A stretch of 64,000 nt of DNA from a virus: positions 85,353-149,352 of IMG/VR virus record IMGVR_UViG_3300033273_000392. The stretch is one strand, 5' to 3'. Below, piece after piece: positions 1 through 64,000 of the stretch. Position 1 is the first letter of the stretch. Each line of letters starts with the position of its first letter. Below the pieces are notes generated by a model. It saw nothing but the letters and a program-made list of their open reading frames with translations, had not been told where the DNA came from and ran no database searches. Position numbers and translations under genes: made by a program.

Positions 1-249
1 CTCACCTTCTGCAATAGAAAATGGGTCAGATATGTTATTAAACTTCAATATAAGATCAGATCTACTAGCATCCCCATAGTATGTAAGAGCTATTAAATCT
101 ATACGACCCCTTTCTAAAGGACTGACTCTATGTTCAGTATACTGGTCTTCTGTGACTTCTTCAATCTTGTTGATAAAGTACATAGTAGGCTGAACTATAA
201 GTAAGTTTACGCCCTCGATTATCTTATCTTTAATTGTAGCTAAATTCAT
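1..249 (-). CDS. Baseplate wedge gp53/tail-X (LysM-like) protein, partial (runs off window)
   Basis: Manual translation MNLATIKDKII...ERGRIDLIALTYYGDASRSDLILKFNNISDPFSIAEGE; RxDLIAxxYYG...ILxxNxIxDP is typical of T4 gp53/LysM-like baseplate proteins; its ATG overlaps the upstream stop. Confidence 0.65.
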   Translation of the reverse strand, partial: MNLATIKDKIIEGVNLLIVQPTMYFINKIEEVTEDQYTEHRVSPLERGRIDLIALTYYGDASRSDLILKFNNISDPFSIAEGE

Positions 250-1925
250 TATCCTTGTGCCATATCAGATATATTTCTTGCGAGGTTCTGAGATAATCTA
301 CCTTTGGCTCTACCATATTGATCCACGTTAACAGTACCAACATCGTCAAATCCTTCTGGTTGTAAGTATATTCTATTCTTACCCGCGTTAAACATGCTTT
401 CAATTTCAGATTTATCTCTAGGTCTACCTGGCTTTAAAGTAATTGTTAGCTTAAGCTTAGAAGGAAAGTCTTCATATCCTAAAGGACCTTCAAACTCAAA
501 CTTTGCATCTTGCATACATAGATTACCTATCACCATAACCGGGTTCATAGGGTTTCCAACTGTAAGGTGCCATTGCCCGGTCGGATCTCCTGTTAAGAAA
601 GCCTGAATTACTGCACCGCCCTGAGGGCTTCCAAATAGTTCCATAAGGCCGCCTCCTATAACTTGATCTAGAACTTTAGAATCACCTAACCCCTTTTTTA
701 GGTCATCGAATAAGTTTGATGCACTTGAAGTAAACTGATCTATGATGCTACCTAAAAATCCCTTATAATCTCCGCTTTTAAGCTTACTAAAATCACCGAA
801 TGGTTTCTTACCAGTTCCGCCATAGTATCTTGCAGCACCTCCCCAGAAAGGAGCATTATTGTATGTAAGTACAAGTAGGTTTGCTAGCGTATCCATAAAT
901 GCTACTCTAGGACTTGTATTACCATATGCTTTAAGATCGTAATGGAATGTCAAAGTAAACTCTTGTGTAAACTTTAAACCCCTGTCTCTAACTAAAATCT
1001 GATCAATAACATTATAAGGTCCATATACATGATTCGGATACGTAGCACTTAGCGGATCATGCCCAGGTCCTAACTGCTTTTTTCTTTCTGTTTGGGCCGC
1101 TGTTCTTCCGGCAAGACCCTCTTCAATCGCAGAAAGAAGAGGTGACGAGCTAATTTTGCCACCTACTTTACCGCGATTATCGCCACTTGGATTCTGTATT
1201 TCTTGAACCTTAGACTTTTCTTCCTTCCAGTTAAATCCAACATCAAACTTAATAATGTCTGCTAGCGTATTTCCTAAAGTAGGACTTATCCAGGTTACGG
1301 CCCTAGCGATATCTGGCTGTTGTGATTCTACCACGTCTCCGTTTTCAGCAAAATCTTTTGGGCTAAGTATATCATCCTTACATGGATATGGAAACCTTCT
1401 TAGGGTAAGCATATAGTTATTAGGAACAGTTCCATAATATTCACACTGTATAAAGTCTTCTAATCTATAGCTGTATGCAAGAGAGTCATTATCCTGCGAC
1501 CACTCCACTATTGTCTTAGCTGTTGGATTAATAGAAGGTGAATCGGGTGTAATAATTGACTTTTCATAGTCAGCTACATTAACCGGGGCCGAATCATCTA
1601 GGTTGTTTAAAGCGATAGACTTATACCTTAATAAATTCCAGGTATTAAATCTACTTCTAGGAGAGTCTCCGCTTTTTGCAGTGTATTCCTCAGAAGTACC
1701 TTCATTAACAACATATGACCTGGTGGGTAAAGTTTCATCATATAGACGATCCTTGCGTTGTTCTCCGTTTTGAAACGCAGTATGGCCTTCTATACTAATC
1801 TCACCCGGCTCTACCGGATTCCCTAATGCAGTATTTATAATGTCTAAACTGCTTTGTAAATCGCCAGTCTCAGTGTCTCTATAAAGATTAACTGCATCCT
1901 GTACTCCTTGGAAAGTTAGAGGCAT
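249..1925 (-). CDS. Putative virion structural protein (possibly baseplate/tail-tube initiator-like)
   Basis: 558 aa; late-type GATATATA motif upstream; coupled to gp53-like gene; beta-rich C-terminus. Confidence 0.35.
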   Translation of the reverse strand: MPLTFQGVQDAVNLYRDTETGDLQSSLDIINTALGNPVEPGEISIEGHTAFQNGEQRKDRLYDETLPTRSYVVNEGTSEEYTAKSGDSPRSRFNTWNLLRYKSIALNNLDDSAPVNVADYEKSIITPDSPSINPTAKTIVEWSQDNDSLAYSYRLEDFIQCEYYGTVPNNYMLTLRRFPYPCKDDILSPKDFAENGDVVESQQPDIARAVTWISPTLGNTLADIIKFDVGFNWKEEKSKVQEIQNPSGDNRGKVGGKISSSPLLSAIEEGLAGRTAAQTERKKQLGPGHDPLSATYPNHVYGPYNVIDQILVRDRGLKFTQEFTLTFHYDLKAYGNTSPRVAFMDTLANLLVLTYNNAPFWGGAARYYGGTGKKPFGDFSKLKSGDYKGFLGSIIDQFTSSASNLFDDLKKGLGDSKVLDQVIGGGLMELFGSPQGGAVIQAFLTGDPTGQWHLTVGNPMNPVMVIGNLCMQDAKFEFEGPLGYEDFPSKLKLTITLKPGRPRDKSEIESMFNAGKNRIYLQPEGFDDVGTVNVDQYGRAKGRLSQNLARNISDMAQG

Positions 1926-1985
1926 ACTTAGTTGATTCTTTTTTTGTATATATCTAACTTCTTTTCTGTATAATAAGTTATTATG

Positions 1986-2594
1986 TTAGGAGCTTCCCCA
2001 TTCTGCTGAATCTAGCTCATCAGTATCAGGTCTATATAGAAGATCTTCTATCCATCCATCATCCTTTGGATATCTGTCACCTAGGAATCTCTGTAGAGAC
2101 TTTTCATATATTCCTTTAGTTTGCCAATAAAACTGTCCTTTAGAGTATGCGTTCCTATTAGCTAATTCAAATATCTCTCTTAGCTTTATCTGTATAAAGA
2201 AGGTCTGCAGATTATTAAACAGTTCAACCTGTTCAGCTCTAGTCTTTGTGCAAAACACAGAATCAACGACAACTAGATATTTCTTCCATTTCTCCCCATC
2301 GAATACTCTTTTAGTTAAGTCATCTACTGCCCTAAATTCTTTTCTTTGCAGATTAATCCTAGTTTTTTCACCAGTCTTAAATCCACGTTGGAACATACCT
2401 CCAAAGAAATATTTCTTTAAAAAGTATATGTTATCGTAGAACTTAACAATCTTAAGTTGATACCTAGGATTAATCTCGTCAAACTTGACGTCATAGATTA
2501 AAGCTCTTACTGGGAACAATATATTCGGGCGAGCGTCGCAAGATATTAAAGCATGTACGTATTCACCCTTTGAATACAATTTATGCTTAATCAT
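1986..2594 (-). CDS. Hypothetical protein
   Basis: 202 aa ORF in tightly packed minus-strand operon. Confidence 0.6.
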   Translation of the reverse strand: MIKHKLYSKGEYVHALISCDARPNILFPVRALIYDVKFDEINPRYQLKIVKFYDNIYFLKKYFFGGMFQRGFKTGEKTRINLQRKEFRAVDDLTKRVFDGEKWKKYLVVVDSVFCTKTRAEQVELFNNLQTFFIQIKLREIFELANRNAYSKGQFYWQTKGIYEKSLQRFLGDRYPKDDGWIEDLLYRPDTDELDSAEWGSS

Positions 2595-2985
2595 TGTCTA
2601 TGAATCTTACGTTATCAAACTTGCTTAGGACTCCTTTTTTAGGATAGTCGCATCTATTGATGATCGTAAGGCCGACCTCATATGACTCGTCAGTCATGCT
2701 AGACACAAATTCCTTAAAGTTAGATATAGTCTCTTGGTCTAGGTTTTTAAGAAGATAAACAAGCCTATGCTCATCGCAACACTGTTCGTTTTCAAATAGT
2801 GTTCTAAGCATCTTCTCAATATAAAGAGATATGATTACATCGGATGGCTCGTTACCATAAGGATCGCTTTTAAGCAATCTTCCGTATATGTCAGAATAAG
2901 ATATCACCAAGTCGTAATTTTCAGACTTGACGTATCGATCAAACTCAGAACGAGTCTTACACCATATGCAATCAATCTTCATCAT
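2587..2985 (-). CDS. Hypothetical protein
   Basis: 132 aa ORF overlapping neighbours. Confidence 0.6.
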   Translation of the reverse strand: MMKIDCIWCKTRSEFDRYVKSENYDLVISYSDIYGRLLKSDPYGNEPSDVIISLYIEKMLRTLFENEQCCDEHRLVYLLKNLDQETISNFKEFVSSMTDESYEVGLTIINRCDYPKKGVLSKFDNVRFIDND

Positions 2986-3308
2986 TTCTTCTTTAAAAAC
3001 TTTTCTAGTCTCTGTATTTCTCTTCCAAGTTGAGAGATCTGTTCCTGTGCCATTTCGGAAGTAGGAGAATATGACTTACCCATAGATCTGCGAATCTCAA
3101 TCTTTTCGCGATCCATGTCAGTACCTAGATCTATTCCAAGATCTAAGGCTATATCATTGATGAACTTAATCTTATTAATAGTGGCGGTAGGAGAGTCAAA
3201 GTCATAAACAACTCTAGACTCATATTCCTCACCAGCACCATTAACATTGTCATCATGAAGTATCTTAATTACTCCATTGTCGGCAAGTTCTAGTGTAAGT
3301 GTAACCAT
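2982..3308 (-). CDS. Hypothetical protein
   Basis: 108 aa ORF, coupled to neighbours. Confidence 0.6.
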   Translation of the reverse strand: MVTLTLELADNGVIKILHDDNVNGAGEEYESRVVYDFDSPTATINKIKFINDIALDLGIDLGTDMDREKIEIRRSMGKSYSPTSEMAQEQISQLGREIQRLEKFLKKK

Positions 3309-3751
3309 TAGGCATTTCTTTTTTGCTTGGACTCGTTAGCCTCCTTAAGCAATTGTCTAATTATCTTCTTATCTTGTTTCCTAGTCTCCTTATTGTTAAC
3401 GAAGTCAAGCGAGTATGCTTCTTCTAACATTTCAATCTCTTCTTCATTATAACCCATAGCAGCCCAGTTAATCTTCATACTTTCAATCTTTTCCTCTAGC
3501 TGGATAGCCATGGCTCTTTCCCTTTCATCTAGGTTGGCTTCGTGGATCTTTCTTCCGTTTTCACGCTGAGCTTCTCTTATATCAGCGCTATCCTTAAAGC
3601 TCATGTTTTTCTTAGCTTTAAAGTAACCGCTTTGCTTCATCATTGCCCGTCTTTGTTTATGATTGGGCATGGTAAACTTAACGTTACTCTCCGGAGTCTG
3701 ATTTGCTTGATCGTTTTCTGTCATTGTAATAGTTATTAGTGAATGATTCAA
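3308..3751 (-). CDS. Hypothetical coiled-coil protein (start uncertain)
   Basis: Charged helical ORF. Confidence 0.55.
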   Translation of the reverse strand: MNHSLITITMTENDQANQTPESNVKFTMPNHKQRRAMMKQSGYFKAKKNMSFKDSADIREAQRENGRKIHEANLDERERAMAIQLEEKIESMKINWAAMGYNEEEIEMLEEAYSLDFVNNKETRKQDKKIIRQLLKEANESKQKRNA

Positions 3752-4298
3752 TCTGACCTTTTAATTGGTCTCTTAAATTATCTATCTGGCTCTCAATAAG
3801 AGCTATAATATAGTTATTTAACTCAGAAGCGTCTACATCCATTTCATCTATAAGCATGCCGTGCATCGCCTTAGATGGTAGGTTAACGGTAACTGGCATT
3901 TTAGCAGTATTCTTTTTGCTAACCTTTTTAAGCATACCCATCATAACGCTATTGTCGTCCATTTCTGTAGGAGCAGGCGCTTTAGATTCTGACTTAGGTT
4001 TAACCTCCTCTACCTTAGGAGATTCGACTTGTGTTTCAACAGGATTAAAGCTCTTAGATATTCTTTGAGCATCTTCTTCATTTCCCGTCTCCATAAGGAA
4101 CTCACCGATAAGATCTTTGGCAATACGAGTACCGTCAGTAAAGTAAAGCCATTTCTTGTCATCCTTATTTACATCTATTTTAACTATATCGCCAGATCGT
4201 TCACTCTTGATCCAGACATATAACTTTTCTTCCATATTTTCCTTTGTTTCTACCATTCCAAAAATTCGTTTAATTAGTAGCTTCAGTAGTAATATCAT
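3684..4298 (-). CDS. Hypothetical protein (true start probably near 4256)
   Basis: 204 aa ORF; called 5' end overlaps next gene. Confidence 0.55.
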   Translation of the reverse strand: MILLLKLLIKRIFGMVETKENMEEKLYVWIKSERSGDIVKIDVNKDDKKWLYFTDGTRIAKDLIGEFLMETGNEEDAQRISKSFNPVETQVESPKVEEVKPKSESKAPAPTEMDDNSVMMGMLKKVSKKNTAKMPVTVNLPSKAMHGMLIDEMDVDASELNNYIIALIESQIDNLRDQLKGQIESFTNNYYNDRKRSSKSDSGE

Positions 4299-4473
4299 CG
4301 CCCTCGTGTATTAAGAACTGTTTGATAAAATTTAAGGACTCTTCAGAACCCATGACCGCATCGGCTTTTACGTATCGCCTAGACCAATCTTTGTAGAATC
4401 TTTGATTTCCCTTTTCTAAAAGCTCTTCTTGTAGAGTCTTAATATCAGGTATGTAAAGTTTAGTAAACCCCAT
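4270..4473 (-). CDS. Hypothetical protein
   Basis: 67 aa, start overlaps helicase stop. Confidence 0.55.
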   Translation of the reverse strand: MGFTKLYIPDIKTLQEELLEKGNQRFYKDWSRRYVKADAVMGSEESLNFIKQFLIHEGDDITTEATN

Positions 4474-6206
4474 TATTTTATAATTTTAACACGTTCTGTA
4501 AAGCTGTCAGGGAAAAAGCCCTTTTTATTTATCAGGCTATTAAAGCAAGCATCTAGGATATATGTAACCGCCCAGTCATCCTCATTTCGGACGCTACGGC
4601 CAACTCCTTGCATAATAGATACGCCGGTCTTCCAGTCATACCAATCTACATACTTGCCCATCTTAGCCTTAACAAGCGGATCACCTAATGATGGATATGG
4701 AACCTTAAAGAATATCTGGAATCGACTATTATCGTCTTTTAAATCTAATCCTTCAATAAGAGATGGACCCATCAGTATTGACCCTTCTTTATACTTAAAG
4801 ATATCTAATTGTTCTGCCTTTTCTTTAGATCCGCTATAGTCCATAATCCTCCATCCATGTTGGCTATGCTGCTTAATGTATTCTGTAAAGGCATAACTCC
4901 CTGTATGAATAATGCCACGTTGCCCTTTATGCTTATCAAGAATCTTATCAAGGACCTCTACCACCTTAGGTAAGTTACGCTCACGTTCCCTGTAAGAAAG
5001 CTTGTGTCGGTTCACAAAGATAACAGGAGACTTATCATAGTTGAATTGATTACCTAGGCGAATCACCTTAGCAGACTGGATTCCCATGTGCTTAGCAAAA
5101 CTTCTAATATCACCTAAGGTAGCCGACATAAAAATCTTGAAGCCAGCCTTCTCAAGAAGAAATTGCTTGACCATATTAGATTCTTCGACACACATAAACT
5201 TAGTCTCTTTATCATCGCGATCAATAACCATAGAGTCAACGCCATGTTCTTTGATGATATCATGGTAGTCATCAAACTTACACCATATATCTTTCATCTT
5301 ATCCATGATAACAAAGAATGTGGCCCAATCCTTAGGAACCGCAGAATCACCAGGGAAAGCCTTCTTACAACGAACACGCCCGGCTTGATGAACCTTACGG
5401 TAAACCGTGGCTAACCATCTCATATCAGCAATGGCCTTCATAAGTTCATTAGGATCCTCTTCATGCATAAGGTCATAGATAATAGTCTTGATTCGACTTT
5501 CACTAACCGTGCTTTGACCCAATCCATTTCTCATAGAGAACTTATTAGCTGATCTAAACAGATTTATCATGTCCTCATCAACCCTAGGAGCAAAATGATT
5601 TTGCACGATACTATCGATCTTATGTGCCTCATCAAAGAATACAAAGTCGCGCTTCTTAAATGGAACCTCTTTATTGTCTTGCAGCAACTTATCTTCTACA
5701 TAGTTACGTTGAATAAGCCAATAGTTATAGTTCAATAGGCTTACTGGCTGTTCTATAGCCCTCTTTCTGCTCTGAAGATATCCACAATGCTTGAAACATT
5801 TTAGCTGCTTCTCAGCCGCCTCGTATCCCATTCCCTTAAACTTGCATACACCTAGGCTAAAGGTGTTTCCATTAACATGGCATTCATAGTTGTCGACTCC
5901 ACGAACAGAAGGCCATTTGAGCTTCAACCTTGAAAAATCATTTTCATATTGGTCCTGCAACATAAGATCAGAAGTCACAAGGTATCCCTGGTTTCCCATC
6001 TCTTTAAAGATGTATGAACACCACATAGCGATAATAGACTTACCTGTTCCAGTAGGTGCGTCTAAAATAACTGTAGATTCGGGATCCTCTAGATAAGCTT
6101 CACAGATCTGTACGATCGTCTCTCGTTGATTTAGCCTAAATGTAAAGTTAGGGCCGAATACACCTGCCTTAAGGGCAGAATCTATAATCTTATTTATATT
6201 GTTCAT
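4473..6206 (-). CDS. DinG/XPD-family SF2 helicase with Fe-S cysteines
   Basis: Walker A APTGTGKS, DEAH, SATLG, EGLDL, KVPYP, QGVGRSVR..DDW; Cys cluster after motif Ia. Confidence 0.9.
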   Translation of the reverse strand: MNNINKIIDSALKAGVFGPNFTFRLNQRETIVQICEAYLEDPESTVILDAPTGTGKSIIAMWCSYIFKEMGNQGYLVTSDLMLQDQYENDFSRLKLKWPSVRGVDNYECHVNGNTFSLGVCKFKGMGYEAAEKQLKCFKHCGYLQSRKRAIEQPVSLLNYNYWLIQRNYVEDKLLQDNKEVPFKKRDFVFFDEAHKIDSIVQNHFAPRVDEDMINLFRSANKFSMRNGLGQSTVSESRIKTIIYDLMHEEDPNELMKAIADMRWLATVYRKVHQAGRVRCKKAFPGDSAVPKDWATFFVIMDKMKDIWCKFDDYHDIIKEHGVDSMVIDRDDKETKFMCVEESNMVKQFLLEKAGFKIFMSATLGDIRSFAKHMGIQSAKVIRLGNQFNYDKSPVIFVNRHKLSYRERERNLPKVVEVLDKILDKHKGQRGIIHTGSYAFTEYIKQHSQHGWRIMDYSGSKEKAEQLDIFKYKEGSILMGPSLIEGLDLKDDNSRFQIFFKVPYPSLGDPLVKAKMGKYVDWYDWKTGVSIMQGVGRSVRNEDDWAVTYILDACFNSLINKKGFFPDSFTERVKIIK

Positions 6207-6625
6207 TGGTCATTCCAACAGATAACCTCTTCAACGCTGATTCCAGCTTCTTTTAATAGCTCAACTCCGGACATATCTCTATATGATTCAGAGTAGTAAA
6301 CTTCTTCGATGCCCGCTTGAATAATAAGCTTAGCGCAATCAAAACATGGCGCAGTTGTAGTATAAAGCGTAGCTCCGTTAGATGACATGGTTGACTTAGC
6401 AATCTTAGTAATCGCATTAGATTCAGCATGCAAAACCGAAGGAAGAGTACAGTCATTCTCTTCACAGCAATTATCAAATCCCTTTGGAGTTCCATTATAT
6501 CCAAATGAAACGATTTGCTCATCCTTAATGATGATACATCCAACCTTTCTACGTTCAGCATAACTCAACTTTGCAGTCTGATATGCTATCTGCATGTAGA
6601 TCTTATCAATTGGTATTCTTGGCAT
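6203..6625 (-). CDS. dCMP deaminase
   Basis: GYNG, HAESNAI, PCFDC zinc motifs. Confidence 0.93.
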   Translation of the reverse strand: MPRIPIDKIYMQIAYQTAKLSYAERRKVGCIIIKDEQIVSFGYNGTPKGFDNCCEENDCTLPSVLHAESNAITKIAKSTMSSNGATLYTTTAPCFDCAKLIIQAGIEEVYYSESYRDMSGVELLKEAGISVEEVICWNDQ

Positions 6626-6626
6626 A

Positions 6627-6659
6627 ATAAAAAAGGTCTACATTTTATATGCAGACCTT
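6627..6659 (-). terminator. Intrinsic terminator overlapping a middle-type promoter
   Basis: Minus strand AAGGTCTGCAT-loop-ATGTAGACCTT followed by a T run. Confidence 0.5.
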
Positions 6660-6679
6660 CCTTAAAGTTTACTTATCTA

Positions 6680-7366
6680 TTATTCCCCGCTCCAAGCTTC
6701 TTTCATTTCTTCAATCTTCTTTGCGTAAGCATCTTTCATCTCATTGCAATTAGCCTCAAAGGTTTCGGCAGTCATATCACCCTCCTTAACCTGCTTCCAC
6801 GCCTCTTGCATTGCATCCGCTGCTAGATTAGCAGCAAGCGCAGCGTTTTCTTTCATGTAGCCTTCTAAAGTGTGGTCTGGGTAATCATCTTGCTCATAAG
6901 CAACTGCCTCTGCGACACACTTATCGTATGCTTCTTTCATCATTTCAGAAACTACGATCTCTTCTGATTCTTCTGCAGGCTCTTCAGCGTCTACGTCAGT
7001 AGGCTCCTCAGCTGGTTCTTCTTCTGCAGGTTCCTCAGCTGGTTCTTCTTCTGCAGGTTCTTCAGCTGGCTCCTCTTCTGCAGGTTCCTCAGCTGGCTCC
7101 TCTTCAGCTTCTTCAGCTTCAGCTTCTTCTTCAGATTCTTCCTCCCCTGCTTCTTCAGCGTCTTCCTCTTCGGCTTCTTCTTCAGCCTCTTCCTCCGCAG
7201 CATCACCCTCTTCTTCAGACTCCTCTTCAGCTTCCTCAGGAGCGTCTACCTCCTCTTCTTCAATTTCTTCAGCGCCAGCTTCCTCGTCTTCTAGGTCCTC
7301 TTCGCTTACTTTAGGCATGTTCTTATTAGAGAAATACTCTTCAAAGGTTAATATCTTTCTGCTCAT
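6680..7366 (-). CDS. Very acidic low-complexity protein, possible internal head/scaffold-like protein
   Basis: E/A/P-rich; N-terminus KILTFEEYF resembles the shared tag; GATATATA at 7388-7395. Confidence 0.55.
   Translation of the reverse strand: MSRKILTFEEYFSNKNMPKVSEEDLEDEEAGAEEIEEEEVDAPEEAEEESEEEGDAAEEEAEEEAEEEDAEEAGEEESEEEAEAEEAEEEPAEEPAEEEPAEEPAEEEPAEEPAEEEPAEEPTDVDAEEPAEESEEIVVSEMMKEAYDKCVAEAVAYEQDDYPDHTLEGYMKENAALAANLAADAMQEAWKQVKEGDMTAETFEANCNEMKDAYAKKIEEMKEAWSGE
6975..7130 (-). repeat. Coding tandem repeat (EEPAEEPAE units)
   Basis: Recurring GCAGGTTC(C/T)TCAGCTGG units with about 27 bp period. Confidence 0.8.
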
Positions 7367-7401
7367 TTTTAAGTTATTTTGTTTTTTTATATATCAGTCT
7401 A

Positions 7402-9738
7402 TTATATAAGTCTTTTCTCAAGGTCTCTTCTCATCTTAACAAGCTTAGTAATACTAGCTTCCACGCTATCTAATCTACTTCCGTATTCATCAGATATTGG
7501 TCCACCTTCCATCTCAGCTTCTTGTTCCATATCAAATAAAAGCCGTTGTCTGTCAAGGTATAGTCCATTTAACTCTTTATTGAGCTTTTCAAGTTTAGCA
7601 TAAACTTTCTTTATGTCCCTTTCTGCCATTTGTCTTTCTACATTAGCTCTTTTATCTAACTCAGCTCTTTTTGCTCTCATAGCCATAAGTACTGGGTCAT
7701 TAATGTCCATTGCCTCATTTACAAATTCAGAGTACTTCTTGACAATACCCTTATTTTCTTCTAGGTTGTTAAACTGTTCCATGTTGTTATATATCTGTTC
7801 TTTCATGGCATCTATCTCTTTTGACTTATCGATGGCCCAATCAACTCCTTCATCTCCTCCCCAAATCAACCAAGCAACATATCCTTTATCCTTCCACGGC
7901 GTATCTTTGTGCTCGGCAGAAATCTTTGAGTTCTTTCTATGTCTGTTAAACGCAGCCATACGCTTTACCGTTTCAGCAGATAGGTTTTCACCGTTAGCAA
8001 GCTGATTTGCTCTAGCCCATCCAACTGGAGTACCGGCATCAACCTCATCTCTACCGTACTTGTCTCTCCACTCCAACGCCTTCTTTGCATTAGCCTTTGC
8101 TGCTGCAGGATAATCGTTATATGATTCTTCATTTAACGATGCCTCGGTAGTATAGACTACATTAGATCCAGACCACACATTTTGAGAAACCTCATAGTAT
8201 GTCTGTCCTTCATACCTTCTTTTTATAACGCTCCAGTCTCCAGGAAGAGTCTTAAGAGATTTCTTTATGTATGCCATGTAGAATCTCCCTCTCTTAGAAT
8301 CAATCTCACTCTTACCATCAGGTGAATCACCCTTAGGTGGAATGTACAATGATTCTACTTTAAAGCCCGAATCCAATATATCTACGATAGCTTCTTTCAT
8401 GATAGCCACGACCGTTGATAGAACTCTAAACTGTTCATGCATATTAGTCTGGCTTTCATCACCCTTATCTCTATCTGCAAGATTAAACGAAGCGGTTAGT
8501 ACAACGTATCTTTTGTATTTAGGCTCCTTTTTAGGTTCACCTCCAAATGAAAGTTGAAGGACGCCTTCTTTGTGCAGTCCGCCATTTAGCTTACAAATAT
8601 ACTTAACCCCGTCATCATTTATAAACTCCCATGTAAATTCAGCGTCCATTCCGCCGTTACCTTTAGAGTTTGTTTTAACCTTAGAATCAAATGAGCCAAG
8701 TACCTTTTTAATAGTATCGCCGACTGGCTTATACCTAAACACCTTAGCAGAAGCGTCTCCGATCTCATTTAGCATGTAGGCCTCAAACGTATATGCCGGG
8801 TTACTAGAAATAAAGTCCTTTTTTCTCATAATAGTTTTAGCTATGATTTGGTTCACCCGCTTTACAAAAGGAATGTTTAGGTCGGTTCTTTTATCCTTAA
8901 CGATAAACTCATCATATTGCTTCATAAACTTATCAAACTGCTTCTTTTTCTTGGCGAGCCTCTTAAAGAATCCAATAAGTTCAGCATCGGTAATGTCTTT
9001 ATCATGTTCGACTCTAGTAAGTCTGTCGAAAAAGTGTTTTGTAAATTCTACGTCAGTCGGATCTAGAATGTCATCAGCATAATCTTCGATTCTATCCATA
9101 TTAACCTTTTCCGATACAAAGCCATGTGCGTATCTTTCTCCGTTTCTTAACAATGCAGAAACTCTTGAGTAACCGTCAATCAACTCTCCATCTATAACGA
9201 CAATTTCAAAGTCTAAGTCGTATTCACTTACATCATCGGAATGATATCGTTGTTCACCGCTCTTATAATACGCAGCTAAGTCAGAATCGGTTTTAAGCAA
9301 TTTCTTAAGATCGATTTTTGTCATCTTAAAGTCTTTAGAAGTTACATCGTCTTCGAATCCCCATGGAATATCATCCTCTTCTGGAGTAATGCTAACTATA
9401 TGGTCCCATACTTCTTCGCCAGACCATTTTCTTTCAACAATAAGAGATTCATCCATCTTATCTAAAAGATCCTGTCGATCGAGCTGCTTATAAACCTCCC
9501 TTCTAGTCTTCTCCATTTTTTCAGCATACTTAGGATCGTCATTTCTGTTAAAGACAATCTGCTGAGTAAGAGAACCGCTAATCTTCTTAACGTCACCCTT
9601 TCTAGTCTTTATAAGCCATGCAGCAAGGTCCTTAATAGAAAGATCTTTAAATCTGCCTTCTGCATCAGGTGCATCTGAGTGATGAAAGTCAGGTGCTCCC
9701 TTAGGCTTCTTTTCATATAGAGGCTTTACGTATTTCAT
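7402..9738 (-). CDS. Multi-domain late protein, probable polyprotein (includes a ParB-like segment)
   Basis: Start reassigned to MKYVKPLYE, 5 nt after GATATATA; IVVIDGELIDGYSR ParB-like segment; modules separated by LIVE/FVSE/MLNE/SLNE/FVNE. Confidence 0.6.
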   Translation of the reverse strand: MKYVKPLYEKKPKGAPDFHHSDAPDAEGRFKDLSIKDLAAWLIKTRKGDVKKISGSLTQQIVFNRNDDPKYAEKMEKTRREVYKQLDRQDLLDKMDESLIVERKWSGEEVWDHIVSITPEEDDIPWGFEDDVTSKDFKMTKIDLKKLLKTDSDLAAYYKSGEQRYHSDDVSEYDLDFEIVVIDGELIDGYSRVSALLRNGERYAHGFVSEKVNMDRIEDYADDILDPTDVEFTKHFFDRLTRVEHDKDITDAELIGFFKRLAKKKKQFDKFMKQYDEFIVKDKRTDLNIPFVKRVNQIIAKTIMRKKDFISSNPAYTFEAYMLNEIGDASAKVFRYKPVGDTIKKVLGSFDSKVKTNSKGNGGMDAEFTWEFINDDGVKYICKLNGGLHKEGVLQLSFGGEPKKEPKYKRYVVLTASFNLADRDKGDESQTNMHEQFRVLSTVVAIMKEAIVDILDSGFKVESLYIPPKGDSPDGKSEIDSKRGRFYMAYIKKSLKTLPGDWSVIKRRYEGQTYYEVSQNVWSGSNVVYTTEASLNEESYNDYPAAAKANAKKALEWRDKYGRDEVDAGTPVGWARANQLANGENLSAETVKRMAAFNRHRKNSKISAEHKDTPWKDKGYVAWLIWGGDEGVDWAIDKSKEIDAMKEQIYNNMEQFNNLEENKGIVKKYSEFVNEAMDINDPVLMAMRAKRAELDKRANVERQMAERDIKKVYAKLEKLNKELNGLYLDRQRLLFDMEQEAEMEGGPISDEYGSRLDSVEASITKLVKMRRDLEKRLI

Positions 9739-9753
9739 TATGCTATATATCAA

Positions 9754-9782
9754 TAAAAAAAGGGGGACCGAATGGTCCCCCT
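9754..9782 (-). terminator. Intrinsic terminator
   Basis: AGGGGGACC-ATTC-GGTCCCCCT followed by a T run on the minus strand. Confidence 0.85.
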
Positions 9783-9823
9783 ACTAGCCCCCTAAGTTAT
9801 TAATTTTATACGGCACTTAAAAA

Positions 9824-10081
9824 TTAGCCATTTACTGACTCTGATCCAACAACTTCTTGCATTAGGTTATCTATGAGGGTCAGGCGCTCACTAGCGTCTG
9901 CGATCTTCCCTACCTGTTTGTCCATCTCATCAATAATTTGAGGATGTTCACCTATACCTACTGAGTTGTTCGCGTAAATCATTAGAGTCGCGACGGCTTC
10001 TAACTTTTGGGCTTTGTACTTAGCTTTTAAAGCTTCAAATTTCATTTTAGTTATTTCGATATTCATACTCTGCATTTGCAT
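9824..10081 (-). CDS. Small conserved phage-type helical protein
   Basis: NSVGIGEHPQIIDEMDK segment of a kind seen in T4-like phage hypotheticals. Confidence 0.55.
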   Translation of the reverse strand: MQMQSMNIEITKMKFEALKAKYKAQKLEAVATLMIYANNSVGIGEHPQIIDEMDKQVGKIADASERLTLIDNLMQEVVGSESVNG

Positions 10082-10260
10082 TTTGTTTTACCGTTGTTAA
10101 TAACTTCCTGCAAACCTGAAAAGATAATCGCAAATCCCATGAGATCCCAGAATCGATCTTCTCCTAAATGTAGGAATGATATTAAAACGAACATTATACT
10201 ACATGTGTAAAAATATGTTTCACCAAGAGACTTAAAAAGTCTAATAAACCAATTTTTCAT
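10063..10260 (-). CDS. Small membrane protein
   Basis: Two hydrophobic stretches. Confidence 0.5.
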   Translation of the reverse strand: MKNWFIRLFKSLGETYFYTCSIMFVLISFLHLGEDRFWDLMGFAIIFSGLQEVINNGKTKCKCRV

Positions 10261-10291
10261 TTTTTCAATAATTTATATAACCAAGTGTTAA

Positions 10292-11200
10292 TTACAAATT
10301 TGACAACGTATTGACATATTTGAGAACTGCGAGGTCCTTGGCCTTAGCCTCGAGCTCAATATCAAGTTCCAATCCATATGGATCGATGTAGTCATAGATA
10401 TAGTCTGCATGCGCACGATCCATGACAGATTCATCCTCGTAAACTGACTTAGCACTAGAGTAGTGACATAGCTGACGAATGTCCTTTGGCCACGTCATAG
10501 CAGCTAGATTAATAGCTTGTTCTTGCGTCAATTTACCAGGATGGCACCAGTGGTGGTGGTAGTCAAATGTAATAGGAATACCCCGCTCAATGTAAAGAGC
10601 ATGTAGATCTTCAACTGCATATTGAGCAGGCTTATCATCGTTCTCTACAACTAGACGCTTCTTAACTGAATCATCTAGCCTATCAAACGCAGCAATAAAC
10701 CTATTAAGACATTCTCGCTTTCCACCATTAGTTGTGTTAACATGGATATTAATAGCGGCATATGGCGACCGTGGTAGTCCCATAAGATCCATAATCTCAC
10801 CATGTTGGTTTAGGTCCTTGATGGTCTTCTCTACAACTCGAGGCGTAGGTGAAGCTAAAACATCAAAAGGACCTGGATGAAACGTAATACGTTGGCCATA
10901 TTTTTTAGCAAGCGTGCCGGCTCCCTTAAGAACATTACAGATCTTGTCGTAATCCGGAAGATTCGACAATTCATATTCGCTCATCCATGGAAAGATGTCC
11001 GAAGACATACGATATAATTTAATTCCATTCTTCTCATTCCACTTGATAATCTCTACAAGGTCCTTGACGTTCTGTAAAGCAAGCTCGGATGCATAAGCAA
11101 TACCTTTATCCATAAAGGTACGCTTAATCATACTGCGATTAGTAGTAATCTTTTTGTCTTTAAGAGACAGGTTAATACAACAGTAGCCGTAATTAGTCAT
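10292..11200 (-). CDS. uvsE: UV damage endonuclease (UvsE/UVDE); start reassigned to MTNYGYCCIN
   Basis: GYCCIN, RMSSDIFP, TFHPGPF, INIH, VVENDD, FDYHHH, HAD, ELEAKAK motifs. Confidence 0.92.
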   Translation of the reverse strand: MTNYGYCCINLSLKDKKITTNRSMIKRTFMDKGIAYASELALQNVKDLVEIIKWNEKNGIKLYRMSSDIFPWMSEYELSNLPDYDKICNVLKGAGTLAKKYGQRITFHPGPFDVLASPTPRVVEKTIKDLNQHGEIMDLMGLPRSPYAAINIHVNTTNGGKRECLNRFIAAFDRLDDSVKKRLVVENDDKPAQYAVEDLHALYIERGIPITFDYHHHWCHPGKLTQEQAINLAAMTWPKDIRQLCHYSSAKSVYEDESVMDRAHADYIYDYIDPYGLELDIELEAKAKDLAVLKYVNTLSNL

Positions 11201-11396
11201 TTCTAAACATGGATTTAAAGAATGCAAACAAGAATACAGTAACGGCGATAGGCCATAATACGCCGGCCCACATGCGCTCAATTAAATTAAGTCTGTTTTC
11301 CTCGATCTCCTGACTATCGATAATCTTATCGTAAACATAATTAAATGCAACTCCACCGAGAAGATAGAGTGAGATATAGGGAATGAATACGCTCAT
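11193..11396 (-). CDS. Small two-TM membrane protein
   Basis: Hydrophobic segments; AAAC-N17-TATAA promoter 5 nt upstream. Confidence 0.6.
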   Translation of the reverse strand: MSVFIPYISLYLLGGVAFNYVYDKIIDSQEIEENRLNLIERMWAGVLWPIAVTVFLFAFFKSMFRND

Positions 11397-11408
11397 AGCT
11401 ATTATATG

Positions 11409-11987
11409 TTAAGTTAGACAAATGTTTCCCTTGCTAATATCAACAAGAGTCTGACTCCATAACGAAGCCCACTTCCTATCCTTTGGCTTCATGACGTGTC
11501 TGGGTTGTTCTGGTATCAATCTAGGAATAGAGTTAACCTTTTCTTTATTGTAAGTCTTTCCCGTTGATGTTGCTCTTAGATAGAAGTAAAACTCACGTGT
11601 AGTCCCATCAAACTTATCAATCTCTTCTAGGATTCGATCGTTAGAGACATGGAACTCCTTTGAAAGGGCCTTTATAAGCTCACCTATAATCTTGTTATCT
11701 GTAGCTATGTGATTCTTCATAATGATATCACGGCGCTTATGGAACTTCTTTCTTTCATGTTGAATAAGCTGCCTTTCATGTTCTTCCGCATGCCCCTTTG
11801 CTTTGATGTCATCTACCTTTTGATGGTAGATCTTTTCTTCAAGATAAGATTCATGTGCCAGCGGGCAATACTCAAACTCACCAAACTCTATACGTTGCAA
11901 AAGTTCAGGCGCACCCTTATACATGTATTTCTTAGGAAGCTTATGGTTAGCAGGATAGAATCTACGCCACCATGTAAACTCTCTCAT
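11409..11987 (-). CDS. Hypothetical protein
   Basis: 192 aa ORF. Confidence 0.6.
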   Translation of the reverse strand: MREFTWWRRFYPANHKLPKKYMYKGAPELLQRIEFGEFEYCPLAHESYLEEKIYHQKVDDIKAKGHAEEHERQLIQHERKKFHKRRDIIMKNHIATDNKIIGELIKALSKEFHVSNDRILEEIDKFDGTTREFYFYLRATSTGKTYNKEKVNSIPRLIPEQPRHVMKPKDRKWASLWSQTLVDISKGNICLT

Positions 11988-12157
11988 TCCTCAAAGATTG
12001 CGTCAAAGATATCATCGTATGGGATGCCATACTTATGGCTAGATCGTTCAATCCAACCATTCGCCCAATGTGCCGCATTCTCCCTTTGTTCAGGAGTCTT
12101 GCAACTATAGAGAACCTCTCGGACTCTTATTACTCCATGCATTAAGATTTCATTCAT
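11984..12157 (-). CDS. Small hypothetical protein (57 aa, not in ORF track)
   Basis: MNEILMHGVIRVREVL...DAIFEE; ATGA overlaps at both ends fill the gap exactly. Confidence 0.6.
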   Translation of the reverse strand: MNEILMHGVIRVREVLYSCKTPEQRENAAHWANGWIERSSHKYGIPYDDIFDAIFEE

Positions 12158-12600
12158 GCATCTAGGTATTTAAGGACTAGGTCCCAGTTTTCAAATTTCT
12201 TAGTTCCAAAGTGAATGTGTTCTCCGGTAAACTTACTGACCCCGTTCTTTTTACGGTCATCAATAAGGTAGTCTCCTGAACATAGATTTTTGTGATGACT
12301 TAGAATAAGGCGCTTATACGCATTCTTTCCAAGATATCGATCTACCCATACTCTTTTATCAGACCATGCGGTAGGATTGCCCCATGGCGCTGTACTTAGA
12401 ATATAGACATCAAACTTCTTGCATAGCCGCTTAAAAGCAGCAATTGCACCATCAACTGGTTCTGGATCAGAGAATAGGTGAGGAACCTCATCTAGATTAT
12501 CACCGTAAGCTGCCATAACCTGAGGATCTAGCTTGTCAATAGCGGACTGTAGGTTAACTAGTACGCCATCCATGTCAACGTAAACAATCTTCTTACTCAC
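12154..12600 (-). CDS. 5'(3')-deoxyribonucleotidase, HAD NT5C family
   Basis: VDMDGVL, LSTAPW, K, LIDD motifs. Confidence 0.88.
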   Translation of the reverse strand: MSKKIVYVDMDGVLVNLQSAIDKLDPQVMAAYGDNLDEVPHLFSDPEPVDGAIAAFKRLCKKFDVYILSTAPWGNPTAWSDKRVWVDRYLGKNAYKRLILSHHKNLCSGDYLIDDRKKNGVSKFTGEHIHFGTKKFENWDLVLKYLDA

Positions 12601-12833
12601 GCGGTCTTTGTGTTATTGACTGACCGAGCAGTGTTATTACCAAAGAGAAGTCCTGTCAAAAAACAGATTCCGACAGATTGGATAAAGCCGATTTCGTTAA
12701 TACCATCAATAGCGCCGACAAGAGCGGAATTCCACAAAAGTTGAACAGGCCAAGCCATAAAGGCGATTACAAGGCCAAGAATAAGGATTCCTCCAGTGTA
12801 AACTGAGATGGTTTTTAAAAGTGCGTCTTTCAT
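12597..12833 (-). CDS. Small membrane protein
   Basis: Two TM segments; early-type promoter upstream. Confidence 0.6.
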   Translation of the reverse strand: MKDALLKTISVYTGGILILGLVIAFMAWPVQLLWNSALVGAIDGINEIGFIQSVGICFLTGLLFGNNTARSVNNTKTA

Positions 12834-12856
12834 AACGAGTTAGTGTTGATGTTACT

Positions 12857-12890
12857 TGTAAATATACACAAAAAAATTTAAACCTAACAA
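12857..12890 (-). promoter_or_regulatory. Early (host sigma-type) promoter TTG-N21-TATATTTAC
   Basis: Matches Bacteroidota -33/-7 layout; same spacing at 24.8 (TAG variant), 26.9, 51.4 and 51.9 kb. Confidence 0.6.
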
Positions 12891-12901
12891 TTTTAGGCTA
12901 A

Positions 12902-13246
12902 TTATTTCCAAAAAAGTTGAATAGCAATAAGAGCAGATGCTAAAAGCAAAGATACTCCAGTCTTTAGGTTAATGCTTTCTCCCATATAATACCATGTTAG
13001 AAGGGCAAAAACAATAATACCGCTTGCAAATCCAATAAAACGACCAGGCCACAAAAGGCCATCAAAGTACTCTACGACATATCGAGTGGCCATAATAAGG
13101 ATATAGCTAATGACGCTGCCCCCTACGATTGAAACGATAATTGGATTCTTCTTAAACCAAGGCCACACAAATTGACCATTAGTTTGAAACCAAATAAGAG
13201 TCTGTCCAAGTGTAAACAGAAATACACCGTATAGGAAACCTACCAT
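12902..13246 (-). CDS. Four-TM small membrane protein (SMR/EamA-like)
   Basis: Four hydrophobic helices; GESINLK..GV near C-terminus. Confidence 0.6.
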   Translation of the reverse strand: MVGFLYGVFLFTLGQTLIWFQTNGQFVWPWFKKNPIIVSIVGGSVISYILIMATRYVVEYFDGLLWPGRFIGFASGIIVFALLTWYYMGESINLKTGVSLLLASALIAIQLFWK

Positions 13247-13872
13247 TAGAAAAGGCTTTCGGTTTTAGTTAACATATGAGAAATAAAAGACATTCTGTGA
13301 TGCTCGCATGCGCCATTCTCTTTAATAGCATTCCTATGTTGAGCAGATCCATATCCCTTATTAGATCCCCATCCATAAACCGGATAGTCAGATCCAATCT
13401 GCTTCATAAGCTCATCACGGCTTGTCTTTGCAAGAATAGATGCAGCCGCGATAGAAACGTATTTGTTATCACCGCCAACTACAGTCTCAAATGGAACTCC
13501 ATTAAATCCATGGAACTGGTCGCCATCTACTAAGATAAATCCAAACTCCATCTTTTTATAAACAGCCTCTAGACATTGTCTCATTCCTTCTAAGGTGGCC
13601 TTTAAGATGTTTCTATCTTCTATTACATCAATACCAATATGACGGACCTCATATGCAAGAGCGTTGTCCAAAACAAGCCTAAGGGCCTCAGCTCTATGAT
13701 TCTCATTCAGAAGCTTAGAGTCCTTAATAAGCTCATGTTGAAACCCATGGGGCATAATACATGCAGCTACCGTAACTGGACCTGCTAGGGCCCCACGGCC
13801 AGCTTCATCCACGCCTACCTCAACGATACTTTCGTCTTGGTTATGGCTTGACTTTAATAGAATGTGCTTCAT
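13246..13872 (-). CDS. rnhB: Ribonuclease HII
   Basis: GVDEAGRG..AGP, DSK, VDG, GD, IAAASILAK, KGYG. Confidence 0.95.
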   Translation of the reverse strand: MKHILLKSSHNQDESIVEVGVDEAGRGALAGPVTVAACIMPHGFQHELIKDSKLLNENHRAEALRLVLDNALAYEVRHIGIDVIEDRNILKATLEGMRQCLEAVYKKMEFGFILVDGDQFHGFNGVPFETVVGGDNKYVSIAAASILAKTSRDELMKQIGSDYPVYGWGSNKGYGSAQHRNAIKENGACEHHRMSFISHMLTKTESLF

Positions 13873-13902
13873 AGTACTTATACCATGGAGCCTAGCAAAA
13901 GT

Positions 13903-14598
13903 TTACTCTCCGTTTGCAATCCTCCATCTATCGTATCTCTGTACGATCTCTTGTAGGATTTTAGCTCTAACGATATCTGCATCTGTAAACACGTGAAGGC
14001 CTACGCCTTTTACGCCTTCTAAAAGATCGATAAAGTCAGGAAGAGAAACTCTGTCTAGTGCGATGTCATGCTGACTAGCGTCACCAGTAACAACTACCTT
14101 AGAGGATGCTCCCATTCTTGTTACGAATAGCATCAGCTGCTTAAAGGTAGCATTCTGTGCTTCGTCCAATATCATAAGCGCATCATCAAATGTATCGCCT
14201 CTCATATATGCTAGTGGCTCAAATCTTATAACACCTCTATCAAAGAGACCCTTAGCTCTTTCTGGTCCTATTATCTTTTCAATATTTGACTTATATGACT
14301 TCATATATGGATCGATCTTCTCGTCCTTATCGCCAGGTAGGAAACCTAGTTTCTCACCAGCCTCTTGAATAGGCTTACAAAGTATAATCGTGTTTATTTC
14401 TTTACTATCAAGTAGTTTTAGCGCAGCATAACATGCCGTAAATGTTTTAGATGTTCCAGCTGGACCATAACAAAAAGTTATGTCACTTTCTAGTATTGTG
14501 TCTACGTATCTTTTCTGCGATTGTCTCAGCTGAACTTCTTTTAGCTGGCTAGCAACTGTCTTACGAGGCTGCTTTTGATTGCTATTGGCTCTTGCCAT
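13903..14598 (-). CDS. phoH: PhoH-family ATPase
   Basis: GPAGTSKT, LGFLPG, YMRG.TF, DEAQN, TGD..Q.D. Confidence 0.93.
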   Translation of the reverse strand: MARANSNQKQPRKTVASQLKEVQLRQSQKRYVDTILESDITFCYGPAGTSKTFTACYAALKLLDSKEINTIILCKPIQEAGEKLGFLPGDKDEKIDPYMKSYKSNIEKIIGPERAKGLFDRGVIRFEPLAYMRGDTFDDALMILDEAQNATFKQLMLFVTRMGASSKVVVTGDASQHDIALDRVSLPDFIDLLEGVKGVGLHVFTDADIVRAKILQEIVQRYDRWRIANGE

Positions 14599-14614
14599 TA
14601 ATCATTAAGTGTTT

Positions 14615-14875
14615 TTAGTCGCCTGCCATTATGACCAGGTCTTTTAACTTCATAAGTTTGTCACACTTCTCATACTCCTCTATAACTTCGAAGTACTTTA
14701 TAAGCAGATCTATAAACTTAGATCTCTGTCCAATTCCATGTGGGATTTCAATTAACCTATCGTCATCTTTAAACACTACAAATCTGTTCACCGTCTTCGT
14801 GAAGTTTCTGGTGATTTGATAGTATGATGCCCTCATAAGACTATCCCTGTCTCCTCCGTTTAAAAGGTTATCCAT
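14615..14875 (-). CDS. Small UVR (UvrB/UvrC coiled-coil)-like protein
   Basis: C-terminal YFEVIEEYEKCDKL. Confidence 0.55.
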   Translation of the reverse strand: MDNLLNGGDRDSLMRASYYQITRNFTKTVNRFVVFKDDDRLIEIPHGIGQRSKFIDLLIKYFEVIEEYEKCDKLMKLKDLVIMAGD

Positions 14876-14997
14876 TATTAAAGTGTGCCGTTTTTTAGTT
14901 CATGCATGTTACTGCAATCATCTGTCTTATATATTTAAGTAGGGCGGCCTTTGCTTCAAAAATAATATACAAAAATTTACATAAAAAAAATGGAGGC

Positions 14998-15186
14998 TCA
15001 TTTGCCTCCAAACTTTTTCTGCACGTACTTTGCCTTTGCTTTCTTCTTTCTTCTGACCTGAGATTCCTTTTCAAACTCCTGTAGATTTCGAAGTGCACTC
15101 ATCTGCCGAGTACGAATAACTTTAGATTTGTATTCTTTTAGTGCTTTTTCAATACCTCCCTTCTTGTCTACTTTAATTCTTAGCAT
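14998..15186 (-). CDS. rpsU: Ribosomal protein bS21
   Basis: 62 aa basic protein; IEKALKEYK, F.K.S..RR, KAKYVQ; Bacteroidota-like. Confidence 0.88.
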   Translation of the reverse strand: MLRIKVDKKGGIEKALKEYKSKVIRTRQMSALRNLQEFEKESQVRRKKKAKAKYVQKKFGGK

Positions 15187-15421
15187 TCTTATGAATATGA
15201 TTTTTAACCATGACTAGATTAGCACACTTTTTATAGTCCTCTTTATTCTCATAGAAATCTATCATCTTATCTAACAACTTTATCTTCTTTATTGCGTTAT
15301 GATTAAACGAGCTGAAGTAATCTAAGTTACTCATAACCGCTTCATAAATAATATCGTAATTACTATCAACGTCTACAAGACGGTTTGTGGCAAAGCTGCT
15401 GAAAGTATTAAAATTGTGCAT
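15173..15421 (-). CDS. Small UVR-like protein
   Basis: FYENKEDYKKCANL. Confidence 0.55.
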   Translation of the reverse strand: MHNFNTFSSFATNRLVDVDSNYDIIYEAVMSNLDYFSSFNHNAIKKIKLLDKMIDFYENKEDYKKCANLVMVKNHIHKNAKN

Positions 15422-16224
15422 TAAGCTTCTCTGATCTGTTTGATTAAGTCGATTTGGGTTTGATTTAGCTCAGGATATGTAGAGTTAACCCTACACATTA
15501 GGTTTCCATTATCGCCAGTGTTATATATCGGATAACCTTTTCCTTTTATCCTAAGAGACTTACCAATAGAATTTTGAGGTATGTTTATCTCTAGAGGCCC
15601 TTCCATTGTATTGATGGTCTTAGTGCACCCTAGCATGGCATCCCACCATGGCATATAGATGTCCACCCAAATATCATTGCCCTGTAGAATAAAGTTAGGA
15701 TCTTGTATAACATGCACGTTAACTACAAGGTCGCCATTAGGTAGATTAGAGTTGAATGGATGCGGTGCACCTTTTCCCTTAACATTAAACTTCTGACCGT
15801 TCTTTAGGCCTGGCTTAAAGTTTAGTCGGATGCGGTTACCATTGAATTCAAACTCTTTACTTGTACCGAAGTACGCCTCACTAAAACTTACGTGCAAGTC
15901 CATGCGATAGTCATGGCCTTTAGCTTGATTCTGATTACGGAAGTGGCCACCAAAGATATGGTCAAACATATCTCCCATGTTTCCATTTACGTTAAATCCT
16001 GCAAATGGATTTCCACCAAAGGGATTACCAGAAGACTTATGATCGTACTGTTGCCTCTTGTTCTGATCCCCTAAGGTCTCATATGCTTCGTTAATCTCTT
16101 TAAATTTGGAGTCATCTCCCCCTGTCTTATCAGGATGGTGTTGCTTACTTAGTTTACGATACGCCTTCTTTATGTCATCTTGAGTTGCCGTCTTGTCAAC
16201 TCCTAAAACGTCATAGTAGCTCAT
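15421..16224 (-). CDS. DnaJ/CbpA-type co-chaperone (J domain + C-terminal domain, no Zn finger)
   Basis: YYDVLGV, HPD, G/F region, GDL, LRIKGKG. Confidence 0.93.
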   Translation of the reverse strand: MSYYDVLGVDKTATQDDIKKAYRKLSKQHHPDKTGGDDSKFKEINEAYETLGDQNKRQQYDHKSSGNPFGGNPFAGFNVNGNMGDMFDHIFGGHFRNQNQAKGHDYRMDLHVSFSEAYFGTSKEFEFNGNRIRLNFKPGLKNGQKFNVKGKGAPHPFNSNLPNGDLVVNVHVIQDPNFILQGNDIWVDIYMPWWDAMLGCTKTINTMEGPLEINIPQNSIGKSLRIKGKGYPIYNTGDNGNLMCRVNSTYPELNQTQIDLIKQIREA

Positions 16225-16361
16225 TTAACTTTTCGTTTTTCCTCTAATCTAGCCTTCGCCTCTCTTCTTGAGCGATACTCTTCTAATTCATTAGCACGAT
16301 CGAGAGCGTCGGCAATTCGAGTTAGTTGCTGTAAAATCTGATCATATATCGTTTCTTCCAT
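16221..16361 (-). CDS. Small coiled-coil protein (46 aa, not in ORF track)
   Basis: MEETIYDQILQQLTRIADALD...KVK; its TGA overlaps the J-protein ATG. Confidence 0.55.
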   Translation of the reverse strand: MEETIYDQILQQLTRIADALDRANELEEYRSRREAKARLEEKRKVK

Positions 16362-16905
16362 GTCGATTCTTAACTAGATCGGACTCACCATTCTGGAAGT
16401 CTTGATAAGGTAATGACTTATCTGGCTTTCCCTTGTGAGGGCCGTTTACCATTATAGTATCTTTATACGGATTTGTTTCACCTATCTTATCACGTAACCA
16501 ATCATCTAGGTCTTGTACGCTTCCCTGAAAGTGACGAATCTTTATTTGCTTTTCATCTTCGTCCTTTAGGTCTACTCGACCATCCGGTACGTTTGATTCA
16601 TCTAAATCATCTTTAGCAGCTTCACGGTCTTTTGCAGTCTTTATCTTGGACTTAAGTACCTCTGCCTGTTTCTGTAGCATAAGTCTTTCAGCCTCGGCCT
16701 CTGATTGCCTCATTTGTACCTTTGCTAGACTAGATTGCATCTTTCCAGAAGGGTCATCTGAATCTGACATCTCCTTAGCAGTTTTTATAAACTCCTTTTG
16801 ATCGTCAAATGCTTTAACAATCTTCTTATTGAGTTTTTTCAGTTTGCTCTTTACGCTTTTCTTTTTCTCAAATAAGAACTCTTCGTATATCTTAAGATAC
16901 TTCAT
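16342..16905 (-). CDS. Tagged coiled-coil protein, putative internal head protein
   Basis: N-terminal MKYLKIYEEFLFE tag; GATATATA 4 nt upstream. Confidence 0.6.
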   Translation of the reverse strand: MKYLKIYEEFLFEKKKSVKSKLKKLNKKIVKAFDDQKEFIKTAKEMSDSDDPSGKMQSSLAKVQMRQSEAEAERLMLQKQAEVLKSKIKTAKDREAAKDDLDESNVPDGRVDLKDEDEKQIKIRHFQGSVQDLDDWLRDKIGETNPYKDTIMVNGPHKGKPDKSLPYQDFQNGESDLVKNRHGRNDI

Positions 16906-16908
16906 ACC

Positions 16909-17367
16909 TTATATATCAATAACTATTACTTTTGGATTTATCTTCATCTGAAATGCTATATCCATTCTTGTATTGCCACTAAATACAGTCATATTACCCT
17001 TACTATCTTTAGTGACTATTGGATAGTCTACTGGTTTTCCGTTTCCAAGCTTCTTATACAAATCCCTTAAAGTTTCCTCGTTTCTGTACTTAGGGTATGA
17101 TGCATATCCCTTGATAAGGTTATGTAGATCATCAAACGTTTTTGTTCTAGATCTATTAGCTATCTTCATGTCCATTTTAGGAGTTATCTCTACGATATCG
17201 CCAGATTTAACAGCATCTATAAACTCTTCTTTAGAATCAAATAGATTCTTTGACTTTAGTTCGTGTTCAACCTTAAATTCTTGGGCCAACATCTTAGAGT
17301 CTGGCATAAACCATGAATTGTACTTTGCCTCAAAGACAAACTCTTCAAATAGCTTAATGTGTTTCAT
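16909..17367 (-). CDS. Tagged ParB/Srx-like domain protein
   Basis: MKHIKLFEEFVFE tag; YPIV...VFSGNTR resembles ParB/Srx GxxR motif. Confidence 0.55.
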   Translation of the reverse strand: MKHIKLFEEFVFEAKYNSWFMPDSKMLAQEFKVEHELKSKNLFDSKEEFIDAVKSGDIVEITPKMDMKIANRSRTKTFDDLHNLIKGYASYPKYRNEETLRDLYKKLGNGKPVDYPIVTKDSKGNMTVFSGNTRMDIAFQMKINPKVIVIDI

Positions 17368-18281
17368 TTTCCGTAAGATACCTTGCTCTTTTCACCTCCT
17401 ATCCAATCAAAGTCTTGAAATCTCAATGGATTTGTAACCTTCCACTTATCAAAGTTTTCTGCGGATTGCTTAAGTGTATATTCAGGCAGGCCTTCTTCCC
17501 TTTCTCTTTTTTCCAAATCCGATAGAAAGTTACCACGAACTCTTTCATCAACAATAACAAGAAAGTCTACTTTAATGGGAGCGTTACCTATTAAGAGCAC
17601 TTCATCTTCACCCCACTTTGAAATACTATTAGATAGTTCTGGAGATAATAAGAATCTAGAATTATCAGCCCTACAGCCATAAATTACAGCCACCTCTTTA
17701 GATTCATCATCCGGGCGCTTTCTTGCAAACTGCACGGCAGAAGTAGGATCTACTGTCCATGAAGTAAAGCCGGCTTTATTTCTAGAACTGTATTTAATGC
17801 CAGGATTGTCAGTACCTATCATAAAGTCAAACTTCTCTCCCAATCTGTTAGTCTTTGGTAATAGCCTTTCTAGTTCTTTCATTGGCATCTTGGCGCCTCT
17901 CCAAAGCATATCTGTTGGCACATTTCCATACCATGCCAAGCCAGTTCTACCAATAAACTCGCGCATATCCGCCATTCGTTCGCTTTTAGTTGGATCTAAT
18001 AGTTTAGGAAACTTCTTTTTAATCTTCAACAGCGAGTTTAACATTTTGCCAAGATTAGTAGAGTTCTTCTCGTCTCTAAAGTAATCTTGTAGGTAACGTA
18101 CTAACTGCTTTTCGTATTTTGTGTTATCTTCAAAACCTTCATCTCTGTACATAACGTCAATAAAGTGATAGAATCTATCGTGGTCTTTACTTACCCTAGC
18201 GGCAAACTCGTCGTCGGCCAATAGCTTCTTACCTATATCAGCTTCATTTAAAAATTGTTCGTATAACTTGATGTACTTCAT
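17364..18281 (-). CDS. Tagged ADP-ribosyltransferase-like protein (R-S-E clade)
   Basis: MKYIKLYEQFLNE tag; LWRG...FTSWT...EDEV triad. Confidence 0.7.
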   Translation of the reverse strand: MKYIKLYEQFLNEADIGKKLLADDEFAARVSKDHDRFYHFIDVMYRDEGFEDNTKYEKQLVRYLQDYFRDEKNSTNLGKMLNSLLKIKKKFPKLLDPTKSERMADMREFIGRTGLAWYGNVPTDMLWRGAKMPMKELERLLPKTNRLGEKFDFMIGTDNPGIKYSSRNKAGFTSWTVDPTSAVQFARKRPDDESKEVAVIYGCRADNSRFLLSPELSNSISKWGEDEVLLIGNAPIKVDFLVIVDERVRGNFLSDLEKREREEGLPEYTLKQSAENFDKWKVTNPLRFQDFDWIGGEKSKVSYGK

Positions 18282-18291
18282 ATCCTATTTA

Positions 18292-19110
18292 TCAAAATGT
18301 CCTATAGTTTAAAGTAGGCCTACTCACCTTCCACTCGTCATATGTCATATCATTAAAGTTCATCTCGTCAGTCACCTGTGCACTAAACCTTAAGTCATCT
18401 ATAATAATTACATCGGGTTTAAAACTTTTGCCTACTAGAATTACTTCATTTTCATAAAACTTAGACAGCGCATTAGTCATAGTGTTATTAAAAATCAAGT
18501 TAGGGGTTTTTAGCTTAACTCCATATAGAACTCTAATTCTATCAGGCTTTTGCGTAACACCAAATCCTCTTGCATTATCAATGTGTGTTGAGAATGAAAT
18601 AAAACCGTAGTTACCTCTTGGAGTGTTAGTATAGTTAGGACTGTCAATCACTGCAACTGAATGCATACCTAAATTTATTAACCTAGATGCAGGTAGTAGG
18701 GCTTTTACATCCTTGCTAGTTATTGTTGCTCCTCTCCAAGCCATATTGTTCTTATACTGTTTACCAATCCGTTCAACAAACGTGCTTAGTGTTTTAACAT
18801 TTGACACAGTTGGATCTAGAATCTTAGGGAACTTCTTCTTAAGCTTAAGAAGCTGTGGCAACAGTTTATCTAGATCTCCTTTTTCTAGTTTGCCCATAGG
18901 AGCATCAAAGTAGATCTGTAACTGATGTAGAATCTCGTTCTCATCGTCAGTGTTCGGCTCATAGTCCTGTTGGTATATCTTTTCAAGCCAGTCATCCCAC
19001 TTCTGGTCAACTGCACGATTTCGTGGACCTGTAAATTGACCGCCGAAAAGTTGGCGACCTATCTCGATCTTCTCATTTAAGAAGCTTTGAAAGGGTTTGA
19101 TATACTTCAT
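18292..19110 (-). CDS. Tagged ADP-ribosyltransferase-like protein (R-S-E clade), paralogue of 17364-18281
   Basis: MKYIKPFQSFLNE tag; AWRG...FISFST...ENEV; shared LLK.KKKFPK.LDPT. Confidence 0.7.
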   Translation of the reverse strand: MKYIKPFQSFLNEKIEIGRQLFGGQFTGPRNRAVDQKWDDWLEKIYQQDYEPNTDDENEILHQLQIYFDAPMGKLEKGDLDKLLPQLLKLKKKFPKILDPTVSNVKTLSTFVERIGKQYKNNMAWRGATITSKDVKALLPASRLINLGMHSVAVIDSPNYTNTPRGNYGFISFSTHIDNARGFGVTQKPDRIRVLYGVKLKTPNLIFNNTMTNALSKFYENEVILVGKSFKPDVIIIDDLRFSAQVTDEMNFNDMTYDEWKVSRPTLNYRTF

Positions 19111-19113
19111 GGC

Positions 19114-19512
19114 TTAATAGTCCGTGACCTTTTTAATTTTATTCCATGGGATTTGGCCATGATATTCGTAAGTATCTGAAGCTCCACCCGATCTAACATT
19201 GGAGTCATCGTGCAGTTTTTTAAGGTCTAACGCCTTTGAAGGAATATGAAGAACTACAATCCCTGAATCATATATTTCATCTGGCATTTCTTCGGCTGCT
19301 TCTGCATAAGAACCGGCAACATCTAAATCATTGGCAAGATAAACCACACCTGCTTTAGAATCTTCCCACGCCAAATCCACCTTTCTAGTATCTAAGCCTT
19401 TCTTTTTTATTTCAGGTAGTAGAGCGTTATATGTAGCATGGTAAAAAGTATCAGGTACTTCTTGAGTTAGTGCTTCATTTAGAAATTGTTCATATATCTT
19501 GATATACTTCAT
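19114..19512 (-). CDS. Tagged ART-fold protein (Tpt1/KptA-like)
   Basis: MKYIKIYEQFLNE tag; FYHAT..L..I...GL, VYLA, VVLHI, YEY.G.IP. Confidence 0.65.
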   Translation of the reverse strand: MKYIKIYEQFLNEALTQEVPDTFYHATYNALLPEIKKKGLDTRKVDLAWEDSKAGVVYLANDLDVAGSYAEAAEEMPDEIYDSGIVVLHIPSKALDLKKLHDDSNVRSGGASDTYEYHGQIPWNKIKKVTDY

Positions 19513-19515
19513 AGC

Positions 19516-20445
19516 TTATTTGATTCTTTTAATATTCTTTGCGCTAGGCCCCCAGAAAAGAGCCTGGAATACGTTGTCTCCATAGTGAAACGCAACGATA
19601 GCTTCTGCCTCAAACTCAACGGCCTGCTTGGCATTCCAGTGCTTCATTGCCTTTTCTAATGACTTGTATTCGTATTCTATATAGTCTGCTGGGAAAGCAT
19701 AGTTCCATCCTGGCTTAGGAGTTGCTGTCCTGCTGCCCCATGACATGCCTAGGTCGTTAAAATCTTTTGTGCCTCTAGTAAATCCGTTCGCTACAATAGC
19801 ATCGGCATGATTTGTTAAGTGCACTAGCTTAGTTCCCTTAGGTACTCTATTTGGCTCATCAAAGAAATAAGAGATAGGAAGCCTAGGATAGTATAATTTA
19901 CTATTCACAGCATTGAAAAGCTTTTCTAGTTCCTCTTCAGTTGCTGTATCGCCAGTTACTCCCTCTAGACCATTACTATGTACGACTTGTTTCATGCCCT
20001 TAAGGCCAATAATAAGGTCAAACTTTTCAGCAGGAGTTTTGTCTAGTGCCTTTTCTAGATCGTCTATCTTAGCTTCATTAACGAAGGATTCAAACAGGTT
20101 TAAGTGCTTCATATCAGTAACTCTTTTATTTGATTCGTTGTATCTAACCATGGTCTCTCTGGTCTTAAAGTCATGCCTAGGCTTCTTCTTAAATCCAAAC
20201 TCCTTATAGAACTTCTCTAGTCTAGATTTAGATGAAGCACCATAGTCAGTGCTAGGTGTCAAGTAGATCGTCTTGTTCATGCTATCCGCATAATCAATAA
20301 CCTTCTGCATAACCCGTCTGCCTACTCCGCTGCCCCTAGCCTCTTCAGGAACTACAATTTTGCTTAGAGTTAAGTAGTCGCCATTATCATAAAGCTCAAG
20401 CTCTACACCAAATTCTTGTTCTATGTCTTGCAGTACGTATGACAT
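19516..20445 (-). CDS. GNAT acetyltransferase fused to an internally tagged ART-like domain
   Basis: VPEEARGSGVG acetyl-CoA loop and FYKEFGF; internal MKHLNLFESFVNE; LVHLT..A..I..NGF. Confidence 0.65.
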   Translation of the reverse strand: MSYVLQDIEQEFGVELELYDNGDYLTLSKIVVPEEARGSGVGRRVMQKVIDYADSMNKTIYLTPSTDYGASSKSRLEKFYKEFGFKKKPRHDFKTRETMVRYNESNKRVTDMKHLNLFESFVNEAKIDDLEKALDKTPAEKFDLIIGLKGMKQVVHSNGLEGVTGDTATEEELEKLFNAVNSKLYYPRLPISYFFDEPNRVPKGTKLVHLTNHADAIVANGFTRGTKDFNDLGMSWGSRTATPKPGWNYAFPADYIEYEYKSLEKAMKHWNAKQAVEFEAEAIVAFHYGDNVFQALFWGPSAKNIKRIK

Positions 20446-21413
20446 TATAGACCGTATTTTTTAGTTAGGTATTCTTGAACATTACCGGTCTTATACTTTC
20501 TCATATCATCAGAAAGCATCTTAAAGAACTCTCGGTATATGTCGACCCTACGAGAACGCTTATCGTGCAAGTCGTTCATAAACGTTGCTGAAAATAAAGC
20601 GACATCTTGTTTCATATCGGATGTGTACATTTCAATCTCGCCTCTTAGCTTCGTTTCAATTTTACCATCGTAATACTTCTTAGCATCAGATAGATCTACT
20701 AGTCTGTCAATCTCCTTTTGGTTATCAGCGGCTAATGCTACAATAACTCTAGCGATTACTCTAGTGTCAAACCCTTCGATCTTAATAGGCTGATTCCACT
20801 CCTCATCATTTCTCTTGATCTGATCTTCAACGTCCTCAAGCTTTACGCCTCCCTTTTGATTTAAGAAGTTTCGCCTAGCATCTAGGTCGTTGCGGTCGCT
20901 GAAGTAAAGATACGTTGGAATCTTATTCTTCTTAATCCACTTAAGAAGCATATCGGTATCTTGTGAGTTCATATTCCATCTCTTTGGATCTTTATCGATA
21001 TGAATCTCCTTTACGTACTGTGCTGCTTTAGCAATCTTAGGGTTATTCAACATAATACGGTCCTCCATTTCATGCGACCTTAGATTTCTATTTCCAGGCT
21101 CATATGCGTTACCTCTTTTCTTAATTTCCCAATAGTCAATAGGCTCGGCCTTGTATCTCTGCCCAAGCTTTCTTCCATCTAAGACAAACTTAACGACTCC
21201 ACTTTGATATCCCTCTCGCTTAGATCTAGTAGTAGAAAAAAAGTATGTTCTACCCTTCTGAAACTTCTGATCAGCTTCGGTACCAACAGAAAGTGTACCA
21301 AAGAACGCATCATCCCCTGCAATACCAATTAATCCCGGGAATGAGGTAAAGTGATATACGACATCAGAGATGCCTTCGTTTAAGAACTGCTCAAATATCT
21401 TTAGGTATTTCAT
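20445..21413 (-). CDS. Tagged ART-fold-like protein
   Basis: MKYLKIFEQFLNE tag; VYHFT...FSTTR...EMEDRI. Confidence 0.55.
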   Translation of the reverse strand: MKYLKIFEQFLNEGISDVVYHFTSFPGLIGIAGDDAFFGTLSVGTEADQKFQKGRTYFFSTTRSKREGYQSGVVKFVLDGRKLGQRYKAEPIDYWEIKKRGNAYEPGNRNLRSHEMEDRIMLNNPKIAKAAQYVKEIHIDKDPKRWNMNSQDTDMLLKWIKKNKIPTYLYFSDRNDLDARRNFLNQKGGVKLEDVEDQIKRNDEEWNQPIKIEGFDTRVIARVIVALAADNQKEIDRLVDLSDAKKYYDGKIETKLRGEIEMYTSDMKQDVALFSATFMNDLHDKRSRRVDIYREFFKMLSDDMRKYKTGNVQEYLTKKYGL

Positions 21414-21426
21414 AGACTATATATCA

Positions 21427-21456
21427 AAGAAAAAGGGCCCCCAAAAAGGGGGCCCT
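21427..21456 (-). terminator. Intrinsic terminator
   Basis: AGGGCCCCC-TTTTT-GGGGGCCCT followed by a T run. Confidence 0.85.
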
Positions 21457-21501
21457 ACGAACGGGGGCTTTGAGGGTGGTTAGATAAGCACCACCCTGCA
21501 C
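21427..21501 (-). ncRNA. Candidate ~75-nt structured late small RNA
   Basis: GATATATA at 21506-21513, hairpin AGGGTGGT/ACCACCCT, then terminator hairpin. Confidence 0.45.
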
Positions 21502-21519
21502 GTATTATATATCGAAAGA

Positions 21520-21819
21520 TTAGACGCCTTCTAACATGAGGCTATCGATCTCATTGCAAATTGGCAATAAGATTGCACAGCGCTCATATTGTTCCTCATC
21601 TTCAAAGTACTGAATCATCTTCTTAATAGTAAGATTCAGATCAGCCAGTTGAATAGGATCGAGTGAAAGCAAGTGAGACCGGTTCATACCTGACTCTTCG
21701 ATCTTTTTAAAGTTATCCTCGATTGCTTGCTCTAGCATTCGCTCACGCAGTTTATTAATCTTGCGCTCGAACTCTGAGCTGCTATCCTCCATAAAATCGT
21801 CAAAATTAAACTCTTGCAT
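21520..21819 (-). CDS. Small UVR-like protein
   Basis: YFEDEEQYERCAIL; GATAGATA 4 nt upstream. Confidence 0.55.
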   Translation of the reverse strand: MQEFNFDDFMEDSSSEFERKINKLRERMLEQAIEDNFKKIEESGMNRSHLLSLDPIQLADLNLTIKKMIQYFEDEEQYERCAILLPICNEIDSLMLEGV

Positions 21820-21914
21820 AATTTATCTATCTTTTGGTTTTTGATTACAATGGAATATACACAATCTTCGTCAAACAAAAAAATTATTTAAATCTTTTTT
21901 CGATATTTTAACAC

Positions 21915-23765
21915 TTATTCTACTACCTCTGCTTCTACAGTCTCTTCATCGGCTTCTCCCTGTTGCTGGGCATAAAGATCTTTAGATACCTCTTGCCATA
22001 CTTCTGTTAGAGCTTCAGTCTTAGCCTTGCAGTCTTCTACATCACTTGACTCGATAGCAGACTTAAGCGAGTCAAGCGCCTCGTTGAGCTGTGTCTTCTG
22101 ATCCTCTAAAAGCTGGTCGTCCATATCCTTCATCTGATTCTCAGTAGTAAAGACCATGCTATCTGCTCGGTTCATAACATCGGCTCGCTCGCGCGCTTCC
22201 TTATCTGCATCGGCATTTGCTTCAGCTTCCTGCTTCATACGCTCGATATCATCTTGGCTCAACCCGCTAGAAGCCTCGATACGGATCTTCTGCTCCTTAT
22301 TAGTTGCCTTATCAGTTGCAGTTACATTGATGATACCATTAGCATCAATATCAAACGTTACTTCAATCTGAGGAATACCTCGAGGCGCAGGTGGCAGGCC
22401 ATCTAGGTGGAACCGCCCGATAGTATGGTTATCTTGCGCCATAGCTCGCTCGCCCTGGAGAACATGGATCTCAACGCTAGGCTGATTATCAGCCGCGGTA
22501 GAGAACGTCTCACTCTTCTTAGTAGGGATAGTTGTATTGGCGTCAATCAACTTGGTGAATACACCGCCCATAGTCTCAATGCCAAGTGACAGTGGCGTGA
22601 CGTCTAACAAGAGGACATCGTTAACATCACCGGAAAGAACCCCACCTTGGATAGCAGCGCCAAGAGCAACCACCTCGTCTGGGTTTACTCCTTTAGAAGG
22701 CTCCTTACCAAAGAACTTACTTACCGCTTCCTGAACCGCAGGAATGCGCGTAGATCCACCGACAAGGATAACCTCATCAATATCACTTTTCTTTAAACCT
22801 GCTGCCTTCAAAGCGCTCTGGCATGGTTTAATGCTTCGCTTAACAAGATCTTCAGTCAGCTGATCAAACTTAGAGCGGCTAAGGTTGCGAACAAGGTGCT
22901 TAGGAACCCCATCAACTGGCATGATATATGGCAAGTTGATTTCAGTAGATGATGTGCTAGACAACTCGATCTTAGCTTTCTCTGCAGCCTCACGAAGACG
23001 TTGAAGTGCCATAGGATCCTTGGTCAAATCCAGTCCACCGTTCTCGTCCTTAAACTCCTGAACCAACCAATCAACGATAGCCAAGTCAAAGTCATCACCG
23101 CCGAGGTGTGTATCACCATCAGTAGACAAGACTTCAAAGACTCCATCACCAAGCTCGAGGATACTAACGTCATGTGTACCACCGCCAAGGTCAAATACCA
23201 CAATCTTCTGATCTGTATTCTGCTTGTCTAGACCATATGCTAGCGCTGCAGCAGTTGGCTCGTTGATGATTCGCTTCACCTCGAGACCGGCAATCTGGCC
23301 AGCTTCTTTAGTAGCCTGGCGCTGTGCATCATTAAAGTATGCAGGAACAGTAATCACCGCTTCAGTAACAGAAGTTCCGAGATAGTCCTCAGCAGTCTGC
23401 TTCATTTTCTGCAAGACCATAGCGCTAATCTCCTGTGCAGTATATGCCTTTCCTTCAACATCTACGCTTACAGTGTCCCCCTTTCCTTTCTTAACAGAAT
23501 ATGCCACACGCCCTGCTTCTTTCTTAGATTCAGAGAAAGGCATTCCAATAAAACGCTTAATAGACGAAACTGTGTTTTCTGGGTTAGTCACAGCTTGGCG
23601 CTTTGCAGGATCCCCGATTTTACGGTCGCCGTCCTTTGCAAATCCAATTACAGAGGGTGTTGTACGTTTACCTTCAGAGTTCGTGATAACGATAGGCTCG
23701 TTACCTTCCATAACGGCAACACAAGAGTTAGTGGTACCGAGGTCAATTCCAATGATTTTACTCAT
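21915..23765 (-). CDS. dnaK: Hsp70 chaperone DnaK (Bacteroidota-like)
   Basis: [37 protein letters not shown]; [13 protein letters not shown] segment. Confidence 0.98.
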
Positions 23766-23807
23766 ATCTTTATGTTTTGATTTTATTAGTTAGCAATATT
23801 GCTAGAC

Positions 23808-23880
23808 GTGGCATATATAGAAAAAACCATGCCACTAGGCAGAAGTATGACAAAATGTCACACTTCTGTCATATCTGTCA
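23808..23880 (-). promoter_or_regulatory. dnaK upstream element: sigma54-like TGGCATggtttTTTCT plus TGACA repeats/palindrome
   Basis: TGACAAAATGTCA palindrome 23848-23860; TGACAG repeats at 23866 and 23875; -24-like box 23819-23834. Confidence 0.4.
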
Positions 23881-23882
23881 TA

Positions 23883-24131
23883 TTATCCGCAATAGAGATC
23901 TAGTTCACCATCTTCCCATGCAGCGATAATAGCTGCAACTTCCTCGGAGTCTTCAGCTGCATCATAAATGCTGCACCATCCGTCTTCGTGCAAATAGAGC
24001 ATTTCACCTCCATTGCTATCTTCGGCATATCGGATGGTATGTTCGTTACCATCAATTTCAAGTGTGTATTGGTCTGTGCTTGCCCAATATACGTTGTCGC
24101 AATCTACGACTTCAATATCAAAATCTGACAT
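23883..24131 (-). CDS. Small acidic hypothetical protein
   Basis: 82 aa, D/E-rich. Confidence 0.55.
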   Translation of the reverse strand: MSDFDIEVVDCDNVYWASTDQYTLEIDGNEHTIRYAEDSNGGEMLYLHEDGWCSIYDAAEDSEEVAAIIAAWEDGELDLYCG

Positions 24132-24142
24132 TTTTATTTAGT

Positions 24143-24328
24143 TTAAAGAATTTTAGTTGTCATAAGTGAACCAAACGGTGCCGAGTGCAACTCTTCTAGA
24201 CACCATCGTCCTCCGTATTTTTCATCTTGTCGGTTAGCAATCATTTCCGCTTTGGATTTAGCGTGTTGATCGTCATTTGCATATACATATGCAGTAAATG
24301 TAGCTACGTATCTTTTTTCTTTATTCAT
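24143..24328 (-). CDS. Hypothetical protein
   Basis: 61 aa ORF in operon. Confidence 0.5.
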   Translation of the reverse strand: MNKEKRYVATFTAYVYANDDQHAKSKAEMIANRQDEKYGGRWCLEELHSAPFGSLMTTKIL

Positions 24329-24331
24329 ATC

Positions 24332-24790
24332 TTAGAAATTTCCAGGTGCAACTTGAAAGCATGTAAGGCCATTATCCCGCCACATATCCACAACCTTCTG
24401 CCGATCATCAAACACACAGAGGATATCTGATTTATCGGTAAAGAGCTGGTCCAACCACTGCTTCTTTAATTGATCGTCAGGCATAAAGTTAAAGTCGTTT
24501 GAGGTTGGCCGCATCTTCAATACATCGAAGGGTACATCAAACTTATTGAGCCATGCCCGAGTAGCATCCTTAGTTGCCTTGCTCCGCCCACTAAGGATCA
24601 CAATCATGTTGCCTGCATCTTTAAGCGTCTTGGCCATTTGGATAACAGGCATGTTTGGCTGATCCATATCAATATTATTAGGATCAAAGAACACATCCCA
24701 ATCGATCTTACCATTGGGTTTAGTTGAGGCAGCCCGCCGCTTGTCGATGAGGGCTAGGGTACCGTCGAGGTCAAAGATTACTTTCTTCAT
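24332..24790 (-). CDS. HAD phosphatase (T4 PNKP 3'-phosphatase-like)
   Basis: FDLDGTLA, LSGR, MRP, K, FDDR..VV.MWR..GL.CFQV..G. Confidence 0.85.
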   Translation of the reverse strand: MKKVIFDLDGTLALIDKRRAASTKPNGKIDWDVFFDPNNIDMDQPNMPVIQMAKTLKDAGNMIVILSGRSKATKDATRAWLNKFDVPFDVLKMRPTSNDFNFMPDDQLKKQWLDQLFTDKSDILCVFDDRQKVVDMWRDNGLTCFQVAPGNF

Positions 24791-24861
24791 TTGTTTTTTT
24801 AATTACACTGCAATATACAAAATCCAGGATTAAAACTACTATCTTAAATGTTAAATTTTCA

Positions 24862-24897
24862 GAAAAAAGAGGGGATGATCCGTTGACCACCCCCTCC
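24862..24897 (-). terminator. Intrinsic terminator
   Basis: GAGGGGGTGGTC-loop-GATCATCCCCTC plus T run on the minus strand. Confidence 0.65.
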
Positions 24898-24919
24898 CGA
24901 CAAACTGGATATGTCCAGA

Positions 24920-26062
24920 TCAGTTAAGCATTGCACCGACTTGGGCGGTCTCCTTCAGCACATTCTTGGCGAAGGGGCTTGGCATCTCGTTGGACATATC
25001 GTAGTCCTTACCAAGCAACTGACCCGCAGAAACCATCAACTCGGTTTCGTCACTTGGCTTGATGTCTGAACCAAGCATCATGTCAGCGGCGTGTGTCGCC
25101 ACGTGCGTGACTCCATTAACGACGGACCAGATGGACTGATCGGTCTTGCAGCGCTTCTTCTGCTCTGTAGTCAACTCATTAGGGTTGACATTGATGCTGT
25201 TGTAAGCATCATACTGACTCTGGAGAGGGATCCAGCTGTCTGCGCGATCACCAACGTGATTCGAAATCCAACGATGAGCTCGTTCCATCTCGTTAAGAGA
25301 TGCAGGTGTCTGAGAGGCACGCTTGACGATATCGCCAAATCCAGTAGGAACGAAACCGTTCTTGCGAAGGTTGTTCAAGTTCTGGAAGAACGTCTCCATA
25401 GACTCTTGCTCAAGGTTGTGAAGAGTGAAGTGATCCTCGGCCATCGATGTAGTGCAGCCATTAGCGCACCAGAGTCGATTAACATATGGGCTCACTTCGA
25501 TACCCCCGAACGGTGAGTTCTTCAAGGTGATTCCAGTGGTGAAGATCTCGTTATCGATACCTACATCCACTTGGGTATTTGGGTGAATCGCATTGATCGT
25601 AACTGCGCCCGTACTCGAGTTAACTGACCAATTAGCGATATCAAACCCATGGTCACCGATGATTCCATCGGCAATTCCCAAGAATCGCTCATTCGAAATC
25701 ATTTGCGTCGCGGTCTTTGAAAAACCAACAACCTTCTTAGAAATTGGAGACAACACAATGGTAATTTCGTTAAGGTTGTTAGCCATAGCATTTTTAATCG
25801 TATTGATGAATCGTGCCTTCGTCTCAGCATTGAAGAGATTTTCAAACTGCTTAGCAAAGGTCTTAGACATCCCGATGATTCGCATCAGCTGAGTGAACGC
25901 CTTAGGGTCCATCTCAACATAGTGTCCTTGGTATGAGATTACGCTCTCAGAGATGATATCAATGTCACGGACGGGAACCGACTTACGTACAGTTTGTGCA
26001 TTCATTGTCTCAGCTCGGCGTGAGTCGATAACCTCACTAGAAAGTTTACGTGCTTGTGGCAT
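24920..26062 (-). CDS. DUF932-like protein
   Basis: RLWCANG motif and SIWSVVNGVT C-terminal helix typical of DUF932. Confidence 0.55.
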   Translation of the reverse strand: MPQARKLSSEVIDSRRAETMNAQTVRKSVPVRDIDIISESVISYQGHYVEMDPKAFTQLMRIIGMSKTFAKQFENLFNAETKARFINTIKNAMANNLNEITIVLSPISKKVVGFSKTATQMISNERFLGIADGIIGDHGFDIANWSVNSSTGAVTINAIHPNTQVDVGIDNEIFTTGITLKNSPFGGIEVSPYVNRLWCANGCTTSMAEDHFTLHNLEQESMETFFQNLNNLRKNGFVPTGFGDIVKRASQTPASLNEMERAHRWISNHVGDRADSWIPLQSQYDAYNSINVNPNELTTEQKKRCKTDQSIWSVVNGVTHVATHAADMMLGSDIKPSDETELMVSAGQLLGKDYDMSNEMPSPFAKNVLKETAQVGAMLN

Positions 26063-26102
26063 GTTGATGGTTTAAATGTGATTTACAGTATTTATACTCG
26101 TT

Positions 26103-26396
26103 TCAGTCGAAATGTTTCATGAGTTCTTGTTTAAACTCATTTTTATTTATCTCAATTGGTTTGCAGAATAGAACTTTATGCCCAAGATATTGGAACCGCA
26201 CATCGCCATTAGAACGCGTCTTAAGCGTATCTCGGCAGGCTTGGATAAGATCGGTGTTTCCAATATAGGTTAGCAATTCTGCATCAACCTCGACGTGGAA
26301 GATCTGTCCTCCCTTTGGACGGAAGTCTGGTCCTCCTTCACCGGTGAGATTATAATTCTCGTAGTATTGAGCTTCTATTTGAAGGAGCGCTGTCAT
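26103..26396 (-). CDS. Hypothetical early protein
   Basis: QYYENY...PKGG, 97 aa. Confidence 0.55.
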   Translation of the reverse strand: MTALLQIEAQYYENYNLTGEGGPDFRPKGGQIFHVEVDAELLTYIGNTDLIQACRDTLKTRSNGDVRFQYLGHKVLFCKPIEINKNEFKQELMKHFD

Positions 26397-26854
26397 TAGG
26401 CTTTTTGGGTTTCAAGGTAAGCTTCATAGGCCTCGTATTGCTTAGTGCCATACTTAGGACGATAGCTAACCGTCATGTATTTAGTTCCGAACTCAATGCC
26501 ACTTGCAGGATCTTTAATCCCATGGCCATCGTTGTATTCATAGATATCTTCCATGCCGTTGAAACGACCTTGAGAGAAGACAGCTTCAAGTTCTTGGCGG
26601 ACATTTTCATAGACACACTTCTCGACTTCAACAGGACTCAAGTAAACGTCGACAGCATCTCCGCCGCTGAAAGAACTAGTAGACACCTGGAACTTGACGC
26701 CAGGGAAACGTTGCTTCATGTATTGACGGACGCACTGGCCAACGCCGCCCATCGTACGATAGCAGGGTTCGCCGTCTCGGTTAGCACCGACAGTGATGTT
26801 CTTAAACTCGAGGCCGAATGACTCGAAGGTGATTTTAGCAGTGTTTTGCTTCAT
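26396..26854 (-). CDS. LPD29-like (large polyvalent protein-associated) early protein
   Basis: FPGVKFQV...SGG.AVDV...FNGMEDIYEY. Confidence 0.55.
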   Translation of the reverse strand: MKQNTAKITFESFGLEFKNITVGANRDGEPCYRTMGGVGQCVRQYMKQRFPGVKFQVSTSSFSGGDAVDVYLSPVEVEKCVYENVRQELEAVFSQGRFNGMEDIYEYNDGHGIKDPASGIEFGTKYMTVSYRPKYGTKQYEAYEAYLETQKA

Positions 26855-26871
26855 GAGAGAGTTGATTTGTT

Positions 26872-26948
26872 TAACTGATTAACCTTACATATGCAATATA
26901 CGACAGGATTTTTAAGCATGACAATCTGAAATGTTAAAATTTGTTAAA
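26872..26948 (-). promoter_or_regulatory. Early promoter with tandem TTAACA boxes and conserved leader
   Basis: TTAACA-N4-TTAACA...TTG-N21-TATATTGCA-TATGTAAGGTTAATCAGTTA. Confidence 0.7.
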
Positions 26949-26949
26949 A

Positions 26950-27180
26950 TCAACGTTCCATAATAACAAAGTGACCGAAGTAACTGTCAAAGACCTGCAG
27001 GAGGTTCTCATAATCAGACTCTCGCATCTCATCGCAAATAGCTTGAGGATCGTAGCCTGCCTCAGCCCCGCCGAGCTGCTCAGCAAATCGTTTAGCGTAT
27101 CCGAGCAGGACAAACGCGTTACCTTCAGGACCGGTGAGATCGATGACGATCTCGGTTGCTTCTTCTTTTCTTCGAAACAT
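26950..27180 (-). CDS. Small conserved phage early protein
   Basis: IDLTGPEGNAFVLLG...DYENLLQVFD. Confidence 0.65.
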   Translation of the reverse strand: MFRRKEEATEIVIDLTGPEGNAFVLLGYAKRFAEQLGGAEAGYDPQAICDEMRESDYENLLQVFDSYFGHFVIMER

Positions 27181-27182
27181 GA

Positions 27183-27374
27183 TTATTTGTTTTTTTCGTT
27201 TTCAATTTCTTTGTCAACCGCATCTGCAATAAAACGCGAAATGTCACGCTTCTCGCCGATGATTTCGATCAACTGGACGAGAATGCCCATGTTGCCTTCT
27301 TTAATTGCTGATTTGATCAGCATATCCTGGGCCGAAGGGGCCATTGAGAGAATGTGTTTCTTGATATCGATCAT
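27183..27374 (-). CDS. Hypothetical early protein (start reassigned to MIDIKK)
   Basis: Follows conserved early leader GTTAATCAGTTA. Confidence 0.55.
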   Translation of the reverse strand: MIDIKKHILSMAPSAQDMLIKSAIKEGNMGILVQLIEIIGEKRDISRFIADAVDKEIENEKNK

Positions 27375-27466
27375 GAGTAACTGATTAACCTTACATATGT
27401 AATATACGAAAAAAAGCCCAAACAAAAAAATGTTTGGGCTCTTAATATTGTTAAAATATGTTAAAA

Positions 27467-27961
27467 TCAGTCGCAGTTTCCTTCAGCTTCTGTCTCTATG
27501 TCTTCAACGTAAATCTTAGAGCTATCAATCCACCTATACTTCCTTGCGATATTAGTAACTAGCTTTACGGAAGGAGAGAAGTAGTTAACTGCATCTGTAG
27601 ATTCACATTCAGCATCCTCAAAGTCAAATACAAACTTCCATGCAAGAGAACCTACATTTACAGTTCCATCTCCATTAGCAACATAGTCCACATACGAATC
27701 ATCAATAGGCTCTAGTGGAGTGTACATCTTAAAGTTGCTTATCATTCTTTTACTAAAGCTATTAAAGTGCCTTTGACAAAGAGCGTCTATTTCAGCAATA
27801 AAATCATTGAACTCATCAGCAGGAACATCGCTTGCGTTCTTTTTTGCAGATATCGCAAGATCAAAATCAGCAGATCCTTCTGACATACAATCTACCTCCC
27901 ACTTTGGGTCTGGTCCATAGTACTCGTTTACGAAATCTCTAAATCCACCTACGTGCTTCAT
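27467..27961 (-). CDS. Tagged acidic protein, putative internal head protein
   Basis: MKHVGGFRDFVNE tag; GATATATA at 27981-27988. Confidence 0.55.
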   Translation of the reverse strand: MKHVGGFRDFVNEYYGPDPKWEVDCMSEGSADFDLAISAKKNASDVPADEFNDFIAEIDALCQRHFNSFSKRMISNFKMYTPLEPIDDSYVDYVANGDGTVNVGSLAWKFVFDFEDAECESTDAVNYFSPSVKLVTNIARKYRWIDSSKIYVEDIETEAEGNCD

Positions 27962-27998
27962 ACTTTAAAAATGTTTTCTTTATATATCTAAGAGTGTA

Positions 27999-28742
27999 TT
28001 AAAAAGGGGCTTCGTCTAGCAGAGGCATACCACTGATCTTAAGCATAACCTCTGCGGTTGCCTTAATATCCTTTTCACAATATTCTTTAATCTCTTCAAG
28101 TCTTCCATTCCAATATGCTTCATTAACCTCAGATCCTTCCATAGCATCTTTAGGACTGGGGATCCCCATAACTTCAGCAATCAGTCCTAGCTTAGCGCTG
28201 TTCCATCCACCAAACTTCCAAATATCTTGCGTATCTAGGAGGCAGTTCTCCCACGGCTTCTGCTTTTGAAAGTGGAATGCAGCAGGAACTGCCACTTCAT
28301 TTACAAGAGCTCGCTTTACAAGATACGGCATATCAAATCCCTTGATGTTATGTCCGACCCAAAGCATCTTAGGGTACTTGTTCATAACCTTAGTTGCAAA
28401 CTCCATAAAGTTAGAAAGAACTTTCTTTTCGTCATCTCCATAAGTTGAGCTACATGAAAACTTGTATGGCATTCCGTATTCATCAAACTTTATCTGACCA
28501 AACGAGATGCAAACGATCTTACCCCATTCGGGCCATAGTCCAGCCATACGAGGCCACATTTCGTGCGGATCTTGAATATCACCAAGCTCTTCTGGATTCT
28601 GCTGTCTAAGTTGAAGTGACTTGTATGCCCAGTAATTCTCTAGGGCAGGATTCTTATCAATCGTTTCTTGAAACGTTTCTGTTTGCGTAGTGGTCTCTAT
28701 ATCAATAAAGACCATTTGCTTTAGTTCTTCTGGATTGTACAT
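27999..28742 (-). CDS. DnaQ/PolB-like 3'-5' exonuclease
   Basis: IDIET, GHNIKGFDMPYL, LDT, YCEKD (DEDDy). Confidence 0.88.
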   Translation of the reverse strand: MYNPEELKQMVFIDIETTTQTETFQETIDKNPALENYWAYKSLQLRQQNPEELGDIQDPHEMWPRMAGLWPEWGKIVCISFGQIKFDEYGMPYKFSCSSTYGDDEKKVLSNFMEFATKVMNKYPKMLWVGHNIKGFDMPYLVKRALVNEVAVPAAFHFQKQKPWENCLLDTQDIWKFGGWNSAKLGLIAEVMGIPSPKDAMEGSEVNEAYWNGRLEEIKEYCEKDIKATAEVMLKISGMPLLDEAPF

Positions 28743-28786
28743 AGCGTATTAGTATCTCATAGTTATATGAGAATACGCCATAATGT

Positions 28787-29032
28787 TTAAGATACTGGTC
28801 CGTCCCAGCCCTGATTATCCCAGTCTCTTGCTGATCTTAAATCGGAATATGCTTGATATGGAAGCACAACTTGCACGTATCCTCCGCTTACAGAATACGG
28901 AGCCTCTTCATGTGAATGCCAGTATGGCGGAGCATTTTTGATTCTTCCATTTAGAAAATCAAATAGCTCGTCAATTTGCATATGGTGAACCCATAAGACG
29001 ATTTGCATGCATTTCATATTAGCTTTTCCCAT
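28787..29032 (-). CDS. Hypothetical protein
   Basis: 81 aa ORF. Confidence 0.5.
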   Translation of the reverse strand: MGKANMKCMQIVLWVHHMQIDELFDFLNGRIKNAPPYWHSHEEAPYSVSGGYVQVVLPYQAYSDLRSARDWDNQGWDGPVS

Positions 29033-29037
29033 ATTAA

Positions 29038-29985
29038 TTAACTTTGAATTTCAAATCTGTCAGGCTCAAGATCTAACGTCTTTTTATCTAGATATTCACT
29101 AAAATCAGATAACTCCTTATCAGCATCATCAGATAACTCCCTTCCATAGAAGTCCTTAAATAGAACTCTATATGCCTGAACAGTTATATCAAATGGTACA
29201 CCTGGTTGTGAATTACTTTCTATAATGTAAACCTTTCCGTCTTTGTCCTCCATCACATCAAAGCAAATGTATGGGAGATCTTTGAATATCCTGCAATACT
29301 TGGATATGACTTCTTTAAAGGAATCAGGGACGTTCTCTGGATTTCTCTTTATATACTTAAACGACATCTTTTCCTCTCCCTTACCATCTCCACTTTTAGC
29401 TTTGTCGTTCATAGGCTTTCTTTCCATCCATGCAAATATCTCGCCTTTAAAGCAAACTAGACGATGCTCGGATTTCTTATCAATATATTGTGAATAAACT
29501 TCTAGCTTACTATGGTCTGCTGAATCAAATGACTCCTGATCCTTAAAAACTTGAATGCCTAGGCCAGAATGTCCGCTAGACGGTTTAGCTATCATTGGAA
29601 AACCTATCTTCTCGATAGCTTCATCTTTATCAAAAGAAGTTTTAGGAATATTTTCATCGTCACCGACAATCTCATGGAACTTCTTTTTTGACCCCGACAT
29701 TTCAATAAACTCTGGCTTATTGTACACTTTATCTGGATCGATAAGGCCATCATCAATAAGAGCCTTTACTACTTTGGAATTATACGTCAATACAGGAAAC
29801 TCTGGATTTATCTCCATGTCCTTGTAGTTATCTAAATTAACCTGTACAAAGAAGTTATCGCCAGCAAAGCCTTTATAGCTCCACCAGCGATGACCACTTT
29901 TAGGATCGATAGCAAGATAGATTTTATGTAAATCTCCTTGCCTCTTCTCAGAAACAAACTGTTCAAAAAGCTTGAATTTACCCAT
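29038..29985 (-). CDS. Tagged ATP-grasp (RimK-like) ligase; start reassigned to MGKFKLFEQFVSE
   Basis: FPMIAKP..GHSG.GI, SQYI, EHR, FDV, IIESNSQPG; GATATATA 4 nt upstream. Confidence 0.78.
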   Translation of the reverse strand: MGKFKLFEQFVSEKRQGDLHKIYLAIDPKSGHRWWSYKGFAGDNFFVQVNLDNYKDMEINPEFPVLTYNSKVVKALIDDGLIDPDKVYNKPEFIEMSGSKKKFHEIVGDDENIPKTSFDKDEAIEKIGFPMIAKPSSGHSGLGIQVFKDQESFDSADHSKLEVYSQYIDKKSEHRLVCFKGEIFAWMERKPMNDKAKSGDGKGEEKMSFKYIKRNPENVPDSFKEVISKYCRIFKDLPYICFDVMEDKDGKVYIIESNSQPGVPFDITVQAYRVLFKDFYGRELSDDADKELSDFSEYLDKKTLDLEPDRFEIQS

Positions 29986-30001
29986 AAGGTATATATCCAA
30001 G

Positions 30002-30439
30002 TTAGCTTCCAGGAAAAACTTCGATCGTTCTTTCTTCTTTAACTAAATCGCCCCATACTCCAGAGTAGCGAGTACCCTTTACAATATGATTGTCAATCCA
30101 ATGGTAATGACCGCCTCTTGGCTTATTCATAAGAAGACCATGATACTTAAAGCCATGTTTATCAAGCCACTCCTCGGTAATATCTCTCACATCCTCAGTA
30201 CGAGATGTAAAGAATGTGATTATATGTCCCTCGTCGTACCAGCGGTTTAGTGTTTCTACTGCATCTGGAAATGGAAGAACATGTTTCATTCTTTCAGGCT
30301 CCTCATTAGGTACATCATCAGTTACCGTTCCATCGATATCGATTAAATAGTTTTTAACACCTTCTGGTAATTGTGGACTTGCCAAATGTCCCTCGTCGTC
30401 AAACGCCATATTAAGCGCTAAGTTTATTTCTTTCTTCAT
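30002..30439 (-). CDS. HAD-family phosphatase
   Basis: IDIDGT, FTSR, KP, WIDN. Confidence 0.8.
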   Translation of the reverse strand: MKKEINLALNMAFDDEGHLASPQLPEGVKNYLIDIDGTVTDDVPNEEPERMKHVLPFPDAVETLNRWYDEGHIITFFTSRTEDVRDITEEWLDKHGFKYHGLLMNKPRGGHYHWIDNHIVKGTRYSGVWGDLVKEERTIEVFPGS

Positions 30440-30445
30440 GTTGAA

Positions 30446-31753
30446 TTAGTTTTGTTTTCTCATAAAAGACACGCAGATATATCTTTTTCCAGAGTATATC
30501 GGACGTGCGCCGTGAAGGTGTGTGACCATTCCAGGATGGAGAGTAGCCGTTCCTACTCTTTCTGGATTAGATAGTAAGTTGTATTTAGGGAACCATGTTC
30601 CGCCGCCATCAAATTCATCATTTAGTTTTACAACCATTGTTATATGGCTAAAGTCATGATGTAGTGACAAGTGAGACTGCCGGTCTGTCGTGTATCTTGC
30701 TAAAAAGTTTTCACTAAACATGGTTCTCCAACCCTTTCCTTCTAGTGTCCATAGATGAATACAGAGAGGGTATATAACCTCTTTAAGAACTCGACTATAA
30801 ATGTTTTGAAGGCCTATGTCTTGCAAAAGCACGTCGTTAGTTGGATAAAACTCATGTCTATCTACAGTCCAATTATCTTTAGCTTCTGCCAATGCAATTG
30901 CATCTTTACAGAATTTTTCAGTAAATAGCTGAAACTCAAACACGTTGTCACCTAGATCATCAATCATAAGATCGTATTCTCCTTTACGCAAAGTCGTATT
31001 TACATACTTTTGCATCCAAGAATCCCAATCAGAGTCATCTAGAATTTCAAAGTACTCATTGGTTTGTGGATTACCGTGCCCGATAGTAGAAGTTTGTGCA
31101 TTAGACGTTTGCTTTATCCAGTCTACTTTAGTAGCAAATGCCTTTATCTTCTTTTCAGGAAATAGTTCATTTACATCGTTTCTAGGATGCCGCAAAAAGG
31201 TAGCCGGTAAAAACTCATCAACTGGGATTATATTAGATCTAAGATTTACGTAATCTAAGAGTTTACTAGCACCGACCTTAGTAAGAACGTATGCATGTGA
31301 ACAATATGAGTTTAAAGGCATACATATATCTTCAGTAACTGAAAGCTCTGCTTCTTTGTTCAGCGCGTTTCTACCAAGATATATGAAATCCCATTTAGGT
31401 ACTTTATCTAAATTTAATTGGCTAATTGCCTTTACTCCTTTAAAGTCCTCTTCTAGAACTAAAACGACATCTTCATCTCCTTCCGCAATCTTTTTCCATA
31501 TTTCCATGTGACTTAACGTACATCCTATTTCACCTGGAAGTACTTGCCTATTCCACCAATCGTTATTAGAACCTTCAAGCTTCCATCCAGAATACGCTGA
31601 AAATGGCTCTATATTACTAGGTACATTATTTCCGTCAATTGCTGTAAAGATCTCGTACCCTGCTCTATTGCTTAGACCGAGTTTTCCCATTCGATCTATA
31701 ATATCTGCATTAGACTTTTTAAGATTAATTACATAAATCTTTTCTATATTCAT
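30446..31753 (-). CDS. GT25 (COLGALT-like) glycosyltransferase fused to PLOD-type 2OG-Fe(II) lysyl hydroxylase; start reassigned to MNIEKIYVINL
   Basis: GT25: YVINL, AIDG, GEIGC.LSH..IW, LEED, IYLGR, PVDEFLP; dioxygenase: PT.D, NF..RY, LSLHHD, GGG..F, LHPG..THLH, RY..VSF. Confidence 0.88.
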   Translation of the reverse strand: MNIEKIYVINLKKSNADIIDRMGKLGLSNRAGYEIFTAIDGNNVPSNIEPFSAYSGWKLEGSNNDWWNRQVLPGEIGCTLSHMEIWKKIAEGDEDVVLVLEEDFKGVKAISQLNLDKVPKWDFIYLGRNALNKEAELSVTEDICMPLNSYCSHAYVLTKVGASKLLDYVNLRSNIIPVDEFLPATFLRHPRNDVNELFPEKKIKAFATKVDWIKQTSNAQTSTIGHGNPQTNEYFEILDDSDWDSWMQKYVNTTLRKGEYDLMIDDLGDNVFEFQLFTEKFCKDAIALAEAKDNWTVDRHEFYPTNDVLLQDIGLQNIYSRVLKEVIYPLCIHLWTLEGKGWRTMFSENFLARYTTDRQSHLSLHHDFSHITMVVKLNDEFDGGGTWFPKYNLLSNPERVGTATLHPGMVTHLHGARPIYSGKRYICVSFMRKQN

Positions 31754-32775
31754 AGTGATTCTATAAGTTTTTTCCAATCGTACGACCTCGATGACCACGT
31801 TTGATTCTTGGACCAGCTGATACAATCCTTCCGTATCCTTTCTATTATGTTAGAACTGCTATGTTCTAATATAGATGTGGCTTCATTATATCTACTAACC
31901 TTATAATCTAATATGATTCCGGAATGTATTGTTTCATTTAAAGCCGCAATATTAGTAGTAATCGGTATCACGCCCGCGTATTGCATTTCTAAGGCAGTAA
32001 TACAATACGTTTCTTCATATCCTGTTAAATACATCCAATAGTCTGACTTAAGCATTGCTGCGTGCAAATCTTCTTGAGAAACACTTCCGTGAATAGTAAT
32101 TCCATCTTGTCTTACTAAATGAGATAATCTATCCATATCGCCAGAAGCATAGTCAGGATAGTATACGTTTAACGTGGCTTCTGGTTTTACTTCTTTTATT
32201 CTACTCCAGTTTTCTAATAAGTGTGATAGCCCCCTACTCGGCGCAGAACTCCATATAAAACTATCCTTTATCTTTCTAGGTCTTCCATGAAACGAGCTAA
32301 GGTCTATCCCATTCCCTATGACTTCTATATTATCAACACCATACTTATTTGACCATTGATTTTTATGCCATTCGGTAAGGCATACTATTTTAGAAAGCTT
32401 TTGATTATTAAGAAGCGTTTTACTTTGGGGAATCTTCTTTCCGTTCCACCAAGCGTGATAGTCTGTATTGTGTGCCCAAAAGATCTTCTTAGCGCCATAT
32501 TTCTCGAACTCTAATAAGAAGTGGATATAACTAGCACCTATAATTACATCAAAGTGATTAAAGTATTGCTTGTGGAGTTTATGCGTGGGAATCCATTCTA
32601 CTAAACCAAACTTTCCAGGAAGAACATTCCCAGATACGAATACTTCCCAACCAAACCTGCTTAGCTCTTCAGAAAGCTTTATGCATGCTAGTTCTGTACC
32701 TCCAATACCGGAAGTCTTAATAGTATCTGGATTAAATGGCTTCTTCTGATAGCCTACATAAATTAGTATGCGCAT
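31750..32775 (-). CDS. GT4/GT-B glycosyltransferase
   Basis: GIGGTE, IGNGID, SSAPSRGL, ETYCITALE.Q.AG. Confidence 0.85.
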   Translation of the reverse strand: MRILIYVGYQKKPFNPDTIKTSGIGGTELACIKLSEELSRFGWEVFVSGNVLPGKFGLVEWIPTHKLHKQYFNHFDVIIGASYIHFLLEFEKYGAKKIFWAHNTDYHAWWNGKKIPQSKTLLNNQKLSKIVCLTEWHKNQWSNKYGVDNIEVIGNGIDLSSFHGRPRKIKDSFIWSSAPSRGLSHLLENWSRIKEVKPEATLNVYYPDYASGDMDRLSHLVRQDGITIHGSVSQEDLHAAMLKSDYWMYLTGYEETYCITALEMQYAGVIPITTNIAALNETIHSGIILDYKVSRYNEATSILEHSSSNIIERIRKDCISWSKNQTWSSRSYDWKKLIESL

Positions 32776-32802
32776 ATAAACCCGTTTAGGATTTATATAT
32801 TA

Positions 32803-33012
32803 TCATTCCTGAGACGAGAGATGTTCAACAATAAGACATGGTTTACAATAACGACATGATACTTCGGTGCCTATTTCTTCATCATCGGAAGGAAGCTCGT
32901 GTGTTTTCCATTCAAAATCAAAAACACCGTTATCGTCATATACGTTATACGCGCCGGCTTCACATTTAGAAGTACCGCTTGACATTGTTTGTTGGCAATT
33001 AGTGCAATCCAT
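32803..33012 (-). CDS. Small Cys-rich protein
   Basis: CxxC...CxxCxxC; coupled to upstream gene. Confidence 0.5.
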   Translation of the reverse strand: MDCTNCQQTMSSGTSKCEAGAYNVYDDNGVFDFEWKTHELPSDDEEIGTEVSCRYCKPCLIVEHLSSQE

Positions 33013-33929
33013 TATTCTTCTCCTGTTACTGTTATACCATCCAGGGCAAAGTCAGCTCTAAAATATTTTACATCCGACATGACAAAATGAAGATAAACTG
33101 AGGATTGACCTGCAAGTGAGTTTAAGTCTACTTCTGCCTTTCTCCAAAGAGCTGAGTTTGATGTTTGTTGACCTCCTGAAATTCTATTTGATGTAGCTGT
33201 CGTAGATCCCGTATCATTCGTCCATCTAGTTATATTCAATCCGCCAGTAGAAACGTTTTGTAAACCTGAGTTAGTTACGACCTCTGATATTCTACTAGAG
33301 TCGGTTGCTGAAGTTGTAGCGGCAATTGCAAAGTCATGTGATGTTGAATCTGAAGACGCAGTGGCTAGAGAGTATATATGAAACCAAAAATTTAACTTAA
33401 GTGTATTATTACTTAACGCGTTACTAAAATCAAGCTCTGGTGAAATTAGGGCATGTGCTTGCCCACTACTAGAATAACCGCCACCGGCTGCAGCAGATGA
33501 CGATTCATAATAGATGTATCGATTCGTGTTACTTTGTGTTCCTGTAGTAGCACTTACGCCGCCTGATAAACCACCGTTAGGACCAGTCCCTGAAGATCCT
33601 GTTGCATTATAGTCAAATCTCCATCCATACGTACCAACTAAGGTAGAACTAGATGGGTTTACATTAAATGTTTGTGAGTACGCTCCTGGCAAGCCAAATA
33701 CCACATGCGAGTCTATACCAACAGTCCATCCAGTAGGCAGCATTTGTGAAGTATATCCACCGGTCGTCCAATCTTGAGTAAGATAAGTTGTAGCCGTGCC
33801 ACTGCTACCTGAGCCTCCACCAGACGATCCCCTAGCAAAACCTAAAAGTTTATTTATGCTAGACCATCCACGCCCAGTTCTTTTTGAGATGTTACTTACG
33901 TCTACTCCTGTCTGTTTAGATATTGCCAT
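33012..33929 (-). CDS. Virion fibre/adhesin-like protein with MAM-like beta-sandwich
   Basis: S/T/G-rich; TGP, YIYYESS, LISP, FWFH, WRKAEVDL, ALDGI. Confidence 0.55.
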   Translation of the reverse strand: MAISKQTGVDVSNISKRTGRGWSSINKLLGFARGSSGGGSGSSGTATTYLTQDWTTGGYTSQMLPTGWTVGIDSHVVFGLPGAYSQTFNVNPSSSTLVGTYGWRFDYNATGSSGTGPNGGLSGGVSATTGTQSNTNRYIYYESSSAAAGGGYSSSGQAHALISPELDFSNALSNNTLKLNFWFHIYSLATASSDSTSHDFAIAATTSATDSSRISEVVTNSGLQNVSTGGLNITRWTNDTGSTTATSNRISGGQQTSNSALWRKAEVDLNSLAGQSSVYLHFVMSDVKYFRADFALDGITVTGEE

Positions 33930-33940
33930 GTGTAGTTAAT

Positions 33941-36900
33941 TTAGGTTAATTCTACCCAATCGTCAGACGGTCTAAAATATAGAAGACTTTCTGAAGGCTT
34001 AATTAAATATCCGACAATTCTAACTATTTCTCCGCTTCCATTAGGAGCTGTTAATGTAAATTGCCCGGCAGTTGTTGAAAGATAAACTATATCGCCAGGC
34101 TGTCCTCCAGTAAGGCTGTTTCCTGCTTTTACAACTCCATCTAATACCATTTCTTGAGAAGATGTAGCAGTAGTTGCAACCGCTAATAATCCACGAGCAT
34201 TAGTCTCACTGTCTGCCCGTGCCGTACCCCAAGTTGCGTTTCCGCCCCCACTCTTAAATTGGTATAATTCCCCAGCAGTTACCGTAAAGTTAGCTGAAAA
34301 GTTATGTGCCGTTCTAGTTCCTGGATAAAATTGACCTGATGAAACAGTTCCTGTTTTATGAGTTTTAACCTTAATATCGTTAGCGTAAAAGTCAGTATTT
34401 ACTGTCATCCCAAAAGAGTTAACAGTAATATCGGATTCAACAGTAGCACTACTTCCACCATTAAAAGTTAATAATCCATCTAGGGTTGATCCTGTGAGGT
34501 TTAAAAGACCCTTTTCTCCTTTTTGACCCTTTGATCCAGAGGCACCAGCGGCACCTTGAGCTCCAGCGGCACCTTGAGCTCCAGCGGCACCTTGTGCTCC
34601 AGCTGCACCTTGTGCTCCAGCTGCACCTTGAGCACCTTGAGCACCTTGTGGTCCAGCAGGACCTTGAGCACCTTGAGGTCCAACTGCACCCTGGTTACCT
34701 TGAGCACCCTGTGGTCCAACGTTACCTTGAGCACCTTGAGGTCCAACTGCACCCTGGTTACCTTGAGCACCTTGTGGTCCAACGTTACCTTGAGCACCTT
34801 GAGGTCCAACTGCACCCTGGTTACCTTGAGCACCTTGAGGTCCAACTGCACCCTGGTTACCTTGAGCACCTTGTGGTCCAACGTTACCTTGAGCACCTTG
34901 AGGTCCAACTGCACCCTGGTTACCTTGAGCACCTTGTGGTCCAACGTTACCTTGAGCACCTTGAGGTCCAACTGCACCCTGGTTACCTTGAGCACCCTGT
35001 GGTCCAACGTTACCTTGAGCACCTTGAGGTCCAACTGCACCCTGGTTACCTTGAGCACCTTGTGGTCCAACGGCACCTTGGTTACCTTGAGCACCCTGTG
35101 GACCTAAGTCACCTTTAACACCTTGAGCACCTTGAGGTCCGACTGCCCCTTGGTTACCTTGAGCACCTTGAGGGCCTACATCACCTTTAATACCTTGACC
35201 ACCTTGTGGACCTAAGTCACCTTTAACACCTTGAGCACCTTGAGGTCCGACTGCCCCTTGGTTACCTTGAGCACCTTGTGGCCCAACTGCCCCTTGGTTA
35301 CCTTGAGCACCTTGAGGGCCTACATCACCTTTAATACCTTGACCACCTTGTGGTCCAACATTTCCTTGAGCACCTTGTGGCCCAACTGCCCCTTGGTTAC
35401 CTTGAGCACCTTGAGGACCTAGATCACCTTTAATACCTTGATCTCCTTTTTGACCTTGGTCTCCTTTTTGACCTTGTGGACCCTGTGGACCTACATCACC
35501 TTTAATACCTTGGTCTCCTTTTTGCCCCTTGTCTCCTTTTGATCCAGTCGGGCCTTGAGCTCCTATAAGCTCATCTTCTATCATAAGTAGAAGCGCTGGG
35601 GTTCCATTAGAAGAAGATACCATACCGTTAGAGTTAACGAATGAGCCCTCGCCTTGAAGAAGGATATCTCCGCCATCAGATCTTGTGAAGTTAAGATAGC
35701 TTATATTCTTTGTAGTAACATTTACTTCTAAGCCTAATGCCTCTGTAAATGTAGCTCCGGTGTAATCTGCAAATGAAGAATCACCGGTAATTACTACATC
35801 CTTACCTGCGCCTGAAGTTAACATTAATCCAGGATATTGGCTTTTAAAGTTAGCTTGATCCCATACAAACGTGCTAGCTACAATGTCTACGTTTCCTGCT
35901 GTAAATAGTTGATTTAGATCTTGCGCTATTATATTTGCAGAAAAAGTGTTATATTGAACCCCGCCGCCTGCATTGTATATTGTATCAGTATTAAAACCTG
36001 GCGAGTATGTTATTGAGTTAGTACCGTCTGAAATGCCAACGCTAGGAAGCTGTGCGGCGGCCTGTCCAACCTGTTTAAGAATAATCATTACATCTCCATT
36101 CACTGGTTGAGTAACCTTTCCTGAATAGTTTTCTGCATTAGGTAGATATATTGAGGCAGTAACATGGTGGCTGCTAGTAGTTAAGTTAACCTCATTCCTT
36201 ATTTCTGCAGAAGTTTTAGTTACACCAGCTCCAAGGGGAGCAAATATGTTAACATCATTAATAACTAAAGAGTCGCCTTCAACCATTCCTACGTTAACAG
36301 TGTCAGCCTGTATAACTGTTGGAATTGCATCTTTGAAATGTAAGAACATTTCATTGTTTCCAAGAGATGGATTTGTTGTTAGCTCACCGTGTGATGAGGT
36401 TGATGCGTAATAAACATCTCCAATAGAACCTGTAAGTCTTTCAGGAGCCGTAAAGTCATCTATAATTTGATTGAACGGCTTTATGTAGGCTACCGTATCA
36501 TTATACGTTTTGCTAACTACATAGCCTAACTTATATGCATTTGCTCCTGGCGAATTTATTGGTATTAGATCCCCACTAGAATCTATAGTTACAACATCTC
36601 CTACTTCAATAGTAGTCTGTGGTACATCAAACTTAAGTCTATAACTTTCGCTCTTCTCCTTTACCTGGAATCTAGCTTGTATCTTATCAATTGAGCCTAC
36701 GTTAGCCTTAAAAAAGTAGTTGCTATTACCTGCAATTATCGCCTCTCCAGAATCAGATACCTCAAAGGCACAGATTCTATCACCAGCAGAAAGAACATTT
36801 GTTCTATATGTCTTGTGCACATATGCGTCGATATCTTCAACTACGAATGTTATTTCATTCGCATTAGTATCAATCGATATTATCGACGTTATCTTTAGAC

Positions 36901-37156
36901 AGATATTTCCAGTAGCGTCTGCAATCCAATCTCCGGTTTTAATATCAAGAACAGAGTACGTATATGCTTCTCTAGTAGCTGCGGACCCAGTGGTAACCGG
37001 CTTAAATCTAACTGTCATTCTAAACGATATAGGCACATTAAGCCCACTAGGGCCTAGGCCAGTATCGTCATCGTGTTCGTATCTCGAGACTATTAATATG
37101 GAGCCTATCTCTCCTTGTAAAAATAATACAGGTGTATCTGGATTGTATATTGCCAT
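33941..37156 (-). CDS. Collagen-like fibre protein
   Basis: Over 100 uninterrupted G-X-Y triplets; fibre-type C-terminal domain (VYLSTTAG...RIVGY...YFRP..WVEL). Confidence 0.85.
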   Translation of the reverse strand: MAIYNPDTPVLFLQGEIGSILIVSRYEHDDDTGLGPSGLNVPISFRMTVRFKPVTTGSAATREAYTYSVLDIKTGDWIADATGNICLKITSIISIDTNANEITFVVEDIDAYVHKTYRTNVLSAGDRICAFEVSDSGEAIIAGNSNYFFKANVGSIDKIQARFQVKEKSESYRLKFDVPQTTIEVGDVVTIDSSGDLIPINSPGANAYKLGYVVSKTYNDTVAYIKPFNQIIDDFTAPERLTGSIGDVYYASTSSHGELTTNPSLGNNEMFLHFKDAIPTVIQADTVNVGMVEGDSLVINDVNIFAPLGAGVTKTSAEIRNEVNLTTSSHHVTASIYLPNAENYSGKVTQPVNGDVMIILKQVGQAAAQLPSVGISDGTNSITYSPGFNTDTIYNAGGGVQYNTFSANIIAQDLNQLFTAGNVDIVASTFVWDQANFKSQYPGLMLTSGAGKDVVITGDSSFADYTGATFTEALGLEVNVTTKNISYLNFTRSDGGDILLQGEGSFVNSNGMVSSSNGTPALLLMIEDELIGAQGPTGSKGDKGQKGDQGIKGDVGPQGPQGQKGDQGQKGDQGIKGDLGPQGAQGNQGAVGPQGAQGNVGPQGGQGIKGDVGPQGAQGNQGAVGPQGAQGNQGAVGPQGAQGVKGDLGPQGGQGIKGDVGPQGAQGNQGAVGPQGAQGVKGDLGPQGAQGNQGAVGPQGAQGNQGAVGPQGAQGNVGPQGAQGNQGAVGPQGAQGNVGPQGAQGNQGAVGPQGAQGNVGPQGAQGNQGAVGPQGAQGNQGAVGPQGAQGNVGPQGAQGNQGAVGPQGAQGNVGPQGAQGNQGAVGPQGAQGPAGPQGAQGAQGAAGAQGAAGAQGAAGAQGAAGAQGAAGASGSKGQKGEKGLLNLTGSTLDGLLTFNGGSSATVESDITVNSFGMTVNTDFYANDIKVKTHKTGTVSSGQFYPGTRTAHNFSANFTVTAGELYQFKSGGGNATWGTARADSETNARGLLAVATTATSSQEMVLDGVVKAGNSLTGGQPGDIVYLSTTAGQFTLTAPNGSGEIVRIVGYLIKPSESLLYFRPSDDWVELT
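34508..35565 (-). repeat. Collagen-coding tandem repeats ([12 protein letters not shown] / GPQGAQGNV)
   Basis: Near-perfect repeats built from 9-bp multiples such as CCTTGAGCACCTTGAGGTCCAACTGCACCCTGGTTA. Confidence 0.92.
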
Positions 37157-37171
37157 CTATGTTAGTTGTCA

Positions 37172-40100
37172 TTAGAACGTGAATATGAGATACACGTGGG
37201 GGTCGACTCTATTTTGAAGAGGTGCTGAGTAGCTGTTTCCATACTTTACAACACTTTGTTCAACTGGAATTGTCATGTCATATGAAGAGAAGTCAGCACT
37301 AAAGTTAGTTCCAGACCATTGTCCAGCAAGACCAGATCCACCTTCACTTGTAGACTGGTAGGTAAACGCTGTTTTAACAGTGTTGTATGTTATTTGCGCA
37401 ATATCGTCATTATCAAAATGAGTTACCTTATATGTCATAGTCTTTGGATCTAACGCATATGCAAATATAGAAATAGGTGGTCTAGATCTGTTAAATGATA
37501 CGGTTACGTAGTGGCCAGAATTACCAGTACCTACTGTTTCAGAAACGACAGTTGCTGTACCGGCTCCAGGGTTTACATATCCAGTAGCTGCAACAAAGGT
37601 GGAGTTACCGCTTATAAGTGCCTCGTTCTGATCATACTCAAGTCTTAGTAGGAACTGTTCAGACCCACCAACTCCAGTTGGGCCTAGTTCACCTTTTTGT
37701 CCCTTGACGCCTTGAGTACCCTGAGTACCTTGGTCACCCTGCGGACCGGTTACACCGATCTCACCTTTAGTTCCAGCTGCACCCTGAGATCCAACTGGTC
37801 CTTGTGGTCCTACTTCACCTTTATCACCGGTTGCTCCAACTTGACCTTGTAGCCCAACTGGACCTTGTGGTCCGATTGCACCCTGCGGTCCAACTACCGT
37901 AGAATCTGCTCCTTTATCACCCTTGTCTCCCTTGTCACCCTGTGGACCTTCAATAGAAATCGCACCTAGTGTTGTAATAACATAAGAGTAATCAGCGGTT
38001 CCTTCAGTATAAAACTTGATAGCATGGGACTGATTGTCAGGGTTATTTGCGTAGATCCTTACAATCATTCTGTCACCTGTATTCAAAGTGGTGTGTGGGA
38101 ACTCAAAATCAAGATCCATTTCAACTGGAGTGGTGTTATTAGTGTCCCATCCAATAGACTCTACTTCAGTAGTACCTAAACTATTAATTGTGCTTAAAGT
38201 TGAATCTGCGCGTAAAAGTTCTACATAAATCTGAACATTATCTGCCTCATTAAGCTTAGTAAAGTGCAAGTGGAATCTCTGAATTCCGGCAGGTATAAAG
38301 TCATATTGATCTAGCTCTCCTGCATCTGTAATAAATTGTGCAACAAGAACCTGACTTGAATTATTATTAATTGTTACATTTGTAATTTGCTGTGACGCCT
38401 GCGTTTGTGCATCATCTACTTCATAATACCCTGTTGGGCTTTGAGCAACTGACGTATTTAAGTAGTAGATTCTACCTGTAGTTATACCGTCTTTACCAGT
38501 AGCTCCTTGTGGTCCAACATCTCCCTTTTCACCTTTATCTCCAGTAATACCCTGTAGTCCTTGTAAACCGACAGAACCCTGTGGGCCTTGTGGACCTGGA
38601 ATTGTAGAAGGCTCTCCTTTATCGCCAACAAGTCCTTGTAAGCCGATAGGACCTTGTGGACCTGGAATTGTAGATGGCGCGCCAGTAGCTCCAACATTAC
38701 CCTGTGCACCTTGAGGTCCAACATCTCCCTTATCTCCTTTAGGACCTGGAACTGATGAATCAAATCCTTTATTACCCTTTTGTCCAACTTGACCCTGTGC
38801 ACCAACTTCACCTTTTTGACCCTTTTGTCCAACTAGACCTGCACCTCCCTGGGCTCCCACTTCACCTTTTTGACCCTGTGCTCCATGTGAACCAGTAGGA
38901 CCTTGTGGTCCAAGTGGACCTTGTGGGCCTATATCTCCCTTAATACCCTGAGCACCTTGTAAACCAACAGAACCCTGTGGTCCAGTTGGACCCTGCGGTC
39001 CAGTTGGTCCGCCTGATCCTCTTAAAGAAGATGTTGTATAATCGCTTATAGTTATAGTTCCACCTTCAGTAGAATGATCGGCCGGCGGGTCAACAGTAGA
39101 ATCGCAGTAGTAGTATAGTGTTGCAGGTGCGCTTAACGGTACTACAAATTCGATATAACCTCCAATACCGCCATATGCTCCGTTTAAGGTTACTCCATCA
39201 GTATATTCAGTTCCTCCATTATGTGTACCCCCATCAGTAGTTGAAAACTTAAAGAAGTGATCGCGCATCGATGAATGATTTACATCAAATCTATACACTT
39301 GACCTCTAAAAAATTCTAAAGACGTATTTTCACCATTACCAACATAAAAAACAGAATCCCCTGAGCCGTTTGTACCTGTAGTGACCTTAAATCTACCTGA
39401 GTATGTGGGATCTCCAGTGCTACCTTGTGGTCCGGTCTCACCGGTACCGCCAGTTTCACCCGGCTCACCCTTCTGACCTTTACTCCCTCCAGGGCCCTGA
39501 GGACCTGTATCGCCAGTAACACTTAATCCTATATCACCCTTCTCTCCCTTTTCTCCAGTAGCCCCACTAGGACCTTGCGCTCCTTCTTGTCCAGTATCTC
39601 CCTTTAATCCTTGTAGACCTACGCCAATATCACCCTTCTCTCCGGTAGGACCCTGAGGACCTGCTACTGTAGAGTCGGCGCCCGTTGGACCTTGAGCGCC
39701 TTGGGCACCTGTTTCACCCTTCTCTCCTCTTTCTCCTTTTAGTCCCTGGGGCCCTTGTGGTCCTTCATCCCCTTTAAGCCCAGCTGAAGTATATGCGTCT
39801 AAAGAAAGAGATATGTTTTGATTTAGTGAAAACTTAGTAAGAACATTATCAGAAGAAGAGTGAGAGCGATATGTTACTGTTATGTCGTAAACAACCGGAG
39901 TTTGACTGCCCGACATTACGTGATTAGTCATTTGCCATGAAACTATATCGTATATGTAGTATTCATACGGTCTATCAACATCAGTAACTACCATGTAAAC
40001 TCCTGAGCTCTGGCTTCCAGTCTGGAAGAGCTCGGTTAACACGTAATCCAAATACTCGTTTGTATATCCTCTAACGTCTTTAAAGTGAACCTGTATAGAA

Positions 40101-40651
40101 GTTACATTCCTAGGATCTGAAGATTCAAAACTTATTCTTCCAGGTACTGGGAAATCCCCATTAGTAGCACCAACTGCATATAAAGATGCTGGGGTTATGA
40201 ATCTATCGTCTACTAATCCAAAAGATTTAGAAGATGCGCTAGGGGTATACAAAGAAACCACTGCTATAATTAGCTTTGGCATTGTCGTAGTTATAGTGCC
40301 GACAATATATCTTGATCTGACAAGTTCTACTTCTGCATGAACTGATCCTATTCTAAGATTCGAAGTGTCATTTTCGTCTAAAATAAACTGTATTAGTCCT
40401 TCTTCGCCATTTGCAGAGTTACCTATGAAAAGACTATCATTTCCAGGAGTACTAGCTTTAGAATATGTTTTAAAGTGAATGCCTTGGTCATCGTATAGGC
40501 GAACTATAACGTTATCGTAGTTAGATAAATCTACTTGATCGTTAATTACGTCACGGTACATTACTATACCGAAAGTAGTCTGTGATCCCTGGCTAATATT
40601 CTGTACCTGAGATATGTATGCAAAGAAGTTTTCTTTTATAACGTATGGCAT
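37172..40651 (-). CDS. Collagen-like fibre protein with three G-X-Y regions and interspersed globular domains
   Basis: GPQG/KGDKG runs; cupredoxin-like insert (RGQVYRFD...H.F...APATLYYYC); GATATATA at 40679-40686. Confidence 0.85.
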
Positions 40652-40690
40652 TCCCCAAATTGTCTTTTTAGTTCTGTTTATATATCAATA

Positions 40691-41389
40691 TCAGAAACCG
40701 TAATCTTTTCTAAGAGTATTAAACACATAACATCTAAGTATCGGTGTTAAAGTATTTAATGGGTACTCATGTCCGATTGTTAGCTTTAATAGTACTTTAT
40801 CAGTGTCTGCATCTAGCAGCTCTTCTATTTTTGGTTTCACAGATTCTTCATTATAGTCTTCTGATGAAATATGATCCATCATAAACTCTCTCCAGCTACG
40901 TATGTACTTTCCTGGCTTTTTAAACGAAAATATGTCTAAAGTCCTATCTTCAGATACAACAAACAAAAACCCATCGTTTACAAGATGTGGTTTTTTATAG
41001 AAATAAGAATGAGATAGCTGTGATTCTAGGTCCTGCCAAAGAGAGCGCACGAGTGAATGTAAGTCTTCAAATTTAGATAGAGCCTCGATATAGATCTTGT
41101 CTATAACATCGTCTCCGTCTACATCTATAACGGGAGTGCTATAAACTAATTCTAGATCTTCCCATCCTAAATCTGCGTTTATACTAGTAAGCTCGTCTTC
41201 GCTAGATTTTATAGCATCGTACATATAAAGATAGTCAAGTGTTCTTTCTATTTCAGATAGAACACTTTCTAGGTTCCCCTGGCTAAGTTGCTCTTTTAAA
41301 GATGCAATCTTAGACATCAACTTATACGTCTTGTACTCTTCGTCAAGCGGGCCTTCTGCTAGCCAAGACGGTTTGACTATCTTCTTCAT
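40691..41389 (-). CDS. Hypothetical protein
   Basis: 232 aa; GATAAATA 4 nt upstream. Confidence 0.6.
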   Translation of the reverse strand: MKKIVKPSWLAEGPLDEEYKTYKLMSKIASLKEQLSQGNLESVLSEIERTLDYLYMYDAIKSSEDELTSINADLGWEDLELVYSTPVIDVDGDDVIDKIYIEALSKFEDLHSLVRSLWQDLESQLSHSYFYKKPHLVNDGFLFVVSEDRTLDIFSFKKPGKYIRSWREFMMDHISSEDYNEESVKPKIEELLDADTDKVLLKLTIGHEYPLNTLTPILRCYVFNTLRKDYGF

Positions 41390-41429
41390 AAGGTATTTAT
41401 CTTATGGACAAATACCTAAGAATTAAAAA

Positions 41430-41750
41430 TTACTTTTTCTTTTTTGTACGGTCGATTTCAACTTCGACAACCTCGTCGATAGTCTCATCGTACTCGCTAC
41501 CGGTAGTCAAGCCATACTGCAAGATAAACCAGCTAATTTCTTTTTCAGCGAGATTCTTACTCAAACCCAATTCTTCCATAATTAGGTTTACTCCCCAATC
41601 CATGAATTCTCTCTCAGTAGATCTAGTAGTCTTGTACTGCATGTACCAGTCTGGTGAATGCTTAACATCTTCATATTTGACACCATGTGGCTCTAGTTGC
41701 TTATCAACCAACTTTACAAATACCTCGCGCTGTTTATCTCGCTTATCCAT
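41430..41750 (-). CDS. Hypothetical protein
   Basis: 106 aa; AAAC-N17-TATAA upstream. Confidence 0.6.
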   Translation of the reverse strand: MDKRDKQREVFVKLVDKQLEPHGVKYEDVKHSPDWYMQYKTTRSTEREFMDWGVNLIMEELGLSKNLAEKEISWFILQYGLTTGSEYDETIDEVVEVEIDRTKKKK

Positions 41751-41791
41751 TTTAATTAATTTACAATTTATACCCTGGTATTGGGAAATGT

Positions 41792-42469
41792 TTATGACTT
41801 TTTAATAATTTCGTCAATTATGCCATATTTAACGGCTTCTTCTGCGTTTAGCCAAAAATCTCGACTAGCATCTTTCTTTACAGTCTCTGGATCTTTATCA
41901 CAGTAAGATCCGAGAAGAACAAATAGTTCATGGTTTACTTTTTGCCATTCTTGCCAATCAATCTCCGCATCTTGAATATTACCATGAAATCCTCCAGAGG
42001 ACTGGTGCAGCATTGTTGTAGAGTGGCGAAGAGACATTCTTTTTCCTTTAGTTCCAGCGCCCAACAAGACAGAACCCATAGAAGCCGCCATACCTGTGTT
42101 AATAGTTCTAATATCGCAGTTGACGTATTCCATAACATCAACCATAGAAAGCCCTGACTTTACGGATCCACCTGGTGAATCAATATGCATTGTGATATCT
42201 TCTCCGCTTGAGCTGTTCAAAAACATAAGTTGAGCCTGAACTACGGTAGACATAGCGTCATTTACAGGACCAGCAACCCAAAGCAATCTATCCATCATCA
42301 ATCTTGAAAAGATATCAATTTGAGTTGCTCTTAGTTCTCTTTCTTCCAAAACATACGGAGTCATATTAGATTCAATATGCTTAGAATAAGCGTCGATAGT
42401 ATTACCTCCTATATTAAATTCAGATTTAGCGTATCTGTTAAACTCTTTGTCTTTTGAGTAGTAATTCAT
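41792..42469 (-). CDS. clpP: ATP-dependent Clp protease proteolytic subunit
   Basis: DIFSRLMMDR, IDSPGG, AASMG (Ser), MLHQ (His), RDFW, YGIID. Confidence 0.95.
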   Translation of the reverse strand: MNYYSKDKEFNRYAKSEFNIGGNTIDAYSKHIESNMTPYVLEERELRATQIDIFSRLMMDRLLWVAGPVNDAMSTVVQAQLMFLNSSSGEDITMHIDSPGGSVKSGLSMVDVMEYVNCDIRTINTGMAASMGSVLLGAGTKGKRMSLRHSTTMLHQSSGGFHGNIQDAEIDWQEWQKVNHELFVLLGSYCDKDPETVKKDASRDFWLNAEEAVKYGIIDEIIKKS

Positions 42470-42783
42470 GGTCTATCTAAGTATGTTTGTATTTGTTTAA
42501 TTAGCTCGCATGTTTCGTATTCCTCTATCATAAGAAAGTACTCCATGGCTTTGCCTATGCTTTTGTAATAACCTTGTTCTGGAAGATGCATTTCATATTC
42601 CTTGCCGTCATTATCTACGAGTATTGCTAAAACGTCCTCTTCATAGTCTCCTTCTATTTTAGCCATAACATATTCTACAATGCGCCTATAGAATACATCA
42701 TATTTACTCATAAGAAGCATGTCGACATCTTCTCGCATGAGCTTATCTAGATCTACGTGTATTTTAGGAATCTCCGTAGCCAT
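42466..42783 (-). CDS. Small UVR-like protein
   Basis: YFLMIEEYETCELI; coupled to clpP. Confidence 0.55.
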   Translation of the reverse strand: MATEIPKIHVDLDKLMREDVDMLLMSKYDVFYRRIVEYVMAKIEGDYEEDVLAILVDNDGKEYEMHLPEQGYYKSIGKAMEYFLMIEEYETCELIKQIQTYLDRP

Positions 42784-43627
42784 CTAGGTTAAAGTATTCA
42801 CTTAGTAAGTGCTTGTAGTTTTCTTGACTAGAATGACCCTCGCTATCAGAAATCTTTTCAACTTCATTGATATACTTTTTAGCGGTTGGAGTAAAGACAA
42901 CTTTATCCTCAACAACATCTACAAATTTATCTAATAGAATGAAGGTGTGATTTTCTAGTGTTCCATTCTCTTTAATTTCGTCAGACAGTTCAAAGTGTCT
43001 TTCGTAGAAGTGTAGGTTATCTGCGAAGTGAAAATACCATCCAAGTTCAAGATCAGGATATTCATCCTTTAGAATCAAAAAGACCGACTGGTGTAAGAAT
43101 GAAAAGAAAGGAGCGTCAAACGTAAGACCATAGAATATATCGTTAGATCTCATCTGAACCTTCATGTGTAGTTGATTGTCTCTAATGAAGAAATTAGAGT
43201 ACATTGTGCATACAAAGTCTTTATTACCGTCGAACTGATATTCAGGTCGGTTAAAGAACATGATGGCCTGTCTGCTGTTCTTATCTGCTTTTAAAGAGTT
43301 AACTACCCAAACCAATTGCTCATTAAGCACGAGGTGTCCATAATTAGAGTTAATCTCGTTTGTTCCCGGATTTGTAATCCTATTCCAAAAGTTACTAAAC
43401 TTACCAATAAAGTTAACGTCGCGATCTTTTTTTAGATACCAGCTGAGCTCTCCGCTTAAGTACTTCCAGTTAAACGGACGGTCTTTAAAGTTGGCAATGC
43501 AGTCTAGCGGATCAATTGTAATATTCGCTAGCACGGTTTCTTTTACCTTAAGATCTCTTGGCTTAGACTCTTCTCCGGTAGTTTCGATGTGGTCGATAAC
43601 ACCGATAAACATATCTGAAAAACTCAT
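42764..43627 (-). CDS. Divergent thymidylate-synthase-family enzyme, dCMP hydroxymethylase-like
   Basis: SRQAI, KDFVCT, MRSND, GLTFD (Asp at specificity site), LHFYE. Confidence 0.75.
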   Translation of the reverse strand: MSFSDMFIGVIDHIETTGEESKPRDLKVKETVLANITIDPLDCIANFKDRPFNWKYLSGELSWYLKKDRDVNFIGKFSNFWNRITNPGTNEINSNYGHLVLNEQLVWVVNSLKADKNSRQAIMFFNRPEYQFDGNKDFVCTMYSNFFIRDNQLHMKVQMRSNDIFYGLTFDAPFFSFLHQSVFLILKDEYPDLELGWYFHFADNLHFYERHFELSDEIKENGTLENHTFILLDKFVDVVEDKVVFTPTAKKYINEVEKISDSEGHSSQENYKHLLSEYFNLDGYGDS

Positions 43628-43652
43628 ATTAATCTATTTTAGAGTTATACGA

Positions 43653-45659
43653 TCACTTTATAGTAAGTTTATCCTCTTTGGACAACTTAGTAATAGTGTA
43701 TGTAACTCCTTTCTCTACTTCTGAATTCAGTATAGCATCTGCAACAAGGTCCTCTACATATTTTTGTATTGCTCTCTTTAGGGGGCGAGCGCCATACGCT
43801 GGGTCATATCCTTGTCCTGCAACAAACTTCTTTGCAGCTTTATTGAATTTGAATACATATCCTTCTTCTGCAATTCTATCAATAAACTCATCTAGCTCAA
43901 TATTTACGATTTCAAGGATGTGCTCTTCTTGCAGCTGATCAAATAGGATGATATCATCTAGTCTGTTTAAGAACTCAGGGCTAAATTTGTTCTTTAGTTC
44001 CTTCTTAATAATAGCATCAGTTTTAGATCTTCTTTCATCATCGCTAGTCTTTCCTTGGAAACCAATTCCAGTTCCAAAATCGGATAGTCTACGCGCGCCT
44101 ACGTTTGAGGTCATAATGATGACGGTGTTGGTAAAGTCTATGGTACGCCCGTTTGAATCTGTTAATCTACCTTCATCAAGAACTTGTAGCAAGATGTTAA
44201 ACACGTCGCTGTGCGCCTTCTCGATTTCATCGAACAAGACAACTGAGTATGGACGACGTCTTACTGATTCTGTCAGCTGACCACCGTCTTCGTGACCTAC
44301 ATAGCCTGGAGGTGAACCAATCAAGCGGCTAACGTTAAACTTTTCCTGATACTCGCTCATATCAATTCGAATCAAAGAGTCGCTATCGCCAAACAAGTAC
44401 TCAGCAAGTGCCTTCACTGTTTGTGTCTTACCGACGCCAGTTGGACCTAGGAACATAAATGATCCGGTAGGTTTTCTATGAGAAGACACCCCAGTTCTAG
44501 ACCTTTTAATGATTTTAGACAAAGAATCTACTGCATCGTCTTGACCTATAATGTACTTCTTAAGCTCCGGAGCCATGTTACGAATCATCTTGATATCATC
44601 AGATCCCAATCGTTTTACAGGAATTCCTGTTTGCATAGAAATAGTTTCTGCAATTTCTAATTCGGTCACCTTACGCTTTTTTTGCTTAAGAGACTGTTCC
44701 CATTTTTGGATTTCAGTAGCTATCTTAGTTTCTATTGACAATTGCTTATCTCTTAATTGAGCTGCCTCTTCGTAACTTTGCTCTGAAACTGCATTCTTTT
44801 TCTTGGCCTTAATGGCTTCTGCCTCTTTTTCAAGAGTTTTTAGGTGTGCGGGCACTTTAACCTCCATCAAATGCGTTCTAGCACCAGCCTCGTCCATAAG
44901 GTCAATGGCCTTATCTGGAAGTTCTCTTTGCTTAATGTACCTGTCGCTCATTTTAACACACGCTTCAATGGCTTCATCAGAATATGCAACACTATGATGG
45001 TCTTCGTACTTATCTTTGATGCGGTGTAAGATTTCAATCGTATCCTCTTGTGACGGCGGATCAATAAAGATTTCCTGGAATCTTCTAGTCAATGCTCCAT
45101 CATCTTCAATGTTCTCACGATACTCGTCTAGCGTTGTTGCACCAATACATTGAACCTGTCCTCTAGCTAAAGCCGGCTTCAAGATATTAGAAGCATCCAA
45201 TGCACCGCTGACGCCTCCGGCTCCAACGATCGTATGAATCTCATCAATGAATACAATTACATTCTTAGAATTCTTTAGTTCTTCTACGATCATCTTCATT
45301 CTCTCCTCAAATTCACCACGGTACTTAGTACCCGCAACGATCGTTGTCATGTTAAGAGAAATGATTCTTTTGTTCAAAAGAACCCTAGCCACCTTCTTAG
45401 ACACTATGCGTTGTGCAATTGCTTCGACAATTGCAGTCTTACCAACACCTGGATCCCCTAGAATAATAGGGTTATTCTTTTTACGGCGCGCAAGAATCTG
45501 GCAGATACGATATATTTCTGTATCTCTACCAATGATAGGATCCAGCTTGTTATCTTCTGCTAATTGAGTTAGGTCTTCACCAAACTCATCTAGAAATGGA
45601 GTAGCATTCTTCTTGTTGCTTCTCTTTTCGTTTTCATACCCGTCGGCGGCTAGTGACAT
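43653..45659 (-). CDS. clpC: ClpC-type AAA+ unfoldase lacking the N-terminal Clp repeat domain
   Basis: GDPGVGKT, IDEIH, UVR M-domain YEEAAQLRD, GPTGVGKT, GIGF ClpP-docking loop, YGARPL. Confidence 0.9.
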   Translation of the reverse strand: MSLAADGYENEKRSNKKNATPFLDEFGEDLTQLAEDNKLDPIIGRDTEIYRICQILARRKKNNPIILGDPGVGKTAIVEAIAQRIVSKKVARVLLNKRIISLNMTTIVAGTKYRGEFEERMKMIVEELKNSKNVIVFIDEIHTIVGAGGVSGALDASNILKPALARGQVQCIGATTLDEYRENIEDDGALTRRFQEIFIDPPSQEDTIEILHRIKDKYEDHHSVAYSDEAIEACVKMSDRYIKQRELPDKAIDLMDEAGARTHLMEVKVPAHLKTLEKEAEAIKAKKKNAVSEQSYEEAAQLRDKQLSIETKIATEIQKWEQSLKQKKRKVTELEIAETISMQTGIPVKRLGSDDIKMIRNMAPELKKYIIGQDDAVDSLSKIIKRSRTGVSSHRKPTGSFMFLGPTGVGKTQTVKALAEYLFGDSDSLIRIDMSEYQEKFNVSRLIGSPPGYVGHEDGGQLTESVRRRPYSVVLFDEIEKAHSDVFNILLQVLDEGRLTDSNGRTIDFTNTVIIMTSNVGARRLSDFGTGIGFQGKTSDDERRSKTDAIIKKELKNKFSPEFLNRLDDIILFDQLQEEHILEIVNIELDEFIDRIAEEGYVFKFNKAAKKFVAGQGYDPAYGARPLKRAIQKYVEDLVADAILNSEVEKGVTYTITKLSKEDKLTIK

Positions 45660-45714
45660 GTGCTATTAGTGTGTTTATTATTATCTATCTATTTAACATA
45701 TTATACGCGGTCTT

Positions 45715-46179
45715 TTATCCTTGTTTATGAGCAATGTCGTCTGCTGCATAAACCGCTGGAAGAAGCTCCGGTTTTACTCTTGCCTTAAAGCCAAGAGATT
45801 CAACATAACCAACCGCAGCAGATACAAGCTTATTTGATTTGTGCGACGGATCAATGTTATAGTCTAAATCTATCGTGTTTATTTCAATTCCTTTTTCTCT
45901 TAAGTACAAAGCCGTTTGTATGGACCTTTCGGCCTCTCCCCACAATCTTGTCCACATATCATTAATAATCGGAAGCTTTTCCTTCATGTATATTACATGG
46001 CAACCTGATTCTTCTACGTGAAAGACCAATGTAGTTGCGTATGTTGTAAAGTTTCCTCGGTTTTGACTATCACATCCTAGATAGATCTTTATGTCGTAGT
46101 TTTTATTGCTTTCTAGATACGTTTTTGTATACTCTGAAACTTCAAAGGACTTGTTATCTGTTAATTTTTTAAACTTCAT
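45715..46179 (-). CDS. RNase H-like YkuK (DUF458) protein
   Basis: YLGCDSQ, RLW.E, DLDYN, AAD. Confidence 0.75.
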   Translation of the reverse strand: MKFKKLTDNKSFEVSEYTKTYLESNKNYDIKIYLGCDSQNRGNFTTYATTLVFHVEESGCHVIYMKEKLPIINDMWTRLWGEAERSIQTALYLREKGIEINTIDLDYNIDPSHKSNKLVSAAVGYVESLGFKARVKPELLPAVYAADDIAHKQG

Positions 46180-47365
46180 ATACTTCTACTTCTTTTTCAC
46201 TCACCATATCCAATAACTCTTCTTTGCTTTTCCCAGGGAAGTAGAATTTCATGTTTTCAATAATATTGTCGACATCATATTCGTTTTTATGTCGGTATAC
46301 GGCCTTAAAGCTATCTAGAATATCCTTATCGTTTTGTTCTAAGTTATAGAAGGAATTGTAATAAAAGGTCACAATAGTAAGAATATAGTCTATTGCGTGG
46401 TTATAAACATGATGTTGTACAAAAAGTTTGTCTCTTTTAGGATATTTGATATTTTTAGCAGCCCTAGCATACATATATGCCGTAATCTTACGGTCTTTAT
46501 CGTAATAATGCTCTGCAATCCTATACAGACACTCGGCTCTAGTCTGATCAAAGTCGTATCCACGCGACCAAGCTGAGATTGCCATCTCTTCTTGTCCGTT
46601 TTTCATGTACGCCTTGCCTAATTCAACATATGACATCATAACCTCTTCTCTCCATCCCCCTAGTTCTATTCTTTTCTTATACCAGTAGATGGTCTTTTCC
46701 CAATTTTTAGTATTCCTAAAGCTTTGTCCGCAGTAAAATGCATATCTAGGAAGAAGATTCCACTTATCCGTATCTTCTTTCTCTAATTCATAAAATGCTT
46801 CTTCTAGGGCAGCGGCATCCTTTCCATACTTAACCTCACTTGGAACTTGGCTTCTATTTCCAAAATGGCCAGGTATAACGTTGTACCCTCCCTTAATATA
46901 ACCTGACTTAAACTTCATTCCAGGCTCTTCTCTAGCGATAACCTCATGGACTACGCCAACCCATTGCCAGAACCAGTCGGATCTAACTAAGAAAATACGA
47001 TCCCATGTTATTTCACCTCCCTTTAGCTCAAAGTAGTATGCATCCATTTCCTTACCCTCTGGTAACGTGACTTCTCCTTCAATTCTATCATCTGCGTCGA
47101 AAAACAGGGTGTAATCGCATTTTCCCCTAGCATATGTTAGGGCTACTGATCTGTTATGTGCAAAGTTCTTCCATTCATCCTCGTGGAGCTCACCAGGAAT
47201 ACCCTCTTTCTCAAAGAAATTTTTAATGATGTCTTGGGTCCCATCCGTACTTCCAGTGTCTGAAATCGCCCAATATTTAATAGGTAGTTTGTCGCATAAG
47301 TTGCGAAGACAGTCTTCAATGATCGGAGCTTCGTCCTTTACGATCATATTCAAGCATATATCCAT
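46169..47365 (-). CDS. GT2 glycosyltransferase with TPR repeats
   Basis: CLNMIVKDE, DTGSTDGT, FDADD, GVVHE; TPR helices. Confidence 0.88.
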   Translation of the reverse strand: MDICLNMIVKDEAPIIEDCLRNLCDKLPIKYWAISDTGSTDGTQDIIKNFFEKEGIPGELHEDEWKNFAHNRSVALTYARGKCDYTLFFDADDRIEGEVTLPEGKEMDAYYFELKGGEITWDRIFLVRSDWFWQWVGVVHEVIAREEPGMKFKSGYIKGGYNVIPGHFGNRSQVPSEVKYGKDAAALEEAFYELEKEDTDKWNLLPRYAFYCGQSFRNTKNWEKTIYWYKKRIELGGWREEVMMSYVELGKAYMKNGQEEMAISAWSRGYDFDQTRAECLYRIAEHYYDKDRKITAYMYARAAKNIKYPKRDKLFVQHHVYNHAIDYILTIVTFYYNSFYNLEQNDKDILDSFKAVYRHKNEYDVDNIIENMKFYFPGKSKEELLDMVSEKEVEVYEV

Positions 47366-47376
47366 ATTCTATAAGT

Positions 47377-48438
47377 TTAGTTGGATAAGGGCGCCTTAAT
47401 CGTAGGATGGCTCTCATATCCAATGAGTTTAACGTTAGTTGCTTCAAAGTTATCTATCCCACACTCATTTGACAGTTCAATTCTAGGAAGCGCATATGCC
47501 TCTCTAAGGATCTGCTCTCTTGCCTGATCCATATGGTTAGAATAGAGGTGTACGTCGCCTAAGTTGGCAACTAGCTCTTCAGCAACCATGTTGACTTCTT
47601 TAGCCAGAATCTCTAAAAGCAACGCGTACGAAGAGATATTAAACGGAAGTCCTAGGAATGTATCCACTGACCTCTGATTCCACATCAATGAGATAGCCCT
47701 ACGCGGAACGCCTTCCGCATCCATCTCTTGTTCTATAAAATCGTGATGCATTGCAGACCCTATCTTTTTTTGATACCAAGACCATCGCTCATTTTGTGAA
47801 AGCTCGCGCGTCCACACTTGGAAACCATAGTGACATGGCGGCAACCACATCTTACTCAAGTGCCCAACATTCCAAGCACTAACCATAAGGCGCCGATCGT
47901 CTGGCCTACTCTTAAGCTTTTCAACCAACTCTCGGATCTGATCTACTCCTTCATGCTCTTCACGCTCCAGTCCTAGTGGATCGTCAAGAGGCGAGTCCGC
48001 GCCCCACTTTCTCCATTGATGACCATAGATAGGACCTAGCTCGCCATACTCTTTAGCAAACTCGGCATCTTCTTTAATCTTTTCTATGAACTCCTTTTGA
48101 CTTAGGATATGAACGTTCTCTTCACCCTCTTCGATCTTCACTATCCTCATACGCCAAAGGTAATACTTATAGGCATCGCCGTTCCAAATGTTACAGCCAC
48201 GGTCAACAAGAAATTTTATATTCGTGTCTCCCTTCAAAAACCATGCCAACTCAGTGACCATAGTTTTCCATGCCATCTTCTTTGTGGTTAGAAGAGGAAA
48301 CCCTTCTCGCATATCATGCCTTAACTGACGACCAAACACGCTTCTGGTTCCAGTTCCGGTTCTATCGCCCTTATCTACTCCGTTCTCAATGATATCTACT
48401 AAGAGGCTTTGATACTTTTCGTCTATTGTGTTTCTCAT
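47377..48438 (-). CDS. thyA: Thymidylate synthase
   Basis: DRTGTGT, FPLLTTK, LPPCH, QRSVD.FLGLPFNI, HLY.NH. Confidence 0.96.
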   Translation of the reverse strand: MRNTIDEKYQSLLVDIIENGVDKGDRTGTGTRSVFGRQLRHDMREGFPLLTTKKMAWKTMVTELAWFLKGDTNIKFLVDRGCNIWNGDAYKYYLWRMRIVKIEEGEENVHILSQKEFIEKIKEDAEFAKEYGELGPIYGHQWRKWGADSPLDDPLGLEREEHEGVDQIRELVEKLKSRPDDRRLMVSAWNVGHLSKMWLPPCHYGFQVWTRELSQNERWSWYQKKIGSAMHHDFIEQEMDAEGVPRRAISLMWNQRSVDTFLGLPFNISSYALLLEILAKEVNMVAEELVANLGDVHLYSNHMDQAREQILREAYALPRIELSNECGIDNFEATNVKLIGYESHPTIKAPLSN

Positions 48439-48626
48439 CTTCCTGATCCCATTACTCGGTTAGTGCAGCGCCAGCAAAGTGCGCGTGCACAGTTTTCGTC
48501 AACCTCAATAACCACGTCGCAGCCTCCTACTGGAGCCCAGTTGCCCCATTTAGATTCAGAAGGGACACTATTCATGCACTTAACTTTCCTTAACTTCCCT
48601 CCCTTTACTCTTTTTGATTTAGCCAT
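48435..48626 (-). CDS. Small Cys-containing protein (start reassigned to MAKSK)
   Basis: C...C...CWRC; middle-type promoter at 48653-48679. Confidence 0.5.
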   Translation of the reverse strand: MAKSKRVKGGKLRKVKCMNSVPSESKWGNWAPVGGCDVVIEVDENCARALCWRCTNRVMGSGR

Positions 48627-48757
48627 TCTATTTTCTATTAGACATATAGTTCTTATATGACCAATATTACTCAAAGTTTCTATGACGACCTCAGGGGAAA
48701 AGTTTTCGGAAAATTTTGGGGGATTTTTTAGAACAGCCGCAGATCGCGCGCTGTACC

Positions 48758-49009
48758 TTATCCCCAATCGTCTTCGTACGCATCCCATTCCCATATGTTC
48801 TCTAAGAACTCGTACTGTGTAAAGTATTCATAAAGATCTGTACCGTCTATACCACGATCGTACAAAAGTTCACTTAGTTCTAGTACCAAATCAGAATCTA
48901 AAGATATACCTCCAATCCAATTATCCCAATTCACCTCATCTAACATCATAAAGAGAGCCTCACATACTTGAGATATGTAAATAGCTACATCAGTACTAAA
49001 TTCATCCAT
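48758..49009 (-). CDS. Small acidic hypothetical protein
   Basis: 83 aa D/E/W-rich. Confidence 0.45.
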   Translation of the reverse strand: MDEFSTDVAIYISQVCEALFMMLDEVNWDNWIGGISLDSDLVLELSELLYDRGIDGTDLYEYFTQYEFLENIWEWDAYEDDWG

Positions 49010-49288
49010 TCTAATTTACCCTATATTTTTAGGCCCGGCCCTCAATACCAGGGGCCCCTAGCTGCGGCTTAAGGCCCTCAACTTATATACTCTGGCCGCT
49101 CGCGTTCTTTAGAAGAGTTATACTGACATGTAGCGGTTGTACCGCATTACTCAGATAGGGCCTCTTATTGTACTGGCGAAGTCTCTAATTCCCTCCCATT
49201 CCTTTTAGTTCTCTTATACTCTGTAGAGAATCGTTTTGTTTGTACCTTTGATACCCCTGGGTCTCAAAGGCCCGGCGCCGCGAGGCGA

Positions 49289-49972
49289 TTAGCGCATCCG
49301 CGGCATCCGGATCTTCGGGATACTCATTTTGGGTGCCATCTTAGGGTTTTTTAGACTGAAAGTGCTCTGGGACTTTCTCAGATAGTCTGCCTTAGGTACT
49401 CCCCTATCTGGCGTGGGGCTTTGTGGGGTCCCTGGAGGACTCTGGGGTTTTCTCATACTGATTCCCTCCGGTTGAGGTACATCAGCTTTGGGTGTAGGAG
49501 CGTCCTGCTCGGACGACTTCTCCGATAGGCGTCCTCCGGCTTCCCCGTTGGCCTCCATACTTTTTTGCCTACCCTGATCTATGACGGTTACCCTAGGTGC
49601 TGTAGCGTCACTACCGTCCTCTGGGAACTTGGCCTCGCCATACTCGGTTTCCGGTGGTACCGGATTGTCTTTAGGGATCCCCTCCCCGGCAGTCTGCCCT
49701 GTGGTCTTCTTGGCCGTGTTAACGTCCCCGACCATGTCCATGTTGTTTGAGGGGTTCGTTTGCTTTGGATCCCTCATAGTGCCATTGGCACTTTGGGTTT
49801 GGCTGTTAGCGTCACTTGTGTTGGTATTGGAATCCTGGCTAGCCTTCTGGGTAGGCTCGTTAACCAACGAGCTCCCCTCGCCTATCGGCGGAGTTGTAGG
49901 CTGTGTAGGTCTCTGTTGACTGAATAGATTCATTGTACTCATGAATCCTCTGTTTCCTATACCGTTAAACAT
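49289..49972 (-). CDS. Intrinsically disordered P/Q/S/T-rich protein (start reassigned to MFNGIG)
   Basis: AATAGATA motif 4 nt upstream of ATG at 49972; basic C-terminus. Confidence 0.55.
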   Translation of the reverse strand: MFNGIGNRGFMSTMNLFSQQRPTQPTTPPIGEGSSLVNEPTQKASQDSNTNTSDANSQTQSANGTMRDPKQTNPSNNMDMVGDVNTAKKTTGQTAGEGIPKDNPVPPETEYGEAKFPEDGSDATAPRVTVIDQGRQKSMEANGEAGGRLSEKSSEQDAPTPKADVPQPEGISMRKPQSPPGTPQSPTPDRGVPKADYLRKSQSTFSLKNPKMAPKMSIPKIRMPRMR

Positions 49973-50234
49973 ACTGTATCTATTCGGGTTAGCGCGCGAC
50001 CCTGGAGGCGCTTCCCCCGGGGGCCCTGAATTTTCTGCTAGGGGTGACATTCGTGTTTTCTCTAAATACCTCTGAGGCCTCGCGCGGGCCCTGGAATCGG
50101 AATCCCGGGCTGTCATAACTGGCGCGTTTCTGGAACATCGCGATAGCTTATAAAGGTATATTAACAAAAAAGCATGCGGAGCGGGACACCACCCCTCTGC
50201 CATGCCCTAAATCGCGCGCATGCCCCCACGGCCC

Positions 50235-50534
50235 CTAATCGCGTCGCGGCCACCGGTGGCTGCCATATATGGCCTTTATTACTGTGGCTTCAGAGTGTTC
50301 TACATGGCCATCATGATCCAATCGCCATATAGAGGCTGAGAAGTCTCTGTTCCCTACTGGTGTAATGGCTATTTTCCATGCTACCCCTTCTGTGAATACT
50401 GAGTCTCTGTATACCTGGTCTTTCCAGTACCCTTTAGTTGTAATGTGGCCTGTGGGTATAGTGTCTATTTCGAAATGGTCTGGTCTTGTCATTCGTAGTG
50501 CTTTAATATATACATCCATCTTTCTAATGGACAT
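50235..50534 (-). CDS. Hypothetical protein
   Basis: 99 aa; AATAGATA upstream. Confidence 0.4.
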   Translation of the reverse strand: MSIRKMDVYIKALRMTRPDHFEIDTIPTGHITTKGYWKDQVYRDSVFTEGVAWKIAITPVGNRDFSASIWRLDHDGHVEHSEATVIKAIYGSHRWPRRD

Positions 50535-50616
50535 GCCTTTCTGTAGTATCTATTAGTGATATAGAGATATGCTTTGAGGGCGCGGGTTGGCACCTTGATG
50601 GTTAGGTGGATAGTGC

Positions 50617-50958
50617 TCATGCTTGGACTGTATAGAGATCAGGGTGAGCACGGAATCCGGCCTTTTCGTGGTAGGCAAGAAGTTCTTTATCTGTAGCCTG
50701 CATATAGGCTACACGGTTAGGGCTAAAGTGACCACACATAAGATCAAGGGCCCTGTCCAATGTTTTTGTAATGGCCTCTGTTACTGCCGTTGAGTTGGTG
50801 TGCACTTGACCATTAAAGACCGACTTATATGCATACTCACCGATGAGGTAGTTAACCCCTGTCTCTGGGTCTTCAGAGATACTTACACGGACACGACCAG
50901 GGATGATATTATCAATCTGCTTCTGGCAGGCCTTAATGGCATTGTCATTATATTTCAT
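50617..50958 (-). CDS. Hypothetical early protein
   Basis: Coupled to upstream early gene. Confidence 0.6.
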   Translation of the reverse strand: MKYNDNAIKACQKQIDNIIPGRVRVSISEDPETGVNYLIGEYAYKSVFNGQVHTNSTAVTEAITKTLDRALDLMCGHFSPNRVAYMQATDKELLAYHEKAGFRAHPDLYTVQA

Positions 50959-51404
50959 TAGGCAACAGTTTTTTGAGTTTCAGAAATTGGGAATGGTTTG
51001 TTGTATTCTTTAACAGTAGCGAATTCAAGGGATTCGTAAGAAAGGCTTCGCATATCATTGACCGTGAGAGCATCAGCGATGTTGGCCTCAAGGGTCACAA
51101 TGCTCTTACCTTTAAGAGCAAAGACGGTAGTCCATACATCACCTTGTTTAACCTCAACGGTCTTAACTACACCTGGCAAGAAGTTGGTCATAAAACCTCG
51201 AACTGTCTGGGAGTCTCGTTTATCTACGACGGTCATAAATCCAGCCTTGCATTTCACAATGGCTCGAACTTCAACGTCTTTGGCATTAGGATCAATACCC
51301 CAGTCAGGACAAGAGATAGTATGCATCTTACCATTGTTCATGTAAAGTGAAATAGCATAACCTTTAACAAGGTCAGTATCGAGATTGAGTTTATTGATAA
51401 ACAT
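50958..51404 (-). CDS. Hypothetical early protein
   Basis: Directly after early promoter and leader. Confidence 0.65.
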   Translation of the reverse strand: MFINKLNLDTDLVKGYAISLYMNNGKMHTISCPDWGIDPNAKDVEVRAIVKCKAGFMTVVDKRDSQTVRGFMTNFLPGVVKTVEVKQGDVWTTVFALKGKSIVTLEANIADALTVNDMRSLSYESLEFATVKEYNKPFPISETQKTVA

Positions 51405-51408
51405 GGGG

Positions 51409-51484
51409 AACTGATTAACGTTACATAAGTAATATACGACGATATTTTTAAACCTGACAATCTAAAATGTTAAAAATCGTTAAA
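51409..51484 (-). promoter_or_regulatory. Early promoter
   Basis: TTAACG/TTAACA boxes, TTG-N21-TATATTAC, leader GTTAATCAGTT. Confidence 0.7.
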
Positions 51485-51547
51485 TATTTATGCGCGCGCC
51501 AGTAGGCTCATATATGAAACATTTAACAATTAGACTGTATAATACAC

Positions 51548-51832
51548 ATGGAACACGAGATCAAGAACATGCTAAATAGCTTGGGTATACCAGTAGAGGG
51601 TCAGTTCACTTATGATGGACCAACTGAGACTCCTCTCATGGTGCTAATGAATGATCTTATCTCGAATGGCTTTGCGGATCCGCCGCTTATAGACTTCATC
51701 TGTCAATATCTAGACCTGGAGGCCATGCATATAGCAATGGCATTTGACACAGGAGCAGAAGCAGCTTCTAAGTCCCCAGAGGAAGATCCACCAGAAGATG
51801 GAGTGGATTACTATGAGCGTTCCTATACATAA
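51548..51832 (+). CDS. Acidic hypothetical protein
   Basis: AAAC-N17-TATAA at 51517-51542, 5 nt before ATG; terminator after. Confidence 0.65.
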   Translation: MEHEIKNMLNSLGIPVEGQFTYDGPTETPLMVLMNDLISNGFADPPLIDFICQYLDLEAMHIAMAFDTGAEAASKSPEEDPPEDGVDYYERSYT

Positions 51833-51848
51833 GGCCCATATAGGGTAC

Positions 51849-51878
51849 AGGTCCACTCTTATGTGGACCTTTTCTTTT
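51849..51878 (+). terminator. Intrinsic terminator
   Basis: AGGTCCAC-TCTTAT-GTGGACCT-TTTCTTTT. Confidence 0.7.
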
Positions 51879-51950
51879 AACACTTTTTAACATTTAAGAT
51901 TGTCATACTTAAGGGATTAGTTGTATATTGCATATGTAGTTAATCAGTTA
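51877..51950 (+). promoter_or_regulatory. Early promoter
   Basis: TTAACA at 51877 and 51887, TTG-N21-TATATTGCA, leader GTTAATCAGTTA. Confidence 0.72.
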
Positions 51951-51954
51951 AGCT

Positions 51955-52125
51955 ATGAACAAGTTTATTTATGCCTTTGGCGCTGTTATCTGTGCGGTTG
52001 TTGCGACCGTGATCTTTTGTGGCGCCACCCCTGAGTTCTTGAATATGAATAACGAAGCTGAGTTTGCGTTCTTTAATGCCTTCTTTGCTACCTGTTTGGC
52101 TGCTATGGCCGTTAAATGTGACTAA
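51955..52125 (+). CDS. Small two-TM early membrane peptide (56 aa, not in ORF track)
   Basis: MNKFIYAFGAVICAVVATVIFCG...FAFFNAFFATCLAAMAVKCD; directly after early leader. Confidence 0.6.
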   Translation: MNKFIYAFGAVICAVVATVIFCGATPEFLNMNNEAEFAFFNAFFATCLAAMAVKCD

Positions 52126-52145
52126 AATCAATCAATTATTCCCCA

Positions 52146-53240
52146 ATGAAGACGTATCTATACTCGATTAATGCGGACGGAAGCACTACTCCGCTCAACG
52201 GAGGACGCAATTTGCGCAAAAAGTATAAAAAAGACGCAAATTCTAACTACTTGCGAGTCCAAATTAAAGGTGAACAAGCCAAAACTAAAGTGCTTAAGTA
52301 CCTTCCACGCGGCTACGAAAGCCTAAAAGCGGCTCCGGTAGCTAAAAATGAGCCTAAAAAGGCGCCACAGAAGGTCCAGTTGACTAAACTTAATGATCTG
52401 AAGTTCTCTGACGACCTTTTTAAGCCTATGCCAACTTGCTCCTCTTTTGATAAATTTGTGTCAAATGAGGGTGGAATCATGCCTGGCTCTAATATTATGG
52501 CTGCCGGTGCTCCTGGTGTAGGTAAGACTACTGTTCTTCTTGAGCTCCTGCATATGGTACGAGCTTGTGATCCTTCTAGAAAGGTCCTTTTTATCTCTGC
52601 TGAGATGACAGAGCTCGATATGGCGCGCTACTTGAAGCGATTCCCTCACTGGGGCGACTTGCCAATCTTCTTCCTTTCCTCGTTTGAGGGCCATGATCCC
52701 AAATCCGCGCTCGAACAAGTACTTAATGAAGGCTATGACCTTGTTCTCACTGACTCCTATACAGAAGTCAATGACACAGTAAAGGAAGAATGCGGCCTCA
52801 CACGAACCAAAACAGAAAAATGGTTCCTTGACCTCATGAACAGCCATAACAAGGGTAATAATAAGCTCAGTAAGTATACAGCGTTCATCACCATCCTTCA
52901 ATTATCCAAGGGAGGACAGTTCGTTGGCTCTAATAAGCTCAAGCACATGACCTCTGCCATGATGTCCATCGACTGGAAAGGAGGTGAGAACTCTACTGAG
53001 CGATTCCTTGAGTTCAGTAAGAACCGACTAGGCCAAGTAGGGACCAAGCTATACTTCAGCCTGGCAGACGGTGTGGGCTTCGACTCTAACAGGTACCAGC
53101 GTGACCTCTTAAACAAAGAGTTCCTCGAAGAAGAAAAGGCCAAGCTGGGCACTGAGGCTGATGCCTTCGATAAGATCTTCTCCCAGCTCCCTACTGAAGC
53201 AGAAAAGGTAGGTGCAGATGCTGTAGTGCCAGAAGCCTAA
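52146..53240 (+). CDS. RadA/Sms-like RecA-fold ATPase (no Zn finger or Lon domain)
   Basis: GGIMPGS, GAPGVGKT, LFISAE, DS, LKH, KNR.G. Confidence 0.75.
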   Translation: MKTYLYSINADGSTTPLNGGRNLRKKYKKDANSNYLRVQIKGEQAKTKVLKYLPRGYESLKAAPVAKNEPKKAPQKVQLTKLNDLKFSDDLFKPMPTCSSFDKFVSNEGGIMPGSNIMAAGAPGVGKTTVLLELLHMVRACDPSRKVLFISAEMTELDMARYLKRFPHWGDLPIFFLSSFEGHDPKSALEQVLNEGYDLVLTDSYTEVNDTVKEECGLTRTKTEKWFLDLMNSHNKGNNKLSKYTAFITILQLSKGGQFVGSNKLKHMTSAMMSIDWKGGENSTERFLEFSKNRLGQVGTKLYFSLADGVGFDSNRYQRDLLNKEFLEEEKAKLGTEADAFDKIFSQLPTEAEKVGADAVVPEA

Positions 53241-53404
53241 CCTATATCAGCAATGTCTTCCTCTTCCACCTGCTCTACCTCATCCTCACGCTTAAAGGCA
53301 CACTCAGCACAGCAGCCCTGCTGACCATGAGTAATATTAAGTGGATTAAAGAGAGCCACAAGAGACATAAAAAACCAGGTAAGGCCCTGTAATAACTTTT
53401 TCAT
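53237..53404 (-). CDS. Small membrane/secreted peptide (start reassigned to MKKLLQ)
   Basis: GATAGATA 4 nt upstream of ATG at 53404; hydrophobic N-terminus, CCxxC, acidic tail. Confidence 0.5.
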   Translation of the reverse strand: MKKLLQGLTWFFMSLVALFNPLNITHGQQGCCAECAFKREDEVEQVEEEDIADIG

Positions 53405-53738
53405 GCGATATCTATCAGCCATTTAGGTGGCTATATGGGGACGGAGCCATTGGGGAATAGGCTACTGTCCCCTTTTTATTTTATTGCGATAGGGGTATTT
53501 GTGGTCGCCCGGTGCGTGTGTTGGTAGGCCCACGTTTGGCCCCCTAGGGTATAACTTCCCCTTTTTTTGAACGTATAGCCTGTATATATCTCTCTTACTG
53601 GGATCTTGAGTATATCTTTAGTCTTTTTATGCTCTGAGAGGCTTTTTAGTCTCTTAGTGTACTCTCTAGGGCTTAGGGACTGTGAATTAGATTTATCTGA
53701 TGGGATCTAACACAATTTGACACAATCTGACCCGGGGG

Positions 53739-54431
53739 TTATAATTGTATACCTACCGTGGCTTGTAGGACTGGTCTGTTTAAGAAGAGGCATTGCATAC
53801 CCATCTCTATACCATTATAGTGGTACATGAATCCATACAGTATATTAATACCTTGTCTCTTATTTAGGTCTATACTGTATAGTTCTTCTCCTGGGTATGG
53901 TAGTATGTTAAGTGGATCCTTTATGACCAGGTCTTGGTTTAGGGTGAATAGGTTAAAGCCTAATGTATGTGAAAGGGGTGATTCCTTTCTTATAGTAATT
54001 CCTATAGCAAAGTCTGTTCTCTGGTTATAGGTATACTGTATTGTATCTCCCCATTCTATTACCTCAGCTCTTGTTATATTAGTATAATGATTATGTGGAT
54101 TTTGTTTTGAGGTGGCCGCGCTGAGGTAGAGGGCTCTTTGGTCTCCTATAGTAGTGTAGAGTCCGAAGAGTGGTGGCTGTATATGAAGTGGAAAGCCTAG
54201 TTGGGCGCCAATTGAAAAGGGTATAGATTGGGTTTCTCTTTCATATGGTGTTTGATGCCATGGCCGCCACCAAGGAGACCAGTGAGACTGAAACTGAGGC
54301 CTCTGATATGAGGTCTGATCCTGCTGCTCTTTAGGCTTGTTTTGCTCTTCTACCTTTAAGAGCTTTTCGTCTATAGGGCTTACCTGTGCGTGTAGAGTAA
54401 GTGGAAGTAGGAGGAGTAGAAGTCTTATCAT
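53739..54431 (-). CDS. Exported, probable outer-membrane beta-barrel protein
   Basis: Signal peptide ending LHA-Q; amphipathic strands; C-terminal VGIQL. Confidence 0.55.
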   Translation of the reverse strand: MIRLLLLLLPLTLHAQVSPIDEKLLKVEEQNKPKEQQDQTSYQRPQFQSHWSPWWRPWHQTPYERETQSIPFSIGAQLGFPLHIQPPLFGLYTTIGDQRALYLSAATSKQNPHNHYTNITRAEVIEWGDTIQYTYNQRTDFAIGITIRKESPLSHTLGFNLFTLNQDLVIKDPLNILPYPGEELYSIDLNKRQGINILYGFMYHYNGIEMGMQCLFLNRPVLQATVGIQL

Positions 54432-54446
54432 AATGTATCTATTTAG

Positions 54447-54472
54447 AAAAAAGAAGGGGCCCGAAGGCCCCT
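54447..54472 (-). terminator. Intrinsic terminator with UUCG tetraloop
   Basis: AGGGGCC-TTCG-GGCCCCT-TCTTTTTT. Confidence 0.85.
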
Positions 54473-54501
54473 AGTAGAATTAGAAGGTAGCGAACTTTCT
54501 T

Positions 54502-54867
54502 TTATCCTACAAATTGATATTGTACCCAGGCTCCACCATTCTCTCTAACCCATGGGCTATCGTATATAGTAACCTCGATCTGGCCCTTAGAAAGCTTTTT
54601 AACCTGCTTTACGGTTTCATCTGGATTCTTATGTGCAAGGAGTAGTGCTGCTTGTATATCTGATGACATATTCCTTGGTTCATCAAAATACTCAGGTAGG
54701 CTCTCCTTTCTAAGCTTAACTCCTGTTCCAATAGAAAGCATAAATGACCTGTTATCCCAGTGTATCTTATCTGCTGGTTTTTTCTTCATTAAGATCTGCA
54801 CAAGGTACTTATAGTCTGGCTTTCGATTCTCGTTAATGAAATCTTCATATAGTTCTATATGCTTCAT
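54502..54867 (-). CDS. Tagged hypothetical protein, putative internal head protein
   Basis: MKHIELYEDFINE tag; GATATATA at 54914-54921. Confidence 0.6.
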   Translation of the reverse strand: MKHIELYEDFINENRKPDYKYLVQILMKKKPADKIHWDNRSFMLSIGTGVKLRKESLPEYFDEPRNMSSDIQAALLLAHKNPDETVKQVKKLSKGQIEVTIYDSPWVRENGGAWVQYQFVG

Positions 54868-54929
54868 ATTATTGTGTTCTTTTTTAAACTGATAAATACT
54901 TTTTAGTATGACTTATATATCCTAGTTTA

Positions 54930-55547
54930 ATGAGTTTAGATAGTAAGATAAAGATTTTAGGTGTTGGACACCCGCGGACCGGAACAGGGTATACATCTAA
55001 ACTTCTTAAATCATTTGGCCTTGATATTGGTCATGAAGTGGTAGGCAAAGACGGTGTAGTTGCATGGCAAATGGTCAAAGAGAGGGGACCGTGGCCCTGG
55101 TTTAAGGGTAGTATTCAGAAGAGACCTGAGTATGAAACACTAATCTATAGCATAAGAAACCCTAGAACTTCGATACCATCAATAGTATACACTGAACATG
55201 GTTCACTTAAATACAGAACAGATGAAATAGGAGTTCCTAAGTCAGAAAATCCAGTTGAACAGGCTATACTATCCATACTTCACTTTGATGAATTAATAAT
55301 GAATATGGATCCAGATATTATCTATAGAATAGAACATGATTCTGAATCACTCTTTACTATTCTTAAGCAGAAATATGAGAATATAACCTATAACCCCGTT
55401 GGAGGTAAAGTTAACACAAGAGAGCACAAAGGATTTGACCAAGAAATATTAAGATGGTTAGAAAGAGTAGATCCTGACGTTATATCTAGAATAAACTACT
55501 TCTGTATACGCCATGGATACAACCTATTAGTTCCACATGACCTTTAA
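54930..55547 (+). CDS. Sulfotransferase-like protein
   Basis: GHPRTGT PAPS loop, HE, IRNP..SI.S; GATAAATA at 54891-54898. Confidence 0.6.
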   Translation: MSLDSKIKILGVGHPRTGTGYTSKLLKSFGLDIGHEVVGKDGVVAWQMVKERGPWPWFKGSIQKRPEYETLIYSIRNPRTSIPSIVYTEHGSLKYRTDEIGVPKSENPVEQAILSILHFDELIMNMDPDIIYRIEHDSESLFTILKQKYENITYNPVGGKVNTREHKGFDQEILRWLERVDPDVISRINYFCIRHGYNLLVPHDL

Positions 55548-55771
55548 TCCTTATTAAGGTACTTCTTAGGGTAGCAGTGTTCACACTTTTTATTATCGCA
55601 CTTTGGCATCTCTTTTTGTGATGCTATAATCTGCTCGTTTTTCTGACAGCAGTCAGAAGCATATGCTGGGCATGTTGTTTTAGTGTTTGCACATCCTACC
55701 ATTAGTAGAACTGAAATTGAGGCTATTAGTAACTTCATAGCTTTATTTGTTTTTAAAATCCGTAGTGACAC
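55544..55771 (-). CDS. Small lipoprotein (probable start MKLLIAS at 55738)
   Basis: Lipobox LMVG-C; CPAY; Cys-rich. Confidence 0.55.
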   Translation of the reverse strand: MSLRILKTNKAMKLLIASISVLLMVGCANTKTTCPAYASDCCQKNEQIIASQKEMPKCDNKKCEHCYPKKYLNKD

Positions 55772-56730
55772 GGAGGCACAGTATACTTTTCTTTTCTATC
55801 TATCTCAGGCATTATTATCTTAAAATTCAATTCATGCGCTCCTAGTGCATTTAGACCTATATCTGAAACTGTAAGGTCATAGCTATAGCCCATAGTAAAT
55901 GAATCATTTGAGAACATAAAGATAAATTGAACCGCATCTCTAAATGTGCTATTAATGATCCCTCTATACTGTAGACCCCAACCAACTTTATCTAAGGTAG
56001 CCATAACCCCGAGGTTAAGCTGATCAAATGGTCCTTGATGTCTGTATAGTAAAGTTGGTCTTAAATAAAATGCTGTTTTTCCATATCGGTTCATAATAGG
56101 CAAGCTTGCACCTCCATGCAGTGTATGTTTTGCTGGTAGATGACTGTTCCCGTATATAAATGACTTATTTGGCGTGTTCATGTGATGTGCCGCGTAGCCA
56201 ATAAAGAACTTTTTATCATAAAAGAGCACTCCTGAGCTAAAATCAACATAATTTACTGGCTGTATGTCAATTATCTCATTTGTTGGCCATACAAAACCAA
56301 CGCCTTGTAAGATTTGATCGTTAAAGGTTAGTTTACCTCCGTCTAGATACTCGTTTGTAAAATTACCTTGTAAGCCCAAGGACATATTCCATGACCTCGA
56401 TATCCTTAGCTTCTGACTATACGCACCGCCAAATGAAGTAGAAGACATAATAGAGCTTGCTGATCTGTCACTGTGTATCATAGCAGCAAAACCACCGGAT
56501 GTACTTTTTAGTGGTTGATCGTAAGCTGCGGTTGCCGTTACAAAATCAGCTGATATACCAGGCCATTGGTTCCTATAGGAAAAGACTAGCTCTGGTGAGC
56601 CAAAATCGCCTGCGAGTGCAGGATTTAAATACATTGAATTGGCATAGAACTGAGTATGTTCAAGGTCCTGTGCCCTAGCTCCAAGTGCCGTCAGAACTAG
56701 TGTAATAATTAATAGTAGGTAAGATCTCAT
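55753..56730 (-). CDS. Type IX secretion system PorP/SprF-family outer-membrane protein
   Basis: Signal peptide; QFY....LNPA.AG, YRNQW.G, GYSYD, GAHE. Confidence 0.9.
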   Translation of the reverse strand: MRSYLLLIITLVLTALGARAQDLEHTQFYANSMYLNPALAGDFGSPELVFSYRNQWPGISADFVTATAAYDQPLKSTSGGFAAMIHSDRSASSIMSSTSFGGAYSQKLRISRSWNMSLGLQGNFTNEYLDGGKLTFNDQILQGVGFVWPTNEIIDIQPVNYVDFSSGVLFYDKKFFIGYAAHHMNTPNKSFIYGNSHLPAKHTLHGGASLPIMNRYGKTAFYLRPTLLYRHQGPFDQLNLGVMATLDKVGWGLQYRGIINSTFRDAVQFIFMFSNDSFTMGYSYDLTVSDIGLNALGAHELNFKIIMPEIDRKEKYTVPPCHYGF

Positions 56731-56896
56731 AGATTAAGTAAGTGTTATTACAGTATTTATCTGAATATCACTTAACTATATGAAATCAAGTAAAATTACA
56801 TGCGGTTGCAAGCAGGCAAAGCATAAAAATTAAGGCTAGAAAGGCGCCTGTTCTTTCTTCTCTATATCTCATGTCTTTTATATGTATGATTTAGAA

Positions 56897-59023
56897 TTAG
56901 TTTACGTCTTTAACACACCTTACTGACATACCATTAGTTTTGCTTAGAGATGTTCTATTCGTAGAATATCCACGTCTCAAAAAGACCTCTTCTTTAAGAT
57001 CCCAACCTGTAAAAATTCCGCCGTTGTCGGACTCATATTCTTTATAGTATTTATAGCTATCTACTTCTCTATGTATAGCATTTTCTCTTTTAGATCCCCA
57101 ATTACTTTTAAACTCATCTGTTGTCCAAAAATATCCAGAGTTTGCATGATTTCTTAAATAACCGCTTGCATCTACAAACCCTTTAAATATATTTGTCTCT
57201 TGTTCAATATCAACAAATAATTCATTTTGTCTAATAGCGTCTGTAAGTACATAGTTATTTCTATCATCAAATCTATTTAATTCATGAAGCGGTACCGCTA
57301 GATGAAGTTCTAAATCTTGCCAATCAGCATCTGTAGAAACATGCCACCCGGAAGGACATAGGTCTAACTGATCTACGGCATACCAATTATAAAGTCCACC
57401 AGACCATAAATTATTATAATGTCTGAATCCTAGCACATCTAAATCAGCAAGATTAGTTCTTATAATAGAAGGCTCCTTACTTCTTCCTCTATTCTTAAAT
57501 TCTTCAGAAGTAGTGGCTAGGTAATCAGTACCTGTTACATACCCATCAAGATCTTTTGTTGCCCAGCATCTATTTCCAATAGGTATTACATTAACATCTT
57601 GTCCAACAACTATACCAGATATACTAGAAATACCAGCACAGGGGTCACATGAAATATCTAAACATGGATCTATATCATCACATATACCATCAGCGTCTAT
57701 ATCAGCTTCACATGAACCTCCACATAATCCTAATGCATCAGTATACATACATTCGATAGAACTAAGGCCATTAGCACTATAATTACATGCATTAGGGTCA
57801 GCTGTACATCCTCCATCATGTCCAAGAATCTCAATACCCTGTAACGCCATTTTACGCCTATTATATGTTGTACTACTAAGTGCCCTCGAGCGAACTCTTT
57901 CTAATTGGCCAGGTGTAAAATGTTCGACATTACAACTATCTGAATAGTCCATGATATTTGACGGGTCATGTGGCATATCAGGATATATTAGACAATGATC
58001 TGCAGCATCTGTACTATAGCAATTATCCCAGTCTTGTTTTGCTGGTTTAGTATCGCATATATAGTCACCATATGATGAACAGTCCTTGGTCGACCAATCA
58101 TCATACAGTCTATCACAATCATTAATACCATAACCATTCCATGTGTGGCCAAGTCCAAAAAAGTGACCAACTTCATGTGATAGCACAGATGATAAGTCAC
58201 CCCATGCATACTCTCTTAAATACAACGCTTGTCCTGACCATATATTTCCACTAATATCATCTATAACGCCATATCCGATAGGAGAATTAGCCCATCCTGT
58301 AAGAAGGCCTCCTGCGTTATTAGGAGTAAATACATTTATGTTTAGGTACTCGTATTGTTCATATCCAAATGTATTTAATACGGTTGGACTATTATAGTAT
58401 ACATTCTTATCAAATGCATTAATACTATTGTCGCTATTCCATGGCACAAGATAAGGAACTTCTGTATTTAGGTCCAAATAAGAACTAAGTCCAACTCTTG
58501 GATGAAATGGAGGCATTACATCCAAGCTGTCTTCAAAGACAAAATTTCTAACCCACGGATGTGGATTCCCATCAATGTCTATATTACCTGGGATGAAAGT
58601 TATCTTAAAATCAATATCGGGATTAGGCCATGCATCTTCGTTTAAACCTGTACCATCTCTCCATTTACCAGTAGAATATACTTCATTTAAAACCTCTAAA
58701 GCTAATAGTGCATATTCTTCTGTATTAATAGGAGTCCCATCTTCTAGTTCATATAGAGTGCTAGGTGCTCCTTCAGTTGTAAAGAAATTAACGATAACAG
58801 GTATATACAGCTGTTGAAATTCTAATATATCAGGAACAGATCTAGATCTCCTACTAATTGCATTTTTAATCGCCCAGTAAGACCTATCTTCAGCCTGAAG
58901 TAACTCGTATCTTTCTGTATCTGTTATTTCTTCTGACGTGAGGAGTTCTACATAACCACACCAGTCTTCTTGTGAATAAGCGCTAAATGTTATTAACATT
59001 AAAAGTATTGTGATAAATCTCAT
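56897..59023 (-). CDS. Secreted M43 zinc metalloprotease + FISUMP domain
   Basis: Signal peptide; HEVGHFFGLGHT, NIMDY, FTPGQ..R; LYNWYAV..CPSGWHV, VRCVKD. Confidence 0.88.
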   Translation of the reverse strand: MRFITILLMLITFSAYSQEDWCGYVELLTSEEITDTERYELLQAEDRSYWAIKNAISRRSRSVPDILEFQQLYIPVIVNFFTTEGAPSTLYELEDGTPINTEEYALLALEVLNEVYSTGKWRDGTGLNEDAWPNPDIDFKITFIPGNIDIDGNPHPWVRNFVFEDSLDVMPPFHPRVGLSSYLDLNTEVPYLVPWNSDNSINAFDKNVYYNSPTVLNTFGYEQYEYLNINVFTPNNAGGLLTGWANSPIGYGVIDDISGNIWSGQALYLREYAWGDLSSVLSHEVGHFFGLGHTWNGYGINDCDRLYDDWSTKDCSSYGDYICDTKPAKQDWDNCYSTDAADHCLIYPDMPHDPSNIMDYSDSCNVEHFTPGQLERVRSRALSSTTYNRRKMALQGIEILGHDGGCTADPNACNYSANGLSSIECMYTDALGLCGGSCEADIDADGICDDIDPCLDISCDPCAGISSISGIVVGQDVNVIPIGNRCWATKDLDGYVTGTDYLATTSEEFKNRGRSKEPSIIRTNLADLDVLGFRHYNNLWSGGLYNWYAVDQLDLCPSGWHVSTDADWQDLELHLAVPLHELNRFDDRNNYVLTDAIRQNELFVDIEQETNIFKGFVDASGYLRNHANSGYFWTTDEFKSNWGSKRENAIHREVDSYKYYKEYESDNGGIFTGWDLKEEVFLRRGYSTNRTSLSKTNGMSVRCVKDVN

Positions 59024-59024
59024 C

Positions 59025-61586
59025 TTAATCTATGTCTTTAACGCAACGAACTGACATTGCAACATTCTTACTTCCGGAAGTAGAGTTTAGCATATATTCT
59101 CTATTAACCGCCAAGTCAAGCCATTCAACTCTAGTAGATGTTGTTGGGTTTTCACTTGAGCTTTCAACAGGATACCAGCGATATGGTGTTTCTATTCTTC
59201 TAAAGTATACATTATTTGTTTTATAACCATCTAACTTAGTAACGTATTCGTCAGTAGTCCATATAAACTCCTGTTGGGCATGTTTACGGGGATAGCCATA
59301 TTGATCTACATAACCAGATGGCAATGGATAAGGTAGGGTTTCAATTTCTCCAGTATAATAGTCTACTGCTGTATTAAAAAAGCCTAATTCATTAATAAGA
59401 GTAAACGCTGGAGTTACATTATTTTTTCTTAAAGGGCGTATTATTTCATTTTCTTGATATCCTATTGCTATTTCTAGATCTATCCAATCTTCGTCAGTTG
59501 AAACATGCCACCCAGATGGACATATTCCCCGATCATCTGTTACAGCGTACCAATTATAAACGTTTGATCTTATAAAATCAATATTTTGCCATACGAATGA
59601 AGGAAATGGCTCTTCTGCGTTATTTCCCATATTAGTAGGCCTCGTTCTAATGGGTTCCCCGTCTTCCGTTTTAGAAACAAAAGTACTTCTAGTAGAAGTA
59701 AATGGTATACTAGAACCGTCAGCAAACTTGTCTACTCTTGAATTTGCACCAGCCCAACATCTATTACCAATAGCTATAACCGGAGCCTTTGCGGTTGAGT
59801 AAGTATCATTTATAATTCCATCTATTTCAGATAAAGTACCACATGGGTCTTCATTATCACAGATACCATTACCGTTAGTATCAACATTTCCATTTATAGC
59901 TATACATCCATCAATATCATCACATACTCCATCAGAATCAACATCCTGTAAGCAACTACCCCCACAGACTCCAACTACGTCAAAGTATTTACAATTAGTA
60001 GGATCGTAATCAGATAACGCAGCTTCATTATAGTTACATGCTGAGGGATCCCCACACAGTAGTTCAGGCGCTAAATTTTCAATTCCACGCAAAGTATGCG
60101 GATTTCTATCTGATATTTCTAAAAAAGCCCTCATTCTTTCTATTTGACCCGGAGTAAAGTTTTCGTGCGTACATCCATTAGTATAGTCCATTATATTAAA
60201 ATGTTCAGTTGGAATAAGTTCTGAATGAATATTGCAATGACTATCTGTTTCACCAGAATAGCAGTTATCGCCATCCTTTTTAGTTGGATAAGTGTCACAT
60301 ACAAAGTCACCAGTAATTTGACATGTTTCTTCACTTTGAAATCTAGATAAAGCAACATCACAGTCTGAAGTTGAATTCCAAGTATGCTGAAGTCCAAAAA
60401 AGTGGCCGGCTTCATGAGGTACTGTTGCTGAATACGAAGAGTATGTACTTGATTTAATAAAACATCTAAATCCAGTATTTGGTAAAGATGCAAATCCTTG
60501 AATACTACCAATACATCCAAACATTACGTTTATGTTTAGATATTCATCTGGCTCATAGCCAAATAAATTTAGAAGAGATTGACCATAGGATACTGTACTC
60601 ATACAACTTTTTGAAGACCAAACTACCACATTATGCCCTAGATAAGTAGGACTACTACCAATGTATGGAAACCAAATCTCAGTGGTCTGGCCCGCATAAT
60701 CATTTTCAAATGAGTAATATGGATCAGGATCATTAGGCGTGCAACTATTAGTAAAATCTGCAATTTGATCTGCATAGTTTTCTAAATTAAAAACTCTAAA
60801 AAACTGAAATCCAGGTACATTATTAATGTCTCTTATTGCTGGTATAAAATTAATTTTTGCAGTATTTTGTTGAAATCCGGATATTGGGGTTTGTCCATTT
60901 AAAGTATATCCATAAGAAGAATTATAAGTTTCATTTAACTTGTCTATAATCCATAATGCATGTTCTTCAGAATAGACATTAAGTCCAGAAGCTGAACTAA
61001 TAGAATTATCATGCGGATTAGGAGGTAATAGTAAGTTTATAACAACTGGTATATAGTATTCTTCTCCCTCTTGACTCTGCCTAGCAGAAGAATTCTTTTT
61101 TTTAGATTTTAAAATTCTATTTACTTCTAGGTTAATATTCATAATATCACCTATTTCCCTATCATTAAAAAAATCAGACTGTTCAATACCACACTCTATA
61201 GAAGAAGAAACGTATATAGTTCCTATCATACTATCGTGTATTTCACACTCATAGTACATATTATCAGGAGCATCTATGGGAACGTCAAATACAATAGTAC
61301 CAGTCCCTGTTGAACTATTATAATTAGAAGCGTCAACTCCTAAAGTATACTCAGTATATCCATACCCTGGAACTAGTGACGAAATTCTAAACGGATGTTC
61401 AGGTGCTGATATGTTAAAGGTATATGATTCGCCTCTATTTAAAGTTATATCGGGGCTTCCTCCCTCTCCATTTATGACATATTTTCCAGACTGAGAAGTA
61501 ACTGAAAAAACATCACGTTGTGAATATGTGATATTACCTAATAATACCAGAATAGAAGTAAGTATAAATAGTAAAAAAGCCCTCAT
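59025..61586 (-). CDS. Secreted cupredoxin-like + M43 metalloprotease + FISUMP protein
   Basis: HPF...YYECEIHDSM; HEAGHFFGLQHT; NIMDY; CPSGWHV; VRCVKD. Confidence 0.88.
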   Translation of the reverse strand: MRAFLLFILTSILVLLGNITYSQRDVFSVTSQSGKYVINGEGGSPDITLNRGESYTFNISAPEHPFRISSLVPGYGYTEYTLGVDASNYNSSTGTGTIVFDVPIDAPDNMYYECEIHDSMIGTIYVSSSIECGIEQSDFFNDREIGDIMNINLEVNRILKSKKKNSSARQSQEGEEYYIPVVINLLLPPNPHDNSISSASGLNVYSEEHALWIIDKLNETYNSSYGYTLNGQTPISGFQQNTAKINFIPAIRDINNVPGFQFFRVFNLENYADQIADFTNSCTPNDPDPYYSFENDYAGQTTEIWFPYIGSSPTYLGHNVVVWSSKSCMSTVSYGQSLLNLFGYEPDEYLNINVMFGCIGSIQGFASLPNTGFRCFIKSSTYSSYSATVPHEAGHFFGLQHTWNSTSDCDVALSRFQSEETCQITGDFVCDTYPTKKDGDNCYSGETDSHCNIHSELIPTEHFNIMDYTNGCTHENFTPGQIERMRAFLEISDRNPHTLRGIENLAPELLCGDPSACNYNEAALSDYDPTNCKYFDVVGVCGGSCLQDVDSDGVCDDIDGCIAINGNVDTNGNGICDNEDPCGTLSEIDGIINDTYSTAKAPVIAIGNRCWAGANSRVDKFADGSSIPFTSTRSTFVSKTEDGEPIRTRPTNMGNNAEEPFPSFVWQNIDFIRSNVYNWYAVTDDRGICPSGWHVSTDEDWIDLEIAIGYQENEIIRPLRKNNVTPAFTLINELGFFNTAVDYYTGEIETLPYPLPSGYVDQYGYPRKHAQQEFIWTTDEYVTKLDGYKTNNVYFRRIETPYRWYPVESSSENPTTSTRVEWLDLAVNREYMLNSTSGSKNVAMSVRCVKDID

Positions 61587-61630
61587 TATAAACCAATTTG
61601 TTTGGTTTATTTATCTTAGTCAGAATGGAA

Positions 61631-63850
61631 TTAGTTTACGTCTTTTACGCAGCGAATTGACATAGCAGCATATTTACTTCCGGAAGTAGAGTTTAGTCTA
61701 TATTCACGGTTTACTGATATGTCTCTCCATTCTTCTGGAAGAGCAAGATTTGCGTTTTCTACTTGCCCAAAAAATGAGTCAGTTGGATTCCACCTTACTG
61801 GAGATTCCAGCCTTCTAAAGTATACATTATCACCGCCTCCGTCACGTTCTTTAGTAGTCCATATAAACTCTTCCATAGCATGCCTCCGTGGAATCCCATA
61901 TTTATCAACAAACCCAGCAGGCCATGGCCAGATATCTTCAAATACCTCATCCGTAAAATAGTCTACTGTAACATTTGAAAATTTAATCTCATTCATTAGT
62001 TTATCCGCCGGTACGACATTTCCGCCTCTTAAAGGACGTATGATTTCGTTTTCTTGATATCCTATTGCTCTTTCTAAATCTATCCAATCTTCGTCAGTTG
62101 AAACATGCCAGCCGGCTGGACATATACCTCTAGGATCTGTCACAACATACCAATTGTAAAGTTTTTTTTTAAAAAAGTCAGAAGTTGCATATACAAAGGA
62201 AGGATAGGGTTCACCTGTATTATCTGCTAAATCAGTAGGCCGTACTTGAACAGGATTTTCCGTTTCTGTAAATTGCATGTATTCTTTACGATCTTGTGCT
62301 GAGGGTATGTACTCTCCATTTCTATATCGATCTACTCTTGAATTCATGCTAGACCAACATCTATTTCCAATAGGAATAACAGGAACTGGAGCAGAAATAG
62401 CATCATTATTAAAAATTCCATCTATTTCAGATAAACTTCCACATGGGTCGATATTATCACATATACCATTTCCGTTTAAATCTACATTTCCGTTTATAGC
62501 TATACACCCATCTATATCATCACATATGCCATCTGAATCAAGGTCTTCAGCGCACGTTCCGCCGCATATACCAAGGGCATCAAGATATCTACAGTTAGCT
62601 GGGTCATAATTAGAACCAACATCTGAGTTATAGTTACACGCATTAGGATCACCGCATGCTTCAGCTAAAAACTGTAAAAGTCCACGTTGAGCTATTATAC
62701 TTCTGTCAGATGCTTCTAACATAGTTCTCATTCTTTCCATTTGACCTGGACTAAAGCTTTCGTTTACACATCCTTGTGTATAATCCATTATATTCCAGTG
62801 TTCAGTTGGTAAAAGCTCTTCATATACATTACAATGAAGTGAAGCAGATGTTGAATAGCAGCTATGGTTGTCTCCTCTGGTTGGATATGTATCACAGACC
62901 CTATCCCCTGAAACTTCACATGCCCCATCATTTTGAAATTCAAGAAGGGCAGATGTACAATTATCATACGTCCATGAATGATATAGACCCAACCAGTGTC
63001 CTACTTCATGTGGAACAGTTGGCTTATACTCCTTATATGTGTCTTGCCTCAGATAGCACCTATTTCCGTAACCTGGTAAAGATGCGAAGCCGGCGACAGT
63101 ACCAATGACCCCAAACATTACGTTTATGTTTAGATAGTCATTAGGATAATAAGCAAGCGTGTTGGTTAAAGCTACTGTGGAGTTTATCGTTGACATGCAG
63201 CTATAAGAATTCCAAACTACTACATTATACCCTTGCAAACCTGCTGATGAACCAATATATGGAAACCAAATCTCAGTAGTCTGTCCAGCATAATCATTTT
63301 CAAAATCATAATATGGATTAGAATTATTAGGAGTGCAACTATTAGTAAAATCTGGACTTTGATCTGCTTCTAGATTAATAACCCTAAAGAAATCAAATCC
63401 AGGATTACCATCAATGTCTAACGTTGCTGGAATAAAGTTAATTCTTGCAGTGTCATCTTGAAATCCAATTTGTTCATTACCCTCGGTATAAACACCATAC
63501 GTCGTATTATAAGTTTCATTTAACTTGTCTATAACCCACAATGCGTGTTCCCTTGAATACGTATCATAGCCTGATGCATTACTAACACCTTCAGTTCTGA
63601 CATTTGGTGGTATAAATAGGTTAACTACAACCGGTAAATAGTATTCTTGCTCTACTGCCGTCCTAGATCCAGCTCTTTTAGCATTAATAATATTTCTAAC
63701 GGCTATATCAATATCCCTCTGTGCTGCAAGTTGCTCTTGTGTAACAAAATTAGGATCATCTATGCCGCATTCTTCAACTTCCTGTGAGTATATGATATTA
63801 CCTAATAATAGTAGAATAGAAGTAAGCGTAAATAGTAAAAAAGCCCTCAT
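61631..63850 (-). CDS. Secreted M43 metalloprotease + FISUMP protein
   Basis: HEVGHWLGLYHS; NIMDY; FSPGQ..RM; CPAGWHV; IRCVKD. Confidence 0.88.
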   Translation of the reverse strand: MRAFLLFTLTSILLLLGNIIYSQEVEECGIDDPNFVTQEQLAAQRDIDIAVRNIINAKRAGSRTAVEQEYYLPVVVNLFIPPNVRTEGVSNASGYDTYSREHALWVIDKLNETYNTTYGVYTEGNEQIGFQDDTARINFIPATLDIDGNPGFDFFRVINLEADQSPDFTNSCTPNNSNPYYDFENDYAGQTTEIWFPYIGSSAGLQGYNVVVWNSYSCMSTINSTVALTNTLAYYPNDYLNINVMFGVIGTVAGFASLPGYGNRCYLRQDTYKEYKPTVPHEVGHWLGLYHSWTYDNCTSALLEFQNDGACEVSGDRVCDTYPTRGDNHSCYSTSASLHCNVYEELLPTEHWNIMDYTQGCVNESFSPGQMERMRTMLEASDRSIIAQRGLLQFLAEACGDPNACNYNSDVGSNYDPANCRYLDALGICGGTCAEDLDSDGICDDIDGCIAINGNVDLNGNGICDNIDPCGSLSEIDGIFNNDAISAPVPVIPIGNRCWSSMNSRVDRYRNGEYIPSAQDRKEYMQFTETENPVQVRPTDLADNTGEPYPSFVYATSDFFKKKLYNWYVVTDPRGICPAGWHVSTDEDWIDLERAIGYQENEIIRPLRGGNVVPADKLMNEIKFSNVTVDYFTDEVFEDIWPWPAGFVDKYGIPRRHAMEEFIWTTKERDGGGDNVYFRRLESPVRWNPTDSFFGQVENANLALPEEWRDISVNREYRLNSTSGSKYAAMSIRCVKDVN

Positions 63851-63879
63851 TGTAAATCTATTTGTTTGATTTATGTATC

Positions 63880-64000
63880 TTAGTTAGTACCGTACAATGC
63901 CTGGCCATGATTTGCCATATCACTAAAGTAGAGTTGTATAATAGCATGCATTCTGTCTATTTGTCCGTCAGTAAATGCTGAGTTTTGACAACTAGTATGA
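63880..64000 (-). CDS. C-terminal end of a fourth M43-type protease (partial)
   Basis: Manual translation HTSCQNSAFTDGQIDRMHAII...GTN*; FTxGQxxRM motif. Confidence 0.65.
   Translation of the reverse strand, partial: HTSCQNSAFTDGQIDRMHAIIQLYFSDMANHGQALYGTN

Follow-up and report, generated by a model that had tools for sequence, protein, structure and literature searches.

A predicted lysyl hydroxylase–glycosyltransferase fusion encoded beside collagen-like genes in a large uncultured marine T4-like phage

Introduction

To our knowledge, the hydroxylation and glycosylation of collagen lysines have so far been shown only in animals and giant viruses. In animals, the lysyl hydroxylase (LH) domain is fused to a GT-A glucosyltransferase and an accessory domain, with COLGALT1, a protein of two domains, encoded separately; the human enzymes LH3/PLOD3 and GLT25D1/COLGALT1 (6fxk, 8zgc, 9evj) work in the endoplasmic reticulum on X-Lys-Gly motifs, where a third transferase makes a disaccharide (PMC11897130). 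Mimivirus L230 is a bifunctional collagen lysyl hydroxylase and hydroxylysine glucosyltransferase in which a GLT25D1-like glycosyltransferase (N-terminal) and a PLOD-type LH (C-terminal) share one polypeptide (PMC9614988), and Acanthamoeba polyphaga mimivirus has genes for collagen-like proteins too, in which Lys stands at position Y of the G-X-Y repeats. Two stand-alone mimivirus transferases, R699 (GGT) and the uncharacterised R655 (GT25-like), are likewise assigned to the collagen hydroxylysine-glycan pathway (PMC9546862). For prokaryotes, Iyer et al. (2010) predicted from gene neighbourhoods that 2-oxoglutarate (2OG) dioxygenases act on collagen-like or tail-collar proteins encoded next to them (PMC2938197), and our literature search turned up no report of a collagen lysyl hydroxylase-glycosyltransferase from a phage.

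Here we describe a minus-strand gene cassette at 30002-40686 of a 64,000-nt window (the whole stretch of DNA analysed) from a large uncultured marine T4-like phage. Just past two collagen-like fibre genes, the cassette carries a compact relative of the enzymes of animals and mimivirus, which suggests that the phage probably decorates its own fibres. The fusion has the domain order of L230, but L230 has 895 aa with a middle region of roughly 340 aa and comes from a virus of amoebae, whereas the window fusion, 435 aa long with only a short linker, belongs to a phage of a bacterium, is accompanied by a coupled GT4 gene, and would have phage fibre candidates of >1000 aa as substrates. With the human enzymes it shares the LH and GT25 GalT-C families and their conserved metal residues and, as predictions, the X-Lys-Gly motif and a further transferase; unlike them, it has GT25 fused directly to LH, lacks GalT-N, has a GT-B (GT4) protein as candidate second transferase, and would act in the cytoplasm. 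R699 is a PLOD-GT-type enzyme, a domain that the window lacks (PMC9546862), and the dioxygenases of Iyer et al. are, unlike the window fusion, not PLOD-type LHs paired with glycosyltransferases (PMC2938197).

Organization of the locus

The sequence-only reading of this DNA had proposed a set of co-oriented genes, and the ORFs were indeed found in the proposed places, all on the minus strand, in the order two collagen-repeat proteins, MAM-like protein, Cys-rich peptide, GT4, GT25-dioxygenase fusion and HAD phosphatase:

40679..40686, minus strand: promoter-like motif GATATATA at the cassette start, 27 nt ahead of the first collagen gene
37172..40651, minus strand: collagen-like fibre protein A (ColA), 1159 aa (Pfam Collagen, E 5e-45)
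33941..37156, minus strand: collagen-like fibre protein B (ColB), 1071 aa (Pfam Collagen, E 2e-51)
33012..33929, minus strand: MAM-like protein, 305 aa (PF00629 on homologues only)
32803..33012, minus strand: Cys-rich peptide, 69 aa (7 Cys in the translation)
32791..32804, minus strand: putative promoter-like motif variant GATAATATATAAAT, picked out by eye, in the 27-nt gap before GT4
31750..32775, minus strand: GT4 (GT-B) glycosyltransferase (PF13439 and PF00534)
30446..31753, minus strand: GT25-LH fusion gene, 435 aa (PF01755 and dioxygenase domain)
31109..31753, minus strand: GT25 domain of the fusion, residues 1-215 (COLGALT1 GalT-C / L230 N-terminal type)
30449..31048, minus strand: predicted lysyl hydroxylase domain of the fusion (PLOD/L230-type 2OG-Fe(II)), residues 236-435
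30002..30439, minus strand: small HAD phosphatase, 145 aa (weak Pfam HAD matches)
29990..29997, minus strand: next GATATATA copy, directly past the HAD gene

The cassette is thus bracketed by two copies of GATATATA, the second of which likely marks the start of the next transcription unit (an ATP-grasp gene). The 'late promoter' previously placed at 40679 is a real recurrent motif, though not the T4 late consensus TATAAATA, which is absent at 40679 and shows no enrichment within the 64-kb window; any late timing is presumptive. There are 13 copies of GATATATA in the window against about 5.2 expected, a count matched in 1 of 100 shuffles; all lie on the minus (coding) strand and the majority just 5′ of start codons.

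Within the cassette, the start of the Cys-rich peptide overlaps the stop of the MAM-like gene (TAATG), the GT4 stop overlaps the start codon of the fusion (ATGA), and the ATG at 31753 is the fusion start common to homologues. The 69-aa peptide found no family match in profile searches. The MAM-like protein has no Pfam match of its own, PF00629 being absent even at E 1; of its 57 homologues, about 15 carry a precomputed PF00629 MAM assignment. A tblastn search of related loci gave no match to it; by sequence comparison it is lineage-specific and outside the conserved core.

The lysyl hydroxylase domain

All of the motifs that had been quoted for the fusion are present in its translation. Searched against PDB sequences, the C-terminal half matched L230 (6ax6) at 1e-22 and LH3 (6fxk) at 6e-21, and prolyl 4-hydroxylases (P4Hs) only at 2e-3. 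In Foldseek, the LH part of an AF2 model of the fusion (pLDDT 80) matched the LH domain of L230 (6ax6) with a TM of 0.82 and 30% identity and LH3 at E 3e-22, while P4Hs gave 5e-7 or worse and a TM of about 0.5-0.6. The Fe(II) triad H365, D367 and H414 aligns with H825, D827 and H877 of L230, and the 2OG C5-carboxylate binders Y354 and R424 with Y814 and R887, residues whose catalytic roles have been described (PMC5802723); all five are kept in the fusion and are invariant among 26 homologues. Sequence and model comparisons together confirm the C-terminal half as a predicted PLOD/L230-type lysyl hydroxylase domain, one that groups with L230 and LH3 and not with prolyl hydroxylases. Residue V410 aligns with L230 Leu873, a hydrophobic contact of the tail-to-tail dimer that, with a second Fe site, marks this type of LH domain; homologues have V, I or L there.

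The GT25 domain

PF01755 matches residues 4-181 of the fusion with 62.1 bits, the gathering score being 24 (E 8e-17). The likeness of this N-terminal half to the GT25 domain of COLGALT1, as first read from its motifs, is borne out by sequence matches of E 1e-17 to 4e-18 and by a Foldseek match of the model to 9evj (1e-16); R655 matches weakly (4e-4). The alignment spans COLGALT1 chain residues 312-525 only and the GalT-N domain is absent from the fusion, which, having just the GalT-C-like domain, is therefore GT25-like and not a COLGALT1 orthologue. A linker of only about 20 residues leads from GT25 to LH, without a GT_PLOD or accessory-like middle region.

The residues E101-E-D103 align with the Mn-binding motif E435-x-D437 of COLGALT1, in which R354, G377 and S415 contact UDP (PMC11897130). 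G41 and S81, the Gly and Ser of the UDP/Mn site, are kept in at least 90% of the 26 homologues. Arg354, however, has no conserved counterpart in the alignment or among these homologues: its position is taken by Ile18, and R21, close by, is widespread without being invariant. The want of a conserved UDP-phosphate-contacting Arg might indicate that the fusion only hydroxylates, with GT25 in a non-catalytic role as a scaffold or a module for substrate binding, and with GT4 at work in another pathway; the GT25 half is also far less conserved than the LH half across the 26 homologues, and mimivirus particles contain hydroxylysine but its glucosylation was not shown (PMC9614988). We think this improbable, as E101 and D103 are invariant, S81 and G41 are so widely kept, and the GT25 model is confident (pLDDT about 90 across residues 60-210). 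The fusion and coupling of GT4, moreover, would make little sense if there were no glycan for it to lengthen.

The GT4 and HAD genes

The GT4 protein matches Glyco_transf_4 (39.3 bits, cut-off 28.5) and Glycos_transf_1 (29.2 bits, cut-off 26.4), and its gene lies directly 5′ of the fusion in most related loci. In 23 of the 151 nearest clusters, GT4, GT25 and LH form a single polypeptide in that order; two of these clusters fall inside the window's own well-supported clade of 12, and the window GT4 aligns end to end with the N-terminal domain of such proteins at 33-35% identity (E 2e-43 and 3e-54). The suggestion that GT4 extends the glycan gains support from these fusions among close kin, and GT4 is a candidate second-sugar transferase.

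The HAD protein has PDB matches to 1xpj (4e-7) and to 9iqw (2e-4), a protein of capsule biosynthesis, and appears to be a phosphatase of the capsule-biosynthesis or PNKP-phosphatase type. It is 53-78% identical in related loci that keep the gene (71-78% in most) and missing from three (L009, L010 and L013). Its position places it in the cassette as originally read; its membership of the pathway is uncertain.

Glycosyltransferase genes in marine myophages are usually annotated for lipopolysaccharide (LPS) or capsule synthesis, and GT25 and GT4 might accordingly remodel the host surface, with the dioxygenase as an unrelated passenger domain. The labels point that way (Pfam calls PF01755 'LPS biosynthesis protein', and JGI calls homologues 'GR25 family glycosyltransferase involved in LPS biosynthesis'), as do the HAD match and the O-chain modification ascribed to glycosyltransferases of the pelagimyophage hypervariable region (PMC7029224). 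We nonetheless hold this to be very unlikely, given that the top match of the GT25 domain is COLGALT1 and no bacterial LPS enzyme, that hundreds of homologues have GT25 and an intact LH domain in one covalent chain, and that L230 too was mis-annotated as an LPS enzyme and later shown to modify collagen (PMC9546862).

The collagen-like proteins as candidate substrates

ColA contains ten G-X-Y runs (126 triplets) with globular segments between them, and ColB a single unbroken run of 118 triplets at residues 532-885, with its Lys triplets grouped at both ends. Triplet counts agree with the initial impression that Lys falls mainly at Y and Pro mainly at X: ColA has 1 Lys at X and 27 at Y, with 32 Pro at X and 4 at Y, and ColB has 0 Lys at X and 14 at Y, with 28 Pro at X and 0 at Y. 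Over the 244 triplets of both proteins, Lys thus occurs 41 times at Y and once at X, and 32 of the 41 Y-position lysines are followed by Gly-Asp/Glu. This placement is not diagnostic of a hydroxylase substrate because ion pairing in the triple helix would select the same K-Gly-Asp/Glu pattern. PHROG tail-fibre families match ColA through its repeats, matches from which we infer that the collagen proteins are virion fibres.

Linkage to collagen genes in related loci

Collagen linkage recurs in several phage lineages, and some homologues have no collagen gene nearby. Of the 26 window-clade loci whose upstream flank reaches 3 kb or more, 16 have a same-strand collagen ORF upstream and 10 have none within 10 kb upstream; in four loci of the clade (L012, L014, L022 and L029) the only collagen ORF is Lys-poor. 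On five contigs of 130-212 kb, strong Collagen matches cluster upstream of the fusion, one contig (G002) having matches elsewhere too. A sister clade of GT25-GT_PLOD-LH proteins, 30% identical to the window protein, includes cultured cyanomyoviruses and roseophage CRP-6. Here a collagen gene with Lys at Y lies upstream in 33 of 34 loci and downstream in 0 of 39, with 0 Lys at X and 14-36 at Y (counted in the 33 that have a flank of 3 kb or more). The enzymes of S-8S55, S-CAM9, S-PRM1 and CRP-6 (gp58) have a middle GT_PLOD domain, unlike the window fusion, and these four phages show a like arrangement beside annotated tail fibre genes. Upstream linkage to Lys-at-Y collagen is also found in an unrelated siphovirus.

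The loci without collagen bear on whether an active LH might have another target, be it another residue, a different virion protein or a protein of the host, for instance a translation factor; lying next to fibre genes would in that case merely reflect residence in a hypervariable fibre region. Stand-alone LH homologues, 47-51% identical, occur without collagen neighbours in genomes of Thiothrix, Thiolinea, Leucothrix and Aquificaceae, and several phage groups (L032-35, L036-41, L031 and L047) have no collagen gene nearby. The window-clade relatives with only Lys-poor collagen ORFs upstream fit such a target as well, and other bacterial P4H-type 2OG oxygenases modify EF-Tu (PDB 5v7y title). 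Against this stand the strongly one-sided linkage to Lys-rich Y positions in the sister clade, repeated in the unrelated siphovirus, the action of all of the nearest characterised relatives on collagen Lys, and the recurrent fusion of LH to glycosyltransferase types that glycosylate hydroxylysine (about 70 of 151 clusters). We consider a non-collagen target unlikely.

Proposed pathway

We favour, as the likely reading, a pathway in which LH hydroxylates the Lys of X-Lys-Gly, GT25 puts a hexose on the resulting hydroxylysine and GT4 lengthens the glycan. ColA and ColB would be made in the host cytoplasm from the shared promoter-like motif, and before or during trimerisation the C-terminal Fe(II)/2-oxoglutarate LH domain would convert Lys at Y of G-X-K to hydroxylysine. 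The N-terminal GT25 domain would then use a UDP-sugar to place a hexose on the hydroxyl just formed, like the GLT25D1-like domain of L230, and the translationally coupled GT4 would most likely add a further sugar, taking the place of the PLOD-type glucosyltransferase domain of the sister phage enzymes, to which it is not homologous. The animal-like hydroxylation and glycosylation of the phage's own collagen proposed by the sequence-only reading is supported by the LH domain, the GT25 domain and the linkage; the added sugar, however, cannot be called galactose because the GLT25D1-like N-terminal transferase of L230 transfers glucose (PMC9614988). For the phage, modification of this kind may stabilise the fibres, protect them from proteases or aid receptor binding.

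Organization of the cassette

The window forms part of a 149-kb virus record, and no near-identical DNA was found in the phage collection. All long ORFs between 30002 and 40686 lie on the minus strand, and the gene set proposed there as a phage collagen-modification locus is confirmed:

37172-40651 (-): collagen-like protein A, 1159 aa
33941-37156 (-): collagen-like protein B, 1071 aa
33012-33929 (-): 305-aa protein whose homologues bear MAM domains
32803-33012 (-): Cys-rich peptide, 69 aa
31750-32775 (-): GT4 glycosyltransferase
30446-31753 (-): GT25-dioxygenase fusion, 435 aa
30002-30439 (-): HAD phosphatase, 145 aa

Neighbouring genes are separated by 6-27 nt or overlap, as do the MAM-like and Cys-rich peptide genes (TAATG) and the GT4 and fusion genes (ATGA). 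The MAM-like protein and the Cys-rich peptide are lineage-specific. The HAD phosphatase resembles capsule-biosynthesis phosphatases and is highly conserved, yet it is missing from three related cassettes.

A late promoter had been placed at 40679. The T4 late promoter consensus TATAAATA is absent at this position, and its six copies in the window compare with 7.6 expected; a different motif, GATATATA, does occur there. This motif is present 13 times in the window, on the coding strand only, where about five copies would be expected, and mostly sits just upstream of start codons, including those of capsid-tagged cargo genes (for example at 1947, 7388, 16910, 21418, 27981, 29990 and 40679). One copy lies 27 nt ahead of the protein A gene and the next directly past the HAD gene, so that the cassette boundaries fit a transcription unit, and a variant precedes the GT4 gene. 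The motif looks like this phage's own version of a late promoter, although we infer, rather than observe, that it acts late. Terminator-like matches inside the cassette were weak and fell within genes, and we claim none.

Beyond the HAD gene, and with its own GATATATA motif, lies an ATP-grasp gene (RimK or D-Ala-D-Ala ligase-like; 29038-30000, minus strand) that is syntenic in most related loci and whose product might be a further peptide-modifying enzyme. Just upstream of the cassette, also on the minus strand, are genes for a 668-aa Lon-like ATP-dependent protease (43653-45659; phrog_4871, E 4e-243) and a head-maturation-protease-like protein (41792-42469).

The fusion protein as a compact L230

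The fusion starts, as in its homologues, at an ATG (31753). Residues 244-431 match the lysyl hydroxylase (LH) domain of L230, the bifunctional lysyl hydroxylase/glycosyltransferase of mimivirus, at 1e-22 and that of human LH3 at 6e-21, with prolyl 4-hydroxylases reaching only 2e-3. L230 binds Fe through H825, D827 and H877 and 2-oxoglutarate through Y814 and R887 (PMC5802723); the aligned residues of the fusion (Y354, H365, D367, H414, R424) are all present and invariant. An AlphaFold2 model built from a 26-sequence alignment (pLDDT 80) likewise retrieved LH3 (3e-22), COLGALT1 (1e-16) and the L230 LH domain (TM 0.82 at 30% identity), and prolyl hydroxylases ranked behind at 5e-7 or weaker. The assignment of this half to the PLOD type is thus upheld, with no clustering with prolyl or nucleotide hydroxylases.

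The N-terminal half had been likened to COLGALT1, and here too the likeness holds: Pfam GT25 covers residues 4-181 with 62 bits (cut-off 24), and the match to the C-terminal GT-A domain of human COLGALT1 (4e-18) spans residues 2-209. This COLGALT1 domain binds Mn via E435-x-D437 and UDP via R354, G377, S415 and T571 (PMC11897130). The fusion retains the acidic motif as E101-E-D103, both acidic residues being invariant among 26 homologues, and also has G41 and S81; the COLGALT1 Arg is without a fixed counterpart. The N-terminal transferase of L230 is GLT25D1-like but transfers glucose, not galactose (PMC9614988), so the sugar used by the fusion is not predictable from homology. Relative to L230, the fusion has the same two catalytic modules without the middle region of ~340 residues, and judged by its sequence it is a compact L230.

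Lysine placement in the collagens

X-Lys-Gly is the substrate motif of lysyl hydroxylases. Across the 244 G-X-Y triplets of proteins A and B, Lys occurs 41 times at Y and once at X, and Pro 60 times at X and four times at Y, as the sequence-only reading had described. Gly-Asp/Glu follows 32 of the 41 Lys residues, and since Lys-Gly-Asp/Glu is an ion-pair arrangement that stabilises triple helices, the placement of Lys at Y is consistent with modification and not diagnostic of it. Elsewhere in the 149-kb record just one more ORF has a short G-X-Y run, far from the cassette (632 aa, a single run of 15 triplets; G000:C1:55622-57517, minus strand, ~28-30 kb before the window); related contigs have weak Collagen matches in distant ORFs of similar size.

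Linkage to collagen genes in related phages

The GT25-LH fusion is common. A word-indexed search returned 360 proteins at E <=1e-3; the best 120 all span nearly the full length, with 53-97% identity. In IMG/VR, 46 loci of the clade to which the window protein belongs (the window clade) were recovered. A second, sister clade, ~30% identical to the window protein, has the architecture GT25-GT_PLOD-LH and includes the cultured cyanomyoviruses S-8S55, S-CAM9 and S-PRM1 and the Roseobacter phage CRP-6; in GenBank these enzymes are named 'hypothetical protein' or '2OG-Fe(II) oxygenase'.

In the three cyanomyoviruses the enzyme gene lies behind that of an annotated tail fibre protein containing a collagen run; in S-CAM9 the fibre is AOV60630 and the enzyme AOV60634. 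The run places 22-24 Lys at Y in S-8S55 and S-CAM9, leaving X without Lys, and is likewise Lys-rich in S-PRM1. In CRP-6 the enzyme (gp58) follows a collagen tail fibre (gp60) whose triplets have Lys 26 times at Y and never at X. We examined 59 further loci of this clade, many of them near-duplicates, yet with more than a dozen different spacings. Where 3 kb or more of upstream sequence is available, 33 of 34 have a same-strand collagen ORF upstream (28 of them within 3 kb), always with 14-36 Lys at Y and none at X; none of 39 has one downstream. No other evidence for the fibres as substrate is as strong as this upstream/downstream asymmetry, which recurs in myoviruses and in a small phage with a tape-measure-type tail. 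The cyanomyoviruses also have two small PF13640 (P4H-type) 2OG oxygenases (L048:10821-12001; L049:10758-11923) between the fibre gene and the enzyme gene, and these might hydroxylate prolines of that fibre.

Linkage in the window clade is looser. In most of the 46 loci synteny extends over GT4, fusion, HAD and three genes downstream. The upstream fibre genes keep their collagen character, and outside the collagen parts no similarity to the fibre genes of the window is detectable. Where the upstream flank is 3 kb or longer, 16 of 26 loci have a same-strand collagen ORF upstream, and six of 30 have a short one downstream; in four loci the only collagen ORF within reach is Lys-poor. In five contigs of 130-212 kb the strong Pfam Collagen matches are grouped upstream of the fusion; one of the five (G002) has matches elsewhere too. 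A 24-kb contig binned in a Flavobacteriaceae MAG (PAUJ01000013.1) carries the same collagen-collagen-GT4-fusion-HAD cassette at 59% identity, which may point weakly to the host group or else reflect a binning error. Another homologue of 59% identity (P0018) sits on a 104 Mb contig of eukaryotic scale and could represent contamination or an integrated copy.

The expectation that homologues are linked to collagen genes therefore holds for nearly all of the second clade and much of the window clade but not throughout. No collagen gene is near L031, L047, the stand-alone 210-aa LH forms of L032-35, or L036-41, where GT25 and LH are separate neighbouring genes that follow a gene for a family B DNA polymerase, within an array of ~200-aa ORFs and with no collagen gene within reach. 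The same is true of stand-alone LH proteins (208-255 aa, 47-51% identical; L062, L059, L055, L054, L056) on chromosomes of Thiothrix fructosivorans, Thiolinea and Leucothrix and in an Aquificaceae MAG. Collagen-like proteins occur elsewhere in two of these five bacterial genomes, which says little, as the control matched in three of 14 genomes.

Domain architectures and the role of GT4

The LH domain by itself, searched against 1.84 billion cluster representatives, gave 2042 matches, 80 of them below 1e-30, and the 151 nearest clusters were classified with purpose-built domain HMMs and Pfam spot checks.

Table. Architectures among the nearest clusters
LH alone (fragments among them): 80 clusters
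GT4-GT25-LH: 23 clusters
GT25-LH: 21 clusters
GT25-GT_PLOD-LH: 16 clusters
GT4-LH: 4 clusters
GT_PLOD-LH: 4 clusters

In the LH-domain tree the window protein falls in a well-supported clade of 12 (SH-aLRT 98) that includes two GT4-GT25-LH proteins and one GT25-GT_PLOD-LH protein; animal PLODs ranked below the 150 listed representatives and are absent from the tree, which is thus silent on how phage, giant-virus and animal enzymes are related. Over its full length, the free-standing GT4 of the window is 33-35% identical to the GT4 domain found in the fused proteins (E 2e-43 and 3e-54). Because GT4 is fused to the enzyme in close kin, overlaps its gene here (ATGA) and is fixed beside it elsewhere, it likely acts in the same pathway, in line with the earlier suggestion that it extends the glycan. 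GT4 also stands where the sister enzymes carry a PLOD-type glucosyltransferase domain, which suggests that it may add the second sugar. Of two further proteins, P0131 had no relative in IMG/VR and P0130 gave only two loci, both distant.

Implications for phage fibres

Hydroxylysine and its O-linked glycans are considered characteristic of animal collagen, and mimivirus is the only known viral case. As the sequence-only reading had supposed, we found no description of a PLOD-type lysyl hydroxylase or of hydroxylysine glycosylation in a bacteriophage in the full-text literature, subscription journals lying outside its coverage. Closest to the present proposal come the mimivirus studies (PMC9546862, PMC5802723, PMC9614988, PMC12279948) and a prediction from 2010 in which bacterial collagen-like proteins are modified by other families of dioxygenases that are paired with sulfotransferases (PMC2938197). 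Reviews describe prokaryotic collagen-like proteins as generally free of modification of this kind (PMC8968730). The combined evidence of sequence, fold and gene context supports reading the cassette as a putative L230-like collagen lysine hydroxylase/glycosyltransferase of tailed phages, here in the minimal version GT25-LH to which a GT4 is coupled.

More tentatively, and less likely than not, marine tailed phages might carry a complete, cytoplasm-adapted Hyl-glycan pathway for collagen fibres, built from interchangeable modules (GT25-LH with separate or fused GT4, or GT25-GT_PLOD-LH), whose glycan would adjust how hosts are recognised or how stable the fibre is; phages and bacteria, not animals, would then be the reservoir that supplied the L230 and metazoan PLOD/COLGALT modules. 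The claim of fibre modification is directly testable, since cultured S-CAM9, S-PRM1, S-8S55 and CRP-6 have sister enzymes beside annotated tail fibres. If phage fibres are modified, the enzymes would offer compact tools, expected to work in bacterial cytoplasm, for modified recombinant collagen. Glycosyltransferases in the hypervariable regions of marine myophages are usually read as modifiers of host LPS (PMC7029224); with modified fibres they would need re-reading as fibre-maturation enzymes, and abundant ocean phages would gain a new layer of receptor-binding diversity.
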